A DNA stretch of 64,000 nt from Usitatibacter sp. (GTDB taxonomy: Bacteria; Pseudomonadota; Gammaproteobacteria; Burkholderiales; Usitatibacteraceae): assembly GCA_049300695.1 (NCBI GenBank), contig JBAQKF010000032.1:8292-72291 (forward strand), written 5' to 3'. Both the position numbers and the translations under genes were made by a program. The notes beneath the pieces were generated by a model. It made no database searches. It was not told where the DNA came from and worked only from the letters and a program-made list of their open reading frames with translations. Of the stretch, positions 1 through 64,000 are shown piece after piece (within the stretch, counting starts at the first letter, position 1; every line of letters begins with the position of its first letter).

Positions 1-1956
1 GAACTGAATTCCGGTTCCACGGTTCCCATGTGGGATTCCGTCTTTAGCCAAGGTGCGGCTGAAGGGATTTCATCTTTCGTCAGTTCAGGCGACTCCGGTG
101 CGGCAGCGTGCGACAAGTCCTTTGCGACACCTCCCGCAACCCAATCCGCAAGCCCGAACGAAATCTGCGCATCGAGCTATGCAACCTGCGTCGGCGGAAC
201 GCAGTTCGCCGATGCCGCGAATCCCAGCTTGTATTGGAGCACGACCAATTCTTCGACACGAGGATCTGCGCTCGGCTACATTCCCGAAGGCGCTTGGAAT
301 GAACCCCTAAATGGCACAGGGAATATTCAGGTCGCCGCTTCGGGAGGGGGGATCAGCTCTTATATTGGTACGCCGACATGGCAAACCAGCATTGGAACTC
401 AAGGGCGTTACACACCGGACGTTTCGTTCAGCGCCTCAGCGCACGATGACTACTACACCTGCTTCGCGGCATCGAACGCGGCGTGCGTTGCCGATAGCAC
501 TGGCGTCTCTCACTTTCAAGGCTTTCAGGGAACCTCGGCCGCGACACCGAGCATGGCGGGGATCGCTGCACTACTGAACCAGAAGATGGGTGCAGCTCAG
601 GGCAATCTGAATCCCCGTCTTTATTTGCTGGCATCGACGTCGGCGAATGGGGTCTTTCACGATGTGACGGTTGCGACCAGCGGCGTGGGTCAATGCGACC
701 CATCAGTTCCGAGCATGTGCAACAACAGCACCCCAAGCGCGACGGCACTAACCGGTGGCCTGGCGGGCTACTCCGTGATGCCGGGTTACGACCTAGTAAC
801 CGGATTGGGATCGATTGATGTGGCCAATCTGCTGGTCCACTGGACCAGCGCAACGGCGCCTGGGCAATTGCAAATGCCCGCCCCACTATCCTTCCAGCCG
901 CAGGCGGTAGGAACTCAAAGCGCGCAAATCGTCGCGACCATTGCAAACATCGGTGGAACTGCCGTCAACGTGTCGAACGTGACGAGCACCAACCTTACTG
1001 AATTTCCGGGAACGACGACGTGCATCACGACCATTCCTTCTGGCGGCCAATGCCAAGTCACGGCTGCCTTTCTTCCTAGCGCTGCTGGCCCCCGCAGCGC
1101 AACGATCGCGATCACAAGCGATGGCGTCGGTAGCCCGCAGACCTTCACGATGTTTGGCACAGGCACCACATCGGCCAACTACCAGGGACTTTGGTGGGCC
1201 TCGCCGGCGAACTCCGAATCGGGATGGGGCCTCAATTTCGCTCATCAAGGAGATACGATCTTTGCCACTTGGTTCACCTACGATCTCGGCGGAAATGGCA
1301 ACTGGCTCGTGATGACTGCAACAAAGACAGGAGCCGCAACCTACAGCGGAACGCTGTACTCGACTTCGGGCCCGCCATTCAACTCGGTTCCATTTAACGC
1401 ATCACAAGTGACGGCGATCTCTGTTGGAACCGGCACCTTGACGTTCTCCGATGCGAGCAACGGTAACTTCGCGTACACCGTCGGATCAACATCACAGGTG
1501 AAAGCCATTACTCGACAGATATTTGGAACGCTTCCTGTCTGCGCCACAGCGAATTCGCTTGCGAGCCTCAGTACCGCATCGAACTATACGGACCTCTGGT
1601 GGGCCTCGCCAGCAAACTCGGAGTCAGGGTGGGGAATTAACTTGAACCATGAAGGTTCGACCATATTCGCCACATGGTTTACATACAGCGCGACGGGCAA
1701 GGCAATGTGGCTCGTTTCAACAGCACCTCAGACAGCGGCCCAGGTCTTCACCGGGCCCGTCTACCAAACGAGCGGACCGCCCTTCAATTCGGTGCCTTTC
1801 GATTCGACACGTGTAGGCGTTACTCAAGTTGGCTCGGCAACCTTCACGTTCATCAACGGAAACGCAGCAACATTCGCCTACACGGTGAATGGCATATCAC
1901 AGTCGAAAGTTCTGACTCGCGAACTCTTCAGCGCTACGGGAACGGTGTGCCAGTAG
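1..1956 (+). CDS. S53 (sedolisin/kumamolisin-type) serine peptidase, 5'-truncated by the window edge. Catalytic domain followed by an Ig-like segment and two tandem ~136-aa C-terminal domains.
   Basis: Frame 1 is open from nt 1, with no stop before the first ATG at 28. Motifs SGDSGA and GTSAATPSMAGIAALL (S53-type catalytic Ser context). The C-terminal duplicated WWASPANSESGWG...IFATWFTY...TSGPPFNSVPF unit occurs at 1171-1545 and 1579-1953. Confidence 0.8.
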   Translation, partial: ELNSGSTVPMWDSVFSQGAAEGISSFVSSGDSGAAACDKSFATPPATQSASPNEICASSYATCVGGTQFADAANPSLYWSTTNSSTRGSALGYIPEGAWNEPLNGTGNIQVAASGGGISSYIGTPTWQTSIGTQGRYTPDVSFSASAHDDYYTCFAASNAACVADSTGVSHFQGFQGTSAATPSMAGIAALLNQKMGAAQGNLNPRLYLLASTSANGVFHDVTVATSGVGQCDPSVPSMCNNSTPSATALTGGLAGYSVMPGYDLVTGLGSIDVANLLVHWTSATAPGQLQMPAPLSFQPQAVGTQSAQIVATIANIGGTAVNVSNVTSTNLTEFPGTTTCITTIPSGGQCQVTAAFLPSAAGPRSATIAITSDGVGSPQTFTMFGTGTTSANYQGLWWASPANSESGWGLNFAHQGDTIFATWFTYDLGGNGNWLVMTATKTGAATYSGTLYSTSGPPFNSVPFNASQVTAISVGTGTLTFSDASNGNFAYTVGSTSQVKAITRQIFGTLPVCATANSLASLSTASNYTDLWWASPANSESGWGINLNHEGSTIFATWFTYSATGKAMWLVSTAPQTAAQVFTGPVYQTSGPPFNSVPFDSTRVGVTQVGSATFTFINGNAATFAYTVNGISQSKVLTRELFSATGTVCQ

Positions 1957-1978
1957 TAGTGCGTTCGGGAGTCATGGT

Positions 1979-3631
1979 TTACTTCTCCCGCTCCTGCAGC
2001 AGCCGCCACTGGATCTTTCCCGTCGCGGATTTCGGCAGGGACTCCTCGAACGAGATGATGGTGGGCACCTTGTATGCGGCCATCTTCGTGCGCGCCCATG
2101 CCGTGATCTCTTCCGCGGTGACCTGGCCCCGCCGCGCGGATTTCAGCACGATGAACACCTTCACGGTCTCGCCGCGGCGCGGATCCTTCGCCGCCACGAC
2201 GCACGCCTCCTGCACGTCCGGGTGCCCGTAGAAGGTCGCTTCGACTTCCGCCGGCCACACCTTGAGCCCCGACGCGTTGATCATCCGCTTCAGGCGATCG
2301 ACGATGAAGTAGTAGCCCTCGTCGTCGCGGCGCCCGAGGTCGCCGGTGCGGAACCACTTCCGGCCGTCCTTCTCGAAGAAGACTTCCTGCGTGGCCTTCT
2401 CCTTGCCCCAATAGCCGAGGAAGATCTGCGGCCCGCTCACGACGATCTCGCCTACTTCGCCGTTCGGCAGCGTCTCCAGGGTGGAAGGATCCACGACCAT
2501 CGACTCGGTGTCGCAGATCGGGATGCCGAGGCACTGCTTCTTCGGACGCTCGGGCGGATTCACGTGCGTGGGCGCCATCGTCTCGCTCAATCCGTAGCCT
2601 TCGACGAACGTGAGGCCGCAGAGCTCCTGCAGCTTCGTCGCCACCGCTTCCGGCATCGCCGCGCCGCCGCCTGTCATTCGCTGCACGCTCGACAGGTCGA
2701 ACTTGGCCGCGTTCGGGCTCGCGAGGAGGTCGACCACCATCGTCGGGATCAGCGTCCACGCCTGGATCTTGTAGCGCGAGATGAGCATCCCCGCGGCCTC
2801 GCGATCCCAGCGCGGCAACAGCACGACCGTGCTGCCCATGTAGATCGGCGAGTTCATCGCGTTCTGCATGCCCGTCACGTGGAAAAACGGCAGCACGCCG
2901 AGATAGATTGTCTCCGCCAGCCCCCGGAACCATGCCATTCCCGCAACGGCCGTGTGCATCACCGAGCGGTGCGTGTGCATGCAGCCCTTGGGCTCGCCCG
3001 TCGTGCCCGACGTGTACGGCATGCAGCAAAGGTCGTCGGGACGCGCGGTGTGCTCGCCCGGAACGAGGTTCGCGGCCATCGCATCGGCCCAGGTCACGAC
3101 CCCTTTTCCCGTGATCGGCTGGCGCGCGAGCTTGAACGCGTCGGGCACCGTGAGGTCCGTGGGCTTCTTCAGGTAATCGCTGTACGCCGCGACGATCGAG
3201 TGCGCCAACGTTCCGTCCTCGGTGAGCGGGGCGGCCTGGGGCCAGAGCTCCTGCGCGATGAACGCGGTCCTGGCCCCGCAGTCGGCGACGATGCGGCGCA
3301 GCTCCGCCGTGAGGTTCATCGGGTTGATCGGCACCACGACCGCGTCGGCACGCAGGATCGCGTAGTAGGCGATGACGAACTGGAAGCTGTTCTGGGCGAA
3401 GACGAGGACGCGATCGCCCTTCGCGACGCCGCAGCGCTTCTGCAGGAATCCCGCGAGCTTTTCCGCCTCCGTCTTCAATGCCGCGAACGTGATCTCGTTG
3501 TCGTAGCAGATGAACGCGGTCTTGCTCGCCTGGCGCTTCGACGAGACCTCGAGGTTGTACCAGAGGCTGGTCTGCGGGGCCGAGAGGTTGTGCGGAACGT
3601 ACTGCGGCCAGAAGGTGCCGCGCTCAGCCAT
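1979..3631 (-). CDS. AMP-dependent acyl-CoA synthetase / long-chain fatty acid-CoA ligase
   Basis: 550-aa ORF with AMP-binding signature [11 protein letters not shown] and C-terminal [22 protein letters not shown]. Its start overlaps the upstream ACAD stop by 8 nt. Confidence 0.9.
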
Positions 3632-4847
3632 GGGCGCGAAGCTCCAGCTTCCCGATCTGGTTGCGATGGACCTCGTCGGGGCCGTCGGCGAGCCGCAGCG
3701 TGCGCGCGCCGGCGTACATCCCGGCGAGTTCGACGTCGTCGGAAACTCCCGCCGCGCCGTACGCCTGGATCGCCCAGTCGATCACCTGGACCGCCATGTT
3801 GGGCGCGGCGACCTTGATCATCGCGATCTCCTTGCGCGCGGCCTTGTTGCCGGCGACGTCCATCTTCCACGCGGCGTTCAGCACCAGCAGGCGCGCCTGG
3901 TCGATCATGATCCGGGCGTTGGCGATGCGCTCGAGCGTCACCGTGCGCTCCGAGACGGGCTTGCCGAACGTCACGCGCGATTGCGTGCGCCGGCACATCA
4001 TCTCGAGCGCGCGCTCGGCCACGCCGATCACGCGCATGCAGTGGTGGATGCGCCCGGGGCCGAGGCGGCCTTGCGCGATCTCGAACCCGCGCCCCTCGCC
4101 CAGGAGGAGGTTCGCCGCGGGAACGCGCACATCCTTGAACTCGAATTCCCCGTGGCCGTGCGGAGCGTCGTCGTCGCCGAAGACGGTGAGCGCGCGAAGC
4201 AGCTTCACGCCGGGCGCATCGACGGGCACGAGGATCATCGACTGGGACTTGTGCTTGTCCACGGCCTCGCCGGGCTGGGCATTTCGCCCCATGAAGATGA
4301 GGATCTTGCAGCGCGGGTCCGGCGCGCCGGTCGTCCACCACTTCTTGCCGTTGACGACGTAGTCGTTGCCGTCGCGCACGATGCTCGCGCGGATGTTGGT
4401 GGCATCGGACGAGGCGACGTCGGGCTCGGTCATCGCGAATGCGGAGCGGATCTCGCCGGCGAGAAGGGGCTCCAGCCACTTCTTCTTCTGCTCGGGCGTG
4501 CCGTAGCGCACCAGCACTTCCATGTTGCCGGTGTCGGGTGCGCTGCAGTTGAACGACTCGGGACCGATCGGCGAGCGGCCCATGATCTCGCAGAGCGGCG
4601 CGTATTCGAGATTGCTGAGCCCCGCGCCGTATTCCGACTCAGGGAGGAAGAGGTTCCACAGTCCCTCGCCGCGCGCCTTCTGCTTGAGCGACTCCATGAC
4701 GCGCGTGGCCTTCCATGGATTGCCCGCCTTCCGGTTGGCCGCGACCTCGTCGCTGAACGGGCGCTCGGCCGGATAGACGTGGGCTTTCATGAACGCGGCG
4801 ATCCGTTCCTGGAGCTCCTGTGTCTTCTTCGAATAGGCGAAATCCAT
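3624..4847 (-). CDS. Acyl-CoA dehydrogenase, ACAD10/ACAD11/FadE2-like subfamily
   Basis: Start trimmed to ATG at 4847 (MDFAYSKK...), preceded by GGAGAAG. Motif run [54 protein letters not shown]. The upstream 37 codons of the track ORF lie inside a repeat element. Confidence 0.9.
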
Positions 4848-4889
4848 TTGCTTCTCCCTGTTTCTACGCTGCGCTGTCGCTAGAGAGTT

Positions 4890-5023
4890 GATCCGCAGAT
4901 AAACGCAGATGAACGCAGATAACCCCGGAAAACTTATATGAGTTTCGTGCCATTGCAAGCGCCATCACGAAGCATATGTAGCTGTTGACCTTATCTGCGT
5001 TCATCTGCGTTCATCTGCGGATC
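4890..5023. repeat. 134-bp inverted-repeat element. The 33-bp arms (32/33 match) are each built from three tandem 10-mers (C/A)CGCAGAT(A/G)A and flank a 68-bp AT-richer core.
   Basis: Left arm 4890-4922 is GATCCGCAGATAAACGCAGATGAACGCAGATAA. Right arm 4991-5023 is its reverse complement with one mismatch. The right arm overlaps the last 7 codons plus stop of the kinase gene. Confidence 0.85.
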
Positions 5024-6092
5024 CAAAGCCTTTTGCCAGGATCCGTTCGGCCTGCTTCCAGCCCTCGTCGGCGATGGCGCGAGTGCGGCTGCCGGCGGAG
5101 AGCGCCTCGGCGCTGGCGGCGTTGCCCTGCAGCGCGCGGGCCTTCACGCCCTGCAGGATCGCGGCAAGGCGGAACATGTTGTAGGCGAGGTAGTACTCGA
5201 AGTGCGGAATCGATTCGCGCCCCGTGAGGCGGCAGTACCGGGCGATGTATTCGCGCTCGCCGGGGATGCCGAGTGCCGCGAGGTCCACGCCCGCGAGGCC
5301 GCGGCCGTGCGCGCCTTCGGGCATGCGCCACGTCATGCAGTGATAGGCGAAGTCGGCGAGCGGATGCCCCAGCGTCGAGAGCTCCCAGTCGAGCACCGCG
5401 AGGATGCGCGGCTCGGCCGGATGGAAGATCACGTTGTCGATGCGATAGTCGCCGTGCACGATCGAGGTCTCTTCGCCCGGCGGCACGTTCTCCGGCAGCC
5501 ACTCGATCAAATTATCCATCGCGTTGATGGTCTCGGTCTGCGAGGCGCGATACTGGCGCGTCCAGCGGTCGATCTGGCGCGCGAGGTAATTGCCGGGCTT
5601 TCCGTAGTCGCCGAGCCCGACTGCTTGAATGTCCACCTTGTGCAGCGCCGCGATCACGCGATTCAACTCGTTGTAGTGCTCCGAGCGCTGCTCGTTCGTG
5701 AGTCCCGGCAACGTGGGATCCCAGAGCACGCGGCCTTCCACGTAGTCGGCGAGGAAGAACGGCGTGCCGATCACTTCCGGATCCTCGCAGAGCACGTACG
5801 TCTTCGGCACGGGAACATCGGTCTTCGCGAGCGCCGTCATCACGCGGTATTCGCGCTCGACGGCGTGGGCGGAAGGCAGCAACTTTCCCGGCGGCTTGCG
5901 GCGCAGCGCGTAACGCCGCGTGCCCGACTCGATGAGGTACGTGGGATTCGACTGCCCGCCCTTGAACTGCGATACGGCGAGCGTGCCCGTCGACTCCTCG
6001 ACGTTCACCCGCATCCACGCGGCGAGACGCTCCGCGTCGAAGGCGAGCGCGGGCGCGACGGGCCGCGTGCCGGTGAATTTCTCGAAGTTCAC
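5001..6092 (-). CDS. Phosphotransferase family protein (APH/choline-kinase fold, ACAD10/11 N-terminal-kinase-like, LvaA-like)
   Basis: GTG start at 6092 overlaps the SDR stop (GTGA). Motifs GGQSNPTYLI, AVEREYRVMTAL, HGDYRIDNVIF, LDWELSTLGHPLADF. The N-terminal 222 codons of the track ORF are an Arg/Gly-rich artefact over the SDR gene. Confidence 0.85.
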   Translation of the reverse strand: MNFEKFTGTRPVAPALAFDAERLAAWMRVNVEESTGTLAVSQFKGGQSNPTYLIESGTRRYALRRKPPGKLLPSAHAVEREYRVMTALAKTDVPVPKTYVLCEDPEVIGTPFFLADYVEGRVLWDPTLPGLTNEQRSEHYNELNRVIAALHKVDIQAVGLGDYGKPGNYLARQIDRWTRQYRASQTETINAMDNLIEWLPENVPPGEETSIVHGDYRIDNVIFHPAEPRILAVLDWELSTLGHPLADFAYHCMTWRMPEGAHGRGLAGVDLAALGIPGEREYIARYCRLTGRESIPHFEYYLAYNMFRLAAILQGVKARALQGNAASAEALSAGSRTRAIADEGWKQAERILAKGFGSADERR

Positions 6093-6862
6093 GAGGAGCT
6101 CTGGCCCCCGTCCACGGCGATGCACTGCCCGGTGATGTGGCGCGCCGCATTGGACGCAAGGAATACAGCCACGCCCTTCAGGTCCTCGTCGCCGCCCAGC
6201 CGGCGCAGCGGCGTCCCCTTGATCACGCGCTCGCCGATGCGTTCGAGGATTCCGCTCGCCATCTTCGTCGGGAAGAATCCCGGGCAGATCGCATTCACGT
6301 TGATGCCGTGCGGGCCCCACTCGGAAGCGAGTGCCCGCGTGAAGTTCACCGCGGCGCCCTTCGAGGTGTTGTAGGCGATCGTATGCATGTCCGACGGTCC
6401 GCCGCGCAATCCCGCGATCGAAGCGACGTTCACGATCTTGCCGCCCTTGTTGGGAATGAAGCACCGCTTCCCGACCTCGCGCGACAGGTGGAACATCGCG
6501 TCGATGTTGAGCGTCATGACCTTGCGCCACGCATCGTCGGGATATTCCTCGGCCTTCGCGCCCCACGTGGCGCCCGCGTTGTTCACCAGGATGTCGATGG
6601 TGCCGAAGTGCTTGACCACTTGATCGACCATCGCCGGGATCTGGTCCAGCTTCGAAAGATCGTTGGCCACCGTGAAGTTCTCGATGCCCTTGGACGAGAG
6701 CTCCTTCGACGCTTCGGCGAGTTCGTCGGCCTTGCGCGCCGTGATCGCGACCTTGCATCCCATCTCGCCCAGCCCCGTGGCGATCTGCAGGCCCAGGCCG
6801 CGCGACCCCCCCGTGATGAGCGCCACCTTGCCCTTCAAATCGAACAGCTCGCGCGTATTCAT
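6089..6862 (-). CDS. Short-chain dehydrogenase/reductase (SDR, 3-oxoacyl reductase-like)
   Basis: ATG at 6862 shares 1 nt with the thiolase stop (TGATG). Motifs TGGSRGLG (cofactor binding), NNAG and YNTSK (catalytic Tyr/Lys). Confidence 0.9.
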   Translation of the reverse strand: MNTRELFDLKGKVALITGGSRGLGLQIATGLGEMGCKVAITARKADELAEASKELSSKGIENFTVANDLSKLDQIPAMVDQVVKHFGTIDILVNNAGATWGAKAEEYPDDAWRKVMTLNIDAMFHLSREVGKRCFIPNKGGKIVNVASIAGLRGGPSDMHTIAYNTSKGAAVNFTRALASEWGPHGINVNAICPGFFPTKMASGILERIGERVIKGTPLRRLGGDEDLKGVAVFLASNAARHITGQCIAVDGGQSSS

Positions 6863-8040
6863 CAGATCACCTCGAAGAGTCCGGCCGCGCCCATGCCGCC
6901 GCCGATGCACATCGTCGCGACGACGTACTTCGCGCCGCGGCGCTTGCCTTCGATCAGCACGTGTCCCGCGAGGCGCGATCCCGAAACGCCGTACGGATGT
7001 CCCACGGCGATCGCGCCGCCGTTCACGTTCAGGCGATCGTCGGGAATGCCCAGGCGGTCGCGGCAGTAGATCACCTGCACCGCGAAGGCTTCGTTGAGCT
7101 CCCACAGGTCGATGTCCTTCACCTTGAGGCCCGTCCGCTCGAGCAGGCGCGGCACCGCGAAGACGGGACCGATGCCCATCTCGTCGGGCTCGCATCCGGC
7201 GATGGCGAAGCCGCGGAAGATGCCGAGGGGCTGGAGCCCGCGCTTCTCGGCGAGCTTGCGCTCCATGACGACGCAAGCCGACGCGCCATCGGAAAACTGG
7301 CTCGCATTGCCCGCGGCGACGACACCACCGGGCATCGCCGGACGAATCTTCGATACGCCCTCGTAGGTCGTGTCGGCGCGGATGCCTTCGTCGGCGGCGA
7401 TCGTGACTTCCTTCGACATGAGGCGGCTCGTGTCCTTGTCGGCCACGCCCATCACCGTCGTCATCGGCACGATCTCGTCCTTGAACTTGCCCGCGGCCTG
7501 CGCGGCGGCCGCGCGTTGCTGGCTCCGCGCGCCGTACTCGTCCTGCTTGTCGCGCGGGATGTTGTAGCGCTTCGCGACAGTCTCGGCGGTCTCGAGCATC
7601 GACCAGTAGAGCTCGGGCTTGTGCTCCGTGATCCAGTGCTCGGCGCGCATGTGCTTGTTCGTCTCCTGCTGCACGCACGAGATGGATTCCACGCCGCCGG
7701 CCACGAGCACGGGCGCCCCCTCGGTGATGACCCGCTGCGCCGCCATCGCGATCGCCTGCAATCCCGACGAGCAGAAGCGGTTCACGGTGACGCCGCCCGC
7801 GGTCACGGGAAGTCCCGCGCGAATCGCGATCTGGCGCGCGATGTTGCCCCCGGTCGCGCCCTCGGGCAGCGCGCAGCCCATGATGACGTCTTCCACCTCG
7901 GCGGGATCGATCTTCGCGCGCTCGACGGCCGCCTTCACGACGTGGCCTCCGAGCGTCGCGCCGTGGGTCATGTTGAATGCGCCGCGCCAGCTCTTCGCCA
8001 GGCCCGTGCGCGCGGTGGAAACGATGACGGCTTCAGTCAT
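6862..8040 (-). CDS. Acetyl-CoA C-acyltransferase (3-ketoacyl-CoA thiolase)
   Basis: 392 aa with thiolase signatures [12 protein letters not shown] (active-site Cys), NEAFA and GGGMG near the C-terminus. Confidence 0.92.
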
Positions 8041-8052
8041 GGCGTGCTCCGT

Positions 8053-10149
8053 TCAATTGAATGTCTTGCCTTCGGCGGCGAGCTTCGCGAGCAAACCCGC
8101 GGGCTCCCAGAAGGCATTGCCGGTCTGGGCGCGATAGCGCTTCATGGCGCGCTCGATGGCGATGAGGCCTGTCATGTCGGCGTAGAGCATGGGGCCGCCG
8201 CGGAAGACCGGGAATCCGTAGCCCGTGAGGTAGACCATGTCGATGTCGGAAGCGCGCTGGGCGATCTTCTCCTCGAGGATCCTCGCCCCTTCGTTGATGA
8301 GCGCATAGACGCAGCGCTCGACGATTTCCTGCTCGCCGATCTTGCGCGGCGTGATGCCGAGCGTCTTCCGCCCGGCCTCGATGATCTTGTCCACGGCGGG
8401 ATCCGGGATCGGGTCGCGCTTGCCGGGCTCGTAGCGATACCAGCCCGCGCCCGTCTTCTGCCCGAAGCGCCCCGCCTCGCACAGCGCGTCGGCGATGACC
8501 AGTTTTTTGAAGCTGGGATCTTCTGCGTAATGGCGCTTGCGGATCGACCAGCTGATGTCGTTGCCGGCGAGGTCTCCCACGCGAAACGGCCCCATGGCCA
8601 TGCCGAACTTCTCCATCGCCTTGTCCACCTGCTGTGGGGACGCGCCCTCCTCCAGCAGCGCGTTGGCCTCGCCCGCGTAGTACTTGAGCATCCGGTTGCC
8701 GATGAATCCGTCGCACACGCCCGACACCACCGCCGTCTTCTTGATCTTCTTGGCGATGTCCATGACCGTGGCGAGCACGTCCTTCCGGGTCTTCTCGCCG
8801 CGCACGACTTCCAGGAGCTTCATCACGTTCGCGGGGCTGAAGAAGTGCATGCCGAGGACATCCTGCGGACGCTTGGTGATCGCGGCGATGTGGTTCACGT
8901 CGAGCGTGGAGGTGTTCGTGGCGAGGATCGCGCCCGCCTTCGCCGTGGCGTCGATCTGCTTGAACACAGTCTCCTTCACGCCCATCTCCTCGAACACCGC
9001 CTCGATCACCAGATCCGCGTCGCCGATGTCCTTGTAGTCGAGCGTGGGCTTGAGGAGCGCCAGGCGCTCGGCCATCTTGTCCTCGGTGAGGCGGCCCTTC
9101 TTCACCGTGCCCTCGTAGTTCTTCCGGATCGTGGCGAGGCCGCGGTCGAGCGCGTCCTGCCTGGTCTCGAGGATGGTGACAGGGAGCCCTGCGTTGAGGA
9201 AATTCATCGCGATGCCGCCACCCATGGTGCCCGCGCCGATCACTGCGACCTTCGCGACCTTGCGGCGCGGCGTGTCCTCGGGCACGTCGGGAATCTTGCT
9301 CGCGGCCCGCTCGCCGAAGAACGCATGGCGAAGCGCGCGCGACTCGGGCCCCATGAGGAGATCCGTGAAGCCTTCGCGCTCGATGCGAAGGCCTTCCTCG
9401 AAGGGCTTGTCGACCGAGGCCGCGACGCAATCGATGCACTTCAACGGCGCGGGGAAATTCTTCGACATCGCGCTCACGGTCTTGCGCGCGAACTGCAGGA
9501 ACGCTTCGGGATTGTCGTGCTTCACCTTCTTGTTGCGCAGCTGCTCGAGGGGGCGCTTTTCGGCCACGACTTTTTTCGCGAACGCGACGGCGCCTTCGAC
9601 CAAATCGCCCTGGATGATCTCGGCGAACAATCCCAGCGCCGCCAGCTGCTCGGACGGCACGCTTGCTCCCGACACGATCATGTTGAGCGCGGCTTCCAGG
9701 CCGATCGCGCGCGGCAGGCGTTGAGTTCCACCGGCACCGGGGAGCAACCCGAGCTTCACTTCCGGCAGCGCCACCTGCGTCCCCGGGGCGGCCACGCGGA
9801 AGTGGCAGCCCAGCGGAAGCTCGAGGCCGCCGCCCATGGCGACCGTGTGCATCGCCGCGATGACGGGCTTCGGGCTTTGCTCGAATGCGGTGATAAGCGT
9901 GCGAAGCGTGGGCTCCGCGAGCATCGCAGGGGTATTGAACTCGCGGATGTCGGCGCCGCCCGAGAAGGCCTTGCCGGCCCCGGTGAGCACGATGGCCTTC
10001 ACCTTGTCGTCGGCGAGCGCGCGATCGAGGCCTTCCAGCGCGGCCGAGCGCACGCTGTAGCTCATGCCGTTCACCGGCGGATTATCCAGCGTCATGAGGG
10101 CGACTTCCCCCCGGGTCTCGTATCGGGCCGTGCCCGTTGCCTTGTCCAC
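8053..10149 (-). CDS. Bifunctional enoyl-CoA hydratase / 3-hydroxyacyl-CoA dehydrogenase (FadB/FadJ-like)
   Basis: GTG at 10149 is preceded by AAGGAGA, 7 nt upstream. N-terminal crotonase fold (LDNPPVNG, GAGKAFSGGADI) and C-terminal Rossmann VAVIGAGTMGGGIA. Upstream track-ORF residues overlap livF and are low complexity. Confidence 0.88.
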   Translation of the reverse strand: MDKATGTARYETRGEVALMTLDNPPVNGMSYSVRSAALEGLDRALADDKVKAIVLTGAGKAFSGGADIREFNTPAMLAEPTLRTLITAFEQSPKPVIAAMHTVAMGGGLELPLGCHFRVAAPGTQVALPEVKLGLLPGAGGTQRLPRAIGLEAALNMIVSGASVPSEQLAALGLFAEIIQGDLVEGAVAFAKKVVAEKRPLEQLRNKKVKHDNPEAFLQFARKTVSAMSKNFPAPLKCIDCVAASVDKPFEEGLRIEREGFTDLLMGPESRALRHAFFGERAASKIPDVPEDTPRRKVAKVAVIGAGTMGGGIAMNFLNAGLPVTILETRQDALDRGLATIRKNYEGTVKKGRLTEDKMAERLALLKPTLDYKDIGDADLVIEAVFEEMGVKETVFKQIDATAKAGAILATNTSTLDVNHIAAITKRPQDVLGMHFFSPANVMKLLEVVRGEKTRKDVLATVMDIAKKIKKTAVVSGVCDGFIGNRMLKYYAGEANALLEEGASPQQVDKAMEKFGMAMGPFRVGDLAGNDISWSIRKRHYAEDPSFKKLVIADALCEAGRFGQKTGAGWYRYEPGKRDPIPDPAVDKIIEAGRKTLGITPRKIGEQEIVERCVYALINEGARILEEKIAQRASDIDMVYLTGYGFPVFRGGPMLYADMTGLIAIERAMKRYRAQTGNAFWEPAGLLAKLAAEGKTFN

Positions 10150-10172
10150 GACGGCGTCTCCTTGGTTTCGAT

Positions 10173-10868
10173 TCAGACTTCCAGCCATTCCTTGCGCACC
10201 GCGCCGGCGGCGCGAAGCTCGGCGGGCGTTCCCTCGAACACCACGCGCCCATGGCCGAGAACGTAGACCCGCGCCGAGATGTCCAGCGCGATCGCGAGCT
10301 TCTGCTCCACGAGCAGGATCGGGATGCCGCGGCTGCGGACCTTCTCGAGGAAATGCGCCACGAGATCGACGATCATCGGCGCGAGTCCCTCCGTGGGCTC
10401 GTCGATCATCACGAGCCTGGGATTGCCCATGAGCGTACGGCAAAGGGTGAGCATCTGCTGCTCGCCGCCCGAGAGCACGCCCGCGGGCGTGTCGGCGCGC
10501 ACTTTCAGCTGCGGAAAAAGCGAATACGTATCGTCGACCGTGAAGGGATTGGCTTCGCCGTTGCCCTTGCGGCCGAGCTCCAGGTTCTCCCGCACCGTGA
10601 GGTCCGCGAAGACCGCGCGGTCTTCGGGGACGTACCCCAGGCCGCGGCGGGCGACCTGGTGCGGCTTCAGCCCCGCGATGTCCTGCCCGCGGAAGCGCAC
10701 GGCGCCCTTCGCGGCCACCTGGCCCATGATCGCCTTCACGGTCGTGGAACGGCCGACGCCATTGCGGCCGAGGAGGCTCACGATCTCGCCTTCGCGCACG
10801 TCGAGCGTCACGCCGTGCAGCACGTGGCTCTTGCCGTAGTAGGCGTGCAGGTCGCGGACTTCAAGCAT
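10173..10868 (-). CDS. livF: Branched-chain amino acid-type ABC transporter ATP-binding protein
   Basis: Walker A GRNGVGRST, signature LSGGEQQML and Walker B LVMIDEP. The 231-aa size is typical of LivF. Confidence 0.9.
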   Translation of the reverse strand: MLEVRDLHAYYGKSHVLHGVTLDVREGEIVSLLGRNGVGRSTTVKAIMGQVAAKGAVRFRGQDIAGLKPHQVARRGLGYVPEDRAVFADLTVRENLELGRKGNGEANPFTVDDTYSLFPQLKVRADTPAGVLSGGEQQMLTLCRTLMGNPRLVMIDEPTEGLAPMIVDLVAHFLEKVRSRGIPILLVEQKLAIALDISARVYVLGHGRVVFEGTPAELRAAGAVRKEWLEV

Positions 10869-11631
10869 GGGCGGCAGGGCTCTTATTGTCAGCCTCTCCG
10901 AGGTAGGCCTCGCGCACCTTGGCGTTACCGCGGATCTCCTCGGGCGTGCCGGTGGCGACGATCTTTCCGTAGACGAGCACCGAGATGCGATCGGCCAATC
11001 CGAAGACGACGCTCATGTCGTGCTCGACGATGAGCAGCGTGCGGCCCTCGGTGACGCGCCGGATCAACGCGACCGCGGCTTCCGTTTCCGTCCGGCTCAT
11101 CCCCGCCGTGGGCTCGTCGAGGAGGATCACGCTGGCGCCGCCCGCGATCGTGATGCCGATCTCCAGCGCGCGCTGCTCGGCATAGGAAAGGATTCCCGCC
11201 GGCACGCCCGCGCGGGATGTTAGCCCGATGCGCTCGAGGATCTCCGCGGCGCGCGCGTTCGCGTCGGCAAGCTTCTCCACTCGGCGCCAGAACGAATACT
11301 TGTACCCCAGCGACCAGAAGACGGCGCAGCGCACGTTCTCGAACACCGTGAGCCGATGGAAGAGGTTCGTCACCTGGAAGCTTCGCGAGAGTCCGCGGCG
11401 ATTGATCTGGTACGGCTTCTTCCCGATGATGGACTCGCCGTTCAGCTCGATCCGGCCCGAGCTCACCGGATAGCGCGCACTGATCAAGTGGAAGAGCACC
11501 GACTTGCCCGCGCCGTTGGGACCGATCAACGCGTGGCGCTCGCCCTGCTCCACGCGAAGGTCCACGCCCTGCACGATCTCGGTCGCGCCGAAACGCTTCT
11601 GCACGCCGGCGAGCTCGAGTGCCGCGGTCAT
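10861..11631 (-). CDS. livG: Branched-chain amino acid-type ABC transporter ATP-binding protein
   Basis: ATG at 11631 overlaps the livM stop (ATGA). Walker A GPNGAGKS, signature LSYAEQRALEI and Walker B LLDEPTAGM. Confidence 0.9.
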   Translation of the reverse strand: MTAALELAGVQKRFGATEIVQGVDLRVEQGERHALIGPNGAGKSVLFHLISARYPVSSGRIELNGESIIGKKPYQINRRGLSRSFQVTNLFHRLTVFENVRCAVFWSLGYKYSFWRRVEKLADANARAAEILERIGLTSRAGVPAGILSYAEQRALEIGITIAGGASVILLDEPTAGMSRTETEAAVALIRRVTEGRTLLIVEHDMSVVFGLADRISVLVYGKIVATGTPEEIRGNAKVREAYLGEADNKSPAAHA

Positions 11632-12878
11632 GTCCTGCGGTCCCCGGCGAGCGTCGCCCCCAGCTCGGCCCAGCGAGGTGCGGCGAGGCGCCATGTGAAA
11701 CGCCACGCGGCGAAGGCGGCGACGGTGAGCGCGAGCACGCCGATCCACGCCCCCGTCGCGGTGGTGTCGAGCACCACGCCCAGCACCTTGAAGGGCGAGC
11801 GCGATTCGTCGGACGCGTTGTAGGCCATCTCCACCAGCAGCACGGCAAAGCCCACTGCCAGCGCCGAGGGAATCGCCATGATCGCGTACACGACCGCCGC
11901 GCTCTTCATGAGCTTCGCATCCCAGAGGCGCTTGTGCAGCATCGCCACGCTCGCGAGACCGCCGGGCACGAAGAGCACCGTGGCGAGGAACATCGCACCG
12001 AAGTAGAAGGGCCATGCCTTGGTGACCGAGCCCAGCGCCGTCTGCATGAGCGTGACGACGATGGCGCCCGCCACGGGGCCCGCGAAGAACCCGATGCCGC
12101 CGAGATAGGTCGCGAGCAGCACCATGCCCGAGGTCGACGCCGAAAGCGATTCCGCCGTCACGATCTCGTAGTTGAGCGCCGCGAGCCCGCCCGCGACGCC
12201 GGCGAAGAATCCGGAGAGCGCCACCATCATGAAGCGCACGTGCTGCGGGTCGTAGCCCACGAACTGCGCGCGCTCAGGATTGTCGCGCACAGCGTTGGCC
12301 ATGCGCCCCAGCGGCGTTCGCGAGAGCGCGTACATCGCCGCGGTCGCGAGCAGCAGCCACGCCGCGACGAGGTAATACATCTGGATCTGCGGCCCATAGG
12401 TGATGCCGAGGATCGCGCCACCGGCGGTGCGATTGCCCGAGACGCCCGCCTCGCCGCCGAAGAAAGCGGGAAACATGAGCGAGAGCGCCGCGACCATCTC
12501 GCCGATCCCGAGCGAGATCATGGAGAACGTGGTCCCCGCGCGGCGCGTCGTGACGTAACCGAAGATCACGCCGAAGACGAGTCCCGCGACGCCGCCCACC
12601 AGCGGCATCAGCGTCACGGGGAACTTCCAGCCGGCCTGCACGAGGTTCAGCGCGTGGATGCTGAAAAGCGCGCCCAGGCCGTAGTACACCGCGTGCCCGA
12701 ACGAAAGCAGGCCCGTCTGCCCGAGCAGCATGTTGTACGAGAGCGCGAAGATGATGAGGATGCCCATCTGGCAGAGCAGCGAAAGCGAGAACCCCTTGTT
12801 GAAGACGAGCGGCGCCACGGCGAGCAGCGCGGCGAAGCCGCCCCAGATGATCCATCGTCGGCGCGCGGCCGGACTCAC
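11628..12878 (-). CDS. livM: Branched-chain amino acid-type ABC transporter permease
   Basis: GTG at 12878 overlaps the livH stop (GTGA). Polytopic membrane protein (LLGQTGLLSFGHAVYYGLGA). The upstream part of the track ORF is an artefact over livH. Confidence 0.85.
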   Translation of the reverse strand: MSPAARRRWIIWGGFAALLAVAPLVFNKGFSLSLLCQMGILIIFALSYNMLLGQTGLLSFGHAVYYGLGALFSIHALNLVQAGWKFPVTLMPLVGGVAGLVFGVIFGYVTTRRAGTTFSMISLGIGEMVAALSLMFPAFFGGEAGVSGNRTAGGAILGITYGPQIQMYYLVAAWLLLATAAMYALSRTPLGRMANAVRDNPERAQFVGYDPQHVRFMMVALSGFFAGVAGGLAALNYEIVTAESLSASTSGMVLLATYLGGIGFFAGPVAGAIVVTLMQTALGSVTKAWPFYFGAMFLATVLFVPGGLASVAMLHKRLWDAKLMKSAAVVYAIMAIPSALAVGFAVLLVEMAYNASDESRSPFKVLGVVLDTTATGAWIGVLALTVAAFAAWRFTWRLAAPRWAELGATLAGDRRT

Positions 12879-13762
12879 GTCTCGCGCGTCCCCATCAGGC
12901 CGCGCGGCCGAACGATCAGCATCGCGACCATGATGAGGTACGGCAGCACCGGCGCCACGCGGGAAATGCTCATGCCGTGCCACGAGTAGTCCACGGCGAC
13001 CGCGAACGTCTGCACGATGCCGATGAAAAGTGACGCGACGAAGGCACCCGTGAGCGACCCCAGGCCGCCCACGACGACCACGACGAAGACGATCGTTCCC
13101 AGCGACTCCGCCATGCCGGGATCGGTCACGAAGGCATTGCCGCCGATCACGCCCGCCAGGCCCGCGAGCGCCGTGCCGCCGCCGAACACCAGCATGAACA
13201 CGCGGGGCACGTTGTGGCCCAGGGCCTCCGCCATGTCCGGACGGGTCAGCGCCGCGCGGATCACGAGCCCCACGCGCGTCTTCGTGAGCCCCGCATAAAG
13301 CGCCACGAGCATGCCCACCGACACCAGCATCATGAAAGCCTTGTAGGTGGGAAAGGTCGCGTTGTAGAGCGTGAAGAGCGGGCCGTCGAGCGACGCCGGC
13401 ACTTTGTACGGTACCGGCGTCGATCCCCACACGAGGCGCACCGCCTCGGCGATCACGAACGCGAGGCCGAACGTGAAGAGCAGCTCCGACACGTGCCCCG
13501 TCGCATGGGCCCGGCGGAGGCCATAGCGCTCCACCGCGGCGCCGATCGATCCCACCACGAGCGGCGAGAGGACCAGCGCCGGATAGAACCCGACCTTCGT
13601 GCTGATGGCGTAGCCGAAAAACGCGCCCAGCATGTAGAAGCTCGCGTGGGCGAAATTCAGCACGCCCATCATGCTGAAGATGAGCGTGAGCCCCGACGAG
13701 AGCATGAAGAGCAGCAGCCCGTAGGTCACTCCGTTCAGGAGTGATGAGACGAAAACTTCCAA
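12875..13762 (-). CDS. livH: Branched-chain amino acid-type ABC transporter permease
   Basis: 295-aa hydrophobic protein with N-terminus LLNGVTYGLLLFMLSSGLTLIFSMMGVLNFAH, typical of LivH. Confidence 0.9.
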   Translation of the reverse strand: MEVFVSSLLNGVTYGLLLFMLSSGLTLIFSMMGVLNFAHASFYMLGAFFGYAISTKVGFYPALVLSPLVVGSIGAAVERYGLRRAHATGHVSELLFTFGLAFVIAEAVRLVWGSTPVPYKVPASLDGPLFTLYNATFPTYKAFMMLVSVGMLVALYAGLTKTRVGLVIRAALTRPDMAEALGHNVPRVFMLVFGGGTALAGLAGVIGGNAFVTDPGMAESLGTIVFVVVVVGGLGSLTGAFVASLFIGIVQTFAVAVDYSWHGMSISRVAPVLPYLIMVAMLIVRPRGLMGTRET

Positions 13763-13769
13763 AGGCCGC

Positions 13770-15011
13770 CTACGCTGGGCGCTGCATCTTGCAGGTCGTG
13801 GGCCGCGCGGTGGCGGGTCCTTCGAACCGGACCTCCTGCTTGAAGGTGTAGTCGGCGGTGCCCTCGGCCGTGTAGCGCGCCTTGCCGTCGTTCTTCACGA
13901 AAGTCATCACGAAGAGCGGCTGGATCAGCTGGTGGTCCGTGGCGCGCATCTCCACGGGGCCGAAGGGATCGTCCCACTTCGCGCCCTCCATCGCCTTGGC
14001 GACCTTCACCGGATCCGTGGAGTTGGCCTTCGTCATCGACCGCGTGAGCAGGTCCACGGCGTTACGCATCGATCCCGTGTACGGATCGGCCGTCGCGCCG
14101 TATTTCTTCTTGTACGCGTCGATGTAGCCGGTCTTGCCCGGCGGGAGCGCGTTGGGGTTCCAATAGGTCACGACCTTCACGCGATCCACGCCCGAGTCCC
14201 CAAGCGCCGGCGGGGTGCCGACCACGCCTGCGTAATACGTGTAGAAGTCCGCCTTGAGGTTGGCGTCCTTCGCCGCCTTCACGAGCAGCTGCAGGTCGCT
14301 GCCCCAGTTGCCCGTGATCACCGTGTCGGCGCCCGAGGCCTGGATCTTCGCCACGTAGGGCGCGAAATCCTTCACCTTCGCCAGCGGATGCAGCTCGTCG
14401 CCCACGATCTTCACGTCGGGACGCTTGGCGGCAAGCATTTCACGCGCCGCGCGGGCCACCTGGTGGCCGAACGAGTAGTCCTGGTTGAGCAGGTACACCT
14501 TCTGGATCTTTTTCTCGTCCTTCATGTACGAGGTGAGCGCCTCCATCTTCATGTCGCTGTTGGCGTCGAAGCGGAAGTGCCAGAAGCTGCACTTGTCGTT
14601 GGTGAAGTCGGGATCGACCGCGGCGTAGTTCAGGAACACGACGGTCTTGTCGGGATTGCGCTCGTTGTTCTTGTTGATGGCGTCGATGAGCACGCCGGCC
14701 ACGCTCGAGCCGTTGCCCTGGACGATGTAGCGCACGCCCTGGTCGATGGCCGCCTGGAGCTGGATCTGGCTTTCCTGGGTGGAGAGCTTGTTGTCGAGCG
14801 GCACCACGACCAGCTTCTGCCCGAGGACCCCGCCCCTCGCGTTCACCTGCTCGGCGGCGAATTCGAGCTCATGCAGCCCGTGCTCGCCGGTCGCGGCCAT
14901 GAGGCCCGAGAGCGGATCGATGTAGGCAATCTTGATGTCGGCCGATGCGGCCGCTGCGAATAACGTGACGAGCGCGCAGCAAGCCGCGCGCATGGGGCTG
15001 CGAATGATCAT
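13770..15011 (-). CDS. ABC transporter substrate-binding protein (Leu/Ile/Val-binding protein family, type I PBP)
   Basis: Signal peptide MIIRSPMRAACCALVTLFAAAASA, then IKIAYIDPLSG...RGGVLGQKL. Strong SD (GGAGGAG) precedes the ATG at 15011. Confidence 0.9.
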   Translation of the reverse strand: MIIRSPMRAACCALVTLFAAAASADIKIAYIDPLSGLMAATGEHGLHELEFAAEQVNARGGVLGQKLVVVPLDNKLSTQESQIQLQAAIDQGVRYIVQGNGSSVAGVLIDAINKNNERNPDKTVVFLNYAAVDPDFTNDKCSFWHFRFDANSDMKMEALTSYMKDEKKIQKVYLLNQDYSFGHQVARAAREMLAAKRPDVKIVGDELHPLAKVKDFAPYVAKIQASGADTVITGNWGSDLQLLVKAAKDANLKADFYTYYAGVVGTPPALGDSGVDRVKVVTYWNPNALPPGKTGYIDAYKKKYGATADPYTGSMRNAVDLLTRSMTKANSTDPVKVAKAMEGAKWDDPFGPVEMRATDHQLIQPLFVMTFVKNDGKARYTAEGTADYTFKQEVRFEGPATARPTTCKMQRPA

Positions 15012-15136
15012 GGTCTCCTCCGGTTATGTTGGCCCAGTGATGCTTGCGATCCGGTTGCGCGAGTGTATCGCCGGATAATATGCTCCGCAATTGTGTGCAG
15101 AATGTCGTTCCGCCTCGCGAAATTCCGGAGAACTCC

Positions 15137-16333
15137 TTGAACCTAGACTACTCTGTCGACGAACTCGCATTCCGCGAAGGCGTCCGCGCCTTCATCGCCG
15201 CCTCGCTTCCGAAGGCGCTCGCCGCCAAGGTCCACGAAGGCAAGCGCCTCACCCGCGAGGACTTCGTCACCTGGCACCGGATCCTCGCGAAGAAGGGCTG
15301 GGTGGCGCCCGGCTGGCCCGTGGAGTTCGGCGGACCCGGGTGGAGCGCGGTCCAGCAGCACATCTTCGACGAGGAATGCTCGGCCGCGGGTGCTCCTGTC
15401 GTGCTGCCTTTTGGCGTTCGCATGGTCGCCCCGGTCATCCAGCGCTTCGGCAACGAGGAGCAGAAGCGCCACTTCCTGCCGCGCATCCTCTCGGGCGAGG
15501 ACTGGTGGTGCCAGGGCTATTCGGAACCGGGAGCGGGATCGGATCTCGCATCGTTGAAGACCCGGGCCGAGCGCCAGGGCGACCACTACGTCGTCAACGG
15601 ACAGAAGACGTGGAACACGCTCGGCCAGTGGGCCGACTGGATCTTCTGCCTCGTGCGCACCGCGACCGAGGGCCGGCCCCAGGAAGGCATCTCGTTCCTC
15701 CTCATCGACATGAAATCGCCGGGCGTCACCGTGCGGCCCATCAGGATGCTCGACGGCGAAGCCGAGATCAACGAGATCTGGTTCGAGGACGTGAAAGTGC
15801 CCGTCGCCAATCGCGTGGGCGAAGAGAACAAGGGCTGGACCTACGCCAAGTTCCTGCTGGGCCACGAGCGCACCGGCATCGCGGGCGTGGGACGCAGCAA
15901 GCGCGAGCTGAAGAAGCTGAAGGAGATCGCGCGCCGCGAGCGTTCCGGGGGCCGCCCGCTCATCGAGGATGCGCGCTTCCGCGACCGCATCGCCCAGGCG
16001 GAGATCGAACTCATCGCGCTCGAGGTCACGAACCTTCGCGTGCTGGCCGAGGAGGACACGCGCCGCGCGCCCGGACCCGAGGCCTCGATCCTCAAGGTCC
16101 GCGGCAGCGAGATCCAGCAATCGCTCTCGGAGCTGATGATGCAGGCCGTGGGCTCGTACGGATTGCCCTATGTCCCCGAAGAGCTCGATGCGGGATGGAG
16201 CGGAGAGGCCGCCGGCCCCGAATATGCCGCGCCGCTCGCGGGCCTGTACTTCAACATGCGCAAGACCTCGATCTACAGCGGCTCGAACGAGATCCAGAAA
16301 AACATCATCTCCCAGATGATCCTGGGACTCTAG
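15137..16333 (+). CDS. Acyl-CoA dehydrogenase family protein (first of an adjacent pair)
   Basis: TTG at 15137 lies 4 nt after GGAGAA and gives the typical N-terminus (M)NLDYSVDELAFREGVRAF. An alternative ATG is at 15080. The ACAD fold is visible throughout (WCQGYSEPGAGSDLASL, YVVNGQKTW, IYSGSNEIQKNII). Confidence 0.85.
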   Translation: MNLDYSVDELAFREGVRAFIAASLPKALAAKVHEGKRLTREDFVTWHRILAKKGWVAPGWPVEFGGPGWSAVQQHIFDEECSAAGAPVVLPFGVRMVAPVIQRFGNEEQKRHFLPRILSGEDWWCQGYSEPGAGSDLASLKTRAERQGDHYVVNGQKTWNTLGQWADWIFCLVRTATEGRPQEGISFLLIDMKSPGVTVRPIRMLDGEAEINEIWFEDVKVPVANRVGEENKGWTYAKFLLGHERTGIAGVGRSKRELKKLKEIARRERSGGRPLIEDARFRDRIAQAEIELIALEVTNLRVLAEEDTRRAPGPEASILKVRGSEIQQSLSELMMQAVGSYGLPYVPEELDAGWSGEAAGPEYAAPLAGLYFNMRKTSIYSGSNEIQKNIISQMILGL

Positions 16334-16342
16334 GAAAAGACA

Positions 16343-17488
16343 ATGGACTTCAGCCTCGCCGAAGAGCGCCGCCTCCTGCAGGACACCGTGCGGCGTTTCC
16401 TCGCCAACGAATACAAGTTCGAGAAGCGCCGCGCGATCGTCTCGAGCCCCGAAGGGTTCTCGCGCGACATCTGGAAGCAGCTCGCGGACCTGGGCCTGCT
16501 CGGTCTCACGATGCGCGACGAGGACGGCGGCCTCGCCGGCGACGCCTTCGACACGTCGATCGTGATGGAGGCGTTCGGGCGCGCACTCGTGGTCGAACCG
16601 TACGTCGCGACAGTCGTGCTCGGTGCCGGGATCATTTCCGACGCGGGCAACGCGGCGCAACGCGAGGCCTGGCTCGGCCCCATCGCCGCGGGCGAGAAGC
16701 TGCTCGCGTTCGCGCACACCGAGCCGGCCGCGCGCTACGCGCCGAGTTTCGTGGAAACCAAGGCCAGGCGCGAAGGCGCCGGGTGGAAGATCGACGGCTT
16801 CAAGTCGGTGGTACTGAACGCCGCGAACGCCGACGCGATCATCGTGAGCGCGCGCGCTTCAGGCAACGCCTCGGACCGCGACGGCATCTCGCTCTTCCTC
16901 GTCGATCGCGATGCGCCGGGTGTTTCGCTTCGCGCGTATGCGACGCAGGATGGCGGGCACGCGGCCGACGTGAAGCTTTCGGGCGTCCCGGTTGCGGACG
17001 ATCGCCGAATCGGCGACGCGGGAGCCGCGATCGCCACGATCGAGCGCGCGCTCGACCGCGCCAACGCCGCGCTCTGCGCCGAGGCGCTCGGCATCATCGA
17101 CGCGCTGAACGAAGCCACCCTCGAATACCTGAAGACGCGCAAGCAGTTCGGCCAGCCCATCGGCCGTTTCCAGGCGCTGCAGCATCGAATGGCCGACATG
17201 ACGATCAAGGCCGTCGAGGCGCGTTCGATGGCCGTGGTCGCCGCCGCGGGCATGGGCGAGAAGGACGCGACCCAGCGTTCGCGCCGCGTGAGCGCCGCGA
17301 AGGCCTTCATCGGCCAGGCGTCGCGCTTCGTCGGCCAGCAGGCGATCCAGCTCCACGGCGCCATCGGCGTGACCGACGAGCTCATCGTGAGCCACTGGTT
17401 CAAGCGCCTGACGACGATCAACGCAACGTTCGGCGACGCGGATTTCCACCTCGCGCGATTCAGCGACCTGATGCTCGGCGAGAAATGA
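16343..17488 (+). CDS. Acyl-CoA dehydrogenase family protein (second of an adjacent pair)
   Basis: 381 aa starting MDFSLAEERRLLQDTVRRF, beginning 9 nt after the previous ACAD stop. ACAD C-terminal region QLHGAIGVTDE. Confidence 0.88.
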   Translation: MDFSLAEERRLLQDTVRRFLANEYKFEKRRAIVSSPEGFSRDIWKQLADLGLLGLTMRDEDGGLAGDAFDTSIVMEAFGRALVVEPYVATVVLGAGIISDAGNAAQREAWLGPIAAGEKLLAFAHTEPAARYAPSFVETKARREGAGWKIDGFKSVVLNAANADAIIVSARASGNASDRDGISLFLVDRDAPGVSLRAYATQDGGHAADVKLSGVPVADDRRIGDAGAAIATIERALDRANAALCAEALGIIDALNEATLEYLKTRKQFGQPIGRFQALQHRMADMTIKAVEARSMAVVAAAGMGEKDATQRSRRVSAAKAFIGQASRFVGQQAIQLHGAIGVTDELIVSHWFKRLTTINATFGDADFHLARFSDLMLGEK

Positions 17489-18471
17489 GGGCCGTCATCT
17501 GCTCGCGCCTCGACGGCCCCGAGGCGCTCACGGTGGGCGACATGGTGGCGCCGAAACCCGTGCAAGGCCAGGTGCTGGTGGAAGTGCGCGCGGCCTCGCT
17601 CAACTTCCCCGACGTATTGATGGTGCGCGGCCTGTACCAGGTGAAGCCGCCGCTGCCCTTCTCGCCCGGCGCGGAGCTCTCCGGCGTCGTTCGCGAAATC
17701 GGCCCCGGGGTCGATCGAATCAAGGTGGGCGACTCGGTGATCGGTTTTTCGGGGCATGGAGCCTTTGCGGAGTACTGCGTCGTGGACGCGGCGCGCGTGA
17801 TGCCGATGCCGCCGGGACTTCCGTTCGACGTCGCCGCGGCCGTGGGACTCACGTACGGCACGGCGCTCCATGCGCTTCGCGATTGCGGAGTGCTCAAGTC
17901 CGGCGAGACGCTCGCGGTGTTGGGCGCCGCGGGTGGAACCGGCATCGCGGCGATCGAATGCGGAAAAGCCCTGGGCGCGCGAGTGATCGCGTGCGCGTCG
18001 AGCGAATCGAGGCTCGAGCTTTGCCGCAAGCATGGCGCCGACGAAACGGTGAATTACGCGACGGAGGACCTGCGGGGGCGCCTCGATGCGCTCACGGACA
18101 AACGCGGCGTCGATGTCGTATTCGACGCAGTGGGCGGGGCGTACACGGAGCCCGCGTTCCGCGCGACGGCGTGGAAAGGTCGCCTGCTCGTCGTGGGCTT
18201 CGCCGCCGGCGAGATCCCGAAGATGCCGATCAATCTCGCGCTGCTTCGCGAGCGCTCCATCGTCGGCGTGTATTGGGGCGACTGGACGCGGCGCGATCCC
18301 GCGGGCAACGCGCGCAACATGATGGACATCGCGAAATGGCTGGGCGACGCCACCGTGAAACCGGCGATCACCGAACGCATCGGCCTCGACGCGACGCCCG
18401 ATGCGATCGCGCGCATGGCGAGGCGTGAGATCACGGGCAAGGTCGTCGTCCTCCCGGGGGGGGCGTCGTGA
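17485..18471 (+). CDS. NADPH:quinone oxidoreductase / zinc-independent MDR family oxidoreductase
   Basis: ATG at 17485 overlaps the ACAD stop (ATGA). MRAVICSRLDGPEALTVGD..., PFSPGAELSGVV and nucleotide-binding VLGAAGGTGIAAIE. The upstream 798 codons of the 1126-aa track ORF are an out-of-frame artefact. Confidence 0.88.
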   Translation: MRAVICSRLDGPEALTVGDMVAPKPVQGQVLVEVRAASLNFPDVLMVRGLYQVKPPLPFSPGAELSGVVREIGPGVDRIKVGDSVIGFSGHGAFAEYCVVDAARVMPMPPGLPFDVAAAVGLTYGTALHALRDCGVLKSGETLAVLGAAGGTGIAAIECGKALGARVIACASSESRLELCRKHGADETVNYATEDLRGRLDALTDKRGVDVVFDAVGGAYTEPAFRATAWKGRLLVVGFAAGEIPKMPINLALLRERSIVGVYWGDWTRRDPAGNARNMMDIAKWLGDATVKPAITERIGLDATPDAIARMARREITGKVVVLPGGAS

Positions 18472-19286
18472 GCCGCGTCGGCATCGTTCGCGGAAGTCCC
18501 GCAGGCCGTGAAGACCGCCAGTTCGTCACGGCGCTCGCGCGCGGCCTCGATATCCTCAGGTGCTTCTCGCGCAAGGACCGCGAGCTCGGCAATCGCGAGA
18601 TCGCCGCGCGGACGGGGCTGCCCAAGCCCACGGTGAGCCGCCTCACCTTCACGCTGATGCAGATGGGCTATCTCACGTGCGCTCCCGACACCAAGCGTTA
18701 TTCGCTGTCCGTCGGCGTGCTCGCGTTCAGCAACGCGTACCTCGGCACGCTCGATGTGCGCAACATTGCCCGGCCGCTCATGCAGGGGCTCGCCGACGAC
18801 TTGCACGCCACGGTGTCGCTCGGGGCGCCGGACCCGTCGAGCCTGCACATGGTGTACCTGGAGATCACACAGGGCACGGGCCAGATGTTCCGGATGAGCA
18901 TGGACGTGGGCTCGCGCGTGCCGCACGGATGGACCGCGATGGGCCGCGCGTACCTCGCGGCGCTCACGCCCGAGCAGCGCGAGGAGCGATTGAGCCTGTA
19001 CAAGAAGGACACGCCGCGCGCGCGCTGGAACGAGATCGGCATGGGCATCGACCGTGCCGTCCGCGACTACGAACGCTTCGGCTTCTGCCTGTCGGTGGGC
19101 GAATGGAACAAGGACGTGTGGGCCGTTGGCGCGCCGATGGTTTCGCGCGAAGGCGGCCGCATCCTCGCCTTCAACTGCAGCGGCCCCATCTTCGACATCA
19201 CGCGACAGAAGATCATCCAGAACATCGGGCCGCGCCTGCTCGAGCTGCGCGACCAGGTGGCCGCCTCGACCGGCGGAGTGTTCTAG
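18468..19286 (+). CDS. IclR family transcriptional regulator
   Basis: GTG at 18468 overlaps the previous stop (GTGA). N-terminal wHTH ALARGLDILRCF...LGNREIAARTGLPKPTVSRLTFTL and a C-terminal IclR effector domain. Confidence 0.9.
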   Translation: MSRVGIVRGSPAGREDRQFVTALARGLDILRCFSRKDRELGNREIAARTGLPKPTVSRLTFTLMQMGYLTCAPDTKRYSLSVGVLAFSNAYLGTLDVRNIARPLMQGLADDLHATVSLGAPDPSSLHMVYLEITQGTGQMFRMSMDVGSRVPHGWTAMGRAYLAALTPEQREERLSLYKKDTPRARWNEIGMGIDRAVRDYERFGFCLSVGEWNKDVWAVGAPMVSREGGRILAFNCSGPIFDITRQKIIQNIGPRLLELRDQVAASTGGVF

Positions 19287-19360
19287 GGTCAGACCCCGGT
19301 TATCGCTGGCGCGTGAGGGCCTCCCGCTCGAAAACCGGGGTCTGACCCTGGTTTATTTTT
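19286..19360. terminator. GGGTCAGACCCC-family palindrome between convergent genes. Likely a bidirectional terminator.
   Basis: 16-bp perfect arms GGGTCAGACCCCGGTT (19286-19301) and AACCGGGGTCTGACCC (19333-19348) with a 31-nt loop, followed by TGGTTTATTTTTTT. It sits between the IclR stop (+) and the thioesterase stop (-). Confidence 0.6.
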
Positions 19361-19751
19361 TTCCCGGAGGCACCGGCCGCGGTTGCCGATCCTCGCCGAC
19401 CGCGACGTACGTAAGCTGCGCTTCCGTCACCCTCACGACCTCGCCACCGCCGCTGCGGCCTCGGTGCGCGAACACCTCCACATCGACTGTGATCGAGGTC
19501 TTGCCTACTCGGAGCACTCGCGCGTAGAAACTCACGACGTCGCCGACATGCACGGGTTCCTTGAAGACGAAGGAGTTCACGGCCACTGTCACCACGGGGC
19601 CGTCCGCGCGCTGCCACGCGGGAATGCTGCCTGCGATGTCGACCTGCGACATCACCCAGCCACCGAAGATCGTGCCTTGCTGGTTGGTGTCCGCCGGCAT
19701 GGGCACGACGCGGAGCACCGGTTGTTCGTTTTCGGGAAGTGTTGTCGTCAT
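19353..19751 (-). CDS. Acyl-CoA thioesterase (hotdog fold, YciA-like)
   Basis: ATG at 19751 was chosen because the TTG at 19787 would overlap the upstream gene by 20 nt. Motif GTIFGGWVMSQVDIAG...VAVNSFVFKEPVHVGD. Confidence 0.85.
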   Translation of the reverse strand: MTTTLPENEQPVLRVVPMPADTNQQGTIFGGWVMSQVDIAGSIPAWQRADGPVVTVAVNSFVFKEPVHVGDVVSFYARVLRVGKTSITVDVEVFAHRGRSGGGEVVRVTEAQLTYVAVGEDRQPRPVPPGKK

Positions 19752-19767
19752 GGTCGCGAGGATGGAT

Positions 19768-20460
19768 TCAAACGAGCTTTTCGGCAAGTTCCTCGAGGGA
19801 CTTGACCGCGAAGTCCACGGGAATGAGTGGGGCCGATTCCCCGGTGCCGGGGCCGCGCTCGCCGGGTCGCGCGACGTGCGCGGTCCTGAGCCCGCACGCC
19901 GCCGCCGCCTTGAGATCGTTGCTGTGCGCCGCCACCATCACGCACTCGTCGGGATGGAGCGCGAGCGCTTCGGCCGCGGCGAGATACACGCGCGGCTTGG
20001 GCTTGTAGTCGTTGGCGATTTCCGCGCCGAGGATCGCGTCCCACGGGAAACCGTTGCGGCGCGCGAGATCGACAATCAGCAGGATGTTGCCGTTGGAGAC
20101 CGGCGCGAGGATGTGCCTTGACTTCAGCCGATCGAGACCCGGACGCACGTCCTTCCAGGCGTCGAGCTTGTGCCAGGCGAGCGTGAGCTCCGCGCGCACG
20201 GCTTCGGGCACCTTCTCCAGCTTGAACTTCGGCACGATGCGCTCGAGCATCCGCCGGTGGATCACGTCGAGCCGAACGAACGGAGTGCGTCCCGACCGCA
20301 CCTCCTCCATCGCGGGTTGATACTCGTCGCGCCATGCCGCCGAGAACGCGAGCCAATCGAGCGAATACCCGAGCGGCTCCAGCAGCGCCTCGGATTCACG
20401 CGCGACACCGCCATGCCAATCGACCAGCGTCCCGAAGACGTCGAAGAAGAGGGCTTTCAT
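19768..20460 (-). CDS. HAD-superfamily hydrolase, haloacid dehalogenase type II-like
   Basis: N-terminal nucleophile motif FFDVFGTLVDW and the later SNGN and KPKPRVY motifs typical of type II HAD. Confidence 0.85.
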   Translation of the reverse strand: MKALFFDVFGTLVDWHGGVARESEALLEPLGYSLDWLAFSAAWRDEYQPAMEEVRSGRTPFVRLDVIHRRMLERIVPKFKLEKVPEAVRAELTLAWHKLDAWKDVRPGLDRLKSRHILAPVSNGNILLIVDLARRNGFPWDAILGAEIANDYKPKPRVYLAAAEALALHPDECVMVAAHSNDLKAAAACGLRTAHVARPGERGPGTGESAPLIPVDFAVKSLEELAEKLV

Positions 20461-20465
20461 CGTTG

Positions 20466-20542
20466 GTCATCCCCGCGGAGGCGGGGGCCCAGCCAATAAA
20501 GCGTGAGCGTTCCGGCCGGATTCCCGCCTCCGCGGGAATGAC
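20466..20542. repeat. Pair of inverted REP-like units (GTCAT(C/T)CCCGCGGAGGCGGG...), each internally palindromic
   Basis: Unit 1 is 20466-20487 and unit 2 (reverse orientation) is 20520-20542. Each contains a CCCGC-GGAG-GCGGG hairpin. The pair is intergenic between the HAD start and the TonB-C gene stop. Confidence 0.75.
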
Positions 20543-20543
20543 A

Positions 20544-20936
20544 TCACGAGTTCGAGACGAACGGTTGCCCGTCCTTCAGCCTGAAAATGATCGTGTACTC
20601 GCCGATGAAAGCGATCGGCCGGCCGGCCTTGATCTCGGGCTTGAACTTCCACCTGGAGAACTTCGCGACGGCCTCCTCGGTGAAGAGCGGGCCGGGCGAT
20701 TCCCTGACCTCCACCCGGGTGACGTTGCCCTTCGCGTCCACGTGCAGCCACGCGGTGAGCTTGCCTTCCAGGCCGTTCCTGCGCGCCTCTTCGGGATAGG
20801 CGGGACGCTCGCCGAAGACTTTCTCGGGATCGACGTTCTCCATCTGCTGGTTGGACGTCGCAGGCGCGGCATTCACGTGCGGAACCGTGACGAATGACGC
20901 TGCGGCGAGCATGGCCGCGAGGATTTTCCTGTTCAT
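20544..20936 (-). CDS. Periplasmic TonB C-terminal domain-containing protein
   Basis: ATG at 20936 overlaps the upstream stop (ATGA). Signal peptide MNRKILAAMLAAASFVTVPHVNA. TonB_C-like YPEEARRNGLEGKLTAWLHVDAKGNVTRVEV...F...A...W.F.P. Confidence 0.75.
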   Translation of the reverse strand: MNRKILAAMLAAASFVTVPHVNAAPATSNQQMENVDPEKVFGERPAYPEEARRNGLEGKLTAWLHVDAKGNVTRVEVRESPGPLFTEEAVAKFSRWKFKPEIKAGRPIAFIGEYTIIFRLKDGQPFVSNS

Positions 20937-21307
20937 CGCGCGGGCACCGGGTGGGCGGGATCCTTCGTGTAGCGCACGGTGATGAGATAGGTCGTGCCGT
21001 CCACGGCGACGGTGATCCGGCTCTTCGCCGGGTCGCTCAACTTCAGGTCCCCGGAGCGCCCCGGGGAACCCGGATGGAAGAACAGGCCGAGGTTGTGCAT
21101 CGTCTTGTCGGTGTACGCGACGGTCTGCGCCTCGTCGACCTTCTTCATGACCTCTTCGTAGTGCCGGGGATTGTCGCGCTGGAGCGCATCGAGCGCGCCC
21201 GGCTTGTCGAGGTCGATGGCGTCGGATGCGGCGGGGAAGCTTGCGATCGTCTCCGCCTGGGCGAAGAGCGCCATGCTGCAGAGCACAACGGGAACCAGGC
21301 GACGCAT
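20933..21307 (-). CDS. Secreted hypothetical protein
   Basis: 124 aa with signal peptide MRRLVPVVLCSMALFAQA. Translationally coupled to the TonB-C gene. No family recognised. Confidence 0.6.
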   Translation of the reverse strand: MRRLVPVVLCSMALFAQAETIASFPAASDAIDLDKPGALDALQRDNPRHYEEVMKKVDEAQTVAYTDKTMHNLGLFFHPGSPGRSGDLKLSDPAKSRITVAVDGTTYLITVRYTKDPAHPVPAR

Positions 21308-21330
21308 GATGCCTCCTCGGGGCAGGTGGC

Positions 21331-22068
21331 CTATTCTGCCCGATTAGAGTCCGGGGAGGCCGCCAGGTTCCGTGCCGATGCCTTTCGAAGCGCCGCCCGC
21401 GCGAGAAGGCGCGTGGAGTCGAGCGTGGGAAGCGCGGAGATCGCATCGTTCACGATAAGCGGCAATTCCGTGCACCCGAGGATCACCGCGTCGCAGCCCT
21501 CGCCTTTCATGCGCTCGATCGTCTTCTGCATGAATGCCACTGCCTCGGGGCGGAACACGCCGTAAACCAGCTCGGCCATGATGATGCGATCGATCTCGAT
21601 CCGCTCGGCGGCGGTCGGCCGGACGCACTCGATCGAGCGCGCCGCGAGTTTCCCCGGATACACGTCGCTGTCGACGAGCCAGCGCGTGCCGGTCAATCCC
21701 AGGCGCTCGAAGCCACGCTCCCTCGCCTCGTCGCCCACGACTTCCGCGATGTGGAGCCAGGGTAACGGCGAGCGTGGCACGACGCGCGCCATCGCCTGGT
21801 GGATCGTGTTGTCGGGACAAATGAGGAAGTCCGCGCCCGCCTTCGCGAGCTTCCCGGCCGACGAGAGCATGAGCGCCGCCACGCCTTCCACGTCCTTGCG
21901 ATCGAGCGCCACCACGTACTCGGCGAGGGCGTGCGTATGCATCGATACTTCCGGATGATCGTGCGGGCCGTAGATCGCCGCGCCCTCGATGCAGATCGTG
22001 CGATAGCAGAGCGCCGCGCCTTCCGCGGAGCACGCGACGATGCCGATGTGCAGCCCGCGCCGGCTCAA
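21331..22068 (-). CDS. Aspartate/glutamate racemase family protein
   Basis: TTG at 22068 overlaps the isochorismatase stop (TTGA). It gives (M)SRRGLHIGIVACSAEGAALCY... and the second Cys motif AVILGCTELPL. The start is uncertain. Confidence 0.78.
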   Translation of the reverse strand: MSRRGLHIGIVACSAEGAALCYRTICIEGAAIYGPHDHPEVSMHTHALAEYVVALDRKDVEGVAALMLSSAGKLAKAGADFLICPDNTIHQAMARVVPRSPLPWLHIAEVVGDEARERGFERLGLTGTRWLVDSDVYPGKLAARSIECVRPTAAERIEIDRIIMAELVYGVFRPEAVAFMQKTIERMKGEGCDAVILGCTELPLIVNDAISALPTLDSTRLLARAALRKASARNLAASPDSNRAE

Positions 22069-22610
22069 GGCACCAGCGCGCTGGCGGGAGCGACCTTGGC
22101 GAAGGCGCCGTTCAGCGCGGCGAGATAGGCGGCCTGGACGCTCTCGGCCGGGACCTGCACGCCGTTGAAGGTGAGCGAGCGCGTTGCGCACGCGTCCTGC
22201 GCAAGCGAGCACGCGAAGCCCTGGTCGGCCGCGGCGCGCGTCGAAGTGTCCACGCACATGTGCGTCATCATCCCGGCGATCACGAGGTTGGTGATGCCCG
22301 CGCCGCGCAGGTGCTCGAGGAGCGGCGTCTGCCGGAACGCGTTGGGGAAATTCTTCTGGAAGATCGTCTCGCCGTCGATGGGTCGCACCGATCCGTGGAT
22401 CTGCATGCCCTTCGTTCCCGGCAGGAAGAACGTGGCGCCCGCACGGATCGACACGTGCTGGATATGGATCACGGGCAGCGATTTCTCGCGAAACGCGTGG
22501 AGCAGCTTGCCCGCCTGCGCGCCGGCCTCATCGGCGCCGGCGAGCTCCATCGCGCCGCCGGGAAAATAGTCGTCCTGGATGTCGATGATGAGCAGCGCGG
22601 TCGAGCTCAT
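22065..22610 (-). CDS. Isochorismatase-family (cysteine) hydrolase
   Basis: ATG at 22610 overlaps the upstream stop (ATGA). ALLIIDIQDDYF, and catalytic Cys context LVIAGMMTHMCVDTSTR. Confidence 0.88.
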   Translation of the reverse strand: MSSTALLIIDIQDDYFPGGAMELAGADEAGAQAGKLLHAFREKSLPVIHIQHVSIRAGATFFLPGTKGMQIHGSVRPIDGETIFQKNFPNAFRQTPLLEHLRGAGITNLVIAGMMTHMCVDTSTRAAADQGFACSLAQDACATRSLTFNGVQVPAESVQAAYLAALNGAFAKVAPASALVP

Positions 22611-23677
22611 TTGGCCTCGTTCAGCACCTTGTTCATCGCGTCCTCGTGGGCTTTCTCGGCGTCCTTGCGCGTGGTGTAGTGCAACTTGTCGGGATCGCCC
22701 TGTGGCGCGGCGGCCGTGGGAGTGGGCTCGACCGGTTCGACATTGCGCGGCGGCGGCGGTGGCTCGACGAACTGCTTTTCCACGCCCGTCCCCTTGGCGA
22801 GCTCGATGCGCCGCGAGGCAAGCGCGAACGCAGAGCCCTCGCCGGCCGGGTGCGGTACCGCGATGATGCCCACGAACCTGCCATAGGGATCGAACAGCAC
22901 CGAGCCGTTCGGCAGGGTCGCGGCGGCCTTCACCTCGAACGCGGGACCTTGCGCGTCCTGCACGGCGTGGGCGCCGGTCACCTGGCGCGCCTCGGGGCGT
23001 CCGTTGGAATTCACGAAGACCGCCTGGAGCTTGTCCGCCGGGTTGGGAAGGTCGCCCCGGAACTTGAGGCCCGGCGTGGCGCCTTTCGACTTGAACACGC
23101 ACACGTCCAATTGATCGTTGGTGTGGGTGAGCTCGGCCGTGTCGGAGAAGTCCCCGGATTTCGCCGTGATCACCATGCCGGCGGCGAGGCCCTGGCACGT
23201 CGAGACGAGTTTGCCGTCCTGGATTGCGATGGCGGTGCCGAGCGGGCGCACCTCGCCCGACATGAGCGCCCCCTCGAGGTGCCAGAGCTGCGGCGCGACC
23301 GCCGCCAGCAACGCATCGGGCGTCAGGGGCTTGGGCCTTGCTTCCTCTTCGAGCTGGCGCGAGTGCCATACGGCGTAACCGGTCCAAAGCGCGGTGGCGA
23401 CCACGACGACCGCCAATGCGATCTTGATGGGCTTGTGTTTCTCGTTCTTTCCCATGAGCGCTCGCCGGCGAAGCAGCGCGTCGTATTCGTCGCGCTTGTC
23501 CGGATTCGAGAGGGTCTCGAAGGCGACCTTCGCCTGCGCCATCAGCCGCGGATTCGGCGCCGCGTCTTCCTTCTGCTGCTCGGCCTGGAGCCGGTTATAG
23601 GCGCGGGTAATCTCGGTCATCTTCGCGCTCGCCTTCACGCCCAGGGCGTCGTACAGCGTCCTTTCGCTTTCAGCCAT
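22607..23677 (-). CDS. Membrane-anchored protein with an N-terminal J-like domain (no HPD), one TM helix and a C-terminal trypsin-like-fold domain with degenerate catalytic motifs
   Basis: ATG at 23677. TLYDALGV...ITRAYNRL...AFETLSNPDKRDEYD resembles DnaJ helices I-III, but the HPD position reads EDAAPN. TM helix IKIALAVVVVATALWTGYAVW. C-terminal GTAIAI.DGKLVST, DVCVFK and NGSVLFDPYGRFVGII. Confidence 0.68.
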   Translation of the reverse strand: MAESERTLYDALGVKASAKMTEITRAYNRLQAEQQKEDAAPNPRLMAQAKVAFETLSNPDKRDEYDALLRRRALMGKNEKHKPIKIALAVVVVATALWTGYAVWHSRQLEEEARPKPLTPDALLAAVAPQLWHLEGALMSGEVRPLGTAIAIQDGKLVSTCQGLAAGMVITAKSGDFSDTAELTHTNDQLDVCVFKSKGATPGLKFRGDLPNPADKLQAVFVNSNGRPEARQVTGAHAVQDAQGPAFEVKAAATLPNGSVLFDPYGRFVGIIAVPHPAGEGSAFALASRRIELAKGTGVEKQFVEPPPPPRNVEPVEPTPTAAAPQGDPDKLHYTTRKDAEKAHEDAMNKVLNEAK

Positions 23678-23708
23678 TGTCGTCTGCCCTGTTTTCGAAA
23701 CCCGGGGA

Positions 23709-24359
23709 TTATCGCAGCTTGCGGATGAACACGTGGTTGGCACGCTCGCCCACCACGGACCTCTCGGCCTCGTAGCCCAGCACCGGCAAATCGATGTCGC
23801 GGAAGAGGTTCTCGCCGCTGCCGAGCAAGACGGGCCGCACGACAAGATGCATCTCGTCGATGAGGCGCTCGCGAAGGTACTCGCGAACGGTCGCGACTCC
23901 GCCGCCGACGCGCACATCCTTCGTGCCTGCCGCGGCCTTCGCCTTCTCGAGCGCGGACTCGATGCCGTCGGTCACGAAGTGGAACGTCGTCCCGCCCTTC
24001 ATCTCGATCGGCTTACGCGCATGATGCGTGAGCACGAACACGGGCACGTGGTACGGCGGCTCGTCGCCCCACCAGCCTTTCCAGTTCTCGTCGGGCCACG
24101 GGCCGCGAATGGGCCCGAACATGTTGCGCCCGAGGATCCACGCGCCGATGTTTTCGAAGCCCTTCTCGGCCATCTCGTTGTCGATGCCCTTCTCTCCGTC
24201 GCCTTCGATGTTTTGCTTGATCTTCCACAGGTGCGTGGCGAAGAACCACTCGAAGAGCTTGGGGCCGCCGACTCCGAGGGGGTTCTGCAGGTCCTGGTTG
24301 GGACCGGCGCCATAGCCGTCGAGCGATACGGCGAACGATTGGACCCGGAGCCTCGCCAT
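23709..24359 (-). CDS. Dihydrofolate reductase family protein (RibD C-terminal domain)
   Basis: ATG at 24359. MARLRVQSFAVSLDGY...ILGRNMF...VFVLTHH...GGGVATVREYL, typical of the RibD_C/DHFR-like family. Confidence 0.85.
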   Translation of the reverse strand: MARLRVQSFAVSLDGYGAGPNQDLQNPLGVGGPKLFEWFFATHLWKIKQNIEGDGEKGIDNEMAEKGFENIGAWILGRNMFGPIRGPWPDENWKGWWGDEPPYHVPVFVLTHHARKPIEMKGGTTFHFVTDGIESALEKAKAAAGTKDVRVGGGVATVREYLRERLIDEMHLVVRPVLLGSGENLFRDIDLPVLGYEAERSVVGERANHVFIRKLR

Positions 24360-24361
24360 CG

Positions 24362-24982
24362 TCAGGGAGCCTTCTTCTCTACGAAGAACTTGCCCCTTTC
24401 CTTGGGATTCGCCTCGAGCAGCCCGACGATGAGCTCTTTCAGGTCGCCTTGCGCCGCCATGGGATCGAGGGAAGGCGCCGTGTACAGGAGCTTCACGATC
24501 TTGTTCTTGAACCCGGTGACCAGGACCCATGTGGCCATCGGGCCCTTGGTGCCGTCGGGCGCCGCGTAGGTCCAGGAGTAGAGGCCGACCCGCAGCTTCG
24601 CCACGCGCCCTTCGTTCTGGATCACCGGCGTCGATTCGGCGAACTTCTTCCCGGCGGACGCCGGTGGCATGGCGAGGAGCCGCTCTATCCCGGCTTCCGA
24701 TTGCGCGAAGGCATCGCTCACTGCCTCGGAATCCACGCCCGTCGGGATTTCGGCAAGGCCCAGGTCGTAGACGAACACCTCGCCGCGTCCCGGCCCCTCG
24801 TAGCGCACGGCCACGCCCTGCCGCGGATCGGGAAACGTGGTCGATCCGGTCCTCTGGAACCTCCCGACCTGCGCGGGAAACGTGAGACCCGTCGCGCTCT
24901 CGACGAAGGGATCGTTCGTCTGCGCGAGCGCCGCTGCCGGGAGCAGCCCGCCCAGGAAAAGACATGCCAATCCGACTCTCAT
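24362..24982 (-). CDS. Secreted hypothetical protein
   Basis: ATG at 24982 shares 1 nt with the Bug gene stop. Signal peptide MRVGLACLFLGGLLPAAALA. No family recognised. Confidence 0.6.
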   Translation of the reverse strand: MRVGLACLFLGGLLPAAALAQTNDPFVESATGLTFPAQVGRFQRTGSTTFPDPRQGVAVRYEGPGRGEVFVYDLGLAEIPTGVDSEAVSDAFAQSEAGIERLLAMPPASAGKKFAESTPVIQNEGRVAKLRVGLYSWTYAAPDGTKGPMATWVLVTGFKNKIVKLLYTAPSLDPMAAQGDLKELIVGLLEANPKERGKFFVEKKAP

Positions 24983-25938
24983 CACTCCACCTTGATGTTG
25001 AGCGCCTTTGCGACGCGTGAGTATGTCGCGATCTCGGTTGCAAGCTGATTGCCGAACGCCGCGCCGCACGTGAGGACAGGCTCGATGCCCGCCGCGACCA
25101 GGCGATCGCGCGCACTGGCGTCCTTCGCGAAGGCTTCGGCCTGCGCAATTAGCGACCGCACCACCGGTTCGGGAGTTCCCGCGGGCGCGAAGAACCCGTA
25201 CCAGACCTCCGCGCTGAATCCCTTCACGCCACCCTCCGTGAAGGTGGGCACGTCGGGCAGCAGGCGCGAGCGTTCTTCGGCCGCGACGGCGATCGCGATC
25301 AGCTTGCCCGCCTTCACCTGCGTGATTACCGAGCCCACCGTCGCCAAGTACGCGTCGACTTCACCCGCGAGCAACGCCGTGGCCGCGGGTGGCGCGCCCT
25401 TGTACGGCACGTGCGTCATCGAAAGCCCCGTGATGTTGAGGAAATTCTCCGTCGCGAGATGGACTGCGCTGCCGATGCCCACCGACGCGTAGGTGTACTT
25501 GCCCGGTTGCTCGCGGATCTTCTGCATGAATTCCGGAAGCGTCGTCACGCCGAGCCTGTGCGAGACGACAAGCACTGTCGGGCTCTTCGCGACGATGCAG
25601 ATGGGCGCGAAGGACTTCGCCACATCGAACTTCACGCGATCCGAGTAGAGCGCGGGAATCATCGCGTGGTTCTGCGCGGCGGCGAGCAGCGTGTAGCCGT
25701 CGGGCTTCGATGTCGCCACCGCATCCGTGGCGATGATCGAATTGGCGCCCGGCCGGTTTTCCACGATGAAAGGCTGCTTGAGGTCGGCGCCCGCGTGCTC
25801 GGCGAACATGCGCGCCACGATGTCGGTCGGCCCGCCCGCGGGGAAACCCACGACGATCTTCACGGGCTTGTCGGGATAGGACTGGGCGAACGCGAGGGCG
25901 CTTGCGAGCAGCAATCCGGGAAAGGCGGCGATCCTCAT
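24982..25938 (-). CDS. Tripartite tricarboxylate transporter substrate-binding protein (Bug/TctC family)
   Basis: ATG at 25938 overlaps the upstream stop (ATGA). Signal peptide, then YPDKPVKIVVGFPAGGPTDIVAR...ENRPGANS...VPYKG, the classic Bug signature. Confidence 0.9.
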   Translation of the reverse strand: MRIAAFPGLLLASALAFAQSYPDKPVKIVVGFPAGGPTDIVARMFAEHAGADLKQPFIVENRPGANSIIATDAVATSKPDGYTLLAAAQNHAMIPALYSDRVKFDVAKSFAPICIVAKSPTVLVVSHRLGVTTLPEFMQKIREQPGKYTYASVGIGSAVHLATENFLNITGLSMTHVPYKGAPPAATALLAGEVDAYLATVGSVITQVKAGKLIAIAVAAEERSRLLPDVPTFTEGGVKGFSAEVWYGFFAPAGTPEPVVRSLIAQAEAFAKDASARDRLVAAGIEPVLTCGAAFGNQLATEIATYSRVAKALNIKVE

Positions 25939-26393
25939 TTGCGTCGCGCCTTGTCCACGCGCTCGATCAAATCGTCGGCGATCGTGTTCCTCGCGAACGG
26001 ATTGAGCGTGACAGGCCTCACCGGCGAGAAGCTCACCTCCTTGCCGAACCTGGAAGGATTCACGAGGCGCAGCGTCACGCGGGGCGGATTCACCATCAGG
26101 GTCGCGCTCACGTTCATGATGTTCGAGAGGGCAATGCGATCCTCCTTGTCGCCCTTCTTCACCAGGAGGTAGTCGCCTCCGTCGTACACCTCGTCCATCA
26201 GGTCCCACACGAACTTGCGCAGGACCAGGAAGAGGATGGGGATCATGACGAGCGGCATGAAGAAGATCGCGACCGGCGGCGGGTTGCGCGGCACCGTGAG
26301 CCCGATCCCGATGGGGACCAGCATGACGACGAGGAAGAGGACCGGAAAGATCCACTTCAGGAAGTAGACTTGCTTGGATGAAATCCGGGTCAT
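25935..26393 (-). CDS. Hypothetical membrane protein (two predicted TM helices)
   Basis: 152-aa ORF with hydrophobic stretches WIFPVLFLVVMLVPIGIGL and VAIFFMPLVMIPILFLVL. Translationally coupled to the Bug gene. Confidence 0.6.
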   Translation of the reverse strand: MTRISSKQVYFLKWIFPVLFLVVMLVPIGIGLTVPRNPPPVAIFFMPLVMIPILFLVLRKFVWDLMDEVYDGGDYLLVKKGDKEDRIALSNIMNVSATLMVNPPRVTLRLVNPSRFGKEVSFSPVRPVTLNPFARNTIADDLIERVDKARRK

Positions 26394-26471
26394 GGCCGTG
26401 TCTCGTTCGCAGGTGGCGCGCCCAATTTAGTGGTCTAATGGCCCAATAGCAAACAAGAATCCTGGGGGGCT

Positions 26472-27740
26472 ATGGGCGCACAGCCCGGGCACCATGTGCT
26501 CGCCGCACGGGACCTCGAGCCGATCCTGGCGGTTGCGGCCAAGCTTGCCGCACCCTTCGACCTCTCCACCATGTTGCGCGAGGTGGTGAACGCCGCCAAG
26601 CTGGTGCTCGGGGCCGAGCGGGGTTCGGTATGGCTCTACGACGAGGGCCGTGACGAGCTCGTCCTCGAGATCGCCACCGGCATCGATCCGGTGCGCGTCA
26701 AGTCGGGCACGGGGCTCGCCGGCAGTTGCGCCCGCACGCGCACCCTCATCAACGTCCCCGACTGCTACTCGGACCCGCGCTTCGACCCCGAGCTCGATCG
26801 CCGCTCGGGCTATCGCACGCGCTGCATGCTCACGATGCCGCTGGTGGACCACCGCGGCAAGCTCGTGGGCGTGATGCAGGTGCTCAACAAGTCCGAAGGC
26901 ACGTTCGAGTCCGAGGATGAAGCGCTCGCCACCGTGCTCGCGGCGCAATGCGCCATCGCGTTGCAGCGCGTGCGCATGACCGAGGCGCTCATCGAGGGCG
27001 AGAAGCTGCGCCAGCAGCTCGAGATGGCGCGCATCGTGCAGATGAGCACGCTGCCCGGCACGATGCCGGCGATCGCGGGCTACGACGTGTACGGCACCTT
27101 CAAGCCCGCGGATCTCACCGGCGGCGACACATTCGACCTTTCGCTCCTCGATGCGGGCCTGCTCATCGTGCTGGCCGACGCGACCGGGCACGGCATCGCG
27201 CCGGCGCTGTCGGTCACGCAGATGCAGGCCATGCTCCGGATGGCCTTCCGCCTCGGCGCCGACCTGGAAACCGCCTTCAAGACGGTGAACAACCAGCTCG
27301 CCGACACGCTTCCCGAGGATCGGTTCATCACCGCGTTCATCGGGCTGCTCGATCCGAAGACGCATCGCGTCCGGTTCCAGAGTGGAGGCCAGGGGCCGAT
27401 CCTGCACTTCCATGCGGCCGACGGGCAATCCACGCACCACAAGCCCACCAGCTTCCCGCTCGCGGCGATGCCGATCACGACGCTGCGCCCGTCGATCGAG
27501 ATCGTGTTCGAGCCCGGCGACATTCTCGCGCTCGTCTCCGACGGCATCTTCGAATACAACGGCCCCGCCGGCGAGGAGTTCGGCGAGGATCGCGTGAAGA
27601 AGCTGCTCGCGGCCCATCGCGGAAAACCAGTCGCGGAAATCTGCGCCCTGCTCTTCGCGGCGGTGCAGGAATTCGCCGGAGCCGCGCCCCAGGAGGACGA
27701 CATGACCGTGGTGCTCGTGAAACGCGAGCCGGCGCCGTGA
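26472..27740 (+). CDS. GAF domain-containing PP2C-type serine phosphatase (RsbU/SpoIIE family)
   Basis: N-terminal GAF (GSVWLYDEGRDELVLEIATG...GLAGSCARTR...DPRFD...MLTMPLVDHRGKLVGVMQVLNK). C-terminal PP2C/SpoIIE (GGDTFDL, VLADATGHGI, SDGIFE, QEDDMTVVLVK). Confidence 0.88.
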   Translation: MGAQPGHHVLAARDLEPILAVAAKLAAPFDLSTMLREVVNAAKLVLGAERGSVWLYDEGRDELVLEIATGIDPVRVKSGTGLAGSCARTRTLINVPDCYSDPRFDPELDRRSGYRTRCMLTMPLVDHRGKLVGVMQVLNKSEGTFESEDEALATVLAAQCAIALQRVRMTEALIEGEKLRQQLEMARIVQMSTLPGTMPAIAGYDVYGTFKPADLTGGDTFDLSLLDAGLLIVLADATGHGIAPALSVTQMQAMLRMAFRLGADLETAFKTVNNQLADTLPEDRFITAFIGLLDPKTHRVRFQSGGQGPILHFHAADGQSTHHKPTSFPLAAMPITTLRPSIEIVFEPGDILALVSDGIFEYNGPAGEEFGEDRVKKLLAAHRGKPVAEICALLFAAVQEFAGAAPQEDDMTVVLVKREPAP

Positions 27741-28474
27741 CTACCGACCGCCTGTTCGGACGCAGCTACGACTCCATCGGGGCGCTGGCCGACTTCACGC
27801 GCGAGGTCTTCACCCGCGACCAGATGGACCTTCGCATCCTGCCGCCGGTGGACTTCGTGATCGAGGAGCTCTTCACCAATATGGTCAAATACGCGACCGG
27901 CAGCGACGCGGCCGTGCGCGTGAGCCTCACCAAGGTTGCCGGGGGCGTGGAGGTGAGCCTCACCGACTTCGGCGTGGAGCGTTTCGACCCCACGCAGGGG
28001 CCCGAGGTGGATATCAACGCGCCGATCGAACAGCGGCGGCCCGGAGGCCTCGGCCTTCACCTCATCCGCAAGATGGTGGATTCCATCCACTACGACTACG
28101 AGCAGGAAAGCCGGCAGGGCCGGATCACGTTCCGCAAGACCATCCCCGACCGCAGGGGAAGCAAGACGGGAGGCGAGATGCTTCAAATCGATTTCGGCAC
28201 GGACTCCGGCACGGTGGCGATCGCAGGCCGCCTGGACGCCGCGCAGTGCCCTGCCGCCCAGGCCTTCCTCGACAAGGTGCAGGGAACGGTCACCCTCGAC
28301 TGCCGCAAGCTCGAGTACATCTCGAGCGCGGGCCTGGGCGTCCTGCTGAAGACCCAGAAGCGCCTCATGACCGGAGGCGGCAAGCTGAAGCTCGCGGGCG
28401 TGAACGCGCACCTGCGCGACATCTTCGCCTACTCGGGCTTCGACCAGATCTTCGAGATCGAGCCGGCGGCCTAG
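27737..28474 (+). CDS. Fusion protein: RsbW-like anti-sigma serine kinase (HATPase_c_2) joined in frame to a STAS anti-sigma-antagonist domain
   Basis: GTG at 27737 overlaps the phosphatase stop (GTGA). Kinase N-box EELFTNMVKYA, G-boxes DFGVERFD and RPGGLGLHLIRKM. STAS domain from codon 148 with YISSAGLGVLLK (phospho-Ser context). No stop separates the two domains. An internal GGGAGG-N5-ATG lies at 28178. Confidence 0.8.
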   Translation: MTTDRLFGRSYDSIGALADFTREVFTRDQMDLRILPPVDFVIEELFTNMVKYATGSDAAVRVSLTKVAGGVEVSLTDFGVERFDPTQGPEVDINAPIEQRRPGGLGLHLIRKMVDSIHYDYEQESRQGRITFRKTIPDRRGSKTGGEMLQIDFGTDSGTVAIAGRLDAAQCPAAQAFLDKVQGTVTLDCRKLEYISSAGLGVLLKTQKRLMTGGGKLKLAGVNAHLRDIFAYSGFDQIFEIEPAA

Positions 28475-28509
28475 GCTTCATCCAACTTTTCCCGCCGACC
28501 GGTGTAATT

Positions 28510-29058
28510 GTGATCAGGGACCCCGACGAAACGCTGGTGGAACGCTGCCGAGGCGGCGACCGCCAGGCCCTCGCGGCCCTGATGGAGCGCTACCAGCGCG
28601 CCATCTACAACGCGGCATACCGGGTGCTTGGCAACGGGGACGATGCGGCCGACGTGACCCAGACCACGTTCCTCAAGGTGGCGGAAAGGCTGGACGAGTA
28701 TGACTCGCAATACAAGTTCTTCAGCTGGATCTACCGCATCGCGATCAACGAGTCGCTCAACACGGTGCGCCGCGATTCGCGCGACGAGCCCCTCGAGAAC
28801 GAGGACGAGCTGCCGGGCGCCAACGCCGCCGACCCGGAACGCAAGGCTTACGAATCGGAGCTCGCAGGCCGCGTGCAACTGGCGCTCATGGCGATGCGCT
28901 TCGATCATCGCATCGTGATCACGCTGCGCCACTTTTCCGACTGCAGCTACGGGGAGATCGCGTGGATCCTCGACCTGCAGGAAAAAACCGTGAAATCCCG
29001 GCTCTTCGAGGCCCGCCAGAAGCTCCGGGAGCTCCTCAAGGACTTCCAGCCCGCATGA
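28510..29058 (+). CDS. ECF (group 4) RNA polymerase sigma factor
   Basis: GTG at 28510 is the first start that preserves region 2.1. LVERCRGGDRQALAALMERYQRAIYNAAYRVLGNGDDAADVTQTTFLKV (region 2) and ITLRHFSDCSYGEIAWILDLQEKTVKSRLFEARQKL (region 4.2). Confidence 0.88.
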   Translation: MIRDPDETLVERCRGGDRQALAALMERYQRAIYNAAYRVLGNGDDAADVTQTTFLKVAERLDEYDSQYKFFSWIYRIAINESLNTVRRDSRDEPLENEDELPGANAADPERKAYESELAGRVQLALMAMRFDHRIVITLRHFSDCSYGEIAWILDLQEKTVKSRLFEARQKLRELLKDFQPA

Positions 29059-30833
29059 ACAAGAACGACGATATCCTGCAGCTGATGCACGCGGTCCTGG
29101 ACCGGGAAGCGTCTGCCGAGCAGCAGCGGGAGCTCGAGCAGCTCCTCGCCTCCGATCCGCAGGCGCGCGAACGATTCACCGAGATCGAACAGTTCTTCGC
29201 CCGGCTGGAGCGGCTGCCGGAGGAGGAGCCTCCCCCGGGCCTGGTCGAGGGCACCTTCGCCCGACTGGCGGAGAAAGCGGGGCGATTTTCCCAACCTTTG
29301 GGCGCTTCGCGTGTAAGTGATTTACATGCGGGCGACGTAGGGGCAGCATCGGCCGTCAACATCCATAAGACAACTTCTCCAAGGGATACGAACATGAACA
29401 AACGCAATCTTTGGATCGGACTGGGAGTAGGCGCGGTGGCCGTCGTGGCCGTCACGCAATACGTGTCCGAGTATCCCCCGAGCGGGGAGCAGACGACTGG
29501 CACGGTGGCGCCCGCCCAGCGCTACCGCGCCGAGCAGATCCAGTCGAGCGACGTGAAGCTGGGCGACCAGCAGGTCGCGCAGCTCATGCAAAGCGAGGCC
29601 TTCGAGAAGATCATGAAGGACCCGCAGCTGCGCGCGCTCGCCGCCGACGCGAGCTTCCAGGCGCTCGCCAAGTCCGAAGGGTTCGCCGCCCTCGCGCAGA
29701 ACGCCAACGCGTTCACCGCGCTCGCCTCGCAACCCGCAGCCTTCCAGGCGATGGCGAACAACGCGCAGTCGTTCCAGGCGCTCGCGTCCAATGCCCATTC
29801 GTTCCAGGCCGCGGCCACGCACGCCGATGCCTTCGCGGTGCTGGGACAACATGCGAGCGCATTCCAGGCGCTTGCGAGCGATGCGAAAGCCTTCCAGGCG
29901 CTCGCCAGCAACGCACAGGCGATGCAGGCCCTCGGCCAGCATGCGAGCGCGTTCCAGGCGATGGCGTCGCAGCCCCTCGCCTTCCAGGCGATGTCGCAGC
30001 ATCCGGACGCGTTCGCGCTGCTCGCGCATTATCCCGAGGCCTTCCAGGCGATGGCGGCCAACCCGAGCGCCTTCGCGGCGCTGGCGGCCAATCCTTCGGC
30101 GTTCATCGCCGCGGCGCAGAACGCCAAGTCGAACGCAGCCATGTCGTCGCACGCCGATGCGTTCATCGCGCTCTCGCAAGCCAAGGGCTTCCAGGCGCTC
30201 GCCAACAACGCCCAGGCCTTCCAGGCGATGGCGAACAACGCGCAGGCCTTCCAGGCCCTCGCGAGCAATGCGCAGGCCTTCCAGGCGCTCGGCCAGCACG
30301 CCGATGCCTTCGTCGCCATGGCGAGCAACCCGAAAGCCTTCCAGGCGCTCGCGCTGAACGCCTACGGCTTCCAGGCACTCGCGAACAACGCGCAGGCGAT
30401 GCAGGCCCTCGGGCAACATGCGAGTGCCTTCCAGGCACTCGCGAACGATGCCAAGGGCTTCCAGGCGCTCAGCCAGGCGCAGGCCTTCTCGGCGCTGGGC
30501 CAACATGCTGCTGCGTTCCAGGCGCTCGGACAACACGCCGCCGCGTTCCAGGCGCTCGCCAACAATGCGCAGGCGATGCAGGCGCTCGCGAACAACGCGC
30601 AGGCGTTCCAGGCGCTCGGACAACACGCCGCCGCGTTCCAGGCGCTCGCGAACAACGCGCAGGCGATGCAACTCCTCTCGCACAACGCCGCCGCATTCCA
30701 GGCGATGGCCAACACGCAGGGCTTCGCCGCGATGGCCGCCAATCCCGCCTTCGCGCAGGCGCTCGCGCAAGCCTCGGTGGCGCAGGGTGCGGTCGCAAGC
30801 GGCGCGGTGACCAATTCCGCGATCCAGAAGTAA
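29055..30833 (+). CDS. Single-pass membrane anti-sigma factor with a Cys-less N-terminal anti-sigma domain and a ~390-aa extracytoplasmic decapeptide-repeat region
   Basis: ATG at 29055 overlaps the sigma stop (ATGA). N-terminus LMHAVLDREASAEQQRELEQLLASDPQARERF matches the anti-sigma (ZAS-like) pattern without the Cys residues. TM helix LWIGLGVGAVAVVAVTQYV. About 39 copies of AFQALAxxAx follow. Confidence 0.75.
   Translation: MNKNDDILQLMHAVLDREASAEQQRELEQLLASDPQARERFTEIEQFFARLERLPEEEPPPGLVEGTFARLAEKAGRFSQPLGASRVSDLHAGDVGAASAVNIHKTTSPRDTNMNKRNLWIGLGVGAVAVVAVTQYVSEYPPSGEQTTGTVAPAQRYRAEQIQSSDVKLGDQQVAQLMQSEAFEKIMKDPQLRALAADASFQALAKSEGFAALAQNANAFTALASQPAAFQAMANNAQSFQALASNAHSFQAAATHADAFAVLGQHASAFQALASDAKAFQALASNAQAMQALGQHASAFQAMASQPLAFQAMSQHPDAFALLAHYPEAFQAMAANPSAFAALAANPSAFIAAAQNAKSNAAMSSHADAFIALSQAKGFQALANNAQAFQAMANNAQAFQALASNAQAFQALGQHADAFVAMASNPKAFQALALNAYGFQALANNAQAMQALGQHASAFQALANDAKGFQALSQAQAFSALGQHAAAFQALGQHAAAFQALANNAQAMQALANNAQAFQALGQHAAAFQALANNAQAMQLLSHNAAAFQAMANTQGFAAMAANPAFAQALAQASVAQGAVASGAVTNSAIQK
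29598..30773 (+). repeat. Coding tandem repeat, 30-bp (10-codon) period, about 39 units, consensus GCC TTC CAG GCG CTC GCG AAC AAC GCG CAG (AFQALANNAQ, alternating with AFQALGQHAA)
   Basis: Direct reading of the sequence shows contiguous units without spacers, all in the anti-sigma reading frame. A 68-nt block (30513-30580) recurs at +90 nt (30603-30670) with 2 mismatches. Confidence 0.9.
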
Positions 30834-30849
30834 AGCGCAGCAACTCCCG

Positions 30850-30890
30850 AAGCCGCCGGCCCTGAAAGCCGGCGGCTTTTGTTTGTTTGC
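30850..30890 (+). terminator. Rho-independent terminator after the anti-sigma gene
   Basis: 11-bp perfect stem AAGCCGCCGGC (30850-30860) / GCCGGCGGCTT (30868-30878) with a 7-nt loop, followed by TTTTGTTTGTTT. Confidence 0.65.
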
Positions 30891-30929
30891 TATCCTTCGT
30901 CGTTGCTGCAGTCTTGGGGAGAAGTCTGC

Positions 30930-33878
30930 ATGCGGTCCCGCCTTGCCTGCCTGTTGCTCGCGATCGCCTCGTTCGCCCACGCCGCCGACGAGCCCGATGC
31001 GAGCCCGCTGGCTTTGTCGTACGTCCTCACGAAGGACATGTGCCTCGTGTACCTGGACCCGACGCTCTCCTACCTCGAGCCGCACGCCGTTCGCACCTTC
31101 GCCAACTCCATGGCGTGGCAGAAGCGCACGTGGGGATGGATTCCCTATGAGCCCGTCACGGTCCTGCTGAAGGACTTCTCGGACTACGGCAACGCGAGCG
31201 CGGGAGCCTCGCCGCGCAACGCGCTCACCTTCGACATCTCGCCGCTTTCGCACGTCTTCGAGACGTACCCGGCGAGCGAGCGCATGTATTCGCTCATGAA
31301 CCACGAGCTCACCCACGTGGCGACCATGGACATGTACTCGAGCCAGGACCTCTTCTGGCGCCACCTGTTCACGGGCAAGGTCTATCCCGACGCGCAGAAC
31401 CCCGAGAGCATGATCTACGGCTACCTCACGACGCCGCGCTTCATGGTGCCGCGCTGGTACCTCGAGGGCAGCGCCGTCTTCATGGAGACGTGGATGGGCG
31501 GCGGACTCGGGCGCGCCCAGGGCGGCTACGACGAGATGGTGTTCCGCGCGATGGTGCGCGACAACGCGCGATTCTTCGATCCGCTGGGGCTCGTCTCCAA
31601 GGGCACGCGCATCGACTTCCAGGTGGGCGTGAACGCGTATCTCTACGGCACGCGCTTCATGACCTACATGGCCTATGCCCACTCGCCGGAGAAGCTGGTC
31701 GCGTGGTTGAAGCGCGACGAAGGCAGCAAGCGCTACTACTCCGACAACTTCGAGCACGTGTACGGCATGCCCCTCGAGAAAGCGTGGGACGAGTGGATCG
31801 CCTTCGAGCACGAATTCCAGCAGAAGAACCTCGCGGAGGTTCGCAAGTTCCCGGTGACGAAGCATCGCGACCTCGTGCCCAGGGCGCTGGGCTCGGTCTC
31901 GCGCGCCTACTACGACCCGTCCACCAACACGCTCTATGGCGCGTACCGGTATCCGGGCACGGTCGAGCACGTCGGCGCGTTGAGCCTCAAGGACGGCACC
32001 ATCGAGCACCTGGCCGACGTGAAGGGCGCGATGCTCTACAAGGTGACCTCGCTCGCCTTCGACCCGGACACGAAGACGCTCTTCTACACGAGCGACAACT
32101 ACGCGCTTCGCGACATCCGCTCCATCGACGTGAAGACGGGCGTGGAACGCATGCTCCTCGAGGACCAGCGCATCGGCGACATCGTGTTCGACCGCCAGGA
32201 CCGGTCGCTCTGGGGCGTGCGCCACTCCAACGGACTGGCGACACTCGTGCACATTCCCTACCCGTACGACGACTGGAAGCAGGTCCACACCTTCCCGTAC
32301 GGCGTGGAAGCGTACGACCTCGACGTCTCGCCCGACGGCAAGCTCCTGTCCGCCTCGATGAGCGAGGTGAACGGCGACCAATTCCTCCGCGTCTTCGACA
32401 TCGACAAGGTGCTGGCGGGCGACTTGAAGCCGCGCAGCGAATACAAGTTCGGCGGCTCGGTGCCCGAGGGGTTCAACTTCACGCGCGACGGCAAGTATCT
32501 CTACGGCTCGAGCTACTACACGGGTGTCTCGAACATCTTCCGCTACGAGGTCGCGACCGGAGAGGTCGAGGCCGTGTCGAACGCCGAGTCCGGATACTTC
32601 CGCCCGGTGGAGCTGGGCGACGGCACGCTCATGGTCTTCCACTACACCGGCCAGGGATTCACGCCGGTCGCGATCGATCCGAAGGTCGTGAAGGACGTGA
32701 GCGCGATCACGTTCCTCGGCACCGCGCTCGTGGACAAATACCCGGTGCTCAAGACGTGGCAGGTGCCGCCGCCTTCGACGGTGGACGACGAGAAGCTCGT
32801 CATCGCGAAGGGCCCGTACGTGCCGCTCCGCACGCTGGGACTCGAGAGCTCGTATCCCGTGCTCCAGGGCTACAAGGACTCCGTGGGCGTGGGATACCAC
32901 GTGAACTTCACCGATCCGCTTCGCCTCGGGAAGATCGATCTCACGGCCGCCTACACGCCGAGCGACAGCCTGCCGCAGACCGAGAAGGGACACTTCGAGG
33001 CGAAGTACCACTACCTCGACTGGACCGGATCGGTTTCCTACAACCGCTCGGACTTCTACGACATCTTCGGTCCCACCAAGTTGAGCCGCAAGGGCTATGC
33101 CGCGGTCCTCGACTACGACCACTTCCTGATATTCGACGAGCCGCGCAGGCTCCAGTTGAAATCCGAGATCGCGTACTACTACAAGCTCGACGCGCTTCCC
33201 TCGTTCCAGAACGTTCCCACGACGGCGGACCGTCTCGCGAGCGGCGAGATCGGCCTGTACTACACGTTCGTGCGCAAGTCGTTGGGCGCCGTGGACGACG
33301 AGAAGGGATTGCTCTGGAACGTCGTGGCGGGCGTGAACGACGCGCAGGGCACCGCGTATCCGCAACTGCGCGGCCAGCTCGACTTCGGCTTCGCCCTTCC
33401 ATTTGCGAACTCGTCCCTCTGGATCCGCAACGCCGCGGGCGCCTCGCATGGCGACCGCAGCTCGCCCTTCGCGAATTTCTTCCTGGGCGCCTTCGGCAAC
33501 AACTACGTCGACAGCCGCTCCATCAAGCGTTATCGCGAGTGGTACGCTTTCCCGGGCTTCGACATCGACGAGATCAACGGGAAATCGTTCGCGCGCAGCA
33601 TGGTCGAGGTGAACGGGCCGCCCTACGTATTCGAATCCGCGGGCACGCCCAGTTTCTACCTCAACTACCTGCGTCCCGCGGTGTTCGCCTCCGAGCTCGT
33701 GACCGATCCCAATGACAGCCGGTACCGCATCCGGTACAACAACATCGGCACGCAGGTCGACATGCGCTTCAGCGTGCTTCACTGGTTCGAGATGACGCTC
33801 TCGGCGGGATATGCCGTGGGATACAAGGAAAGCAAGCGCTCCGGCGACGAATGGATGCTCTCCCTCAAGATCATGTAG
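30930..33878 (+). CDS. Large secreted protein: N-terminal HExxH metallopeptidase-like domain, central PD40/TolB-type beta-propeller repeats, C-terminal beta-strand-rich (possible outer-membrane barrel) region
   Basis: ATG at 30930 after GGGGAGAAG. Signal peptide MRSRLACLLLAIASFAHA. LMNHELTHV (HExxH). Repeated propeller-like YDLDVSPDGKLL and FNFTRDGKYLYG. The C-terminal 330 aa have alternating aromatic/hydrophobic strands (IAYYYKL, IGLYYTF, LDFGFALPF, VDMRFSVLHWFEMTLSAGYAVGY). Confidence 0.75.
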   Translation: MRSRLACLLLAIASFAHAADEPDASPLALSYVLTKDMCLVYLDPTLSYLEPHAVRTFANSMAWQKRTWGWIPYEPVTVLLKDFSDYGNASAGASPRNALTFDISPLSHVFETYPASERMYSLMNHELTHVATMDMYSSQDLFWRHLFTGKVYPDAQNPESMIYGYLTTPRFMVPRWYLEGSAVFMETWMGGGLGRAQGGYDEMVFRAMVRDNARFFDPLGLVSKGTRIDFQVGVNAYLYGTRFMTYMAYAHSPEKLVAWLKRDEGSKRYYSDNFEHVYGMPLEKAWDEWIAFEHEFQQKNLAEVRKFPVTKHRDLVPRALGSVSRAYYDPSTNTLYGAYRYPGTVEHVGALSLKDGTIEHLADVKGAMLYKVTSLAFDPDTKTLFYTSDNYALRDIRSIDVKTGVERMLLEDQRIGDIVFDRQDRSLWGVRHSNGLATLVHIPYPYDDWKQVHTFPYGVEAYDLDVSPDGKLLSASMSEVNGDQFLRVFDIDKVLAGDLKPRSEYKFGGSVPEGFNFTRDGKYLYGSSYYTGVSNIFRYEVATGEVEAVSNAESGYFRPVELGDGTLMVFHYTGQGFTPVAIDPKVVKDVSAITFLGTALVDKYPVLKTWQVPPPSTVDDEKLVIAKGPYVPLRTLGLESSYPVLQGYKDSVGVGYHVNFTDPLRLGKIDLTAAYTPSDSLPQTEKGHFEAKYHYLDWTGSVSYNRSDFYDIFGPTKLSRKGYAAVLDYDHFLIFDEPRRLQLKSEIAYYYKLDALPSFQNVPTTADRLASGEIGLYYTFVRKSLGAVDDEKGLLWNVVAGVNDAQGTAYPQLRGQLDFGFALPFANSSLWIRNAAGASHGDRSSPFANFFLGAFGNNYVDSRSIKRYREWYAFPGFDIDEINGKSFARSMVEVNGPPYVFESAGTPSFYLNYLRPAVFASELVTDPNDSRYRIRYNNIGTQVDMRFSVLHWFEMTLSAGYAVGYKESKRSGDEWMLSLKIM

Positions 33879-33885
33879 GACGCCC

Positions 33886-34884
33886 TTGGCTCCGATCGTC
33901 GTAGGGCTGGCGCCCGTCATCACATTCCTCGTGGCGCTGGTCCTGCTGGACAGCTACAAGCTCGTGAAACTCTGGCTCGTGGTCCTGGCGGTGGCCTGCG
34001 GCATCGTCGCGGCTTTCATCGCCTACGGCGCCAATGGCCTGGTGCTCGAGCACGCGCAGGTCGGATTCCTCAATCACACGCGATACGTGGCGCCCCTCAT
34101 CGAGGAATTCCTGAAGGGCGTGGTGATCGTGGCGCTGATCCGCACGCATCGCATCGGATTCCTCGTGGACGCGGCGATCTTCGGGTTCGCGGTGGGCGCC
34201 GGATTCGCTATGGTCGAGAACCTGGTCTACCTCCAGCAATTTCCCGACGCGACCATGGGCACGTGGAACGTCCGCGGCTTTGGCACCGCGATCATGCACG
34301 GCGGCGCCACGGCGATCTTCGCGATGGTGGGACTCACGATGATGGATCGCTCGGGCAAGGCGGCGCTCCGCGCCTTCCTGCCCGGATATGCGATGGCGGT
34401 GGTCCTGCACTCGGCGTTCAACCACTTCTTCCTGTCGCCGAAGCTCTCGACTTTCGGCGTCGCGATCGTCGTCCCCGCGTTGCTCTACCTGGTGTATGAG
34501 CGCTCCGAGAAGGCGCTGGGCCAATGGCTGGGCACCGGATTCGATGCGGACACGGAGATGCTGCACCTCATCAACTCGGGTTCGCTCTCGGATTCGCCGG
34601 TGGGCCGCTACCTGCACGAGCTGAAGGACCGCTTCGAAGGACCGATCGTCGCCGACATCCTCTGCTACCTGCGCCTGTACACGGAGCTCGCGTTGCGCGC
34701 CAAGGGCGTGCTGATGATGCGCGAAAACGGATTCAACACGCCCATCGACGAGGCGACGCGCGCGAAGTTCGTCGAGATGCGCTACCTGGAAGGCAGCATC
34801 GGCAAGACCGCGCTCTTGGCGATCCAGCCGATGCTGCACATGAGCCACAAGGACCTGTGGCAGCTCTACATGCTCGGGAAGTAG
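33886..34884 (+). CDS. PrsW-family intramembrane metalloprotease with a ~120-aa C-terminal soluble extension
   Basis: TTG at 33886 is the first start after the upstream stop, and the start is uncertain. Motifs EEFLKG (EExxK), GFAMVEN (FxxxE), HGGATA and HSAFNH (HxxxN) lie in successive TM helices. Confidence 0.78.
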   Translation: MAPIVVGLAPVITFLVALVLLDSYKLVKLWLVVLAVACGIVAAFIAYGANGLVLEHAQVGFLNHTRYVAPLIEEFLKGVVIVALIRTHRIGFLVDAAIFGFAVGAGFAMVENLVYLQQFPDATMGTWNVRGFGTAIMHGGATAIFAMVGLTMMDRSGKAALRAFLPGYAMAVVLHSAFNHFFLSPKLSTFGVAIVVPALLYLVYERSEKALGQWLGTGFDADTEMLHLINSGSLSDSPVGRYLHELKDRFEGPIVADILCYLRLYTELALRAKGVLMMRENGFNTPIDEATRAKFVEMRYLEGSIGKTALLAIQPMLHMSHKDLWQLYMLGK

Positions 34885-35424
34885 CTATTTCTCCCGCAGC
34901 ATCGCGTGGATTTTCTCGAGGGTTGCCCAGTTGCGCGTCGTGCCCGAGTCCGCGAGCTTCGTAAGGAGGGCCACGCCCGCCTTGCTCTTGAGCGTCCCCT
35001 CGGGACACCACGCATAGAGCGCATGCTTACCGAGGTGCACGACGCCGGCCATTCCCGGAGCGGCCGCGAGCGACTCGAGCACCTTCCATCCCTTGTCATC
35101 GTTGGTCAACGCGACCAGGAGGAGCGACGGATTGGTGGCGACCCTGCCGAGCTTGTTTCCCGCGATCACGGCGGCGACATCCTTCGCCGATTTCACGACG
35201 ACCAGGGCATCGACCCCGAGCTTCTTCTGCACCGCCTCGCGAATGCGCTGCGCGTGCTTCGCCTCGGGCTCGATCGCTCCGTCGAAGACCGCATTGCCGC
35301 TGTTGAGCAGCGTCTCGACCTCCTTGTAGCCCAGCGACTCCAGGACCTTGCGCAGGTCGGTCATGGCGATGCGCTTGGCATTGCCGACGTTGATGCCGCG
35401 GAATAGCGCGACGTAGCGCGGCAT
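34885..35424 (-). CDS. DUF1697 family protein
   Basis: ATG at 35424. MPRYVALFRGINVGNAKRIAMTDLRKVLESLGY is the characteristic DUF1697 N-terminus. Confidence 0.8.
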   Translation of the reverse strand: MPRYVALFRGINVGNAKRIAMTDLRKVLESLGYKEVETLLNSGNAVFDGAIEPEAKHAQRIREAVQKKLGVDALVVVKSAKDVAAVIAGNKLGRVATNPSLLLVALTNDDKGWKVLESLAAAPGMAGVVHLGKHALYAWCPEGTLKSKAGVALLTKLADSGTTRNWATLEKIHAMLREK

Positions 35425-35765
35425 CAGAACGGATAGGTGATGAGCACGATCGCCACGGCAAGCAGGCCGAATCCGGCGAATTGCGGTGTCGTGAAGTGCT
35501 CGTTCAGGACGAATCGCGAGACCAGCGCCACGCACATCACGCCGAACGCCAGGTGGAACGACGCCATCTGGGCGCCGTTGTAGGTCCCGTAGCCGTAGCG
35601 GGTAGCCCCGACGTTGAGGACGTATTCGGGAAGCACCAGGAGCCAGCTCGCGGCGAGCGCCGTCCAGAAGCCGATCTCGTTCCGGTAGCGCAGATGGCCG
35701 AGCCACGCCAGCGCCATCAGCACGCTCGACATCAGCATGAAAACCGGGACGAGCACGAGCTTCAT
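35424..35765 (-). CDS. Small DMT-superfamily-like membrane protein (DUF486-like)
   Basis: 113 aa with four hydrophobic segments. The stop shares 1 nt with the downstream ATG. Confidence 0.68.
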   Translation of the reverse strand: MKLVLVPVFMLMSSVLMALAWLGHLRYRNEIGFWTALAASWLLVLPEYVLNVGATRYGYGTYNGAQMASFHLAFGVMCVALVSRFVLNEHFTTPQFAGFGLLAVAIVLITYPF

Positions 35766-35770
35766 GCGAG

Positions 35771-35989
35771 TTATCCTATCGAGAGGAATTTCGTTCGCGC
35801 CGATGCGCCGGCCTTGATGCTGACGTCCGCCTTGCGGCAGCCGAAGCGCTTCGCGACGAGCGCGATCAATTCTTCATTCGCCTTGCCGTCGACCGGCGGC
35901 GACTTCAACTGCGCGATCCAGGTTCCATCGGCCGCCTGCTCGAGCACGCTCGCCCGCGCGTTCGGCTTCACCTTCACCTGGATCACCAT
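35771..35989 (-). CDS. DUF167 (YggU) family protein
   Basis: 72 aa. VKVKPNARAS...PPVDGKANEELIALVAK.F....V.I..G..SR.K is the YggU signature. Confidence 0.8.
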   Translation of the reverse strand: MVIQVKVKPNARASVLEQAADGTWIAQLKSPPVDGKANEELIALVAKRFGCRKADVSIKAGASARTKFLSIG

Positions 35990-36002
35990 CGACTCACGGC
36001 GA

Positions 36003-36602
36003 TTACTTCAGCGCCCAGTTGCGGGCCCGCGCGGCGATCTTCCAGACGTTGTTGTCGAGGCGGAAGCAGAGGTACTCGCCGAAGGAGCGCTTCGAATCGG
36101 ACTGGGAGACGCTCGCGAGATAGACGATCGCCTCGGTCTTCGCCGGATTGAATCCCACGCGCGAGAAATCGAGGAGCAGGTACGGGCGACCGGAGTCGTC
36201 CTTCGCGGGCGGCTCGCCGATGATCTGCTTCACCTCGATGGGAAGCGGCTTCGCCACGCGCGCCGAGTACTCCGCCTTGCTCCGGAAGTCCGCGAGGGTC
36301 TCCGGGCTCACCACCGCGGCGAATTCCTTGGAGAGCCATCCGATGACCTCGTCGGCCCCGACCTTCTCGGTCCTCATGGCGCCCGTGCAGCCGCCCAGCT
36401 TCACGCCGGAGTCGCCCGTGCACCGGAAGTTGGCCGTCTCCGCGGGGAGGATCACCGTCTTTTCGATCCCGCCCATGCGGGTGAGCGAATAGGCCTTCAC
36501 GATGACGGCGACCTCGTCGTCCCCGAGCGCGGCGGATTGGCCGTGCGCGGCCGTGACCCCGAGCGCCAGGATGACGGCTGCGATGCGCAGGAAGAGGGTC
36601 AT
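36003..36602 (-). CDS. Secreted hypothetical protein
   Basis: ATG at 36602 overlaps the upstream stop (ATGA). Signal peptide MTLFLRIAAVILALGVTAAHG. No family recognised. Confidence 0.6.
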   Translation of the reverse strand: MTLFLRIAAVILALGVTAAHGQSAALGDDEVAVIVKAYSLTRMGGIEKTVILPAETANFRCTGDSGVKLGGCTGAMRTEKVGADEVIGWLSKEFAAVVSPETLADFRSKAEYSARVAKPLPIEVKQIIGEPPAKDDSGRPYLLLDFSRVGFNPAKTEAIVYLASVSQSDSKRSFGEYLCFRLDNNVWKIAARARNWALK

Positions 36603-37600
36603 AGCGCCAGCACCAGCTTGCCGAAATTCTCTCCCCTGAAAAGCTTCAGCAGCGTTTCGGGGAACGCGTCGATCCCGCCGCCCACCACGTCTTCCTTGTG
36701 GACGAGCTTGCCGGAAGCGATCCAGCCCGCCATCTCCTGCGCGGCTTCGCCATATCGGGCCGCGTAGTCGAAGACGACCATGCCGGTCATGCTCGCGCGG
36801 TTCACGAGCAGCGAGAGGTAGTTGGCGGGACCCTTCGGGGCTGTCGTGTTGTTGTATTGCGAGATCGCGCCGCAGACGATGATGCGCGCGTGCAGCGCGA
36901 GACGGGCCAGGCACGCATCGAGGATCTCGCCACCGACGTTGTCGAAGTAGACGTGGATGCCGTCCGGGCAATTTTTCTTGAGGCCGGCCTTCACGTCCTC
37001 GTTCTTGTAGTCGATCGCCGCATCGCAGCGCAGCGTGTCGATGAGGTACTTGCACTTGTCGGCGCCGCCCGCGATGCCGATCACGCGGCAGCCCTTGATC
37101 TTCGCGATCTGGCAAACGGCGGCTCCGACCGCGCCCGCCGCACCCGATACGACCACGGTCTCGCCCGCCTGGGGCTTGCCGATGTCGAGCAATCCGAAAT
37201 ACGCCGTCATCCCCGGCATGCCGAGCACGCCGAGGTACGTCGTGAGCGGCGCGAATTTCGTGTCCAGCTTGCGCACGCCCTTGCTGTCCGAGATCGCGTA
37301 CAGCTGCACGCCGAAATTCCCGCCGACGGCATCGCCCACCGCGAATCCCGGATGCTTCGACGCGATGACCTCGCCGACGCCGCCCGCGCGCATGACCTCG
37401 CCGATATCGACGGGGCGGATGTAGGACTTGCCTTCGTTCATCCAGCCCCGCATCGCCGGGTCGAGCGAGATGTGCGAGATCTTCACGAGCACCTGGCCGT
37501 CGGCCGGCTCGCCCACGGCCTCCTCGGTGAAGTTCCAGTCACTGCGCTTCGGCAATCCCATCGGGCGCGCCGCAAGGCGCACCTGGCGATTCGTGGTCAT
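36599..37600 (-). CDS. NADP-dependent oxidoreductase (MDR family, alkenal/prostaglandin reductase YncB-like)
   Basis: 333 aa. MTTNRQVRLAARPMGLPKRSDW, SLDPAMRGWM, GMPGMTAYFGL and VVVSGAAGAVGAAVCQIAK. Confidence 0.9.
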   Translation of the reverse strand: MTTNRQVRLAARPMGLPKRSDWNFTEEAVGEPADGQVLVKISHISLDPAMRGWMNEGKSYIRPVDIGEVMRAGGVGEVIASKHPGFAVGDAVGGNFGVQLYAISDSKGVRKLDTKFAPLTTYLGVLGMPGMTAYFGLLDIGKPQAGETVVVSGAAGAVGAAVCQIAKIKGCRVIGIAGGADKCKYLIDTLRCDAAIDYKNEDVKAGLKKNCPDGIHVYFDNVGGEILDACLARLALHARIIVCGAISQYNNTTAPKGPANYLSLLVNRASMTGMVVFDYAARYGEAAQEMAGWIASGKLVHKEDVVGGGIDAFPETLLKLFRGENFGKLVLAL

Positions 37601-37647
37601 GTTCCTCTCACTTTCTTGTCGCGGGCGAGCCCGAGTTTACCGAAATT

Positions 37648-38181
37648 CTAGGGCACCACGCGCAGCGCCTGCCGCAGCTCGATTGACGTTCCCGTCGACG
37701 GCCGGCGCAAGGTGGCAAGCACCTTGTATTCGCCGAGCGCGTCCTGGGGCTCGATGTTCAACTGCGTCATCGCGTGAGACAGGATTACGGTGCCTTCCTT
37801 GTCGATCTTCGCGGCGAACGCAATGCGGTCCTTGAACTCGCCGTAGGTCGAGCCGTCGGGCGCGATCACCTTGAAGTCGGCGCTGAGATCGCAGCGCGCG
37901 CCCGCCTTCGCGCAGCCCGAGAAGAAGATGAGGATCGTGGCCTCGCCGCCGCGCTTCAATTCCTTGACCGGGTTGAGCGACGGCGCATGACCCTCGCCGG
38001 AGCCGGTCCATTCCTTGATGAAGGCGTTGTAATCGCCGGCCACGAGGAGCATCGCGCCCAGGCCGTCCGCGGTCTTGCGCCACTCGGTGTCGGCGAGGGG
38101 CTTGCCCGAGCCGTCCGTCCATTGCGCCCAGCTCGTGGCGCACGAAAGGGCCAACACGACGGCAAAAATGAATGTCTTCAT
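37648..38181 (-). CDS. Secreted hypothetical protein
   Basis: ATG at 38181 overlaps the SDR stop (ATGA). Signal peptide MKTFIFAVVLALSCATSWA. No family recognised. Confidence 0.6.
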   Translation of the reverse strand: MKTFIFAVVLALSCATSWAQWTDGSGKPLADTEWRKTADGLGAMLLVAGDYNAFIKEWTGSGEGHAPSLNPVKELKRGGEATILIFFSGCAKAGARCDLSADFKVIAPDGSTYGEFKDRIAFAAKIDKEGTVILSHAMTQLNIEPQDALGEYKVLATLRRPSTGTSIELRQALRVVP

Positions 38182-39041
38182 CGGGAGCCTGCCTGGGCCG
38201 CGGGCACCGGCCGCGACACGTCGGTCGGGGAGCGCCCGTCGAGGATGTCGCGCATCCGCGTCTCGATCGCGGCTTTGATTTTCTCGTGCGTGATGATGTA
38301 GAACGTTCCCGACTTCACCGCGTCGATCGTGGCTTTGGCGACATCGGCGGCGGTGAGCTTGCCGTGCAGCAGGGCCTGGCGCACGGCCTCCTCGTAGGGA
38401 GCCGCACCGGGATTGGTTGCGGAAAGGTCCGTCGGACGGTTGCGCTGCGAGTTGCCGATGCCTGTGTTCACGTACGCGGGGCACAGCACCGAGACGCCGA
38501 TGCTGGACTTCGCCACGCGCAGGTCGTGATACAGGCACTCGGAGAGCGACACGACGCCGTGCTTGCTTACGCAATAGACCGAGCTTCCGGCGATGTCGAC
38601 CAGGCCCGCGACGGACGCGGTATTCACGACATGCCCCTCGTGGCCGTCGGCGAGCATTCGCGGCACGAACGAGCGCACGCCGTAGATGACGCCCATCAGG
38701 TTGATGTCGAGGGTCCACTTCCAGTCCTCGAGCGTCGCGGTCCATATCGGGCCCGCTACCGCCACGCCCGCGTTGTTGAAGAGCAGGTGCACCGCGCCGA
38801 ATTTCTCCCAGGCCTTGGCGGCGAGCCCATCGAGGTCGCCGTGCTTCGAGACGTCGCAGCGCATGCATTCCGCGCGAACGCCCATCTGCGCGATCGCCAT
38901 CAGCGTCTCGCGCATGCCCTTCTCGTCGATGTCGGCGAGGACCACGTTCGCGCCCTCGCGGGCGCAGCCGATCACGAGCTCGCGCCCGATGCCGCTGCCG
39001 GCGCCGGTGACGACGGCCGTCTTGCCTTTCAATTCACGCAT
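38178..39041 (-). CDS. Short-chain dehydrogenase/reductase (SDR)
   Basis: ATG at 39041 after GGAGAAG. TGAGSGIG, NNAG and catalytic YCVSK. Confidence 0.88.
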   Translation of the reverse strand: MRELKGKTAVVTGAGSGIGRELVIGCAREGANVVLADIDEKGMRETLMAIAQMGVRAECMRCDVSKHGDLDGLAAKAWEKFGAVHLLFNNAGVAVAGPIWTATLEDWKWTLDINLMGVIYGVRSFVPRMLADGHEGHVVNTASVAGLVDIAGSSVYCVSKHGVVSLSECLYHDLRVAKSSIGVSVLCPAYVNTGIGNSQRNRPTDLSATNPGAAPYEEAVRQALLHGKLTAADVAKATIDAVKSGTFYIITHEKIKAAIETRMRDILDGRSPTDVSRPVPAAQAGSR

Positions 39042-39055
39042 TGCTTCTCCGAGAG

Positions 39056-41101
39056 TTAAATCGTGTCCCAACCCGTATCGGCTTCGAATCTGAGCCCGTG
39101 AGCCTTCTTCAGCTCTTCCATGATGCGCAGCCACTCCTGCTTGCCGCGCGCGCGGATGGTGGCGATGGGGCCGCCGCGATGCGGCGCGAAGCCGGTGCCG
39201 AAGATCACGCCCGCGTCGCAGAGGTCTGCGTCGGCGACGATCTTCTCGCGCACGCACGCCACCGCCTCGTTCAGCGCCGGAAGCACCATGCGGTCGGCGA
39301 GCGCCTTGAGATCGACCGTACCCGGGCCGATGGAGCTCTTCTGCGCCTTGCCCTGGGTCCATGTGTAGAAGCCCTGGCCCGTCTTCTTGCCGAATTTCTT
39401 CGCCTCGACGAGGGCCTGCAGTTTCTTCGGGATCGGCGAGCCGGGCTTCGCGAGCTCCTGCCCCACGGCCCAACCGATGTCGAGGCCCACCATGTCGGCG
39501 AGCTCAATCGGTCCCATGGGCATGCCGAAATCCTTCGCGGCCGCATCGATCGTCTCGGGCGGGATGCCCTCGTCGACCATGAGCATCGCCTCGAGGAGAT
39601 ACGGCGAGAGCACGCGGTTCACGAGGAAGCCCGGCGCCGACTTGCAAGGCAACGGGAGCTTGTCGATCTGGCGCGTGAAGGCCTGGCCGATCTGCATCAC
39701 GGTGGGCGAGGTCTGCGGGCCCTCGACGATCTCCACGAGCATCATCTGCGCGACGGGGTTGAAGAAGTGCAGCCCCACGAGCCGCTCGGGGCGCTGGAGG
39801 ATCGACGAGAGCTGCTGCAATGGAATGCTCGACGTGTTCGTGGCGAGGACCGCGCCTTGCTTCATGCGCGGCTCGACCTGCGCATAGACCTTGCGCTTCA
39901 CGTCGGCGTTCTCGACGATGGCCTCGATGATGATGTCGGCCCGGGCCACGCCATTGCCGGCGACGTCGGGAATCAATCGGTCGAGCGCCGCCTGGACGAG
40001 GTGCGGCTGCTTGAGGCGTTTCTTGTAGAGCTCGGCCGCGCGCTTGATGGCCGGCGCGATGCGATCGGGCGCGAGATCCTGCAGCGTCACCGTGACGCCG
40101 CGCAGCGCCGCCCACGCGGCGATGTCGCCGCCCATGGCACCCGCGCCGATGACGTGGAGATGAGCAACTAACCCGGGGTCAGACCCCGAAGCAGACCGCG
40201 CTTCGGGGTCTGACCCCAATTTCTTCAGCCGCTCCTGCAGCTTGAAGATGCGAATGAGGTTCTTCGCCGTCGGATGGAAGAAGAGGCTCGCGGTCGAGGC
40301 GGGATGGTCGCGGGGAATCTTGCGCGGGTCACCGTCGAAGTCCTTCCACAAATCGATGATCGCGTAGGGCGCAGGGTACTGGTCGCGCCGCACGCGCCTG
40401 GCGACCTGCCTGGCCGACATCTTCGCCACGATGTCGCGAATGCCCGGCCAATCGCCCGCCGCCTGCGTGAACGTCGGATGGTGAAGCGCCGGCGGATTGT
40501 TGAGGATCATGCGCCCGGCGTTGTCGAAATGCCGCCTGGGAGTGACCGCGTCGACGAGGCCCATCTTCTTCGCGCGCCGGCCGTCCACGCCACGGCCCGT
40601 GAGCATGAGATCGAGCGCCGCCGCGGAACCGATCAGCTTCGGCATGCGCTTGGCCGCACCCCATCCGGGGACGATGCCCAGCATCACTTCCGGCAGCGCC
40701 ATGCGCGTCTTCGGGCCATCGTCCATCACACGGTACTTGCAGGCGAGGGCGAGCTCGGTGCCGCCACCCATGCAGAAGCCGTGGATCAGCGCGAGCGTGG
40801 GGAAAGGCAGCGCGGCGATCTTGTCGAAGACCTCGTTGCCGAGCGCCACGAACGCCATCGCTTCATCGGCATCGCGCAGCGTCGTGAACTCGTCGATGTC
40901 GGCGCCGGCGACGAAGCCATTCTCCTTCGCCGAGAGGATCGCGAGGCCCTTGGGGGGCATCGAGGCCAGGTGATCGGCGATCTGCCCCAGCTCGCGCAGC
41001 ACTTCGCTCGAGAGCGTGTTGGTCGAGGCGCCCGCGCGATCGAACGCGAGCCACGCGAGATGATCCGCATCGACGTTGAGCTTCCAGTGCTTGAGTTCCA
41101 T
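39056..41101 (-). CDS. Bifunctional enoyl-CoA hydratase / 3-hydroxyacyl-CoA dehydrogenase (FadB-like) carrying an in-frame palindromic insert in the interdomain linker
   Basis: ATG at 41101. N-terminal crotonase fold (FVAGADIDEF, GFCMGGGTELALAC), then the linker ...LQERLKKLGSDPEARSASGSDPGLVAHLH, then Rossmann VIGAGAMGGDIA and the HACD C-terminal domains. Confidence 0.88.
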   Translation of the reverse strand: MELKHWKLNVDADHLAWLAFDRAGASTNTLSSEVLRELGQIADHLASMPPKGLAILSAKENGFVAGADIDEFTTLRDADEAMAFVALGNEVFDKIAALPFPTLALIHGFCMGGGTELALACKYRVMDDGPKTRMALPEVMLGIVPGWGAAKRMPKLIGSAAALDLMLTGRGVDGRRAKKMGLVDAVTPRRHFDNAGRMILNNPPALHHPTFTQAAGDWPGIRDIVAKMSARQVARRVRRDQYPAPYAIIDLWKDFDGDPRKIPRDHPASTASLFFHPTAKNLIRIFKLQERLKKLGSDPEARSASGSDPGLVAHLHVIGAGAMGGDIAAWAALRGVTVTLQDLAPDRIAPAIKRAAELYKKRLKQPHLVQAALDRLIPDVAGNGVARADIIIEAIVENADVKRKVYAQVEPRMKQGAVLATNTSSIPLQQLSSILQRPERLVGLHFFNPVAQMMLVEIVEGPQTSPTVMQIGQAFTRQIDKLPLPCKSAPGFLVNRVLSPYLLEAMLMVDEGIPPETIDAAAKDFGMPMGPIELADMVGLDIGWAVGQELAKPGSPIPKKLQALVEAKKFGKKTGQGFYTWTQGKAQKSSIGPGTVDLKALADRMVLPALNEAVACVREKIVADADLCDAGVIFGTGFAPHRGGPIATIRARGKQEWLRIMEELKKAHGLRFEADTGWDTI
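40175..40217. repeat. 43-bp perfect palindrome of the GGGGTCAGACCCC family, located inside a CDS
   Basis: Arms GGGGTCAGACCCCGAAG (40175-40191) and CTTCGGGGTCTGACCCC (40201-40217) with a 9-nt loop. It reads through in frame as GSDPEARSASGSDP on the minus strand. Confidence 0.9.
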
Positions 41102-41133
41102 GTTCTTGTTCTTTCTCCTCGAGCCGGGCGCCT

Positions 41134-41472
41134 TTAACCGGTTTCGGTCGGCAGGTCTTTGCCCACCCAGCCGGTGATGCCGGCCGACATGACCTTCACG
41201 TTCTCGTAACCCATCTGCCTGGCGCGCTTCGCGGCGATTGGCGCCTTGCGGCACATCGGATTGGAGCAGTAGAAGACCAGGCTCGAGGCCAAGTCCGGCG
41301 GAAGATCGCCGGCGACGAAATTCGCCGGGTCGAGGTTCTTCGCGCCTGGAACGTGCGCCTTCTGCCAGCTCTGCGCGGAATTCACGTCGAATACGCTCAC
41401 CTGCTTCGCCTGCACCTGCTTGTCCAGGTCCGCGGGCGAGATCGACTTCAGTCCCATCAGCAACGCCATCAT
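41134..41472 (-). CDS. Rhodanese-like domain protein (single domain)
   Basis: 112 aa with active-site loop context VFYCSNPMCRKA. The ATG overlaps the upstream stop. Confidence 0.8.
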   Translation of the reverse strand: MMALLMGLKSISPADLDKQVQAKQVSVFDVNSAQSWQKAHVPGAKNLDPANFVAGDLPPDLASSLVFYCSNPMCRKAPIAAKRARQMGYENVKVMSAGITGWVGKDLPTETG

Positions 41473-41951
41473 GTCTTTTCTCTCTTCCTGCGAATGTAGA
41501 GGACTTTCTCGACGTCGGCCACCGTGACGCCCTCGCTATCGACGATGTCCACCTTGAACGAGGGCTCGAACTTCTCACCCGACTGGGTGGCCGCCTTCAC
41601 CTCGGCGATGCGCTCCTCCGGAAGGACGATGCGCGCGGTGACCGTGCCCTTCGCGGGCTTGAGGAATCGTACCGTGCCCTGCTTGTCCCATACGATGTAG
41701 TCGCGCCCGAGGTTACGCATCATCAGCACCATGAAGAACGGATCGGTCATCGCGAAGAGCGAGCCGCCGAAGTGCGTGCCGACGTAGTTGCGGTTCATCA
41801 TGCGGATGCGAAGCTCGATGGTAGCCGAACGGAAATCCGAGCCGATCTCGCGAACCCGGATGCCCGCACCCCGGAACGGCGGCCAGATGTTGAACATCCA
41901 GCGCATGCCGCCGGGCGTCGCGCTCAGCCGCGAGAGGAATTTCATCCACAT
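41469..41951 (-). CDS. Hotdog-fold thioesterase-like protein (DUF4442/YiiD C-terminal-like)
   Basis: ATG at 41951, 5 nt after the thiolase stop. NRNYVGTHFGGSLFAMTDPFFMVLMM is typical of this family. Confidence 0.7.
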   Translation of the reverse strand: MWMKFLSRLSATPGGMRWMFNIWPPFRGAGIRVREIGSDFRSATIELRIRMMNRNYVGTHFGGSLFAMTDPFFMVLMMRNLGRDYIVWDKQGTVRFLKPAKGTVTARIVLPEERIAEVKAATQSGEKFEPSFKVDIVDSEGVTVADVEKVLYIRRKREKT

Positions 41952-41956
41952 GATTG

Positions 41957-43267
41957 CTACACCCGCTCTACGAGCATCGCGCCGCCCTGCCCCCCGCCGA
42001 TGCACAGCGACGCGACTCCGCGCTTGGCCCCGGTGCGCTCGAGCACCTTGAGGACGTGCAGCACGACGCGTGCGCCGGATGCGCCGATGGGGTGGCCGAT
42101 GGCGATGGCGCCGCCATCCACGTTGAGCTTCTCGCGGTCGGGCGCGCCGAACGGGCGGTCGAGGCCCAGGAACTGCTTGCAGTACGAATCGCTCTCCCAC
42201 GCGGCGAGGCAGCCCAGCACCTGCGCGGCGAACGCCTCGTTGATCTCGACCGTGTCGATGTCGTCGAAGGTCAGGCCATTCCGCATCAGCATCGGAGTGA
42301 TCGCGTGGACGGGGCCCAGGCCCATCTCGGCCGGATCGAGCGCGCCCCAGTTCGCGTCGACGACGCGTCCAAGCGGCTTGAGGTGGTATTCGTTCACCAC
42401 GTCCTCGGACGCAAGGATCAGCATCGCGGCGCCATCGGTGATCTGGGACGAATTGCCGGCGGTGACATTGCCGTAGGTCTTGTCGAAGAAGGGCTTCAAC
42501 TTCGCGAGCCTTTCCACGCTGGAGTCGCGACGAACGCCGTCGTCCAGCGAATACACGGTGCCGTCGGGCCCGTACATCGGCTCGACCTCCGTGAGGCGAC
42601 CGTTGTCCTGCGCGAAGGCCACGCGCCGATGCGATTCCACCGCGAACTCGTCCATCATCTGGCGCGTGATGCCGAAGCGCTGCGCGACGATCTCCGCGGT
42701 CGATCCCATGGAGAGCTTCACGACGGGATCGGTGAGGCCATGCAGCAAGGCGATCACGGGCGCGAACAGGGTTCCCGGACGCAGCTTCGCCATGACCGCG
42801 ACCTTCTGCGCCGTGTTCCTCGCCGAATTCAACGCCGCGAACCATTTCACCATGGCCCGTCCGTAGAGCAGCGGCGCGTGGCTCATGGCGTCGGTGCCGC
42901 CCGCGAGCCCGAGCGAAGAGCGGCCCGCGACGATGTTCAACGCCGCCGTATCGAGCGCCTGCAGGCCCGAGGCGCAATTGCGCATCACGGTCCACGCGGG
43001 CACCTTGTCGCCGCAACCGAGTCGCAGCGAGATCACGCGGCCGATGTTGGCTTCGTCGGCCGACGGCATCGCCGCCCCGATGATCACTTCGTCGAAGGCA
43101 CTCGCCTCGAACGGCTGGCGCAGGAGCAGCGCCCGCCCCGCGTTCACCGCGAGGTCGCTGCCCGTGAAGGGCCCGGGGCCCTCCGGTCTTGCCTTGAGGA
43201 AGGGAGTGCGCGCGCCGTCTACGACATAGACGCGGCGGCCACCCTTTTCTTCGAATCCGCTTGCCAT
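41957..43267 (-). CDS. Acetyl-CoA C-acyltransferase (thiolase)
   Basis: 436 aa. VMRNCASGLQAL (active-site Cys), NEAFAAQVL and GGGQGGAMLVE. The start overlaps the fadE 3' end by 49 nt. Confidence 0.9.
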   Translation of the reverse strand: MASGFEEKGGRRVYVVDGARTPFLKARPEGPGPFTGSDLAVNAGRALLLRQPFEASAFDEVIIGAAMPSADEANIGRVISLRLGCGDKVPAWTVMRNCASGLQALDTAALNIVAGRSSLGLAGGTDAMSHAPLLYGRAMVKWFAALNSARNTAQKVAVMAKLRPGTLFAPVIALLHGLTDPVVKLSMGSTAEIVAQRFGITRQMMDEFAVESHRRVAFAQDNGRLTEVEPMYGPDGTVYSLDDGVRRDSSVERLAKLKPFFDKTYGNVTAGNSSQITDGAAMLILASEDVVNEYHLKPLGRVVDANWGALDPAEMGLGPVHAITPMLMRNGLTFDDIDTVEINEAFAAQVLGCLAAWESDSYCKQFLGLDRPFGAPDREKLNVDGGAIAIGHPIGASGARVVLHVLKVLERTGAKRGVASLCIGGGQGGAMLVERV

Positions 43268-45729
43268 GAATCCTCCTGGGCCTTCGCTCCGCGCGAAAGG
43301 TCGTGCTCGTGGTCGTCGACCATGATCACTTCACGGCGCAGGCGATCGGTGTAGTCGAGGTGGTTGGCTTCGTCCTGCGTGATGATGCCCTGGGCCACGG
43401 CGGCCGCGCGGCGCTCGCCCAACTGGCGCTGCTTCAACTTGCCCTCCTTCGTCGCGGCGCGGATCTTCGCCTCGATGGGATCGGCCTTGATCGTCGCTTC
43501 CATCGCGAATTCCAGGCGCCCCAGGACGTCGTTCTCGTCGCGCGGGATGTACGCACCCCGGGTCAGGCGATCGCGCGCCGCGCCGGGCGTGAGCAGGATC
43601 GTGGCCACCTTGCCGCCCACCTTGTCGAACGGCGCGTTCAGCGTGAGGCCCTTCGGGAACGCCAGCATGCGAAGCCATGCGGCCACGAAGCGGTTCGGGA
43701 AGTTGTCGAGCACGCCGTCGATGGCGACCTGCAGGCGGAAGAACGTGTCGTACATGGACCAGTCGAGGAGCGCCCGGTCTTCCTTCTGGCGGCCCTCGTC
43801 GTGGTAGCGCTTGATTGTCGCCGAGCCGATGTAGAGCAGCGACAGGATGTCGCCCAGGCGCGCGGAGATCTTCTCGCGGCGCTTGAGGCTGCCGCCGATC
43901 ACGAACATCGAGACGTCCGCGAGCAGCGCGAAGGCCGCCGAGAAGCGCGTCATCATCTGCAGGTAGCGGCGCGTCTCGGGCGAGCCCGGCACTGAAACCG
44001 TCTCGCCGCCCGTGAGGCCGAGGTAGAGGGCGCGCGCCCCGTTCGAGATCGTGAACGCGATGTGGCCGAAGAGCGCCTTGTCGAACGCGACGAGATCGTT
44101 CGCGCCCGCCGCATTGATCTCCTTCAGCACGAAGGGGTGGCAGCGGATCGCACCTTGCCCGAAGATGATCATCGAGCGCGTGAGGATGTTCGCCCCTTCC
44201 ACGGTGATCGCTATGGGCACCGCCCCATAGCCGTGGCCGAGGTAATTGTTCGGCCCCATCATGATGCCCTTGCCGCCGTGGATATCCATGGCGTCGTTGA
44301 TGATGGTGCGCATGCGCTCGGTCATGTGGTATTTGCAGATGGCCGAGATGACCGACGGCTTCTCGCCGAGATCCAGCGCGGACATCGTCATGCGGCGCGT
44401 GGCGTCCATCATGTAGGTGTTGCCGCCGATGCGCGCGAGCGGTTCCTCGACGCCTTCGAACTTTCCGATGGGCGTGCGGAACTGCGCGCGAACGCGCGAA
44501 TACGCGCCCGTGGCCCGCGAGGCGAGCTTGCCCGCCGCCATCGACATCGAAGGCAGCGAGATCGACCGTCCCGCGGCGAGGCACTCGACCAGCATCCGCC
44601 AGCCCTTGCCCACCTGCTTCTCGCCGCCGATGATCCACGACATCGGGATGAAGACGTCCTTGCCCGAGTTGGGCCCGTTCATGAAAGCCGCGGACAGCGG
44701 GATGTGGCGGCGCCCGATATTCACGCCCTTGTGCGACGTGGGAATGAGCGCGAGGGTGATGCCGACGTCCTCTTCGCCGCCCAGCAGCTTCTCCGGATCG
44801 AACAGCTTGAACGCGAGGCCGAGGATCGTCGCGACCGGGCCCAGCGTGATGTAACGCTTCTCCCACGTGAGGCGAACGCCCACCACCTCCTTGCCCTCGT
44901 GCATGCCCTTGCAGACGATGCCGAAGTCGGGAATGGCGCCCGCATCGGAGCCGGCCTCCGGATTCGTGAGGGCAAAACAGGGAATCTCGAGTCCCTTCGC
45001 CAGGCGCGGCAGGTAGTAGTTCTTCTGTTCTTCCGTGCCGTAGTGGATGAGCAGCTCGGCCGGCCCCAGGGAGTTGGGCACCATGACCGTCACCGCGCAC
45101 GTGCCGCTGCGCGTGGAGATCTTCGTCACGATCTCCGAGTGCGCCATGGCCGAGAAGCCGAGCCCGCCGTAGGACTTCGGAATGATGATGCCGAGGAAGC
45201 CCTTCTCGCGGATGAACTTCCACACTTCCGGAGGAAGGTCCATGCGGTTATGCGTGATGTCCCACTCGTCGAGCATGCCGCAGAGCTCTTCCACCGTACC
45301 GTCGACGAAGGCCTGCTCTTCGGCCGAGAGCTTCGCCTCGGGGTAGTTGAACATCTTCTGCCAGTCGGGCCGGCCCGTGAACAGGTCCGCGTCCCACCAG
45401 ATGCTTCCGGCATCCAGCGCTTCCTGCTCCGTCTGCGAGATCTGCGGGAGGATCTTCTTGTAGAGGCCGAAGACCGGGCCCGTCACGATCAACCGCCGGA
45501 CGGGCTTCACGATCGAGACCACCGCGAAGGCCGCGACGGCGATCCAGAGGATCGACAGCGCCCAGGCCGGCGTGCCCGTGAAGTATTCGAGGAAAGCGAC
45601 GCCCGCCGCGAGCGCGATGGACCACGCGAGGCCGTTGGCCTTGTGGTACGCGAGCAGCAGCGCGACGCCCAGCACACCCAGGATCGTGGCGACCACCTTG
45701 GCTACGATCAGCGTGACGGTGAGGAACAT
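43219..45729 (-). CDS. fadE: Large membrane-associated acyl-CoA dehydrogenase (E. coli FadE type)
   Basis: 836 aa with N-terminal TM helices, central ACAD domains (LTNPEAGSDAGAI, ITLGPVAT) and a long C-terminal helical extension typical of FadE. Confidence 0.9.
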   Translation of the reverse strand: MFLTVTLIVAKVVATILGVLGVALLLAYHKANGLAWSIALAAGVAFLEYFTGTPAWALSILWIAVAAFAVVSIVKPVRRLIVTGPVFGLYKKILPQISQTEQEALDAGSIWWDADLFTGRPDWQKMFNYPEAKLSAEEQAFVDGTVEELCGMLDEWDITHNRMDLPPEVWKFIREKGFLGIIIPKSYGGLGFSAMAHSEIVTKISTRSGTCAVTVMVPNSLGPAELLIHYGTEEQKNYYLPRLAKGLEIPCFALTNPEAGSDAGAIPDFGIVCKGMHEGKEVVGVRLTWEKRYITLGPVATILGLAFKLFDPEKLLGGEEDVGITLALIPTSHKGVNIGRRHIPLSAAFMNGPNSGKDVFIPMSWIIGGEKQVGKGWRMLVECLAAGRSISLPSMSMAAGKLASRATGAYSRVRAQFRTPIGKFEGVEEPLARIGGNTYMMDATRRMTMSALDLGEKPSVISAICKYHMTERMRTIINDAMDIHGGKGIMMGPNNYLGHGYGAVPIAITVEGANILTRSMIIFGQGAIRCHPFVLKEINAAGANDLVAFDKALFGHIAFTISNGARALYLGLTGGETVSVPGSPETRRYLQMMTRFSAAFALLADVSMFVIGGSLKRREKISARLGDILSLLYIGSATIKRYHDEGRQKEDRALLDWSMYDTFFRLQVAIDGVLDNFPNRFVAAWLRMLAFPKGLTLNAPFDKVGGKVATILLTPGAARDRLTRGAYIPRDENDVLGRLEFAMEATIKADPIEAKIRAATKEGKLKQRQLGERRAAAVAQGIITQDEANHLDYTDRLRREVIMVDDHEHDLSRGAKAQEDSWQADSKKRVAAASMS

Positions 45730-45742
45730 GGAATTCTCCTTG

Positions 45743-46459
45743 TCAGCTCGCGGTGACGAGCTCGAGCTTGCGGGATTCTGCGAGGGGCGGTGCTTTCAGT
45801 CCTGCGACCAGGAAGGGGGCGAGGCGCTGCAGGAGCATCTCGTCGTCGTATTTGTCCACGGCGGTCACCTGCGCGAAGAGCTTGAGCGCGTCGGTGCCGG
45901 CGAGCGTATAGGAAAGCGCGCCCATCACGAAGTGCAGGCGCCACGTGAGCTCGTGCCGCGTGAGGTGCGGCAGCGCCTTCAGGAACGCCTCCTTGTACAG
46001 CGCGATCATCTCGACGTATTGCTGGTGCAGGAATTGCCGGATGAAGGGCGCGGGATCGGCGTAGGCACGGCCGAGGAGCTTCAAGAAATTCTTGCCGCCG
46101 CGCTTCTCGTCGCGGGCGAGCTTGAGCGCGGGGATCAGCATCGCGAAGAGGATCTTCTCGCAGGAAAGGGCCTTGCCGCCCGCCTCGCGCTCGAGGCTTT
46201 CGAGCAGCTCGATGCGCTCCTGGTTCATGGGGTCGAGGCGCCGCCGCAAGGCGGCCTGAAACAGCTCTTCCTTGCCGCCGAAGTGGTAATTGACCGCGGC
46301 GAGGTTCACGCCCGCGGCGCTCGTGAGGCTGCGAAGGCTCGTCGCCTCGAAGCCGTGTTCCATGAACAGGCTCTCGGCCGTATCGAGGATCCGGGTCTTG
46401 GTGTCCGCGGAAGTGGCGTCGATGGCGACGCTCTTGCGCACGGGACGGGAGGCGGCCAT
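45743..46459 (-). CDS. TetR family transcriptional regulator (PsrA-like fatty-acid-responsive candidate)
   Basis: N-terminal HTH TRILDTAESLFMEHGFEATSLRSLTSAAGVNLAAVNYHFGGKEELF. It is the first gene of the fadE-thiolase operon, with a palindromic operator just upstream. Confidence 0.9.
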   Translation of the reverse strand: MAASRPVRKSVAIDATSADTKTRILDTAESLFMEHGFEATSLRSLTSAAGVNLAAVNYHFGGKEELFQAALRRRLDPMNQERIELLESLEREAGGKALSCEKILFAMLIPALKLARDEKRGGKNFLKLLGRAYADPAPFIRQFLHQQYVEMIALYKEAFLKALPHLTRHELTWRLHFVMGALSYTLAGTDALKLFAQVTAVDKYDDEMLLQRLAPFLVAGLKAPPLAESRKLELVTAS

Positions 46460-46474
46460 GTGGGGGAAATCCCG

Positions 46475-46496
46475 AAATTCAAACGCTCGTTTGAAT
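46475..46496. promoter_or_regulatory. Perfect 22-bp palindromic operator candidate AATTCAAACG-CT-CGTTTGAATT
   Basis: 10-bp perfect arms with a 2-bp spacer, 16 nt upstream of the TetR start, in the 59-bp divergent intergenic region. The core CAAAC-N4-GTTTG matches the reported PsrA operator pattern. Confidence 0.6.
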
Positions 46497-46518
46497 TCTA
46501 CTCGGATAAACTCGCGGC

Positions 46519-47310
46519 GTGCAACTGACCCGATTCATCGCGCTTGTTACCGCCTTCACGGCTACCGCCGGCCAGGCGCTCGTGATCCGCCCCGACCGCG
46601 ACGACGCCGAATATGTCGAAATGGCGACGAAGTACGTATCGGCGGTCGCCATCGATATTCCCGGCGGTGGTGAAGGCGTGCTCATCAACGCGCAGTGGAT
46701 CCTCACGTCGGCCCGCGTGGGCGCCACGCTGAAGGCAATGAAATCCCCGCCCTCGATCAAGGTCGGCACTCGCGAGTACAAGGTGAAGGGCGTGTACGTG
46801 CATCCCGCGTGGCGCGCGGGGGCGAACTCCGGCGACATCGCGCTCGTGTACCTCGCCGGCACCGCGAAGGTCGATCCGACTCCGCTTTATCGCGGCGACG
46901 ACGAGGCCGGCAAGAGCGTGGTCATCGTCGGAAGCGGCGACACGGGAAAGCTCGGCGACAAGGCGCTACGCCAGGACCACAAGGTGCGCGCCGGCATCAA
47001 CACGATCGATCGCCTGTCGCCGAAGGTCTTCGCCATGACCGTCAAGACGGGCGACGATGCGGCAGACCTGCAAGCGGCTTTCACTGCCAGCGAATCCGGC
47101 GCGCCCGCCTACTTCGAGACGGAATCCCACGAGCTCTTCGTGATGGGTCTCGCGTCCTCGACCAAGGACGAGAATTCCGACGGGCTCGTCGACGCCGGCG
47201 ACTCGCAGGTCTTCGTCCGCGTCTCGGCCTACGTCCCGTGGATCGAGGGGACGATGGAGAAAGTCTCCAAGGACGAGGTCAACCAGCTGCTCGACTCACG
47301 CGGCAGCTAG
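46519..47310 (+). CDS. Secreted trypsin-like (S1 fold) protein with the catalytic His position substituted
   Basis: GTG start and signal peptide. LINAQWILTSARVG aligns to trypsin LINSQWVVSAAHCY (His to Arg). GDIALVYL keeps the Asp, SESGAP keeps the Ser, and the C-terminus is VSAYVPWIEGTM. Confidence 0.72.
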   Translation: MQLTRFIALVTAFTATAGQALVIRPDRDDAEYVEMATKYVSAVAIDIPGGGEGVLINAQWILTSARVGATLKAMKSPPSIKVGTREYKVKGVYVHPAWRAGANSGDIALVYLAGTAKVDPTPLYRGDDEAGKSVVIVGSGDTGKLGDKALRQDHKVRAGINTIDRLSPKVFAMTVKTGDDAADLQAAFTASESGAPAYFETESHELFVMGLASSTKDENSDGLVDAGDSQVFVRVSAYVPWIEGTMEKVSKDEVNQLLDSRGS

Positions 47311-48125
47311 CTCGCGGGCGCGACGATCACGTGGGCCTGGATGCGGCCCTCGATCGCGCCTTCGCCGAATCGAAGGGCGAGGGCTTTCTCGACGAGAGAG
47401 GTCGCGGCCGGGAGGGCGGACGCGTCGCGGGACTCGATCTCGTTGCGAAGCGGCGTTCCCTGGCAATACGCAACAGCCACATCGCGTGGCGACCCGGCGC
47501 GGCTCGTCGCCTTCACTGTCACGATTTCAGGCGGCGAAGGATAGCCGCCGCGCGCGAGGTCCTCTCGAATCCGGCCCACGTCGAAGTAGCCGTGCGGCGT
47601 GCGTCGCATGAAGAGCGGCGGGTCCGCGGGAAACATTTCGGCCAACGCCGCCGTGGCGACCTCCGCATATTCGTTCTCTTCGATGCGATCCCAGACATTG
47701 AAGAGGAACGCGCCTGCGGGCCGCAGCACGCGGCGCGCTTCGGAAAAGGCCTTCGCCCTGTCGGGAAAGAACATCGCCCCGAACTGGCAGGCCACGACAT
47801 CGAACGACGCGTCCGGGAACGGGAGGTTCATGGCATCGGCGGGCCGCCAATCGACAGGCCGGGTGGTGCCGACGGCGCGTGCCCGCTCGATCATCGGAGG
47901 ATTGAGGTCCGTCGCCACGATCGCGACTCCCGCGGGCAGCAAGCCCGACATGGCACGGGTCACCACGCCCGTCCCCGCCGCGATCTCCAGCACGTCGCGC
48001 GGGTTACGGGCGGCAACGCGGTTTGCAAGATCCAGCGCGTACGGCTGGAATATCAGCGGCACGAGCAGTTCGTCGTAGATCTGCGGGATCGAGCCGGCAA
48101 AGACTTTGTCCGAGGACGCGCTCAT
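47307..48125 (-). CDS. Class I SAM-dependent methyltransferase
   Basis: ATG at 48125 overlaps the metY stop (ATGA). Motif I VLEIAAGTGVV, post-I VATDLNPPM, and FDVVACQFGAMFF. Confidence 0.85.
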   Translation of the reverse strand: MSASSDKVFAGSIPQIYDELLVPLIFQPYALDLANRVAARNPRDVLEIAAGTGVVTRAMSGLLPAGVAIVATDLNPPMIERARAVGTTRPVDWRPADAMNLPFPDASFDVVACQFGAMFFPDRAKAFSEARRVLRPAGAFLFNVWDRIEENEYAEVATAALAEMFPADPPLFMRRTPHGYFDVGRIREDLARGGYPSPPEIVTVKATSRAGSPRDVAVAYCQGTPLRNEIESRDASALPAATSLVEKALALRFGEGAIEGRIQAHVIVAPAS

Positions 48126-49393
48126 CCCAGCGCCTTCTCGATATCCCACAGGATGTCCTCGATGCTCTCGAGGCCGATCGAGAGCCGGATCATGTCCGGC
48201 CTGACACCCGCCCTGGCCTGCTGCTCTTCGTTCAACTGGCGATGCGTGGTCGAGGCCGGGTGGATCACCAGGGACTTCGCGTCGCCGATGTTGGCGAGGT
48301 GCGAGATGAAGGTGAGCGACTCGATGAACTTCACGCCGGCCTCGAAGCTTCCCACTCCGAACGCAAGCAGCGAACCCGCGCCCTTGGGCATGTAGCGCTT
48401 CGCGAGCTCGTGGTACGGACTGTCGGGCAACCCGGGATAGCTCACCCACGTGACTTTCGGATGCGCGTGCAGGAACTTCGCGACGGCCATCGCATTGGCG
48501 CAGTGGCGGTCCATGCGCACGGGCAGCGTCTCGATCCCCTGCAGGAGTTGCCACGCGTTGAACGGCGAGAGCGTCGGCCCGAACACGCGCAGGATTTCCA
48601 TCCGCGCCTTCATCGTGAAGCCGAAGTCGCCGAACGTCTCGTAGAAACGCACGCCGTGATAGCCCTCGGAGGGGTCCGTCATCGAGGGGAACTTGCCGTT
48701 ATCCCAGGGGAACCTGCCGCTTTCCACCACGACGCCGCCCATGGTCGTGCCGTGGCCTCCGAGGAATTTCGTCGCCGAGTGCACCACGATGTCGGCACCG
48801 TGCTTGATCGGCTGGCAGAGGTAGGGCGATGCGGCCGTATTGTCCACGATGAGCGGAACGCCCACCTCGTGCGCCACGTCGGCGATGGCCACGATGTCGA
48901 TCAAGTTGATCGCGGGATTGCCCAGTGTCTCCGAGAAGATCGCCTTGGTGTTGGGCTTGACCGCGCGGCGGAAATTCTCGGGATCGTCGGGATCGACGAA
49001 CGAGGCGGTGATTCCAAGCTTCGGCAGATTGACTCCCAGCATGGTGAGCGTGCCGCCGTAGAGCTTCGACGAAGACACGATGTGGTCGCCGCTTTGCATG
49101 AGATTGAGGAATGCGACCATCGCCGCAGCCTGGCCCGTAGCGGTCGCGACCGCGGCGCGCCCTCCCTCGATCGCGGCCACGCGCTCCTCGAACACCGCCG
49201 TCGTCGGATTCGAAAGTCGCGTGTAGACGTTGCCGAACGTCTGGAGGTTGAAGAGGCTCGCGGCGTGGTCTGCGCTGTCGAACACGTACGACGTCGTCTG
49301 ATAGAGTGGAACCGCTCGCGATCCGGTCTGCGTATCCGGGATCTGGCCGGCGTGTAGGCACAGCGTCTCGAAACCGAATTCCCTGTCCGCCAT
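48122..49393 (-). CDS. metY: O-acetylhomoserine aminocarboxypropyltransferase/sulfhydrylase (PLP-dependent)
   Basis: ATG at 49393. [18 protein letters not shown], and PLP-Lys context [13 protein letters not shown]. 423 aa. Confidence 0.92.
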
Positions 49394-49420
49394 GTGGAGC
49401 CTCGCAACGTGAGAGCCGCT

Positions 49421-50950
49421 ATGGTAATCGCCGTGGCCCTCGCGGTCACGGGATGCGCGAGCCTGCCGGCGCTCGAGGGGCGCATCGAGACGCGCGCGCT
49501 CGCGAATACGGGCGAGACGCGCCTCGCCAAGTCCGTGGCGCCGCTCGTCGCGGCCCACCCGGGCAAGACGGGAATCCACGCGCTGGCCAATCCGCTCGAT
49601 GCCTTCGCCGCGCGCGTCCTGCTCGCTTCCACCGCCGAGAAATCGCTCGACGTGCAGTACTACATCTGGCGCGACGACCAGACGGGTTATCTCCTGTTCG
49701 ACGCGCTGTGGCGGGCCGCCGAGCGTGGCGTCCGCGTGAGATTACTGCTCGATGACAACAACACGAAGGGCCTCGACGAAGTGATCGGCGTGCTGGACGA
49801 TCATCCGAACATCGAGGTGCGGCTCTACAATCCCGTCGCCTATCGCGGCGCGCGGATGCTCAACTTCCTCACGGATTTCGAGCGGGTGAACCGGCGCATG
49901 CATAACAAGTCGTTCACTGCCGACAATCGCGTGACAATCGTCGGCGGACGCAACGTCGGCAACGAATACTTCGGCGCCGGCGAGGACGTGCTCTTTGCGG
50001 ACCTGGACGTGATGGCGGTCGGCCCCGCCGTCCAGGAGGTTTCCAATGCGTTCGACCTCTTCTGGAACAGTGCCTCTGCATATCCCGCATCGCTGCTCGT
50101 GCCGAAGGCGGCGGCCGACGCGCGCGAACGGCTGGAGGCGAAATTCGTCGAGGTGGGCGCCGAGCCCGAATCCCGGAAATACGAAGACGCGGTCCGCCGC
50201 ACGCCGCTCGTGACCAACCTCCTCGATGGCAAGCTCGACCTCGAATGGGACGATGCGCGAGTCGTACGCGACGATCCCGCGAAAACACTGGACACGGCCG
50301 AGCGGCACGACGTCCTTCTCCTCACGGACCTGCTGCAGAATTTCGGGCGCCCGGAGGAATCGTTCGATCTCGTGTCACCCTACTTCGTGCCCGGCAAGAA
50401 TGGAACGAAGGCGATCTCTTCCCTCGCGCAGCGCGGAGTGTCCACCCGCGTGCTCACCAACTCGCTTTCGGCCACGGACGTGAGCGCCGTGCATGCGGGC
50501 TACTCCAAGTGGAGAAAGCCCCTGCTCGAGGCCGGCGTGAAGCTCTACGAGCTCAAGTCCACGTCGAGCGTCCTCGAGGGCGACGAGAAAAAGGAACGCA
50601 AGGAAAAGAAGGGCAGCTCGCCCGAGAGCCTGCACGCGAAGACTTTCGCGCTCGACCGCAAGCGGATCTTCGTCGGCTCGTTCAACTTCGATCCGCGTTC
50701 GGCGCTGCTCAACACCGAGATGGGCCTCGTGATCGATAGCCCCGCGCTCGCCACGCGCCTATCCGACGCCATGGATTCGGGCCTCGCGAAGAACGCCTAT
50801 GAGCTCGGCCTCACGCGCGAAGGCGAGATCGAGTGGATCGAGCACGATCCCGCGGGCGACAAGCGATACGACACCGAACCGCAGACCACCGCGTTCAAGC
50901 GCGCGGCGGTCTGGTTCCTGTCGCTCCTGCCGATCGACTGGCTGCTTTAA
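49421..50950 (+). CDS. Phospholipase D / cardiolipin synthase-family lipoprotein (two HKD motifs)
   Basis: ATG at 49421 gives the lipoprotein signal MVIAVALAVTGC. HKD motifs are MHNKSFTADN and LHAKTFALDRKRIFVGSFNFD. Confidence 0.85.
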   Translation: MVIAVALAVTGCASLPALEGRIETRALANTGETRLAKSVAPLVAAHPGKTGIHALANPLDAFAARVLLASTAEKSLDVQYYIWRDDQTGYLLFDALWRAAERGVRVRLLLDDNNTKGLDEVIGVLDDHPNIEVRLYNPVAYRGARMLNFLTDFERVNRRMHNKSFTADNRVTIVGGRNVGNEYFGAGEDVLFADLDVMAVGPAVQEVSNAFDLFWNSASAYPASLLVPKAAADARERLEAKFVEVGAEPESRKYEDAVRRTPLVTNLLDGKLDLEWDDARVVRDDPAKTLDTAERHDVLLLTDLLQNFGRPEESFDLVSPYFVPGKNGTKAISSLAQRGVSTRVLTNSLSATDVSAVHAGYSKWRKPLLEAGVKLYELKSTSSVLEGDEKKERKEKKGSSPESLHAKTFALDRKRIFVGSFNFDPRSALLNTEMGLVIDSPALATRLSDAMDSGLAKNAYELGLTREGEIEWIEHDPAGDKRYDTEPQTTAFKRAAVWFLSLLPIDWLL

Positions 50951-50962
50951 AGTGCTTCAAAA

Positions 50963-51002
50963 GGGGTCAGAGCCCTTTTTCCGCGAAAAGGGCTCTGACC
51001 CC
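50963..51002. terminator. GGGGTCAGAGCCC-variant palindrome between convergent genes. Likely a bidirectional terminator.
   Basis: 17-bp perfect arms GGGGTCAGAGCCCTTTT (50963-50979) and AAAAGGGCTCTGACCCC (50986-51002) with a 6-nt loop. The A/T runs inside the stem give U-tracts in both orientations. Confidence 0.65.
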
Positions 51003-51997
51003 TACTTCGCAGCCGCCTGGCCGGCCCGGGTCCGGTCGAGCACCGTCATGGCGCTCGCGACGAGCCCCGCCACGTCGGAGACGTTCGCCGGGATGATGAG
51101 CGTGTTGCTCTGCTTGGCGAGGTTGGCGAAGGCTTCGATGTACTGGCCCGCGACCTTCAGGTTCGCGGCTTCCATGCCGCCGGGTGCGGCAATCGCGGCG
51201 GCCACGACGCGCACCGCGTTCGCCGTGGCGTCGGCCACGAGCTGGATGGCGCCCGCTTCGCCGGCCGCCTTGTTGATCTGTGCAGCCTTCTGGCCCTCGG
51301 ACTCGAGGACTGCGGCCTGGCGCGCGCCGTCGGCCACGTTGATCTCCTGCTGGCGCTTGCCCTCGGAGGTCGCGATCACCGCGCGCTTCTCGCGCTCGGC
51401 GGTGATCTGCGCCTGCATCGAGCGCAGGATCGATTCGGGCGGCGTGAGGCTCTTGATCTCGTAGCGCAGCACCTTGATGCCCCACGTGCGGCCCGCTTCG
51501 TCGAGCACCTGCACCACGATGTGGTTGATCTCGTCGCGGCTCTCGAAGGTCTTGTCGAGCTCCATCTTGCCGATCGCCGAGCGAAGCGCCGTTTGCGCGA
51601 GCTGCGTGATCGCCTGGACGTAGTCGGACGAGCCGTAGGAGGCAAGCCGCGGATCGATCACCTGGTAGTAGAGGATGCCGTCGACGGAGAGCTGTGTGTT
51701 GTCCTTCGTGATGCAGATCTGCTCGGGCACGTCCATCGGCACTTCCTTCAGCGAGTGGCGGTAGGCCACCCGGTCGAAGAACGGGACGATGAGGTTCAGG
51801 CCCGGCTCGAGCACGCGGAAGAACTTGCCGAAGCGCTCGACCACCCACGCGTTCTGCTGCGGCACGATGCGAACGCCCTCGGCGACGAGGACGATGAACA
51901 TCGCGACGATGAAGGTGGCCAAGCCAAGCAGCGGACTGTGCGTGACCGAGCCCACGGCAACAGTCACGATGAGCGCAACGATCATCTTCCAGAACAT
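51002..51997 (-). CDS. SPFH/band 7 (stomatin-like, QmcA-type) membrane protein
   Basis: 331 aa. N-terminal TM region, then RIVPQQNAWVVERFGKF...L.PGL..I.PF.D and the coiled EREKRA...EGE...A region. Confidence 0.9.
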   Translation of the reverse strand: MFWKMIVALIVTVAVGSVTHSPLLGLATFIVAMFIVLVAEGVRIVPQQNAWVVERFGKFFRVLEPGLNLIVPFFDRVAYRHSLKEVPMDVPEQICITKDNTQLSVDGILYYQVIDPRLASYGSSDYVQAITQLAQTALRSAIGKMELDKTFESRDEINHIVVQVLDEAGRTWGIKVLRYEIKSLTPPESILRSMQAQITAEREKRAVIATSEGKRQQEINVADGARQAAVLESEGQKAAQINKAAGEAGAIQLVADATANAVRVVAAAIAAPGGMEAANLKVAGQYIEAFANLAKQSNTLIIPANVSDVAGLVASAMTVLDRTRAGQAAAK

Positions 51998-52033
51998 GGT
52001 GTCTCCCTATTGGTCTTGGTGGACTGGGCGGCT

Positions 52034-52483
52034 CTAGCGGGCCGGTGGAGTGGCCGCGATGACGAGCGTGTTTCCATCCTGCCCTTCGATGTAGAGCGTG
52101 GAACCCGGAGCGGGCCGCTCCCCGGCAAGCGAGAGCCGCGCGTCCCACGTGGTGCCGCGATACTTCACGCGGGCGATGTTCGCCGTCTCGTTGGCCCAGC
52201 CTTCGAGCACGACGGGCTGCCCCCGGTCGAGGAAGTTCGATCCTTCCGGCTCGTTGGGCTGCTTTGAGTGCCATAGGTGGACGAAGTACGCGCCAGCCAC
52301 TGCGACGAGGCCGCTCGCGATCGACTGCGCGACGAAACCGCCCTCGAACCACGCGACGGCCGCGCCCGCGAAGGCGCCCAGGCCGATGACCAGGAGATAA
52401 AACGTTCCGGTGACCAACTCCGCGATCACGAGCGCCAGCCCCGCGACTACCCAGATGATCCAAAGATCCATGTCGTCCTCCAT
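52034..52483 (-). CDS. NfeD family membrane protein
   Basis: 149 aa with N-terminal TM helices and a C-terminal OB-like ARVKYRGTTWDARL. It lies upstream of the SPFH gene, the classic nfeD-SPFH pairing. An alternative ATG is at 52471. Confidence 0.8.
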   Translation of the reverse strand: MEDDMDLWIIWVVAGLALVIAELVTGTFYLLVIGLGAFAGAAVAWFEGGFVAQSIASGLVAVAGAYFVHLWHSKQPNEPEGSNFLDRGQPVVLEGWANETANIARVKYRGTTWDARLSLAGERPAPGSTLYIEGQDGNTLVIAATPPAR

Positions 52484-52526
52484 ACGCGTGCCCCGGGTTG
52501 ACGATTCCCGGGGTGACAGCTCCGCT

Positions 52527-52985
52527 TTAGGGAGAGCGTCGCGCCGAAATCACTTTCGTGTTGACGCCCGCCCAGCCCAGACCGCCGAAGAAGCGCCCAT
52601 GCTCGATCTTCATGCAGCGGTTCTCGACCACCTCGAGCCCCGCGGCCTCCGCCTTGGCTCGCGCCTCGGCGTTTTCCACGCCCAGCTGCATCCACAGCAC
52701 CTTGGCGCCGATCGCGATCGCTTCGTCGGCGATCGCCGGAATCTCGCTACTCTTGCGGAAGCAGTCCACCACGTCCACCCTGTCGGGAACGTCCGACAGA
52801 CGTTTGTAGCACTTCTCGCCCAGGATGGTGTCGTAGGTGGGGTTGACTGGTATTACCCGATAGCCGTGCTCCTGCAGGTACTTGGCGGCGAAATAGCTCG
52901 GGCGGTGCCATTGAGCCGACAGGCCGACCACGGCAATCACGCGATAGCGCATGAGAATGCGCCGGGTCTTTTCACTATCATCCAT
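52527..52985 (-). CDS. CoA-binding domain protein (YccU-like)
   Basis: IAVVGLS...RPSYFAAKYLQEHGYRVIPVNP...G.KCY.L.D.P..VD.V..FR is typical of CoA_binding_2. Confidence 0.85.
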   Translation of the reverse strand: MDDSEKTRRILMRYRVIAVVGLSAQWHRPSYFAAKYLQEHGYRVIPVNPTYDTILGEKCYKRLSDVPDRVDVVDCFRKSSEIPAIADEAIAIGAKVLWMQLGVENAEARAKAEAAGLEVVENRCMKIEHGRFFGGLGWAGVNTKVISARRSP

Positions 52986-53001
52986 GTTTTATTCTACCTT
53001 G

Positions 53002-54771
53002 ATGCGAATGACCGAATTTCGGGCGCGTTGGACGGCGATCTTGGCTGCGCTGCTGCCGCTGGTTGCGCACGCGTTCAACCACACGGACACGGTGAGCCCC
53101 GTCGCGCCGGGGAAATTCAACGTCGCATGCTCCAACATCGAGCAGAATGCCTCGCTCATCGCCGCGGGCGCCTCGGCGTCGGACTACTGGGAAGGCCGTA
53201 ACGGCCACTACATCACCGACCTTCTGGTCAATCCCCAACCGGTCACCGATTTCTTTGTCGCGGTGCCGGAAAATCGCGCGCTGTACGTGAATCACCATGG
53301 CAACAGCGTCCCGTACGTGGCGATCATCTGTTATCCGACGCCCGCGAACAATACGGATCCGGACTACGCGCTGCCTGGAAGCGGGGACGTGATCCCGCAC
53401 ATGCAGCTTCCGGGACAGGCGCCCAAGTTCGTGACGATCGGCGAGTACTACCAGACCCTGGGCGAAACGGGCATCGATTTCCAGGAGGTCTCGGGCTTTC
53501 CCATGAAGCTGCCGACGATCGTCTTCTCGCACGGCCTCACCGGGAGCCCGATCAGTTCGGGATATGTGACCGTGCTGGTGCAGCTGGCGCAGCAGGGCTT
53601 CGTCGTCGCAGGGGTATTCCACGGCGACCCGCGTTTCTCAATCGTAAGGATCGAGACCCTGAGCGATGCGCTCTATCTCATCGCGAATTTCGGCGAGGTG
53701 GTCGAGCTCGAGCTGCTGCGGCCGCTCTCGCTCAAGGTGATGCTCGACAATCTCCTTGCCGATCCCGGGTTCTCGAGCGGCATCGACCCCGCGCGCATCG
53801 GCGGTTTCGGCGCCTCGATGGGAGGCGCGGCGATGACGTATCTCGCGGGCGGCTGGGCGAGCACCACGATCGGCGCGCATTGCGACGAGCCTGTGCACGA
53901 TCCCCGCATCCGCGCCTTCGCGGGCTACGTGCCGTGGGCCGGCTATTCGTTCCTCCCGGCCTATTGCAGCGACCAGAGCGGCGCGGCATTCGTGAACAAG
54001 CCGTATCTCGCGATGTCGGGAACCGCGGATACAACGGCGCCGCTCACGCAGATGAAGGAGGCCCTCAACAATTTCACCAACACCCGCTACATGGTCGAGA
54101 TGCAGGACGGCCAGCACGAGCTGCGGCCACAGGATGCGCCGATGGTCATGACATGGCTCGTCGCGTATTTCAACGCGTATCTCGGCGGCCCGTTCGGGAA
54201 CTTCGCGAAGATGGACAACGTGTCGGGGCCGGGCCGCGTCGACAACGTGACGGTCGACGTGCACATCCCGTTTCCCAACGCGGGGAGCGAGTTCACGGTA
54301 TTCGAACTCTACAACCCGGTGCTCAATCACTTCTACTACACCGACAATGCGACCGAAGCCAACGCGCTCACGACTTCGCCCTACATGAGCTGGATGTTGA
54401 CGGGCAATGGATTCAAGGCGTGGCCGTCCGCCTACCAGACCGATGCTCCCGTGGTCACATCGCCGGTCTGCCGCTTCGACCTCGCGGGCCGCCCCGGCGC
54501 GGGCTTCTCGTTCTTCAGCGCGGAGCCGAACGATTGCGACATGCTCAAGGCGAATCGCGGATGGAACTATTTTGGGACTGTGTTCTACGTGGATCGCGTC
54601 GATGCGAACCTGCGATGCCCCGACGGCTTCCTCGGCGTGAACCGCGCCTACAACAACGGCGCCGCGCGCTTCGACACGAACCACCGTTACAGCACGAGCG
54701 ACTCGATCATGCGCGACATGCAGCACAGCGGCTGGTCGTATGAGGCGACGGTGATGTGCTCGCGGCCTTAG
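53002..54771 (+). CDS. Secreted alpha/beta hydrolase (PAF-acetylhydrolase/dienelactone-hydrolase-like) with a C-terminal DUF5648-like domain
   Basis: Start at ATG 53002 or 53008, downstream of the divergent gene. Signal peptide ...WTAILAALLPLVAHA. Nucleophile elbow GGFGASMGG. C-terminal FELYNPVLNHFYYTDNATEANAL...GW.YE. Confidence 0.7.
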   Translation: MRMTEFRARWTAILAALLPLVAHAFNHTDTVSPVAPGKFNVACSNIEQNASLIAAGASASDYWEGRNGHYITDLLVNPQPVTDFFVAVPENRALYVNHHGNSVPYVAIICYPTPANNTDPDYALPGSGDVIPHMQLPGQAPKFVTIGEYYQTLGETGIDFQEVSGFPMKLPTIVFSHGLTGSPISSGYVTVLVQLAQQGFVVAGVFHGDPRFSIVRIETLSDALYLIANFGEVVELELLRPLSLKVMLDNLLADPGFSSGIDPARIGGFGASMGGAAMTYLAGGWASTTIGAHCDEPVHDPRIRAFAGYVPWAGYSFLPAYCSDQSGAAFVNKPYLAMSGTADTTAPLTQMKEALNNFTNTRYMVEMQDGQHELRPQDAPMVMTWLVAYFNAYLGGPFGNFAKMDNVSGPGRVDNVTVDVHIPFPNAGSEFTVFELYNPVLNHFYYTDNATEANALTTSPYMSWMLTGNGFKAWPSAYQTDAPVVTSPVCRFDLAGRPGAGFSFFSAEPNDCDMLKANRGWNYFGTVFYVDRVDANLRCPDGFLGVNRAYNNGAARFDTNHRYSTSDSIMRDMQHSGWSYEATVMCSRP

Positions 54772-54775
54772 GGAT

Positions 54776-55333
54776 TCACGACCGCTTCACAAGCTCCGCG
54801 AGGATCTCATCGGTCCCCGCCATCTCGCCGAAGCGCGGGAAGACCTTCTCCACGCTGTGGCGATGGTTCTCGGCGCTCATGTCGGTCATGGCATCGGCCG
54901 CGAAGACCACGTTGTATCCGTGATCGTAGGCGTTGCGCGCGGTCGACTCCACGCCCACGCTGGTCGAGATGCCGCACATGAAGACCTGCGTCACGGCACG
55001 GCGCCTGAGGATCATCTCGAGCGCCGTGCCGTAGAACGCCCCGACCTGCATCTTCGTCACCGTGTAGTCGGAAACCTGGCGATCGAGCTCGGGGATGAGC
55101 TCGGCCCAATCGGGCGGTGGCGAGAAGTTCCGCTTCACGTCCGTGCGCCCGGGCGCGGCGCCCGCGACGTTCACGAGGACGACCGGGAGCTTCTTCTCGC
55201 GAAAGCCGCGCGCGAGCCTTGCCACGCGAGCCGCGACCTCCGCGGCCGGATGCGCGAGCGGCAGCGCGACGATGCCCTTCTGCATGTCGATCACGACGAG
55301 GGCGGCGACGGCATCGATCTGGGTGAGTGCCAT
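54776..55333 (-). CDS. Isochorismatase-family hydrolase
   Basis: ALVVIDMQKG and catalytic Cys context VFMCGISTSVGVESTAR. Confidence 0.85.
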   Translation of the reverse strand: MALTQIDAVAALVVIDMQKGIVALPLAHPAAEVAARVARLARGFREKKLPVVLVNVAGAAPGRTDVKRNFSPPPDWAELIPELDRQVSDYTVTKMQVGAFYGTALEMILRRRAVTQVFMCGISTSVGVESTARNAYDHGYNVVFAADAMTDMSAENHRHSVEKVFPRFGEMAGTDEILAELVKRS

Positions 55334-55336
55334 GGT

Positions 55337-56119
55337 TCAGTAGACGGTCTCGACGTTCACGCTGAAGACGTAGCCGTTGCCGCGCTCCGTGCGGATGTAC
55401 TTCGGCGTGGACGGATCGGGCTCGATCTTGCGCCGAAGCCGCATGATCTGGATATCGACCGCGCGGTTGTAGACTTCGTCGTTGTGCAGGCGGGAAAGAT
55501 CCAGGAGCTGGTCCCGGTTGAGGATGCGATGCGGCGCGCCGAGAAACACGACGAGAAGGCTGAACTCGCCCTTGCTGAGCACTGCGACGTTGCCGTCCGG
55601 TGCGGTGAGCCGATGCGTGTTGAGGTTGAGCTCCCAGCCGTCGAACCGGTAGGCACGTATGCCCTCGGGGCGGCCCTGGCGCACCTCGGCATTGCGGCGG
55701 CGCAGCACCGTGCGGATGCGCGCGAGGAGCTCCCGCGGGCTGAAGGGCTTCGTCACGTAGTCATCGGCCCCAAGCTCGAGGCCCATCACGCGATCGGCCT
55801 CGTCGCTGCGCCCGGTCAGCATGATGATGGGGATCGCCGATTCGTCGCGAAGCTTCCGGGCGAGGCTCATGCCGTCCTCGGATCTCAGCTTGAGGTCGAG
55901 CACGATGAGATCCACCACTTCGCCGGCGAGTACCTCCTGCATGGCGCGCCCGTCGGCCACGGCGGTCACCCGAATGTCGTGCTTCGCGAGGTAGTCCGAG
56001 ATCATCGCCCGGATGATGGGATCGTCGTCCACTGCCAGGACGTGCGGATCCGCGGCCTGGGGCTCGGGGGCTTGCGCAATCACGTCGATGTCCGCCTTCA
56101 TATCTCCGAGGATATCCAT
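55337..56119 (-). CDS. OmpR-family two-component response regulator
   Basis: ATG at 56119 (alternative at 56101). Receiver VLAVDDD...DLIVLDLKL...TGR...DDYVTKPF. Winged helix LSKGEFSLLVVF...VDIQIMRLRRKIE...IRTERGNGYVF. Confidence 0.88.
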   Translation of the reverse strand: MDILGDMKADIDVIAQAPEPQAADPHVLAVDDDPIIRAMISDYLAKHDIRVTAVADGRAMQEVLAGEVVDLIVLDLKLRSEDGMSLARKLRDESAIPIIMLTGRSDEADRVMGLELGADDYVTKPFSPRELLARIRTVLRRRNAEVRQGRPEGIRAYRFDGWELNLNTHRLTAPDGNVAVLSKGEFSLLVVFLGAPHRILNRDQLLDLSRLHNDEVYNRAVDIQIMRLRRKIEPDPSTPKYIRTERGNGYVFSVNVETVY

Positions 56120-56133
56120 GGCCCGGCACCACG

Positions 56134-56147
56134 GTTTCAGCTGAAAC
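56134..56147. promoter_or_regulatory. Perfect 14-bp palindrome GTTTCAGCTGAAAC in the divergent promoter region of the two-component genes
   Basis: Read directly from the sequence. It lies in the 60-bp gap between the OmpR-type regulator (-) and the receiver/kinase genes (+). Confidence 0.5.
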
Positions 56148-56179
56148 GATGACGCTTCCTGCGCGCTCATCATACGAGC

Positions 56180-56566
56180 ATGGACGACGCCCGGCGAATC
56201 CTCGTCATCGAGGACGATCCCATCCTCCGCGAGCTGATGGCCGACTGGCTGCTCGCGGCGGGCTATCGCGTCGCTGTTGCCCCGGAGGGCGCATCGGGGA
56301 TCGCGGATGCGAAAGCCTGCCGCCCCGACCTCGTGGTGACGGACATCAACATGCCGGGGACGGGCGGCGCGGCCGTGATCGCGGAGCTTGGGCGAATCTA
56401 CCCGGGCCTTCCGATCATCGCGATCTCGGCGCACTTCAAGTGCGACCGCGGCCTCGCGCCCGGCCAGGCCCTCCTGCTGGGTGCGGCGCGAACGCTGGCG
56501 AAGCCCTTTCGGCGCATGGAGATGATCGGCGCCGTGAGGGAGCTCGTCGGGACGCCGGCCGCGTGA
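56180..56566 (+). CDS. Stand-alone response-regulator receiver (CheY-like) protein
   Basis: 128 aa. ILVIEDD...PDLVVTDINMPG...LAKPF. Confidence 0.85.
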   Translation: MDDARRILVIEDDPILRELMADWLLAAGYRVAVAPEGASGIADAKACRPDLVVTDINMPGTGGAAVIAELGRIYPGLPIIAISAHFKCDRGLAPGQALLLGAARTLAKPFRRMEMIGAVRELVGTPAA

Positions 56567-56570
56567 GCTG

Positions 56571-58733
56571 ATGCCGATCGCTTCGCGGGGCCTCTCGGGC
56601 TTGACGCTGAGGCGGATGCTGTTCGCGCTGGGCGCCGTGCTCCTCGGCATCAACGTCCTGTCGGCGCTGTGGGACGTGCGCAACGACCGCGAGCTGGTCG
56701 AGCGGAACGCGCGGCGCGATTTCAACAACCTCACGGCGTTGCTGGCCGACCAGACCGCGCGCTCCGTCGAATCGGTCGGCGTGTTGCTGAGTGCCGCGGC
56801 AAGCGACATCGCGTCCACCGGCGTGGGGGAGCCCTCGGCACGCGCCCTTCGCCTGAAGGATCGCATTTCCGGAATCCCCCAGATCCGCGCGGTGCTGGCA
56901 CTCGACCGCGACGGACACGTCATCGTGAGCACCGACGAGAGATCCGAGATCGGGGCCGATTACTCCGAACGAGCCTATTTCAGGATGCAGCGCGACGCGA
57001 CGGGGTCGGGCCGGTACGTGAGCGATCCGTTCCTCGGCAGGGTCACCGGCACCTGGGTGTTCGCGGTCTCCCAGCGGATCACCGATGCGGATGGACGATT
57101 CGCGGGCGTGCTCGCCGCGATCATCGACGTCAACTACTTCAACCGCCTCTACCGGTCGCTCGATCTCGGGGAGCACGGCTTCGTGACGCTCCTCACCCGG
57201 GAAGGGACGGTCGTTACGCGCGTACCGCCCCGCGAGGAATTGTTCGGCAAGAAACTCACCGACCGCGGCGAGGTGCTGGACGCCCTCAATCGGGAGGGCC
57301 GCTATTCGGGTTGGTCACCCAGCATGGTCGCGGGCCAGTCATGGCAGGTGCTGATATCCGCCGCTCCCGTTCCGCAGACGCCGCTCGTCGTCATGGTCGG
57401 CAAGCCCGATAGCAGCGTGCTCGAGCCGTGGTACACCGAATCCCTGCGGGTCGTCGTACGCACGCTGCTCACCTCGGCCGTGATGATTGCGCTCGTGTGG
57501 CTCGCGGCGCGGGAGCTCGCGCGGCGCGCGCGCGCCGACGCGCGGATGCAGGAAGATCGAAGGCTCGCGCAACTCGAGCAGGACCACCTGCAGTCGAAGC
57601 TTCGCCAGGCGGAAAAGATGGAGGCCGTCGGACGCCTGGCCGGCGGGATCGCCCACGACTTCAACAATGACCTGGGCGGGATCATCGGGTACGGCGAGAT
57701 GCTGCTCGAAGGCGCGGCGGAAGGATCGCAGGAGCAGCGCTACGCACGCAACCTCTTGATCGCAGCCAATCGGGCGCGCGACCTGGTCGACCGGATCCTC
57801 ATCTACAGCCGCAGCCAGAAAGTCGCCCGCGTGCCGGTGGACTTCGGCCGCGTCGTTCGCGACACGCTCGAAGTGATTCGCGGCACGCTCCCGGCCACGA
57901 TCTCGCTCGAGCCGTCGGTGCCCGAGGCGCCCCTCGCGGTGACCGGCGATCCCACGCAGCTGCACCAGGTCGTGATGAACCTCTGCACCAACGCGATTCA
58001 GGCGATGGGCGGCACCGGGACGCTCGCGGTTTCCCTCGAAGCGATCGACCTGGAGCAGGAGCGCGCGTTCGCGCAGGGCGCACTCGCGCCCGGGCGCTAC
58101 GCGAGCCTCGTGGTGAAGGACACAGGCGCGGGCATGGACGCCGCCACGCTGGCGCGCATCTTCGAGCCCTTCTTCACGACCAAGGACGTGGGCCGCGGCA
58201 CGGGGCTGGGCCTTTCCCTGGTCTACGGCATCGTCACGGACTCCGGCGGCGCGATCCACGTCACGAGCGAACCCGGGCGGGGAAGTGCCTTCGAAATCGT
58301 CCTCCCCCGCGCGGATGCCGAGGGCGCCGCTGCGGAGGCGCCTTCGGGACCCATCGAGCGCGGTCACGGCGAACGCGTGCTGCTCGTAGACGACGAGAAG
58401 CCGCTACTCATCATGACGGCCGAGTTGCTCACGCGCCTCGGCTACGAGCCCGTGACTTTCTCCGATCCCCATTCGGCGCTCGCATCGCTCGAGGCGATGC
58501 CCAGCGCCTACGACGTCGTGCTCACCGACGAGATGATGCCCGGGATCACGGGCACCGAGCTCACGCGCGCCGCCCTGCGCGCGCGTCGCGACCTGCCCGT
58601 CATCCTGTTCAGTGGACAGGTCGATCCGCTGCTCACGCAGCTCGCGGTCGATGCCGGCGCGAGGGAAGTCCTGAGGAAACCTGTCCAGTCGCGCGAGCTT
58701 GCGGCCGCGCTTGCGCGCGCCTTGGTCGCCTAG
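56571..58733 (+). CDS. Hybrid sensor histidine kinase: TM, periplasmic Cache-like domain, TM, HisKA, HATPase_c, C-terminal receiver
   Basis: H-box AGGIAHDFNNDL, N-box VVMNLCTNAIQA, G-boxes VKDTGAGM and GRGTGLGLS. C-terminal receiver VLLVDDE...DVVLTDEMMPG...LRKP. The periplasmic region has LDRDGHVIVST...AYF...VFAVSQRI. Confidence 0.88.
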   Translation: MPIASRGLSGLTLRRMLFALGAVLLGINVLSALWDVRNDRELVERNARRDFNNLTALLADQTARSVESVGVLLSAAASDIASTGVGEPSARALRLKDRISGIPQIRAVLALDRDGHVIVSTDERSEIGADYSERAYFRMQRDATGSGRYVSDPFLGRVTGTWVFAVSQRITDADGRFAGVLAAIIDVNYFNRLYRSLDLGEHGFVTLLTREGTVVTRVPPREELFGKKLTDRGEVLDALNREGRYSGWSPSMVAGQSWQVLISAAPVPQTPLVVMVGKPDSSVLEPWYTESLRVVVRTLLTSAVMIALVWLAARELARRARADARMQEDRRLAQLEQDHLQSKLRQAEKMEAVGRLAGGIAHDFNNDLGGIIGYGEMLLEGAAEGSQEQRYARNLLIAANRARDLVDRILIYSRSQKVARVPVDFGRVVRDTLEVIRGTLPATISLEPSVPEAPLAVTGDPTQLHQVVMNLCTNAIQAMGGTGTLAVSLEAIDLEQERAFAQGALAPGRYASLVVKDTGAGMDAATLARIFEPFFTTKDVGRGTGLGLSLVYGIVTDSGGAIHVTSEPGRGSAFEIVLPRADAEGAAAEAPSGPIERGHGERVLLVDDEKPLLIMTAELLTRLGYEPVTFSDPHSALASLEAMPSAYDVVLTDEMMPGITGTELTRAALRARRDLPVILFSGQVDPLLTQLAVDAGAREVLRKPVQSRELAAALARALVA

Positions 58734-58742
58734 CCGGGTCGG

Positions 58743-58769
58743 CCTCGCCGGATTCGAGCACCGGCGAGG
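58743..58769. terminator. Hairpin between convergent genes (possible terminator, no U-tract)
   Basis: 9-bp stem CCTCGCCGG (58743-58751) / CCGGCGAGG (58761-58769) with a 9-nt loop. Confidence 0.35.
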
Positions 58770-58788
58770 TCCCAACATCCGCACGCCG

Positions 58789-59205
58789 TCATTCGCCGGC
58801 GTCACCCGCGACTGCCGCGGTCGCCACGGCCCGGTTCGCGGCCGGATGAACGGTGTCCATCAGGATGTAGCCGTCGCCCTCAGCCATCTGCCGCGCGAAC
58901 ACCTTGTCCCGCTGCAGCTGGAGCGCCGTCTCCGGAGCGACCGGTCCTCGCGTCACCGTGAACAGCGGGTAGAAGCCATCGGTGACCGACATCTGCCGCA
59001 GGACCTCCTGGTCGCGTTGCAACTCGCGCGCAGTCTCCGGCTTCACCGGCTTTTGCGGCGACCGGTCCGGGTATTGCGAATAGTAGCCGTCGCCCTCCGC
59101 CATCTGCTGCTCGACGGAGAAGCTGTTGTCCGCGGCCTGGGAGCTCAGGGTGGAAGCGGCCGCAACCAGCGCACTGGCGATAAGAAATGTCTTGCGGGTA
59201 TTCAT
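58789..59205 (-). CDS. Small secreted protein with ~2.5 internal repeats
   Basis: ATG at 59205 after AAAGGAAAG. Signal peptide MNTRKTFLIASALVAAASTLSSQA. The repeated unit QM(A/S)xxDG(Y/F)Y...PV.PETA..LQRD....R occurs 2.5 times. Confidence 0.6.
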   Translation of the reverse strand: MNTRKTFLIASALVAAASTLSSQAADNSFSVEQQMAEGDGYYSQYPDRSPQKPVKPETARELQRDQEVLRQMSVTDGFYPLFTVTRGPVAPETALQLQRDKVFARQMAEGDGYILMDTVHPAANRAVATAAVAGDAGE

Positions 59206-59295
59206 GATCTTTCCTTTGCAGGGTGTTCGTCGGATTGACGTGAGTGCATTTGGAACTCCGCGCGTCTCGACTTCGTTTCTCGCTCGCCGCATCGC

Positions 59296-59348
59296 GTTTC
59301 ACGCGAAACAAAGGGTGCCACGCGTCGCCTCGGTTTCGTCTGAAACCG
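59296..59348. promoter_or_regulatory. Two GTTTC-N4-GAAAC inverted repeats in a 218-bp divergent intergenic region
   Basis: GTTTCACGCGAAAC at 59296-59309 and CGGTTTCGTCTGAAACCG at 59331-59348. Additional GAAAC and GTTTC half-sites are nearby (59275, 59363, 59389). Confidence 0.45.
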
Positions 59349-59423
59349 CCGCCTGCCGGCTCGAAACCGATTCGCGATGCGCCGCCGCGAAACTGGCTGC
59401 GAACTTCAAGGAGAAATGAATCC

Positions 59424-60428
59424 ATGGAAACACTTCGCATCGGAACCTCCGGGATCACCGCCTCGCGCATCGGGCTGGGAACCTGGGCCATCGGCGGCTG
59501 GATGTGGGGCGGCAGCACCGACCTCGACGAATCGGTCCAGACCATCCGCACCGCCGTCGAACGCGGTATCACGCTGGTCGACACCGCGCCCGTCTACGGC
59601 TTCGGCCGCTCCGAAGAAATCGTCGGCGCGGCGCTCTCGGCGGGCCTGCGGCACAAGGCGGTCATCGCAACGAAGGTGGGGCTTGAGTGGCATGGCGGCA
59701 ACGTGCGGCGCAACTCCTCGCCGGCACGCATCCGCAAGGAGGCCGACGAATCGTTGCGGCGCCTGCGCACCGACTACATAGACCTCTACCAGGTGCACTG
59801 GCCCGATCCGCTGGTTCCCATCCAGGAAACCGCCGGCGCGGTCGCGAGCCTCCTGAAAGAAGGAAAAATTCGCGCCATCGGCGTCTCCAATTACTCGGCG
59901 GCGCAGATGGACGAGTTTCGCGAGGCCGCTCCGATCCACTCGGTGCAGCCCCCGTTCAACCTCTTCGAGCGCGAAGCGCAAGAGGAAGTCCTTCCCTACG
60001 CGTCGCGACACGACATGGCGGTCCTGTGCTACGGCGCGCTGTGCCGCGGATTGCTGACCGGAAAGATCACCGCCACCACCCTCTTCAAGGGCGACGACCT
60101 GCGGCGCAGCGATCCCAAGTTCCGCCAGCCGCGCCTGTCGCAGTACCTCGAGGCGGTCGCGGCCTTGAACCGCTATGCAAGCGAGCGCTACGGGCAGGAC
60201 GTGCTCGCCCTCGCGGTGCGATGGGTGCTCGACCAGGGCGACACCATTGCACTCTGGGGCGCGCGGCATCCGTCGCAGCTCGACCCCGGAGCGAACGCGA
60301 TGGGATGGGAGCTCGACTCGCTCGCAATGGAGCGCATCGACGCGATTCTCGCTCAGGCCGTGAAAGATCCCATCGGCCCCGAATTCATGGCACCGCCGTC
60401 GCGTGACCACGCGGCCGTGGCGGCCTAA
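59424..60428 (+). CDS. Aldo/keto reductase
   Basis: ATG at 59424, 9 nt after AGGAGA. LGTWAIGG, DTAPVYGFGRSEEIVG, YIDLYQVHWPD and IGVSNY. Confidence 0.9.
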   Translation: METLRIGTSGITASRIGLGTWAIGGWMWGGSTDLDESVQTIRTAVERGITLVDTAPVYGFGRSEEIVGAALSAGLRHKAVIATKVGLEWHGGNVRRNSSPARIRKEADESLRRLRTDYIDLYQVHWPDPLVPIQETAGAVASLLKEGKIRAIGVSNYSAAQMDEFREAAPIHSVQPPFNLFEREAQEEVLPYASRHDMAVLCYGALCRGLLTGKITATTLFKGDDLRRSDPKFRQPRLSQYLEAVAALNRYASERYGQDVLALAVRWVLDQGDTIALWGARHPSQLDPGANAMGWELDSLAMERIDAILAQAVKDPIGPEFMAPPSRDHAAVAA

Positions 60429-60438
60429 GGAGACCCAC

Positions 60439-61362
60439 ATGAAGATTGGAATCGCTGGAACCGGACGCATGGGCACGGCGATCGTGCGGCGCCTGATCAA
60501 GTGCGGACATGAAGTCAGGGTCTGGAACCGTACCGGCGACAACGCTAGCGAAGCGCGAGCCGCGGGCGCCGTGTGGGCGCCGATGCTCGCCGAACTGGTG
60601 AACGATTCGCAGGTAGTGATCTCATTCCTGCTCGACAACGCCGCGGTCGAACACGTGTACCTCGGTACCGACGGGATGCTCGCCGGCCAGGTTGAAGGGC
60701 GCCTCTTCATCGACATGAGCACCGTGAGCCCGGAAACGCACGGCCGGATCGCCCCGGTGATGGCATTGCGCGAAGCCGGCTTCATCGAGTGTCCCGTGAG
60801 CGGATCGACAAACGCCGCGCAAGCGGGAAATCTGGTTGGCTTCGCCGGCGGAGCCGAGAGCGACTTCGCCCGCGCTCAGCCATTGCTCGCGCAGCTTTGC
60901 CGGCGTGTCGAGCATGTCGGGCGGATCGGCGCCGGCGCGCGGATGAAGCTTGCGGCCAACCTGCTTCTCGTCGTTTTCTGGCAAGCGCTGGGCGAGGCTC
61001 TGCTCCTTGCCGATTCTCCGGCAACGGAGGCCTCACGCGCGATCGACCTCCTGGCCGATTCGAACATCGGAGCGGCGATCCTGCGGGCGAGGGGTTCGCA
61101 AATCGTTGCGGCCATGAATGGCGCCGCGCTGGGCATACCCGCATTCGACGTCGACACGATGTGCAAGGACCTGAGGTACATGGCCCGGGAAGCGACGGCT
61201 GTCGGGATCTCGCTTCCGCTGGTGGAGCGCGCGCTGGAATGTTTCGACCGCGCGTCGCACGAAGGAATGGGCGGCCTCGATAGCGTGGCCTATCCGGCGT
61301 ACCTCATCAACCAGCAAAGGAGAGCCGCGAGGCCCCTTGGCGGTGGCAGGGCGACTCAATGA
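60439..61362 (+). CDS. NAD(P)-dependent oxidoreductase (3-hydroxyisobutyrate / 6-phosphogluconate dehydrogenase-like family)
   Basis: ATG at 60439 after AAGGAGA. MKIGIAGTGRMGTAI Rossmann motif, DMSTVSP, PVSGS and GAGARMKLAANLL. Confidence 0.85.
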   Translation: MKIGIAGTGRMGTAIVRRLIKCGHEVRVWNRTGDNASEARAAGAVWAPMLAELVNDSQVVISFLLDNAAVEHVYLGTDGMLAGQVEGRLFIDMSTVSPETHGRIAPVMALREAGFIECPVSGSTNAAQAGNLVGFAGGAESDFARAQPLLAQLCRRVEHVGRIGAGARMKLAANLLLVVFWQALGEALLLADSPATEASRAIDLLADSNIGAAILRARGSQIVAAMNGAALGIPAFDVDTMCKDLRYMAREATAVGISLPLVERALECFDRASHEGMGGLDSVAYPAYLINQQRRAARPLGGGRATQ

Positions 61363-61459
61363 GAGTTCAATGCTTCCAACGCTGATCGGCTTGATCCAGG
61401 CGGGCCCGGTGATAACGGCCACCTTCGTCGCATACGCCCTTGAAGCCTTAGAAGCGGCG

Positions 61460-62635
61460 ATGGTTGTGCTCGGTGCCCACAAGCGGGAACTGGCCGTCGC
61501 CGCTTTGATCCTGCTCACGGTTTCCGCGGCCGGATGCGGCGAAGGGAACGCGGCCTCTCATTCCCCCGCTCCGGTCCCGGAAGTCTCGGTGGTCACCGTC
61601 CACAAGACGAGTGTTCCCGTGACGATGGAGCTTCCCGGCCGCACGACGCCGGTGGTCGTTGCGCAGGTTCGCGGACGCGTGGACGGCATCGTCCTCGCTC
61701 GTGACTTTCGCGAAGGCGCCGACGTGAACGCGCACCAGCGGCTTTTCCAGATCGATCCCGCGCCGTATCGCGCGGCGCTCGACAGCGCCGAGGCCGCGCT
61801 CGCGCGCGCGCAGGCCAATCTCGCCGCGGCCACGGTGCTCGCCGAGCGCTACAAGATCCTTCTCGGGGGCAACGGCGTGGCCAAGCAGGACTACGACAAT
61901 GCCGTCGCAGCGCAGGGCCAATCCGCCGCCGACGTGGCCTCGGGGAAAGCCGCGGTGCAGATCGCGCGCATCAACCTCGGCTACACGGACGTGACCTCGC
62001 CGATCAAGGGACGCATCGGTCCGTCGACGGTGACCCCGGGCGCCTACGTGCAGGCGAGCGCCGCCACGCTGATGGCCACCGTCCAGCAGCTTGATCCGAT
62101 CTACGTGGACCTCAACCAGTCGAGCGTGCAGGGCCTGCAACTGCGCCGCAATGTGGCGAACGGCAAGCTCAAGCTGAATGGCCCCGGCCAGGCGCGGGTC
62201 ACGCTCCTGCTCGAGGATGGCACTAAGTATCCGCTACCCGGCACGCTCCAGTTCACCGACGTGACGGTCGATCCGGGCACCGGCTCGGTCACCGTGCGCG
62301 CGTTGTTCCCCAATCCCCAGGGCGTGCTCCTGCCCGGAATGTTCGTCCGGGCGCGCATCGAGGAAGGCGTGAACGACAACGTCGTGCTCGTCCCCCAGGT
62401 CGGCGTCACCCATGACGCGACGGGCAAGGCCACGGCGCTGGTGGTAGGCGCCGACAGCAAGGTAACGCTACGCGCCATCCAGGCCACGCGGACATCGGGC
62501 AGCGACTGGGTCGTCGAGGGCGGATTGAACGACGGCGAGAAGATCATCGTGGCGGGCGTGCAGAAAGTGCAGCCCGGAGCGACGGTTCGCGCCGTCGAAG
62601 CCGCCGCCTCCCCCGCTTCCCTCGCATCGAACTGA
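61460..62635 (+). CDS. RND efflux periplasmic adaptor (membrane fusion protein, AcrA/MexA-like lipoprotein)
   Basis: ATG at 61460 gives the lipobox LLTVSAAGC (alternative ATG at 61370). [48 protein letters not shown] and GMFVRARI. Confidence 0.88.
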
Positions 62636-62642
62636 GAGCGAC

Positions 62643-64000
62643 ATGGCCAGGTTCTTCATTAATCGCCCCATCTTCGCGATCGTCATCGCGATCATCATCA
62701 TGCTGGCGGGCGCGCTCTCGATCTCGAAGCTCCCGGTCGAGCAGTACCCGCCCATCGCGCCGCCCAGCGTGCAGATCGCGACGAGCTACCCGGGTGCTTC
62801 CGCCGTCACCGTAAATGACGTCGTCGTCCAGGTGATCGAGCAGCAGATGAGCGGCATCGACAACTTGATCTACATGTCCTCCGTGAGCGACGACAGCGGC
62901 CAGTCCACGACGACCCTCACCTTCGCGCCGGGCACCAATCCCGACATCGCGCAGGTGCAGGTGCAGAACAAGCTCCAGCTCGCCGTCCCGCTGCTTCCGC
63001 AGCAGGTGCAGCAAACCGGCGTTCGCGTGACCAAGTCGACCAACGCGTTCTTGATGTTCGTGGGCTTCATCTCCACGGACCACAGCATGTCGAAGTACGA
63101 CATCGCCAACTATGTCGTGTCGCACGTCCAGGATCCCATCAGCCGCGTGAACGGAGTGGGGAACTTCAACGTGCTGGGAACCCAGTACGCGATGCGCGTG
63201 TGGCTCGACCTCGACAAGCTGAACGCCTACGCGCTCACGCCGATCGACGTGAGCAACGCGCTCATCGCCCAGAACGTGCAGATCTCCAGCGGCCAGCTTG
63301 GCGGCACGCCCGCGGTGCCCAACCAGCAGCTCACGGCGACGATCACCGAGGCGACGCTGCTGAGGACCCCGGAGCAATTCGGCGCCGTGGTCCTGAAGGC
63401 GCTGCCCGACGGCTCGCAGGTGCGGCTTCGCGACGTGGCCCGCATCGGCCTGGGCGCCGAGAACTTCATAATCGACAACAAGTACAACGGGCAGCCCGCG
63501 TCCGGGATGGGCATCCAGCTAGCGACCGGCGCCAACGCGCTCGCGACGGCGCAGGCCGTGCGCGCCAAGATCGAGGAGCTGAAGCCCTACTTTCCCCCGG
63601 GGCTCGCGGTCGTCTACCCCAACGACACGACGCCGTTCATCAGGATCTCGATCCAGGAAGTGGTGAAGACGCTGCTCATCGGCATCGTGCTGGTGGTGCT
63701 CGTGATGTACCTCTTCCTGCAGAGCATCCGCGCGACGCTCATCCCGGCGATCGCGGTGCCCGTGGTGCTGCTGGGCACGTTCGGCCTCATGGCCGCGGCC
63801 GGCTTCACGATCAACATCCTCTCGATGTTCGGCCTGGTGCTCGCGATCGGCCTGCTGGTCGACGATGCCATCGTGGTGGTGGAAAACGTCGAGCGCGTGA
63901 TGGTCGAGGACAAGCTCTCCGCGAAGGAGGCGACCACCAAAGCGATGAGCCAGATCACCGGCGCGCTCATCGGCGTGGCGATGGTGCTCTCCGCGGTCTT
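62643..64000 (+). CDS. RND multidrug efflux permease (AcrB/MexB-like), 3'-truncated by the window edge
   Basis: Absent from the ORF track because no stop occurs before the window end. My translation from ATG 62643 is [71 protein letters not shown], the canonical AcrB N-terminus. The frame stays open to 64000. Confidence 0.92.

What the first reader, a model, noticed from the sequence alone, without database searches (positions are those of the whole stretch)
40175..40217. REP-like 43-bp perfect palindrome inserted in frame in the interdomain linker of a FadB-like gene
GGGGTCAGACCCCGAAG-cagaccgcg-CTTCGGGGTCTGACCCC has a 17-bp perfect stem. It belongs to the same family as the two intergenic palindromes at 19286-19348 and 50963-51002.

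This copy sits inside the 681-aa enoyl-CoA hydratase/3-hydroxyacyl-CoA dehydrogenase CDS and is read through as GSDPEARSASGSDP. It lies just after the conserved ...LQERLKKL helix of the hydratase half and 8 codons before the Rossmann motif VIGAGAMGG of the dehydrogenase half.

In-frame palindromic-element insertions are known from Rickettsia (RPEs) but are rarely noted elsewhere. A 17-bp GC-rich hairpin in mid-CDS could also pause ribosomes or create an RNase site that uncouples the two halves.
Basis: seen in the sequence. Interest (0 to 1): 0.62.

Follow-up and report, generated by a model that had tools for sequence, protein, structure and literature searches.

The report
In-frame REPIN palindrome in enzyme linker
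A 43-base mobile DNA hairpin (a REPIN, with its own transposase-like gene elsewhere in the genome) sits in frame in the flexible linker of a fatty-acid oxidation enzyme and is read as 14 extra loop residues; this kind of insertion is already published, but related species carry different hairpins at this same spot.

Summary
Window 40175-40217 is a perfect palindrome (18-bp stem, 7-nt loop). It lies in frame in a 681-aa FadJ/FadB-type gene on the minus strand and encodes GSDPEARSASGSDP.

It is a REPIN, an inverted doublet of a REP hairpin (GGGG-WCWGW-CCCC):
- The genome holds about 142 REP units and 56 doublets.
- It has one RAYT-type tyrosine transposase gene, flanked by the same elements. The sister species shows the same arrangement.

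Nine of the 56 doublets lie in frame in seven real genes: this one, LigD, MutL, UvrD, a PrmB-like methyltransferase, a squalene/phytoene synthase and a DUF2339 protein. Most sit in interdomain linkers.

AlphaFold gives pLDDT below 50 for exactly the 14 inserted residues.

Among 120 orthologues, 45 have a short linker with no insert. The others carry different palindromes at this site, and the type follows each genome's own repeat families. A loop of the PrmB-like gene behaves the same way.

In-frame REPs are already described (Di Nocera et al. 2013; Rickettsia RPEs), so this is a new member of a known kind. I read it as a tolerated passenger. A role for the mRNA hairpin was not tested. The recurrent occupancy and turnover of the same sites is the less familiar part.

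The parts
40175..40217 (.). 43-bp REPIN: perfect palindrome with an 18-bp stem and a 7-nt loop, made of two inverted REP arms 30 nt apart
   Evidence: It matches the genome-wide 13+17+13 family.
40175..40187 (+). Left REP arm GGGGTCAGACCCC (T/A variant of the genome's dominant GGGGACAGACCCC)
40205..40217 (+). Right REP arm GGGGTCTGACCCC, the exact reverse complement of the left arm
40175..40216 (-). Codons for residues 296-309 (GSDPEARSASGSDP), the translated insert
   Evidence: Translation. AlphaFold pLDDT is below 50 for exactly 296-309, between helix 277-294 and strand 314-318.
39056..41101 (-). 681-aa FadJ/FadB-type enoyl-CoA hydratase / 3-hydroxyacyl-CoA dehydrogenase gene, intact
   Evidence: The best PDB relative is the fatty acid oxidation complex alpha subunit chain 8bnu/6ysv (which I take to be E. 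coli FadJ), E 3.5e-107. There are 120 orthologues at 74-93% identity.
19285..19349 (.). 65-bp doublet of the 'aaccGGGG..CCCCggtt' sub-family, intergenic. It overlaps the TAG stop of the upstream plus-strand ORF and is followed by a T-run.
50962..51003 (.). 40-42-bp doublet of the TTTT/AAAA sub-family (arms GGGGTCAGAGCCC), squeezed between two convergent gene ends

Best explanation
The palindrome is a REPIN: two inverted copies of a short REP hairpin (stem NNNGGGG, loop WCWGW, stem CCCCN'N'N'). Its family is associated with a single RAYT-type (HUH/Y1) transposase gene in the same genome.

One copy became fixed inside the FadJ/FadB-type gene, in the disordered linker between the last helix of the hydratase half and the first strand of the Rossmann fold.

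**Why the reading frame survives (follows directly from the sequence)**
- The REP arms contain no stop codon in any frame.
- The two arms are exactly 30 nt (10 codons) apart, so both are read in the same phase, here as G-S-D-P.
- This copy's 17-nt interior has no in-frame stop.

The net change against orthologues without the insert is +9 codons, so the element partly replaced the native linker.

**What it does (inferred)**
It is translated as a 14-residue Gly/Ser/Asp/Pro loop and is tolerated. It is most likely a neutral or selfish passenger, not a functional module.

**Shown and inferred**
- Shown: family membership, the RAYT association, in-frame read-through, the absence of the insert in many orthologues, the predicted disorder, and different inserts at the same site in relatives.
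- Inferred: that RAYT activity, or recombination or template switching between REP copies, put it there and later swapped its interior; and that it is selectively neutral.
For: **Family**
- 89 loci and 56 doublets in the genome, with the dominant 43-bp form ttcGGGGACAGACCCC-N17-GGGGTCTGTCCCCgaa.
- 142 REP units with consensus yTAsTTC-GGGGACAGACCCC-(G/T)A(G/A).

**RAYT**
- G000 C48:38646-39365 encodes a 240-aa protein with DNHVHLLL and RYIELNP motifs.
- It scores 58 bits on Pfam Y1_Tnp, over the cut-off. Its best NCBIfam hit is REP_Tyr_transpos.
- A REPIN lies about 43 nt upstream, and a REP arm overlaps its stop codon.
- The 78%-identical orthologue in sister genome G040 has a REPIN 42 nt upstream. 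G000 and G040 hold 37 and 15 doublets of the searched pattern. Of the other 79 genomes, one (G011) holds 19 and the rest hold 0-3.

**In-frame copies elsewhere in the genome**
- Nine doublets lie in seven genes, with Pfam domains on both sides of the insert or spanning it.

**Orthologues**
- 45 of 120 have no insert. The nearest relatives include one without an insert (P0005).

**Structure**
- pLDDT is below 50 for exactly residues 296-309.
- The site aligns with the chain's linker [22 protein letters not shown] in the best PDB hit (8bnu).

**Gene integrity**
- There are no stops, and the columns GGG-E116, P137-E138 and H445 are invariant in the alignment.

**Literature**
- In-frame REPs, many of them in DNA-repair genes, are reported by Di Nocera 2013.
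Against: - The canonical 5' GTAG tag of RAYT-associated REPs is not present as such. The consensus here is yTA(G/C).
- The RAYT scores 73 bits, under the 80-bit NCBIfam cut-off.
- The window copy's own outer flanks (ctaaccc / aatttc) match the family flank consensus only partly.
- The insert adds 27 nt against orthologues without it, not 43, so it is not a clean insertion.
- No transposition was observed.
- Neutrality is inferred. The mRNA hairpin is strong (-54.5 kcal/mol, z -5.85) and could affect translation or mRNA decay. No RNA data could be consulted.
Confidence: 0.85

Rival explanations
1. The mid-gene hairpin is functional at the RNA level. A 21-pair GC-rich stem would pause ribosomes between the two enzyme halves, aiding domain-wise folding. 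Alternatively it would be an RNase or 3'-end stabilising site that uncouples expression of the two halves. On either view it would be maintained by selection.
For: - The mRNA fold is very stable: -54.5 kcal/mol, z -5.85 against shuffles.
- The two arms keep perfect complementarity although this changes amino acids. The T:A and A:T arm variants covary in orthologues L034 versus L036/L037.
- Many REPs are transcribed and act as RNA elements (Di Nocera 2013).
Against: - The insert is absent in 45 of 120 orthologues, including a sister at 91-93% identity.
- Inserts differ in family, length and junction among close relatives.
- Arm complementarity is equally explained by the recent origin of each copy or by conversion from other genomic copies.
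- There is no U-tract after the stem on the sense strand.
- No expression data were available.
Confidence: 0.08
2. The segment is an ancestral, fast-evolving low-complexity linker, and its palindromic character is coincidental. No mobile element is involved.
For: - The linker varies in length across the family, from 662 to 718 aa.
- The best PDB hit (8bnu, a FadJ-type alpha subunit) also has a Pro/Ser/Asp-rich linker here.
Against: - An 18-bp perfect stem is beyond all 20 shuffles.
- The same 13-nt arms with the same 30-nt spacing occur in 37 doublets of this genome, almost all outside genes.
- Relatives encode their inserts with their own genomes' repeat types.
Confidence: 0.01
3. The element was not inserted by a transposase. 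It was copied into an existing hairpin-bearing site by gene conversion or replication template switching between REP copies, with the 13-nt arms acting as microhomology. On this view the diversity at this site comes from repeated overwriting of one old insertion, plus deletions, and not from many independent insertions.
For: - The window and its nearest relative L031 share both junctions: AAGAAAYTG|GGGTCAGACCCC and GGGGTCTGRCCCC|GGKTTRGTY. Their 17-nt interiors are unrelated (GAAGCGCGGTCTGCTTC versus GGTTTTGACGAGAAACC), and each is self-complementary at its ends.
- The 15-member 'KKLG' clade (support 100) keeps the junctions but has at least five different interiors.
- Insert type follows the host genome's own repeat repertoire.
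- Nunvar 2013 reports different REP classes at orthologous RAYT flanks.
Against: - At least six different junction and insert types exist: FGK kept or replaced, a single hairpin, GEGRGEG, a dRS3-like palindrome. One founding insertion is therefore not enough.
- 13 nt is short for RecA-dependent conversion.
- The genes differ by about 11% in DNA, so much time has passed.
Confidence: 0.35

Closest known systems
Intragenic GTAG/CGTC REPs (Di Nocera, De Gregorio & Rocco 2013, BMC Genomics 14:522; PMC3733652)
   Same: - Short REP palindromes, often as dimers, inserted in frame in known genes and encoding about 14-30 residues.
- Many sit in replication and repair genes. Here they are in LigD, MutL and UvrD.
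- They are thought tolerated because the target proteins are modular.
- RAYT genes are flanked by the same REPs.
   Different: - The host is a Usitatibacter-like betaproteobacterium, not in that survey as far as I could see.
- The tag is yTA(G/C), not GTAG.
- That paper, in the passages I read, does not report the same site being occupied by different REP families across congeners.
REPIN-RAYT systems of Pseudomonas and E. coli (Nunvar 2010/2013; Bertels & Rainey 2011; Ton-Hoang 2012)
   Same: - Inverted REP doublets.
- A single-copy Y1/HUH transposase flanked by its own REPs.
- Patchy copy numbers among related genomes.
- REP sequence classes that change at orthologous positions (PMC3686654).
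   Different: - Those REPINs are described as essentially extragenic. Here 16% of doublets are translated.
- RAYT activity on these REPs is untested here.
Rickettsia palindromic elements (RPE; Ogata et al. 2000, 2002; cited from my own knowledge and via PMC3733652)
   Same: Palindromic repeats inserted in frame into genes that remain functional, placed in loops that tolerate them.
   Different: - RPE-1 is about 100-150 bp. No dedicated transposase is known for it.
- From my own recollection of that literature, not checked here, RPE insertion sites are largely shared among Rickettsia species.
- Here the elements are 40-43 bp, RAYT-linked, and differ between close relatives.
E. coli FadJ / anaerobic trifunctional enzyme alpha subunit (PDB 6ysv, 8bnu)
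   Same: - Same domain order: crotonase fold, helical linker domain, then Rossmann 3-hydroxyacyl-CoA dehydrogenase.
- E 3.5e-107 over residues 6-673.
- The insert aligns with its interdomain linker.
   Different: The match is a distant homologue (query 681 aa against a 710-aa chain; identity not computed) and carries no palindrome-derived insert.

Membership tests
REP/REPIN-RAYT system | Short imperfect palindromic unit present in many copies per genome | tested here: met
   142 units with a GGGG-WCWGW-CCCC core and conserved flanks.
REP/REPIN-RAYT system | Units occur mostly as closely spaced inverted doublets (REPINs) | tested here: met
   56 doublets. The dominant spacing is 13+17+13 = 43 bp.
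REP/REPIN-RAYT system | A RAYT (Y1/HUH transposase) gene flanked by the same REPs | tested here: met
   - The gene is at G000 C48:38646-39365. It passes the Pfam Y1_Tnp cut-off, and its best NCBIfam hit is REP_Tyr_transpos at 73 bits against an 80-bit cut-off.
- A REPIN lies about 43 nt upstream, and a REP arm overlaps its stop codon.
- The sister genome G040 shows the same layout.
REP/REPIN-RAYT system | Conserved 5' GTAG (or CGTC) tetranucleotide next to the stem | tested here: inconclusive
   The consensus 5' of the stem is yTA(G/C)TTC. TAG/TAC is conserved but the leading G is not.
REP/REPIN-RAYT system | Predominantly extragenic, close to the 3' ends of genes | tested here: met
   47 of 56 doublets lie outside coding frames by the GC3/ORF test. 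The two other window copies abut or overlap stop codons.
REP/REPIN-RAYT system | RAYT binds and cleaves its REP as single-stranded DNA | not testable with these tools
   Needs biochemistry of the kind done for E. coli TnpA_REP.
In-frame (translated) palindromic elements: intragenic REPs and RPEs | The element lies within a continuous ORF whose product is a recognisable, otherwise intact protein | tested here: met
   The 681-aa ORF has ECH and HCDH domains on either side of the insert. Conserved motifs are kept.
In-frame (translated) palindromic elements: intragenic REPs and RPEs | Orthologues lacking the element exist | tested here: met
   45 of 120 orthologues have no insert. P0005/L032 is a sister of P0002.
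In-frame (translated) palindromic elements: intragenic REPs and RPEs | The insert lies in a surface or disordered segment and not in the fold core | tested here: met
   AlphaFold pLDDT is below 50 for exactly residues 296-309, between helix 277-294 and strand 314-318. This is a prediction only.
In-frame (translated) palindromic elements: intragenic REPs and RPEs | The insert is actually translated into the mature protein | not testable with these tools
   No proteome or RNA data.
Rickettsia RPE families | About 100-150-bp elements of the Rickettsia RPE sequence families | tested here: not met
   The element is 43 bp and belongs to a RAYT-linked REP family of a betaproteobacterium. It works like an RPE but is not a member.
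FadB/FadJ-type multifunctional beta-oxidation alpha subunit | N-terminal crotonase fold plus C-terminal NAD-dependent 3-hydroxyacyl-CoA dehydrogenase in one chain | tested here: met
   Pfam hits ECH_1, 3HCDH_N and 3HCDH. PDB hits 8bnu, 6ysv and 1wdk.

The most novel reading that the evidence does not exclude
In this genus, a few permissive loops of conserved genes act as standing 'landing pads' for REP-type hairpins. The two seen here are the FadJ-like interdomain linker and the loop before the SAM-binding motif of a PrmB-like methyltransferase.

Once a hairpin is present, the RAYT, or template switching between copies, repeatedly overwrites its interior or replaces it with the genome's current REP type. 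Orthologous coding sites would then record REPIN turnover.

If so, this is a natural and measurable read-out of REPIN mobility and replacement, which has not been observed directly. It would also be a steady source of new loop peptides.
Probability: 0.3. Interest if true: 0.7.

Novelty: new member of a known kind. Interest (0 to 1): 0.42.

Why it matters
**For annotation**
It explains an odd Gly/Ser/Asp/Pro loop in an otherwise ordinary beta-oxidation enzyme. Words such as GSDP, GTDP..GSVP, RGQTP..RGLSP and SPSPLGEGRGEG in Usitatibacteraceae proteins are translated repeats, not conserved motifs. These repeats also break assemblies exactly at such sites.

**For mobile-element biology**
A free-living soil and freshwater betaproteobacterial genus joins the organisms in which REP/REPIN elements are tolerated inside genes. 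Here 16% of the doublets are in frame, and they again favour repair genes and interdomain linkers.

**The part that could repay further work**
The same two coding sites carry different palindromes in closely related species. Each insert matches its host genome's own repeat family, and in one clade the junctions are conserved while the interiors are swapped. Orthologous coding sites are easy to align. They therefore offer a clean way to measure REPIN gain, loss and replacement rates.

Tried and rejected
- **GTAG tag.** Not found as such.
- **RAYT by NCBIfam.** The hit is 7 bits under the cut-off. I rely on the Pfam hit plus the flanking REPs plus the conserved layout in G040.
- **Simple insertion model.** Comparing inserted and uninserted DNA (L001, L002, L031 against L032) shows no clean 43-bp insertion or target duplication. 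Native codons are replaced, and at about 11% DNA divergence the breakpoints cannot be resolved.
- **Counting independent insertions by parsimony.** The tree needs at least 26 changes of insert presence or absence, 19 of them forced by well-supported branches. This mixes insertion, loss, replacement and possible recombination, so I do not quote it as a number of insertions. Different junctions and repeat families support only 'at least six'.
- **Recombination test.** Divergence in the 100-300 nt flanking the linker is not raised for the window gene against its relatives. It is only mildly raised for the L034/L035 pair. The result is inconclusive.
- **Other in-frame candidates.** C10:35110, C48:40432, C13:19940 and the minus frame of C42:61852 were rejected. 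They have poor GC3-GC2 scores and low-complexity Arg-rich translations of the kind given by a wrong frame in GC-rich DNA.
- **Earlier notes of this scan.** None on this genome concerns this element.
Full report
**1. Observation**

Window 40175-40217 reads GGGGTCAGACCCCGAAGCAGACCGCGCTTCGGGGTCTGACCCC.
- It is a perfect palindrome with an 18-bp stem and a 7-nt loop.
- Twenty first-order Markov shuffles of the window gave longest perfect stems of 0-15 bp. The only comparable hairpin in the window is at 50962-51003.
- The 13-mer arm occurs 8 times in the window with up to 1 mismatch, against 0.12 expected.

The palindrome lies in a minus-strand ORF. From MELKHW (41101) to the stop (39056) this gives 681 aa, and the element is read as G296-SDPEARSASGSD-P309.
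- Pfam places ECH_1 at 26-194, 3HCDH_N at 316-487 and 3HCDH at 491-581.
- The best solved relative is the fatty acid oxidation complex alpha subunit of PDB 8bnu/6ysv, which I take to be E. coli FadJ (E 3.5e-107). Its own interdomain linker aligns with the insert.

**2. What the palindrome is**

The window is C32:8292-72291 of a 3.74-Mb, 65.8% GC draft genome. The closest named homologues are Usitatibacter sp. genomes assembled from metagenomes (lineage).

A census of the genome found 89 loci with the 13-mer allowing 1 mismatch.
- The dominant form is a 43-bp doublet, ttcGGGGACAGACCCC-N17-GGGGTCTGTCCCCgaa.
- Sub-families include a 40-bp TTTT/AAAA type and single 'aaaccGGGG..CCCCggttt' hairpins.
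- Across 142 units the consensus is yTAsTTC-GGGGACAGACCCC-(G/T)A(G/A). Each unit is a 7-9-bp stem with a 5-nt loop, and a doublet is two inverted units.
- The window copy uses the T/A arm variant (GGGGTCAGACCCC / GGGGTCTGACCCC), a compensated change from the dominant A/T form.

The genome has one Y1/HUH transposase gene, at C48:38646-39365 (240 aa).
- It carries DNHVHLLL and RYIELNP motifs.
- It passes the Pfam Y1_Tnp cut-off. Its best NCBIfam hit is REP_Tyr_transpos, at 73 bits against a cut-off of 80.
- A full 43-bp doublet lies about 43 nt upstream of its start codon. A single arm overlaps its stop codon, and two more doublets lie within 2 kb.
- The only close orthologue (78% identity) among 81 genomes of the family is in G040. 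It too has a doublet 42 nt upstream.
- G000 and G040 carry 37 and 15 doublets of the searched pattern. G011 has 19 of a 38-bp type, and the remaining genomes have 0-3.

This is the published signature of a REP/REPIN family with its RAYT. The canonical GTAG tag is not present as such.

**3. It is not a lone case in this genome**

I tested the 56 doublets with a frame test: a spanning ORF plus GC3-GC2 on both flanks. I then checked the candidates against Pfam. Nine doublets lie in frame in seven genes (peptides):
- This FadJ-like gene.
- LigD, between the ligase C-terminal domain and the primase-polymerase domain (KGSEPFSPEKGSDP).
- MutL, in its interdomain linker (SGTDPEARERVPYGTRGLSP, plus a third arm).
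- UvrD, between the helicase C-terminal domain and the tudor domain (RGQTPSRGDRWGLTP).
- A PrmB-like methyltransferase, just before its SAM-binding motif (RGQTPNADDLRGLSP).
- A squalene/phytoene synthase (GDRPLGSGSRGLSP).
- A DUF2339 membrane protein, with three copies.

All three reading phases of the arms are used. The arms have no stop codon in any phase. In the 43-bp form the arms are 30 nt apart, so both are read in the same phase. Many extragenic copies begin their interior with TAG or TAA, which would be a stop in one phase.

**4. Orthologues**

Among 120 orthologues (74-93% identity), 45 have an 11-residue linker of the form (A/S)FGKxxxxP(V/I)R. The rest carry 2-45 extra residues at this same site. 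Recurring peptide words turn out to be translated palindrome arms:
- GSDP...GSDP
- PGTDP...PGSVP
- SPSPLGEGRGEG

DNA from 36 orthologous loci confirms real inverted repeats. Ten have a perfect stem of 9 bp or more, the longest 21 bp. Junctions and repeat families differ among them:
- FGK kept or replaced.
- 43-bp, 42-bp and 40-bp doublets.
- A single hairpin.
- The GEGRGEG repeat.
- A dRS3-like palindrome.

The insert type follows the host genome's own repertoire.
- G040's insert is the T/A 43-bp type, as are all of that genome's listed doublets.
- The GEGRGEG repeat has 0 copies in G000, G040 and G061. It has 45 in G073, whose linker carries it. It has 168 in G052 and 58 in G079, whose contigs break exactly at the linker.

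On a tree built without the linker columns, insert presence or absence needs at least 26 changes. Sisters can differ completely: P0078 and P0084 carry different inserts, and P0002 has an insert while P0005 has none. I do not equate those changes with insertions.

The window and its nearest relative L031 share both junctions. Their 17-nt interiors are unrelated, and each is self-complementary at its ends. This points to replacement of the interior and not to point mutation. Flanking divergence gives no clear recombination signal.

A second gene shows the same behaviour. In the PrmB-like loop, 15 of 29 congeners carry a perfect inverted repeat of 9-29 bp. Three species keep a mutually conserved, non-palindromic loop of similar length, which is probably the native state.

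**5. Consequence for the protein and the mRNA**

AlphaFold2 on a 50-sequence alignment gave a mean pLDDT of 80.8. pLDDT falls below 50 for exactly residues 296-309, between helix 277-294 and strand 314-318. The only other such stretch is residues 483-489.

The columns GGG-E116, P137-E138 and H445 are invariant in the alignment, and I take these to be catalytic. The gene therefore looks functional, with a tolerated disordered loop.

The sense-strand RNA folds to -54.5 kcal/mol (z -5.85). No U-tract follows the stem on the sense strand. The terminator-like call is on the antisense strand. The polymorphism among relatives argues against a conserved role.

**6. Comparison with what is known**

- Di Nocera et al. 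2013 (PMC3733652) describe REPs inside genes in several species. These are often dimers encoding 20-30 residues, and many lie in replication and repair genes. Their view is that such inserts are tolerated in modular proteins. The LigD, MutL and UvrD cases here fit that pattern.
- Nunvar et al. 2013 (PMC3686654) report different REP classes at orthologous RAYT flanks.
- Rickettsia RPEs are the classic in-frame case, but they are longer and belong to other families.
- Earlier notes of this scan describe similar in-frame REPs in other phyla. Two of them raise the idea that hairpins are overwritten and not merely inserted. My junction and interior comparison is compatible with that idea but does not prove it.
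- A search for Usitatibacter listed nothing on repeats among the eight best of 84 papers.

**7. Verdict**

This is a new member of a known kind. The less familiar aspect is that the same coding sites are occupied by different, genome-matched palindromes in close relatives.

Noticed in passing
G000 C7:16744-16786 and loci L046-L075: The loop between VIVPRSFIAELL and LDLCTGSG of a PrmB-like methyltransferase is a second hot spot. 15 of 29 congeners carry perfect inverted repeats of 9-29 bp there, of various families. Three species keep a conserved non-palindromic loop (QPRRWDELPTFFGHPNRESV) of similar length.
   Followed up: partly
81 genomes of the family: A second repeat family, GGGAGAGGGNCGGGGTGAGGG, is translated as (SP)LGEGRGEG. 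It is absent from G000, G040 and G061 but has 45-168 copies in G073, G079, G008 and G052. In G016 and G060 it occurs in tandem arrays with about 39-66-bp spacing.
   Followed up: partly
G052, G079 (and split hits in G055, G069): Contigs end, or the match is split, at residues about 305-318 or 346-360 of the FadJ-like gene, at or close to the linker. The repeats there probably break short-read assemblies or cause frameshift errors.
   Followed up: no
G000 C47, UvrD-like ORF spanning C47:27173-27215 (minus strand): The UvrD-type helicase carries an intein-like insert of about 140 aa (CLPAGTRV...VTHNS). The Intein_splicing hit scores 32.9 bits, just under its cut-off of 35.8. The insert lies between the helicase N- and C-terminal domains. 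The same gene has the in-frame REPIN near its C-terminus.
   Followed up: no
window 19284-19349 and 50950-51004: Both intergenic doublets in the window touch stop codons. The TAG of the plus-strand ORF 18468-19286 overlaps the first arm. The stop of the minus-strand ORF 51002-51997 overlaps the last arm. The 19285 copy is followed by GGTTTATTTTTTT, so it looks like a terminator.
   Followed up: partly
window 40175-40227, plus strand: Read on the antisense strand, the in-gene hairpin is followed by AATTTCTTCA. The consensus scan flags it as terminator-like, so it could stop antisense transcription into the gene. The scan finds about as many such sites in shuffles (1 found, 1.8 expected).
   Followed up: no
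L026 (G031) linker of the FadJ-like gene: This orthologue's linker holds a direct tandem duplication (GAGATCCCTCGTTCCGGC, twice) and a CATTCCCGCGAAGGCGGGAATCC palindrome that resembles the Neisseria dRS3 consensus. The palindrome is translated as HSREGGNP.
   Followed up: no
L034 versus L036/L037: The 42-bp 'NQAT' doublet has the same interior (AAYCARGCAACA) in these loci but T:A arms in one lineage and A:T arms in two others. The change is compensated on both arms although it alters the encoded residues (GSDP..GSDP versus GTDP..GSVP).
   Followed up: partly
81 genomes of the family: RAYT homologues are very common in this family: 68 of 81 genomes, with up to 6 per genome. They fall into several paralogue groups at 54% identity or less to the G000 copy. 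Some carry internal stop codons.
   Followed up: no
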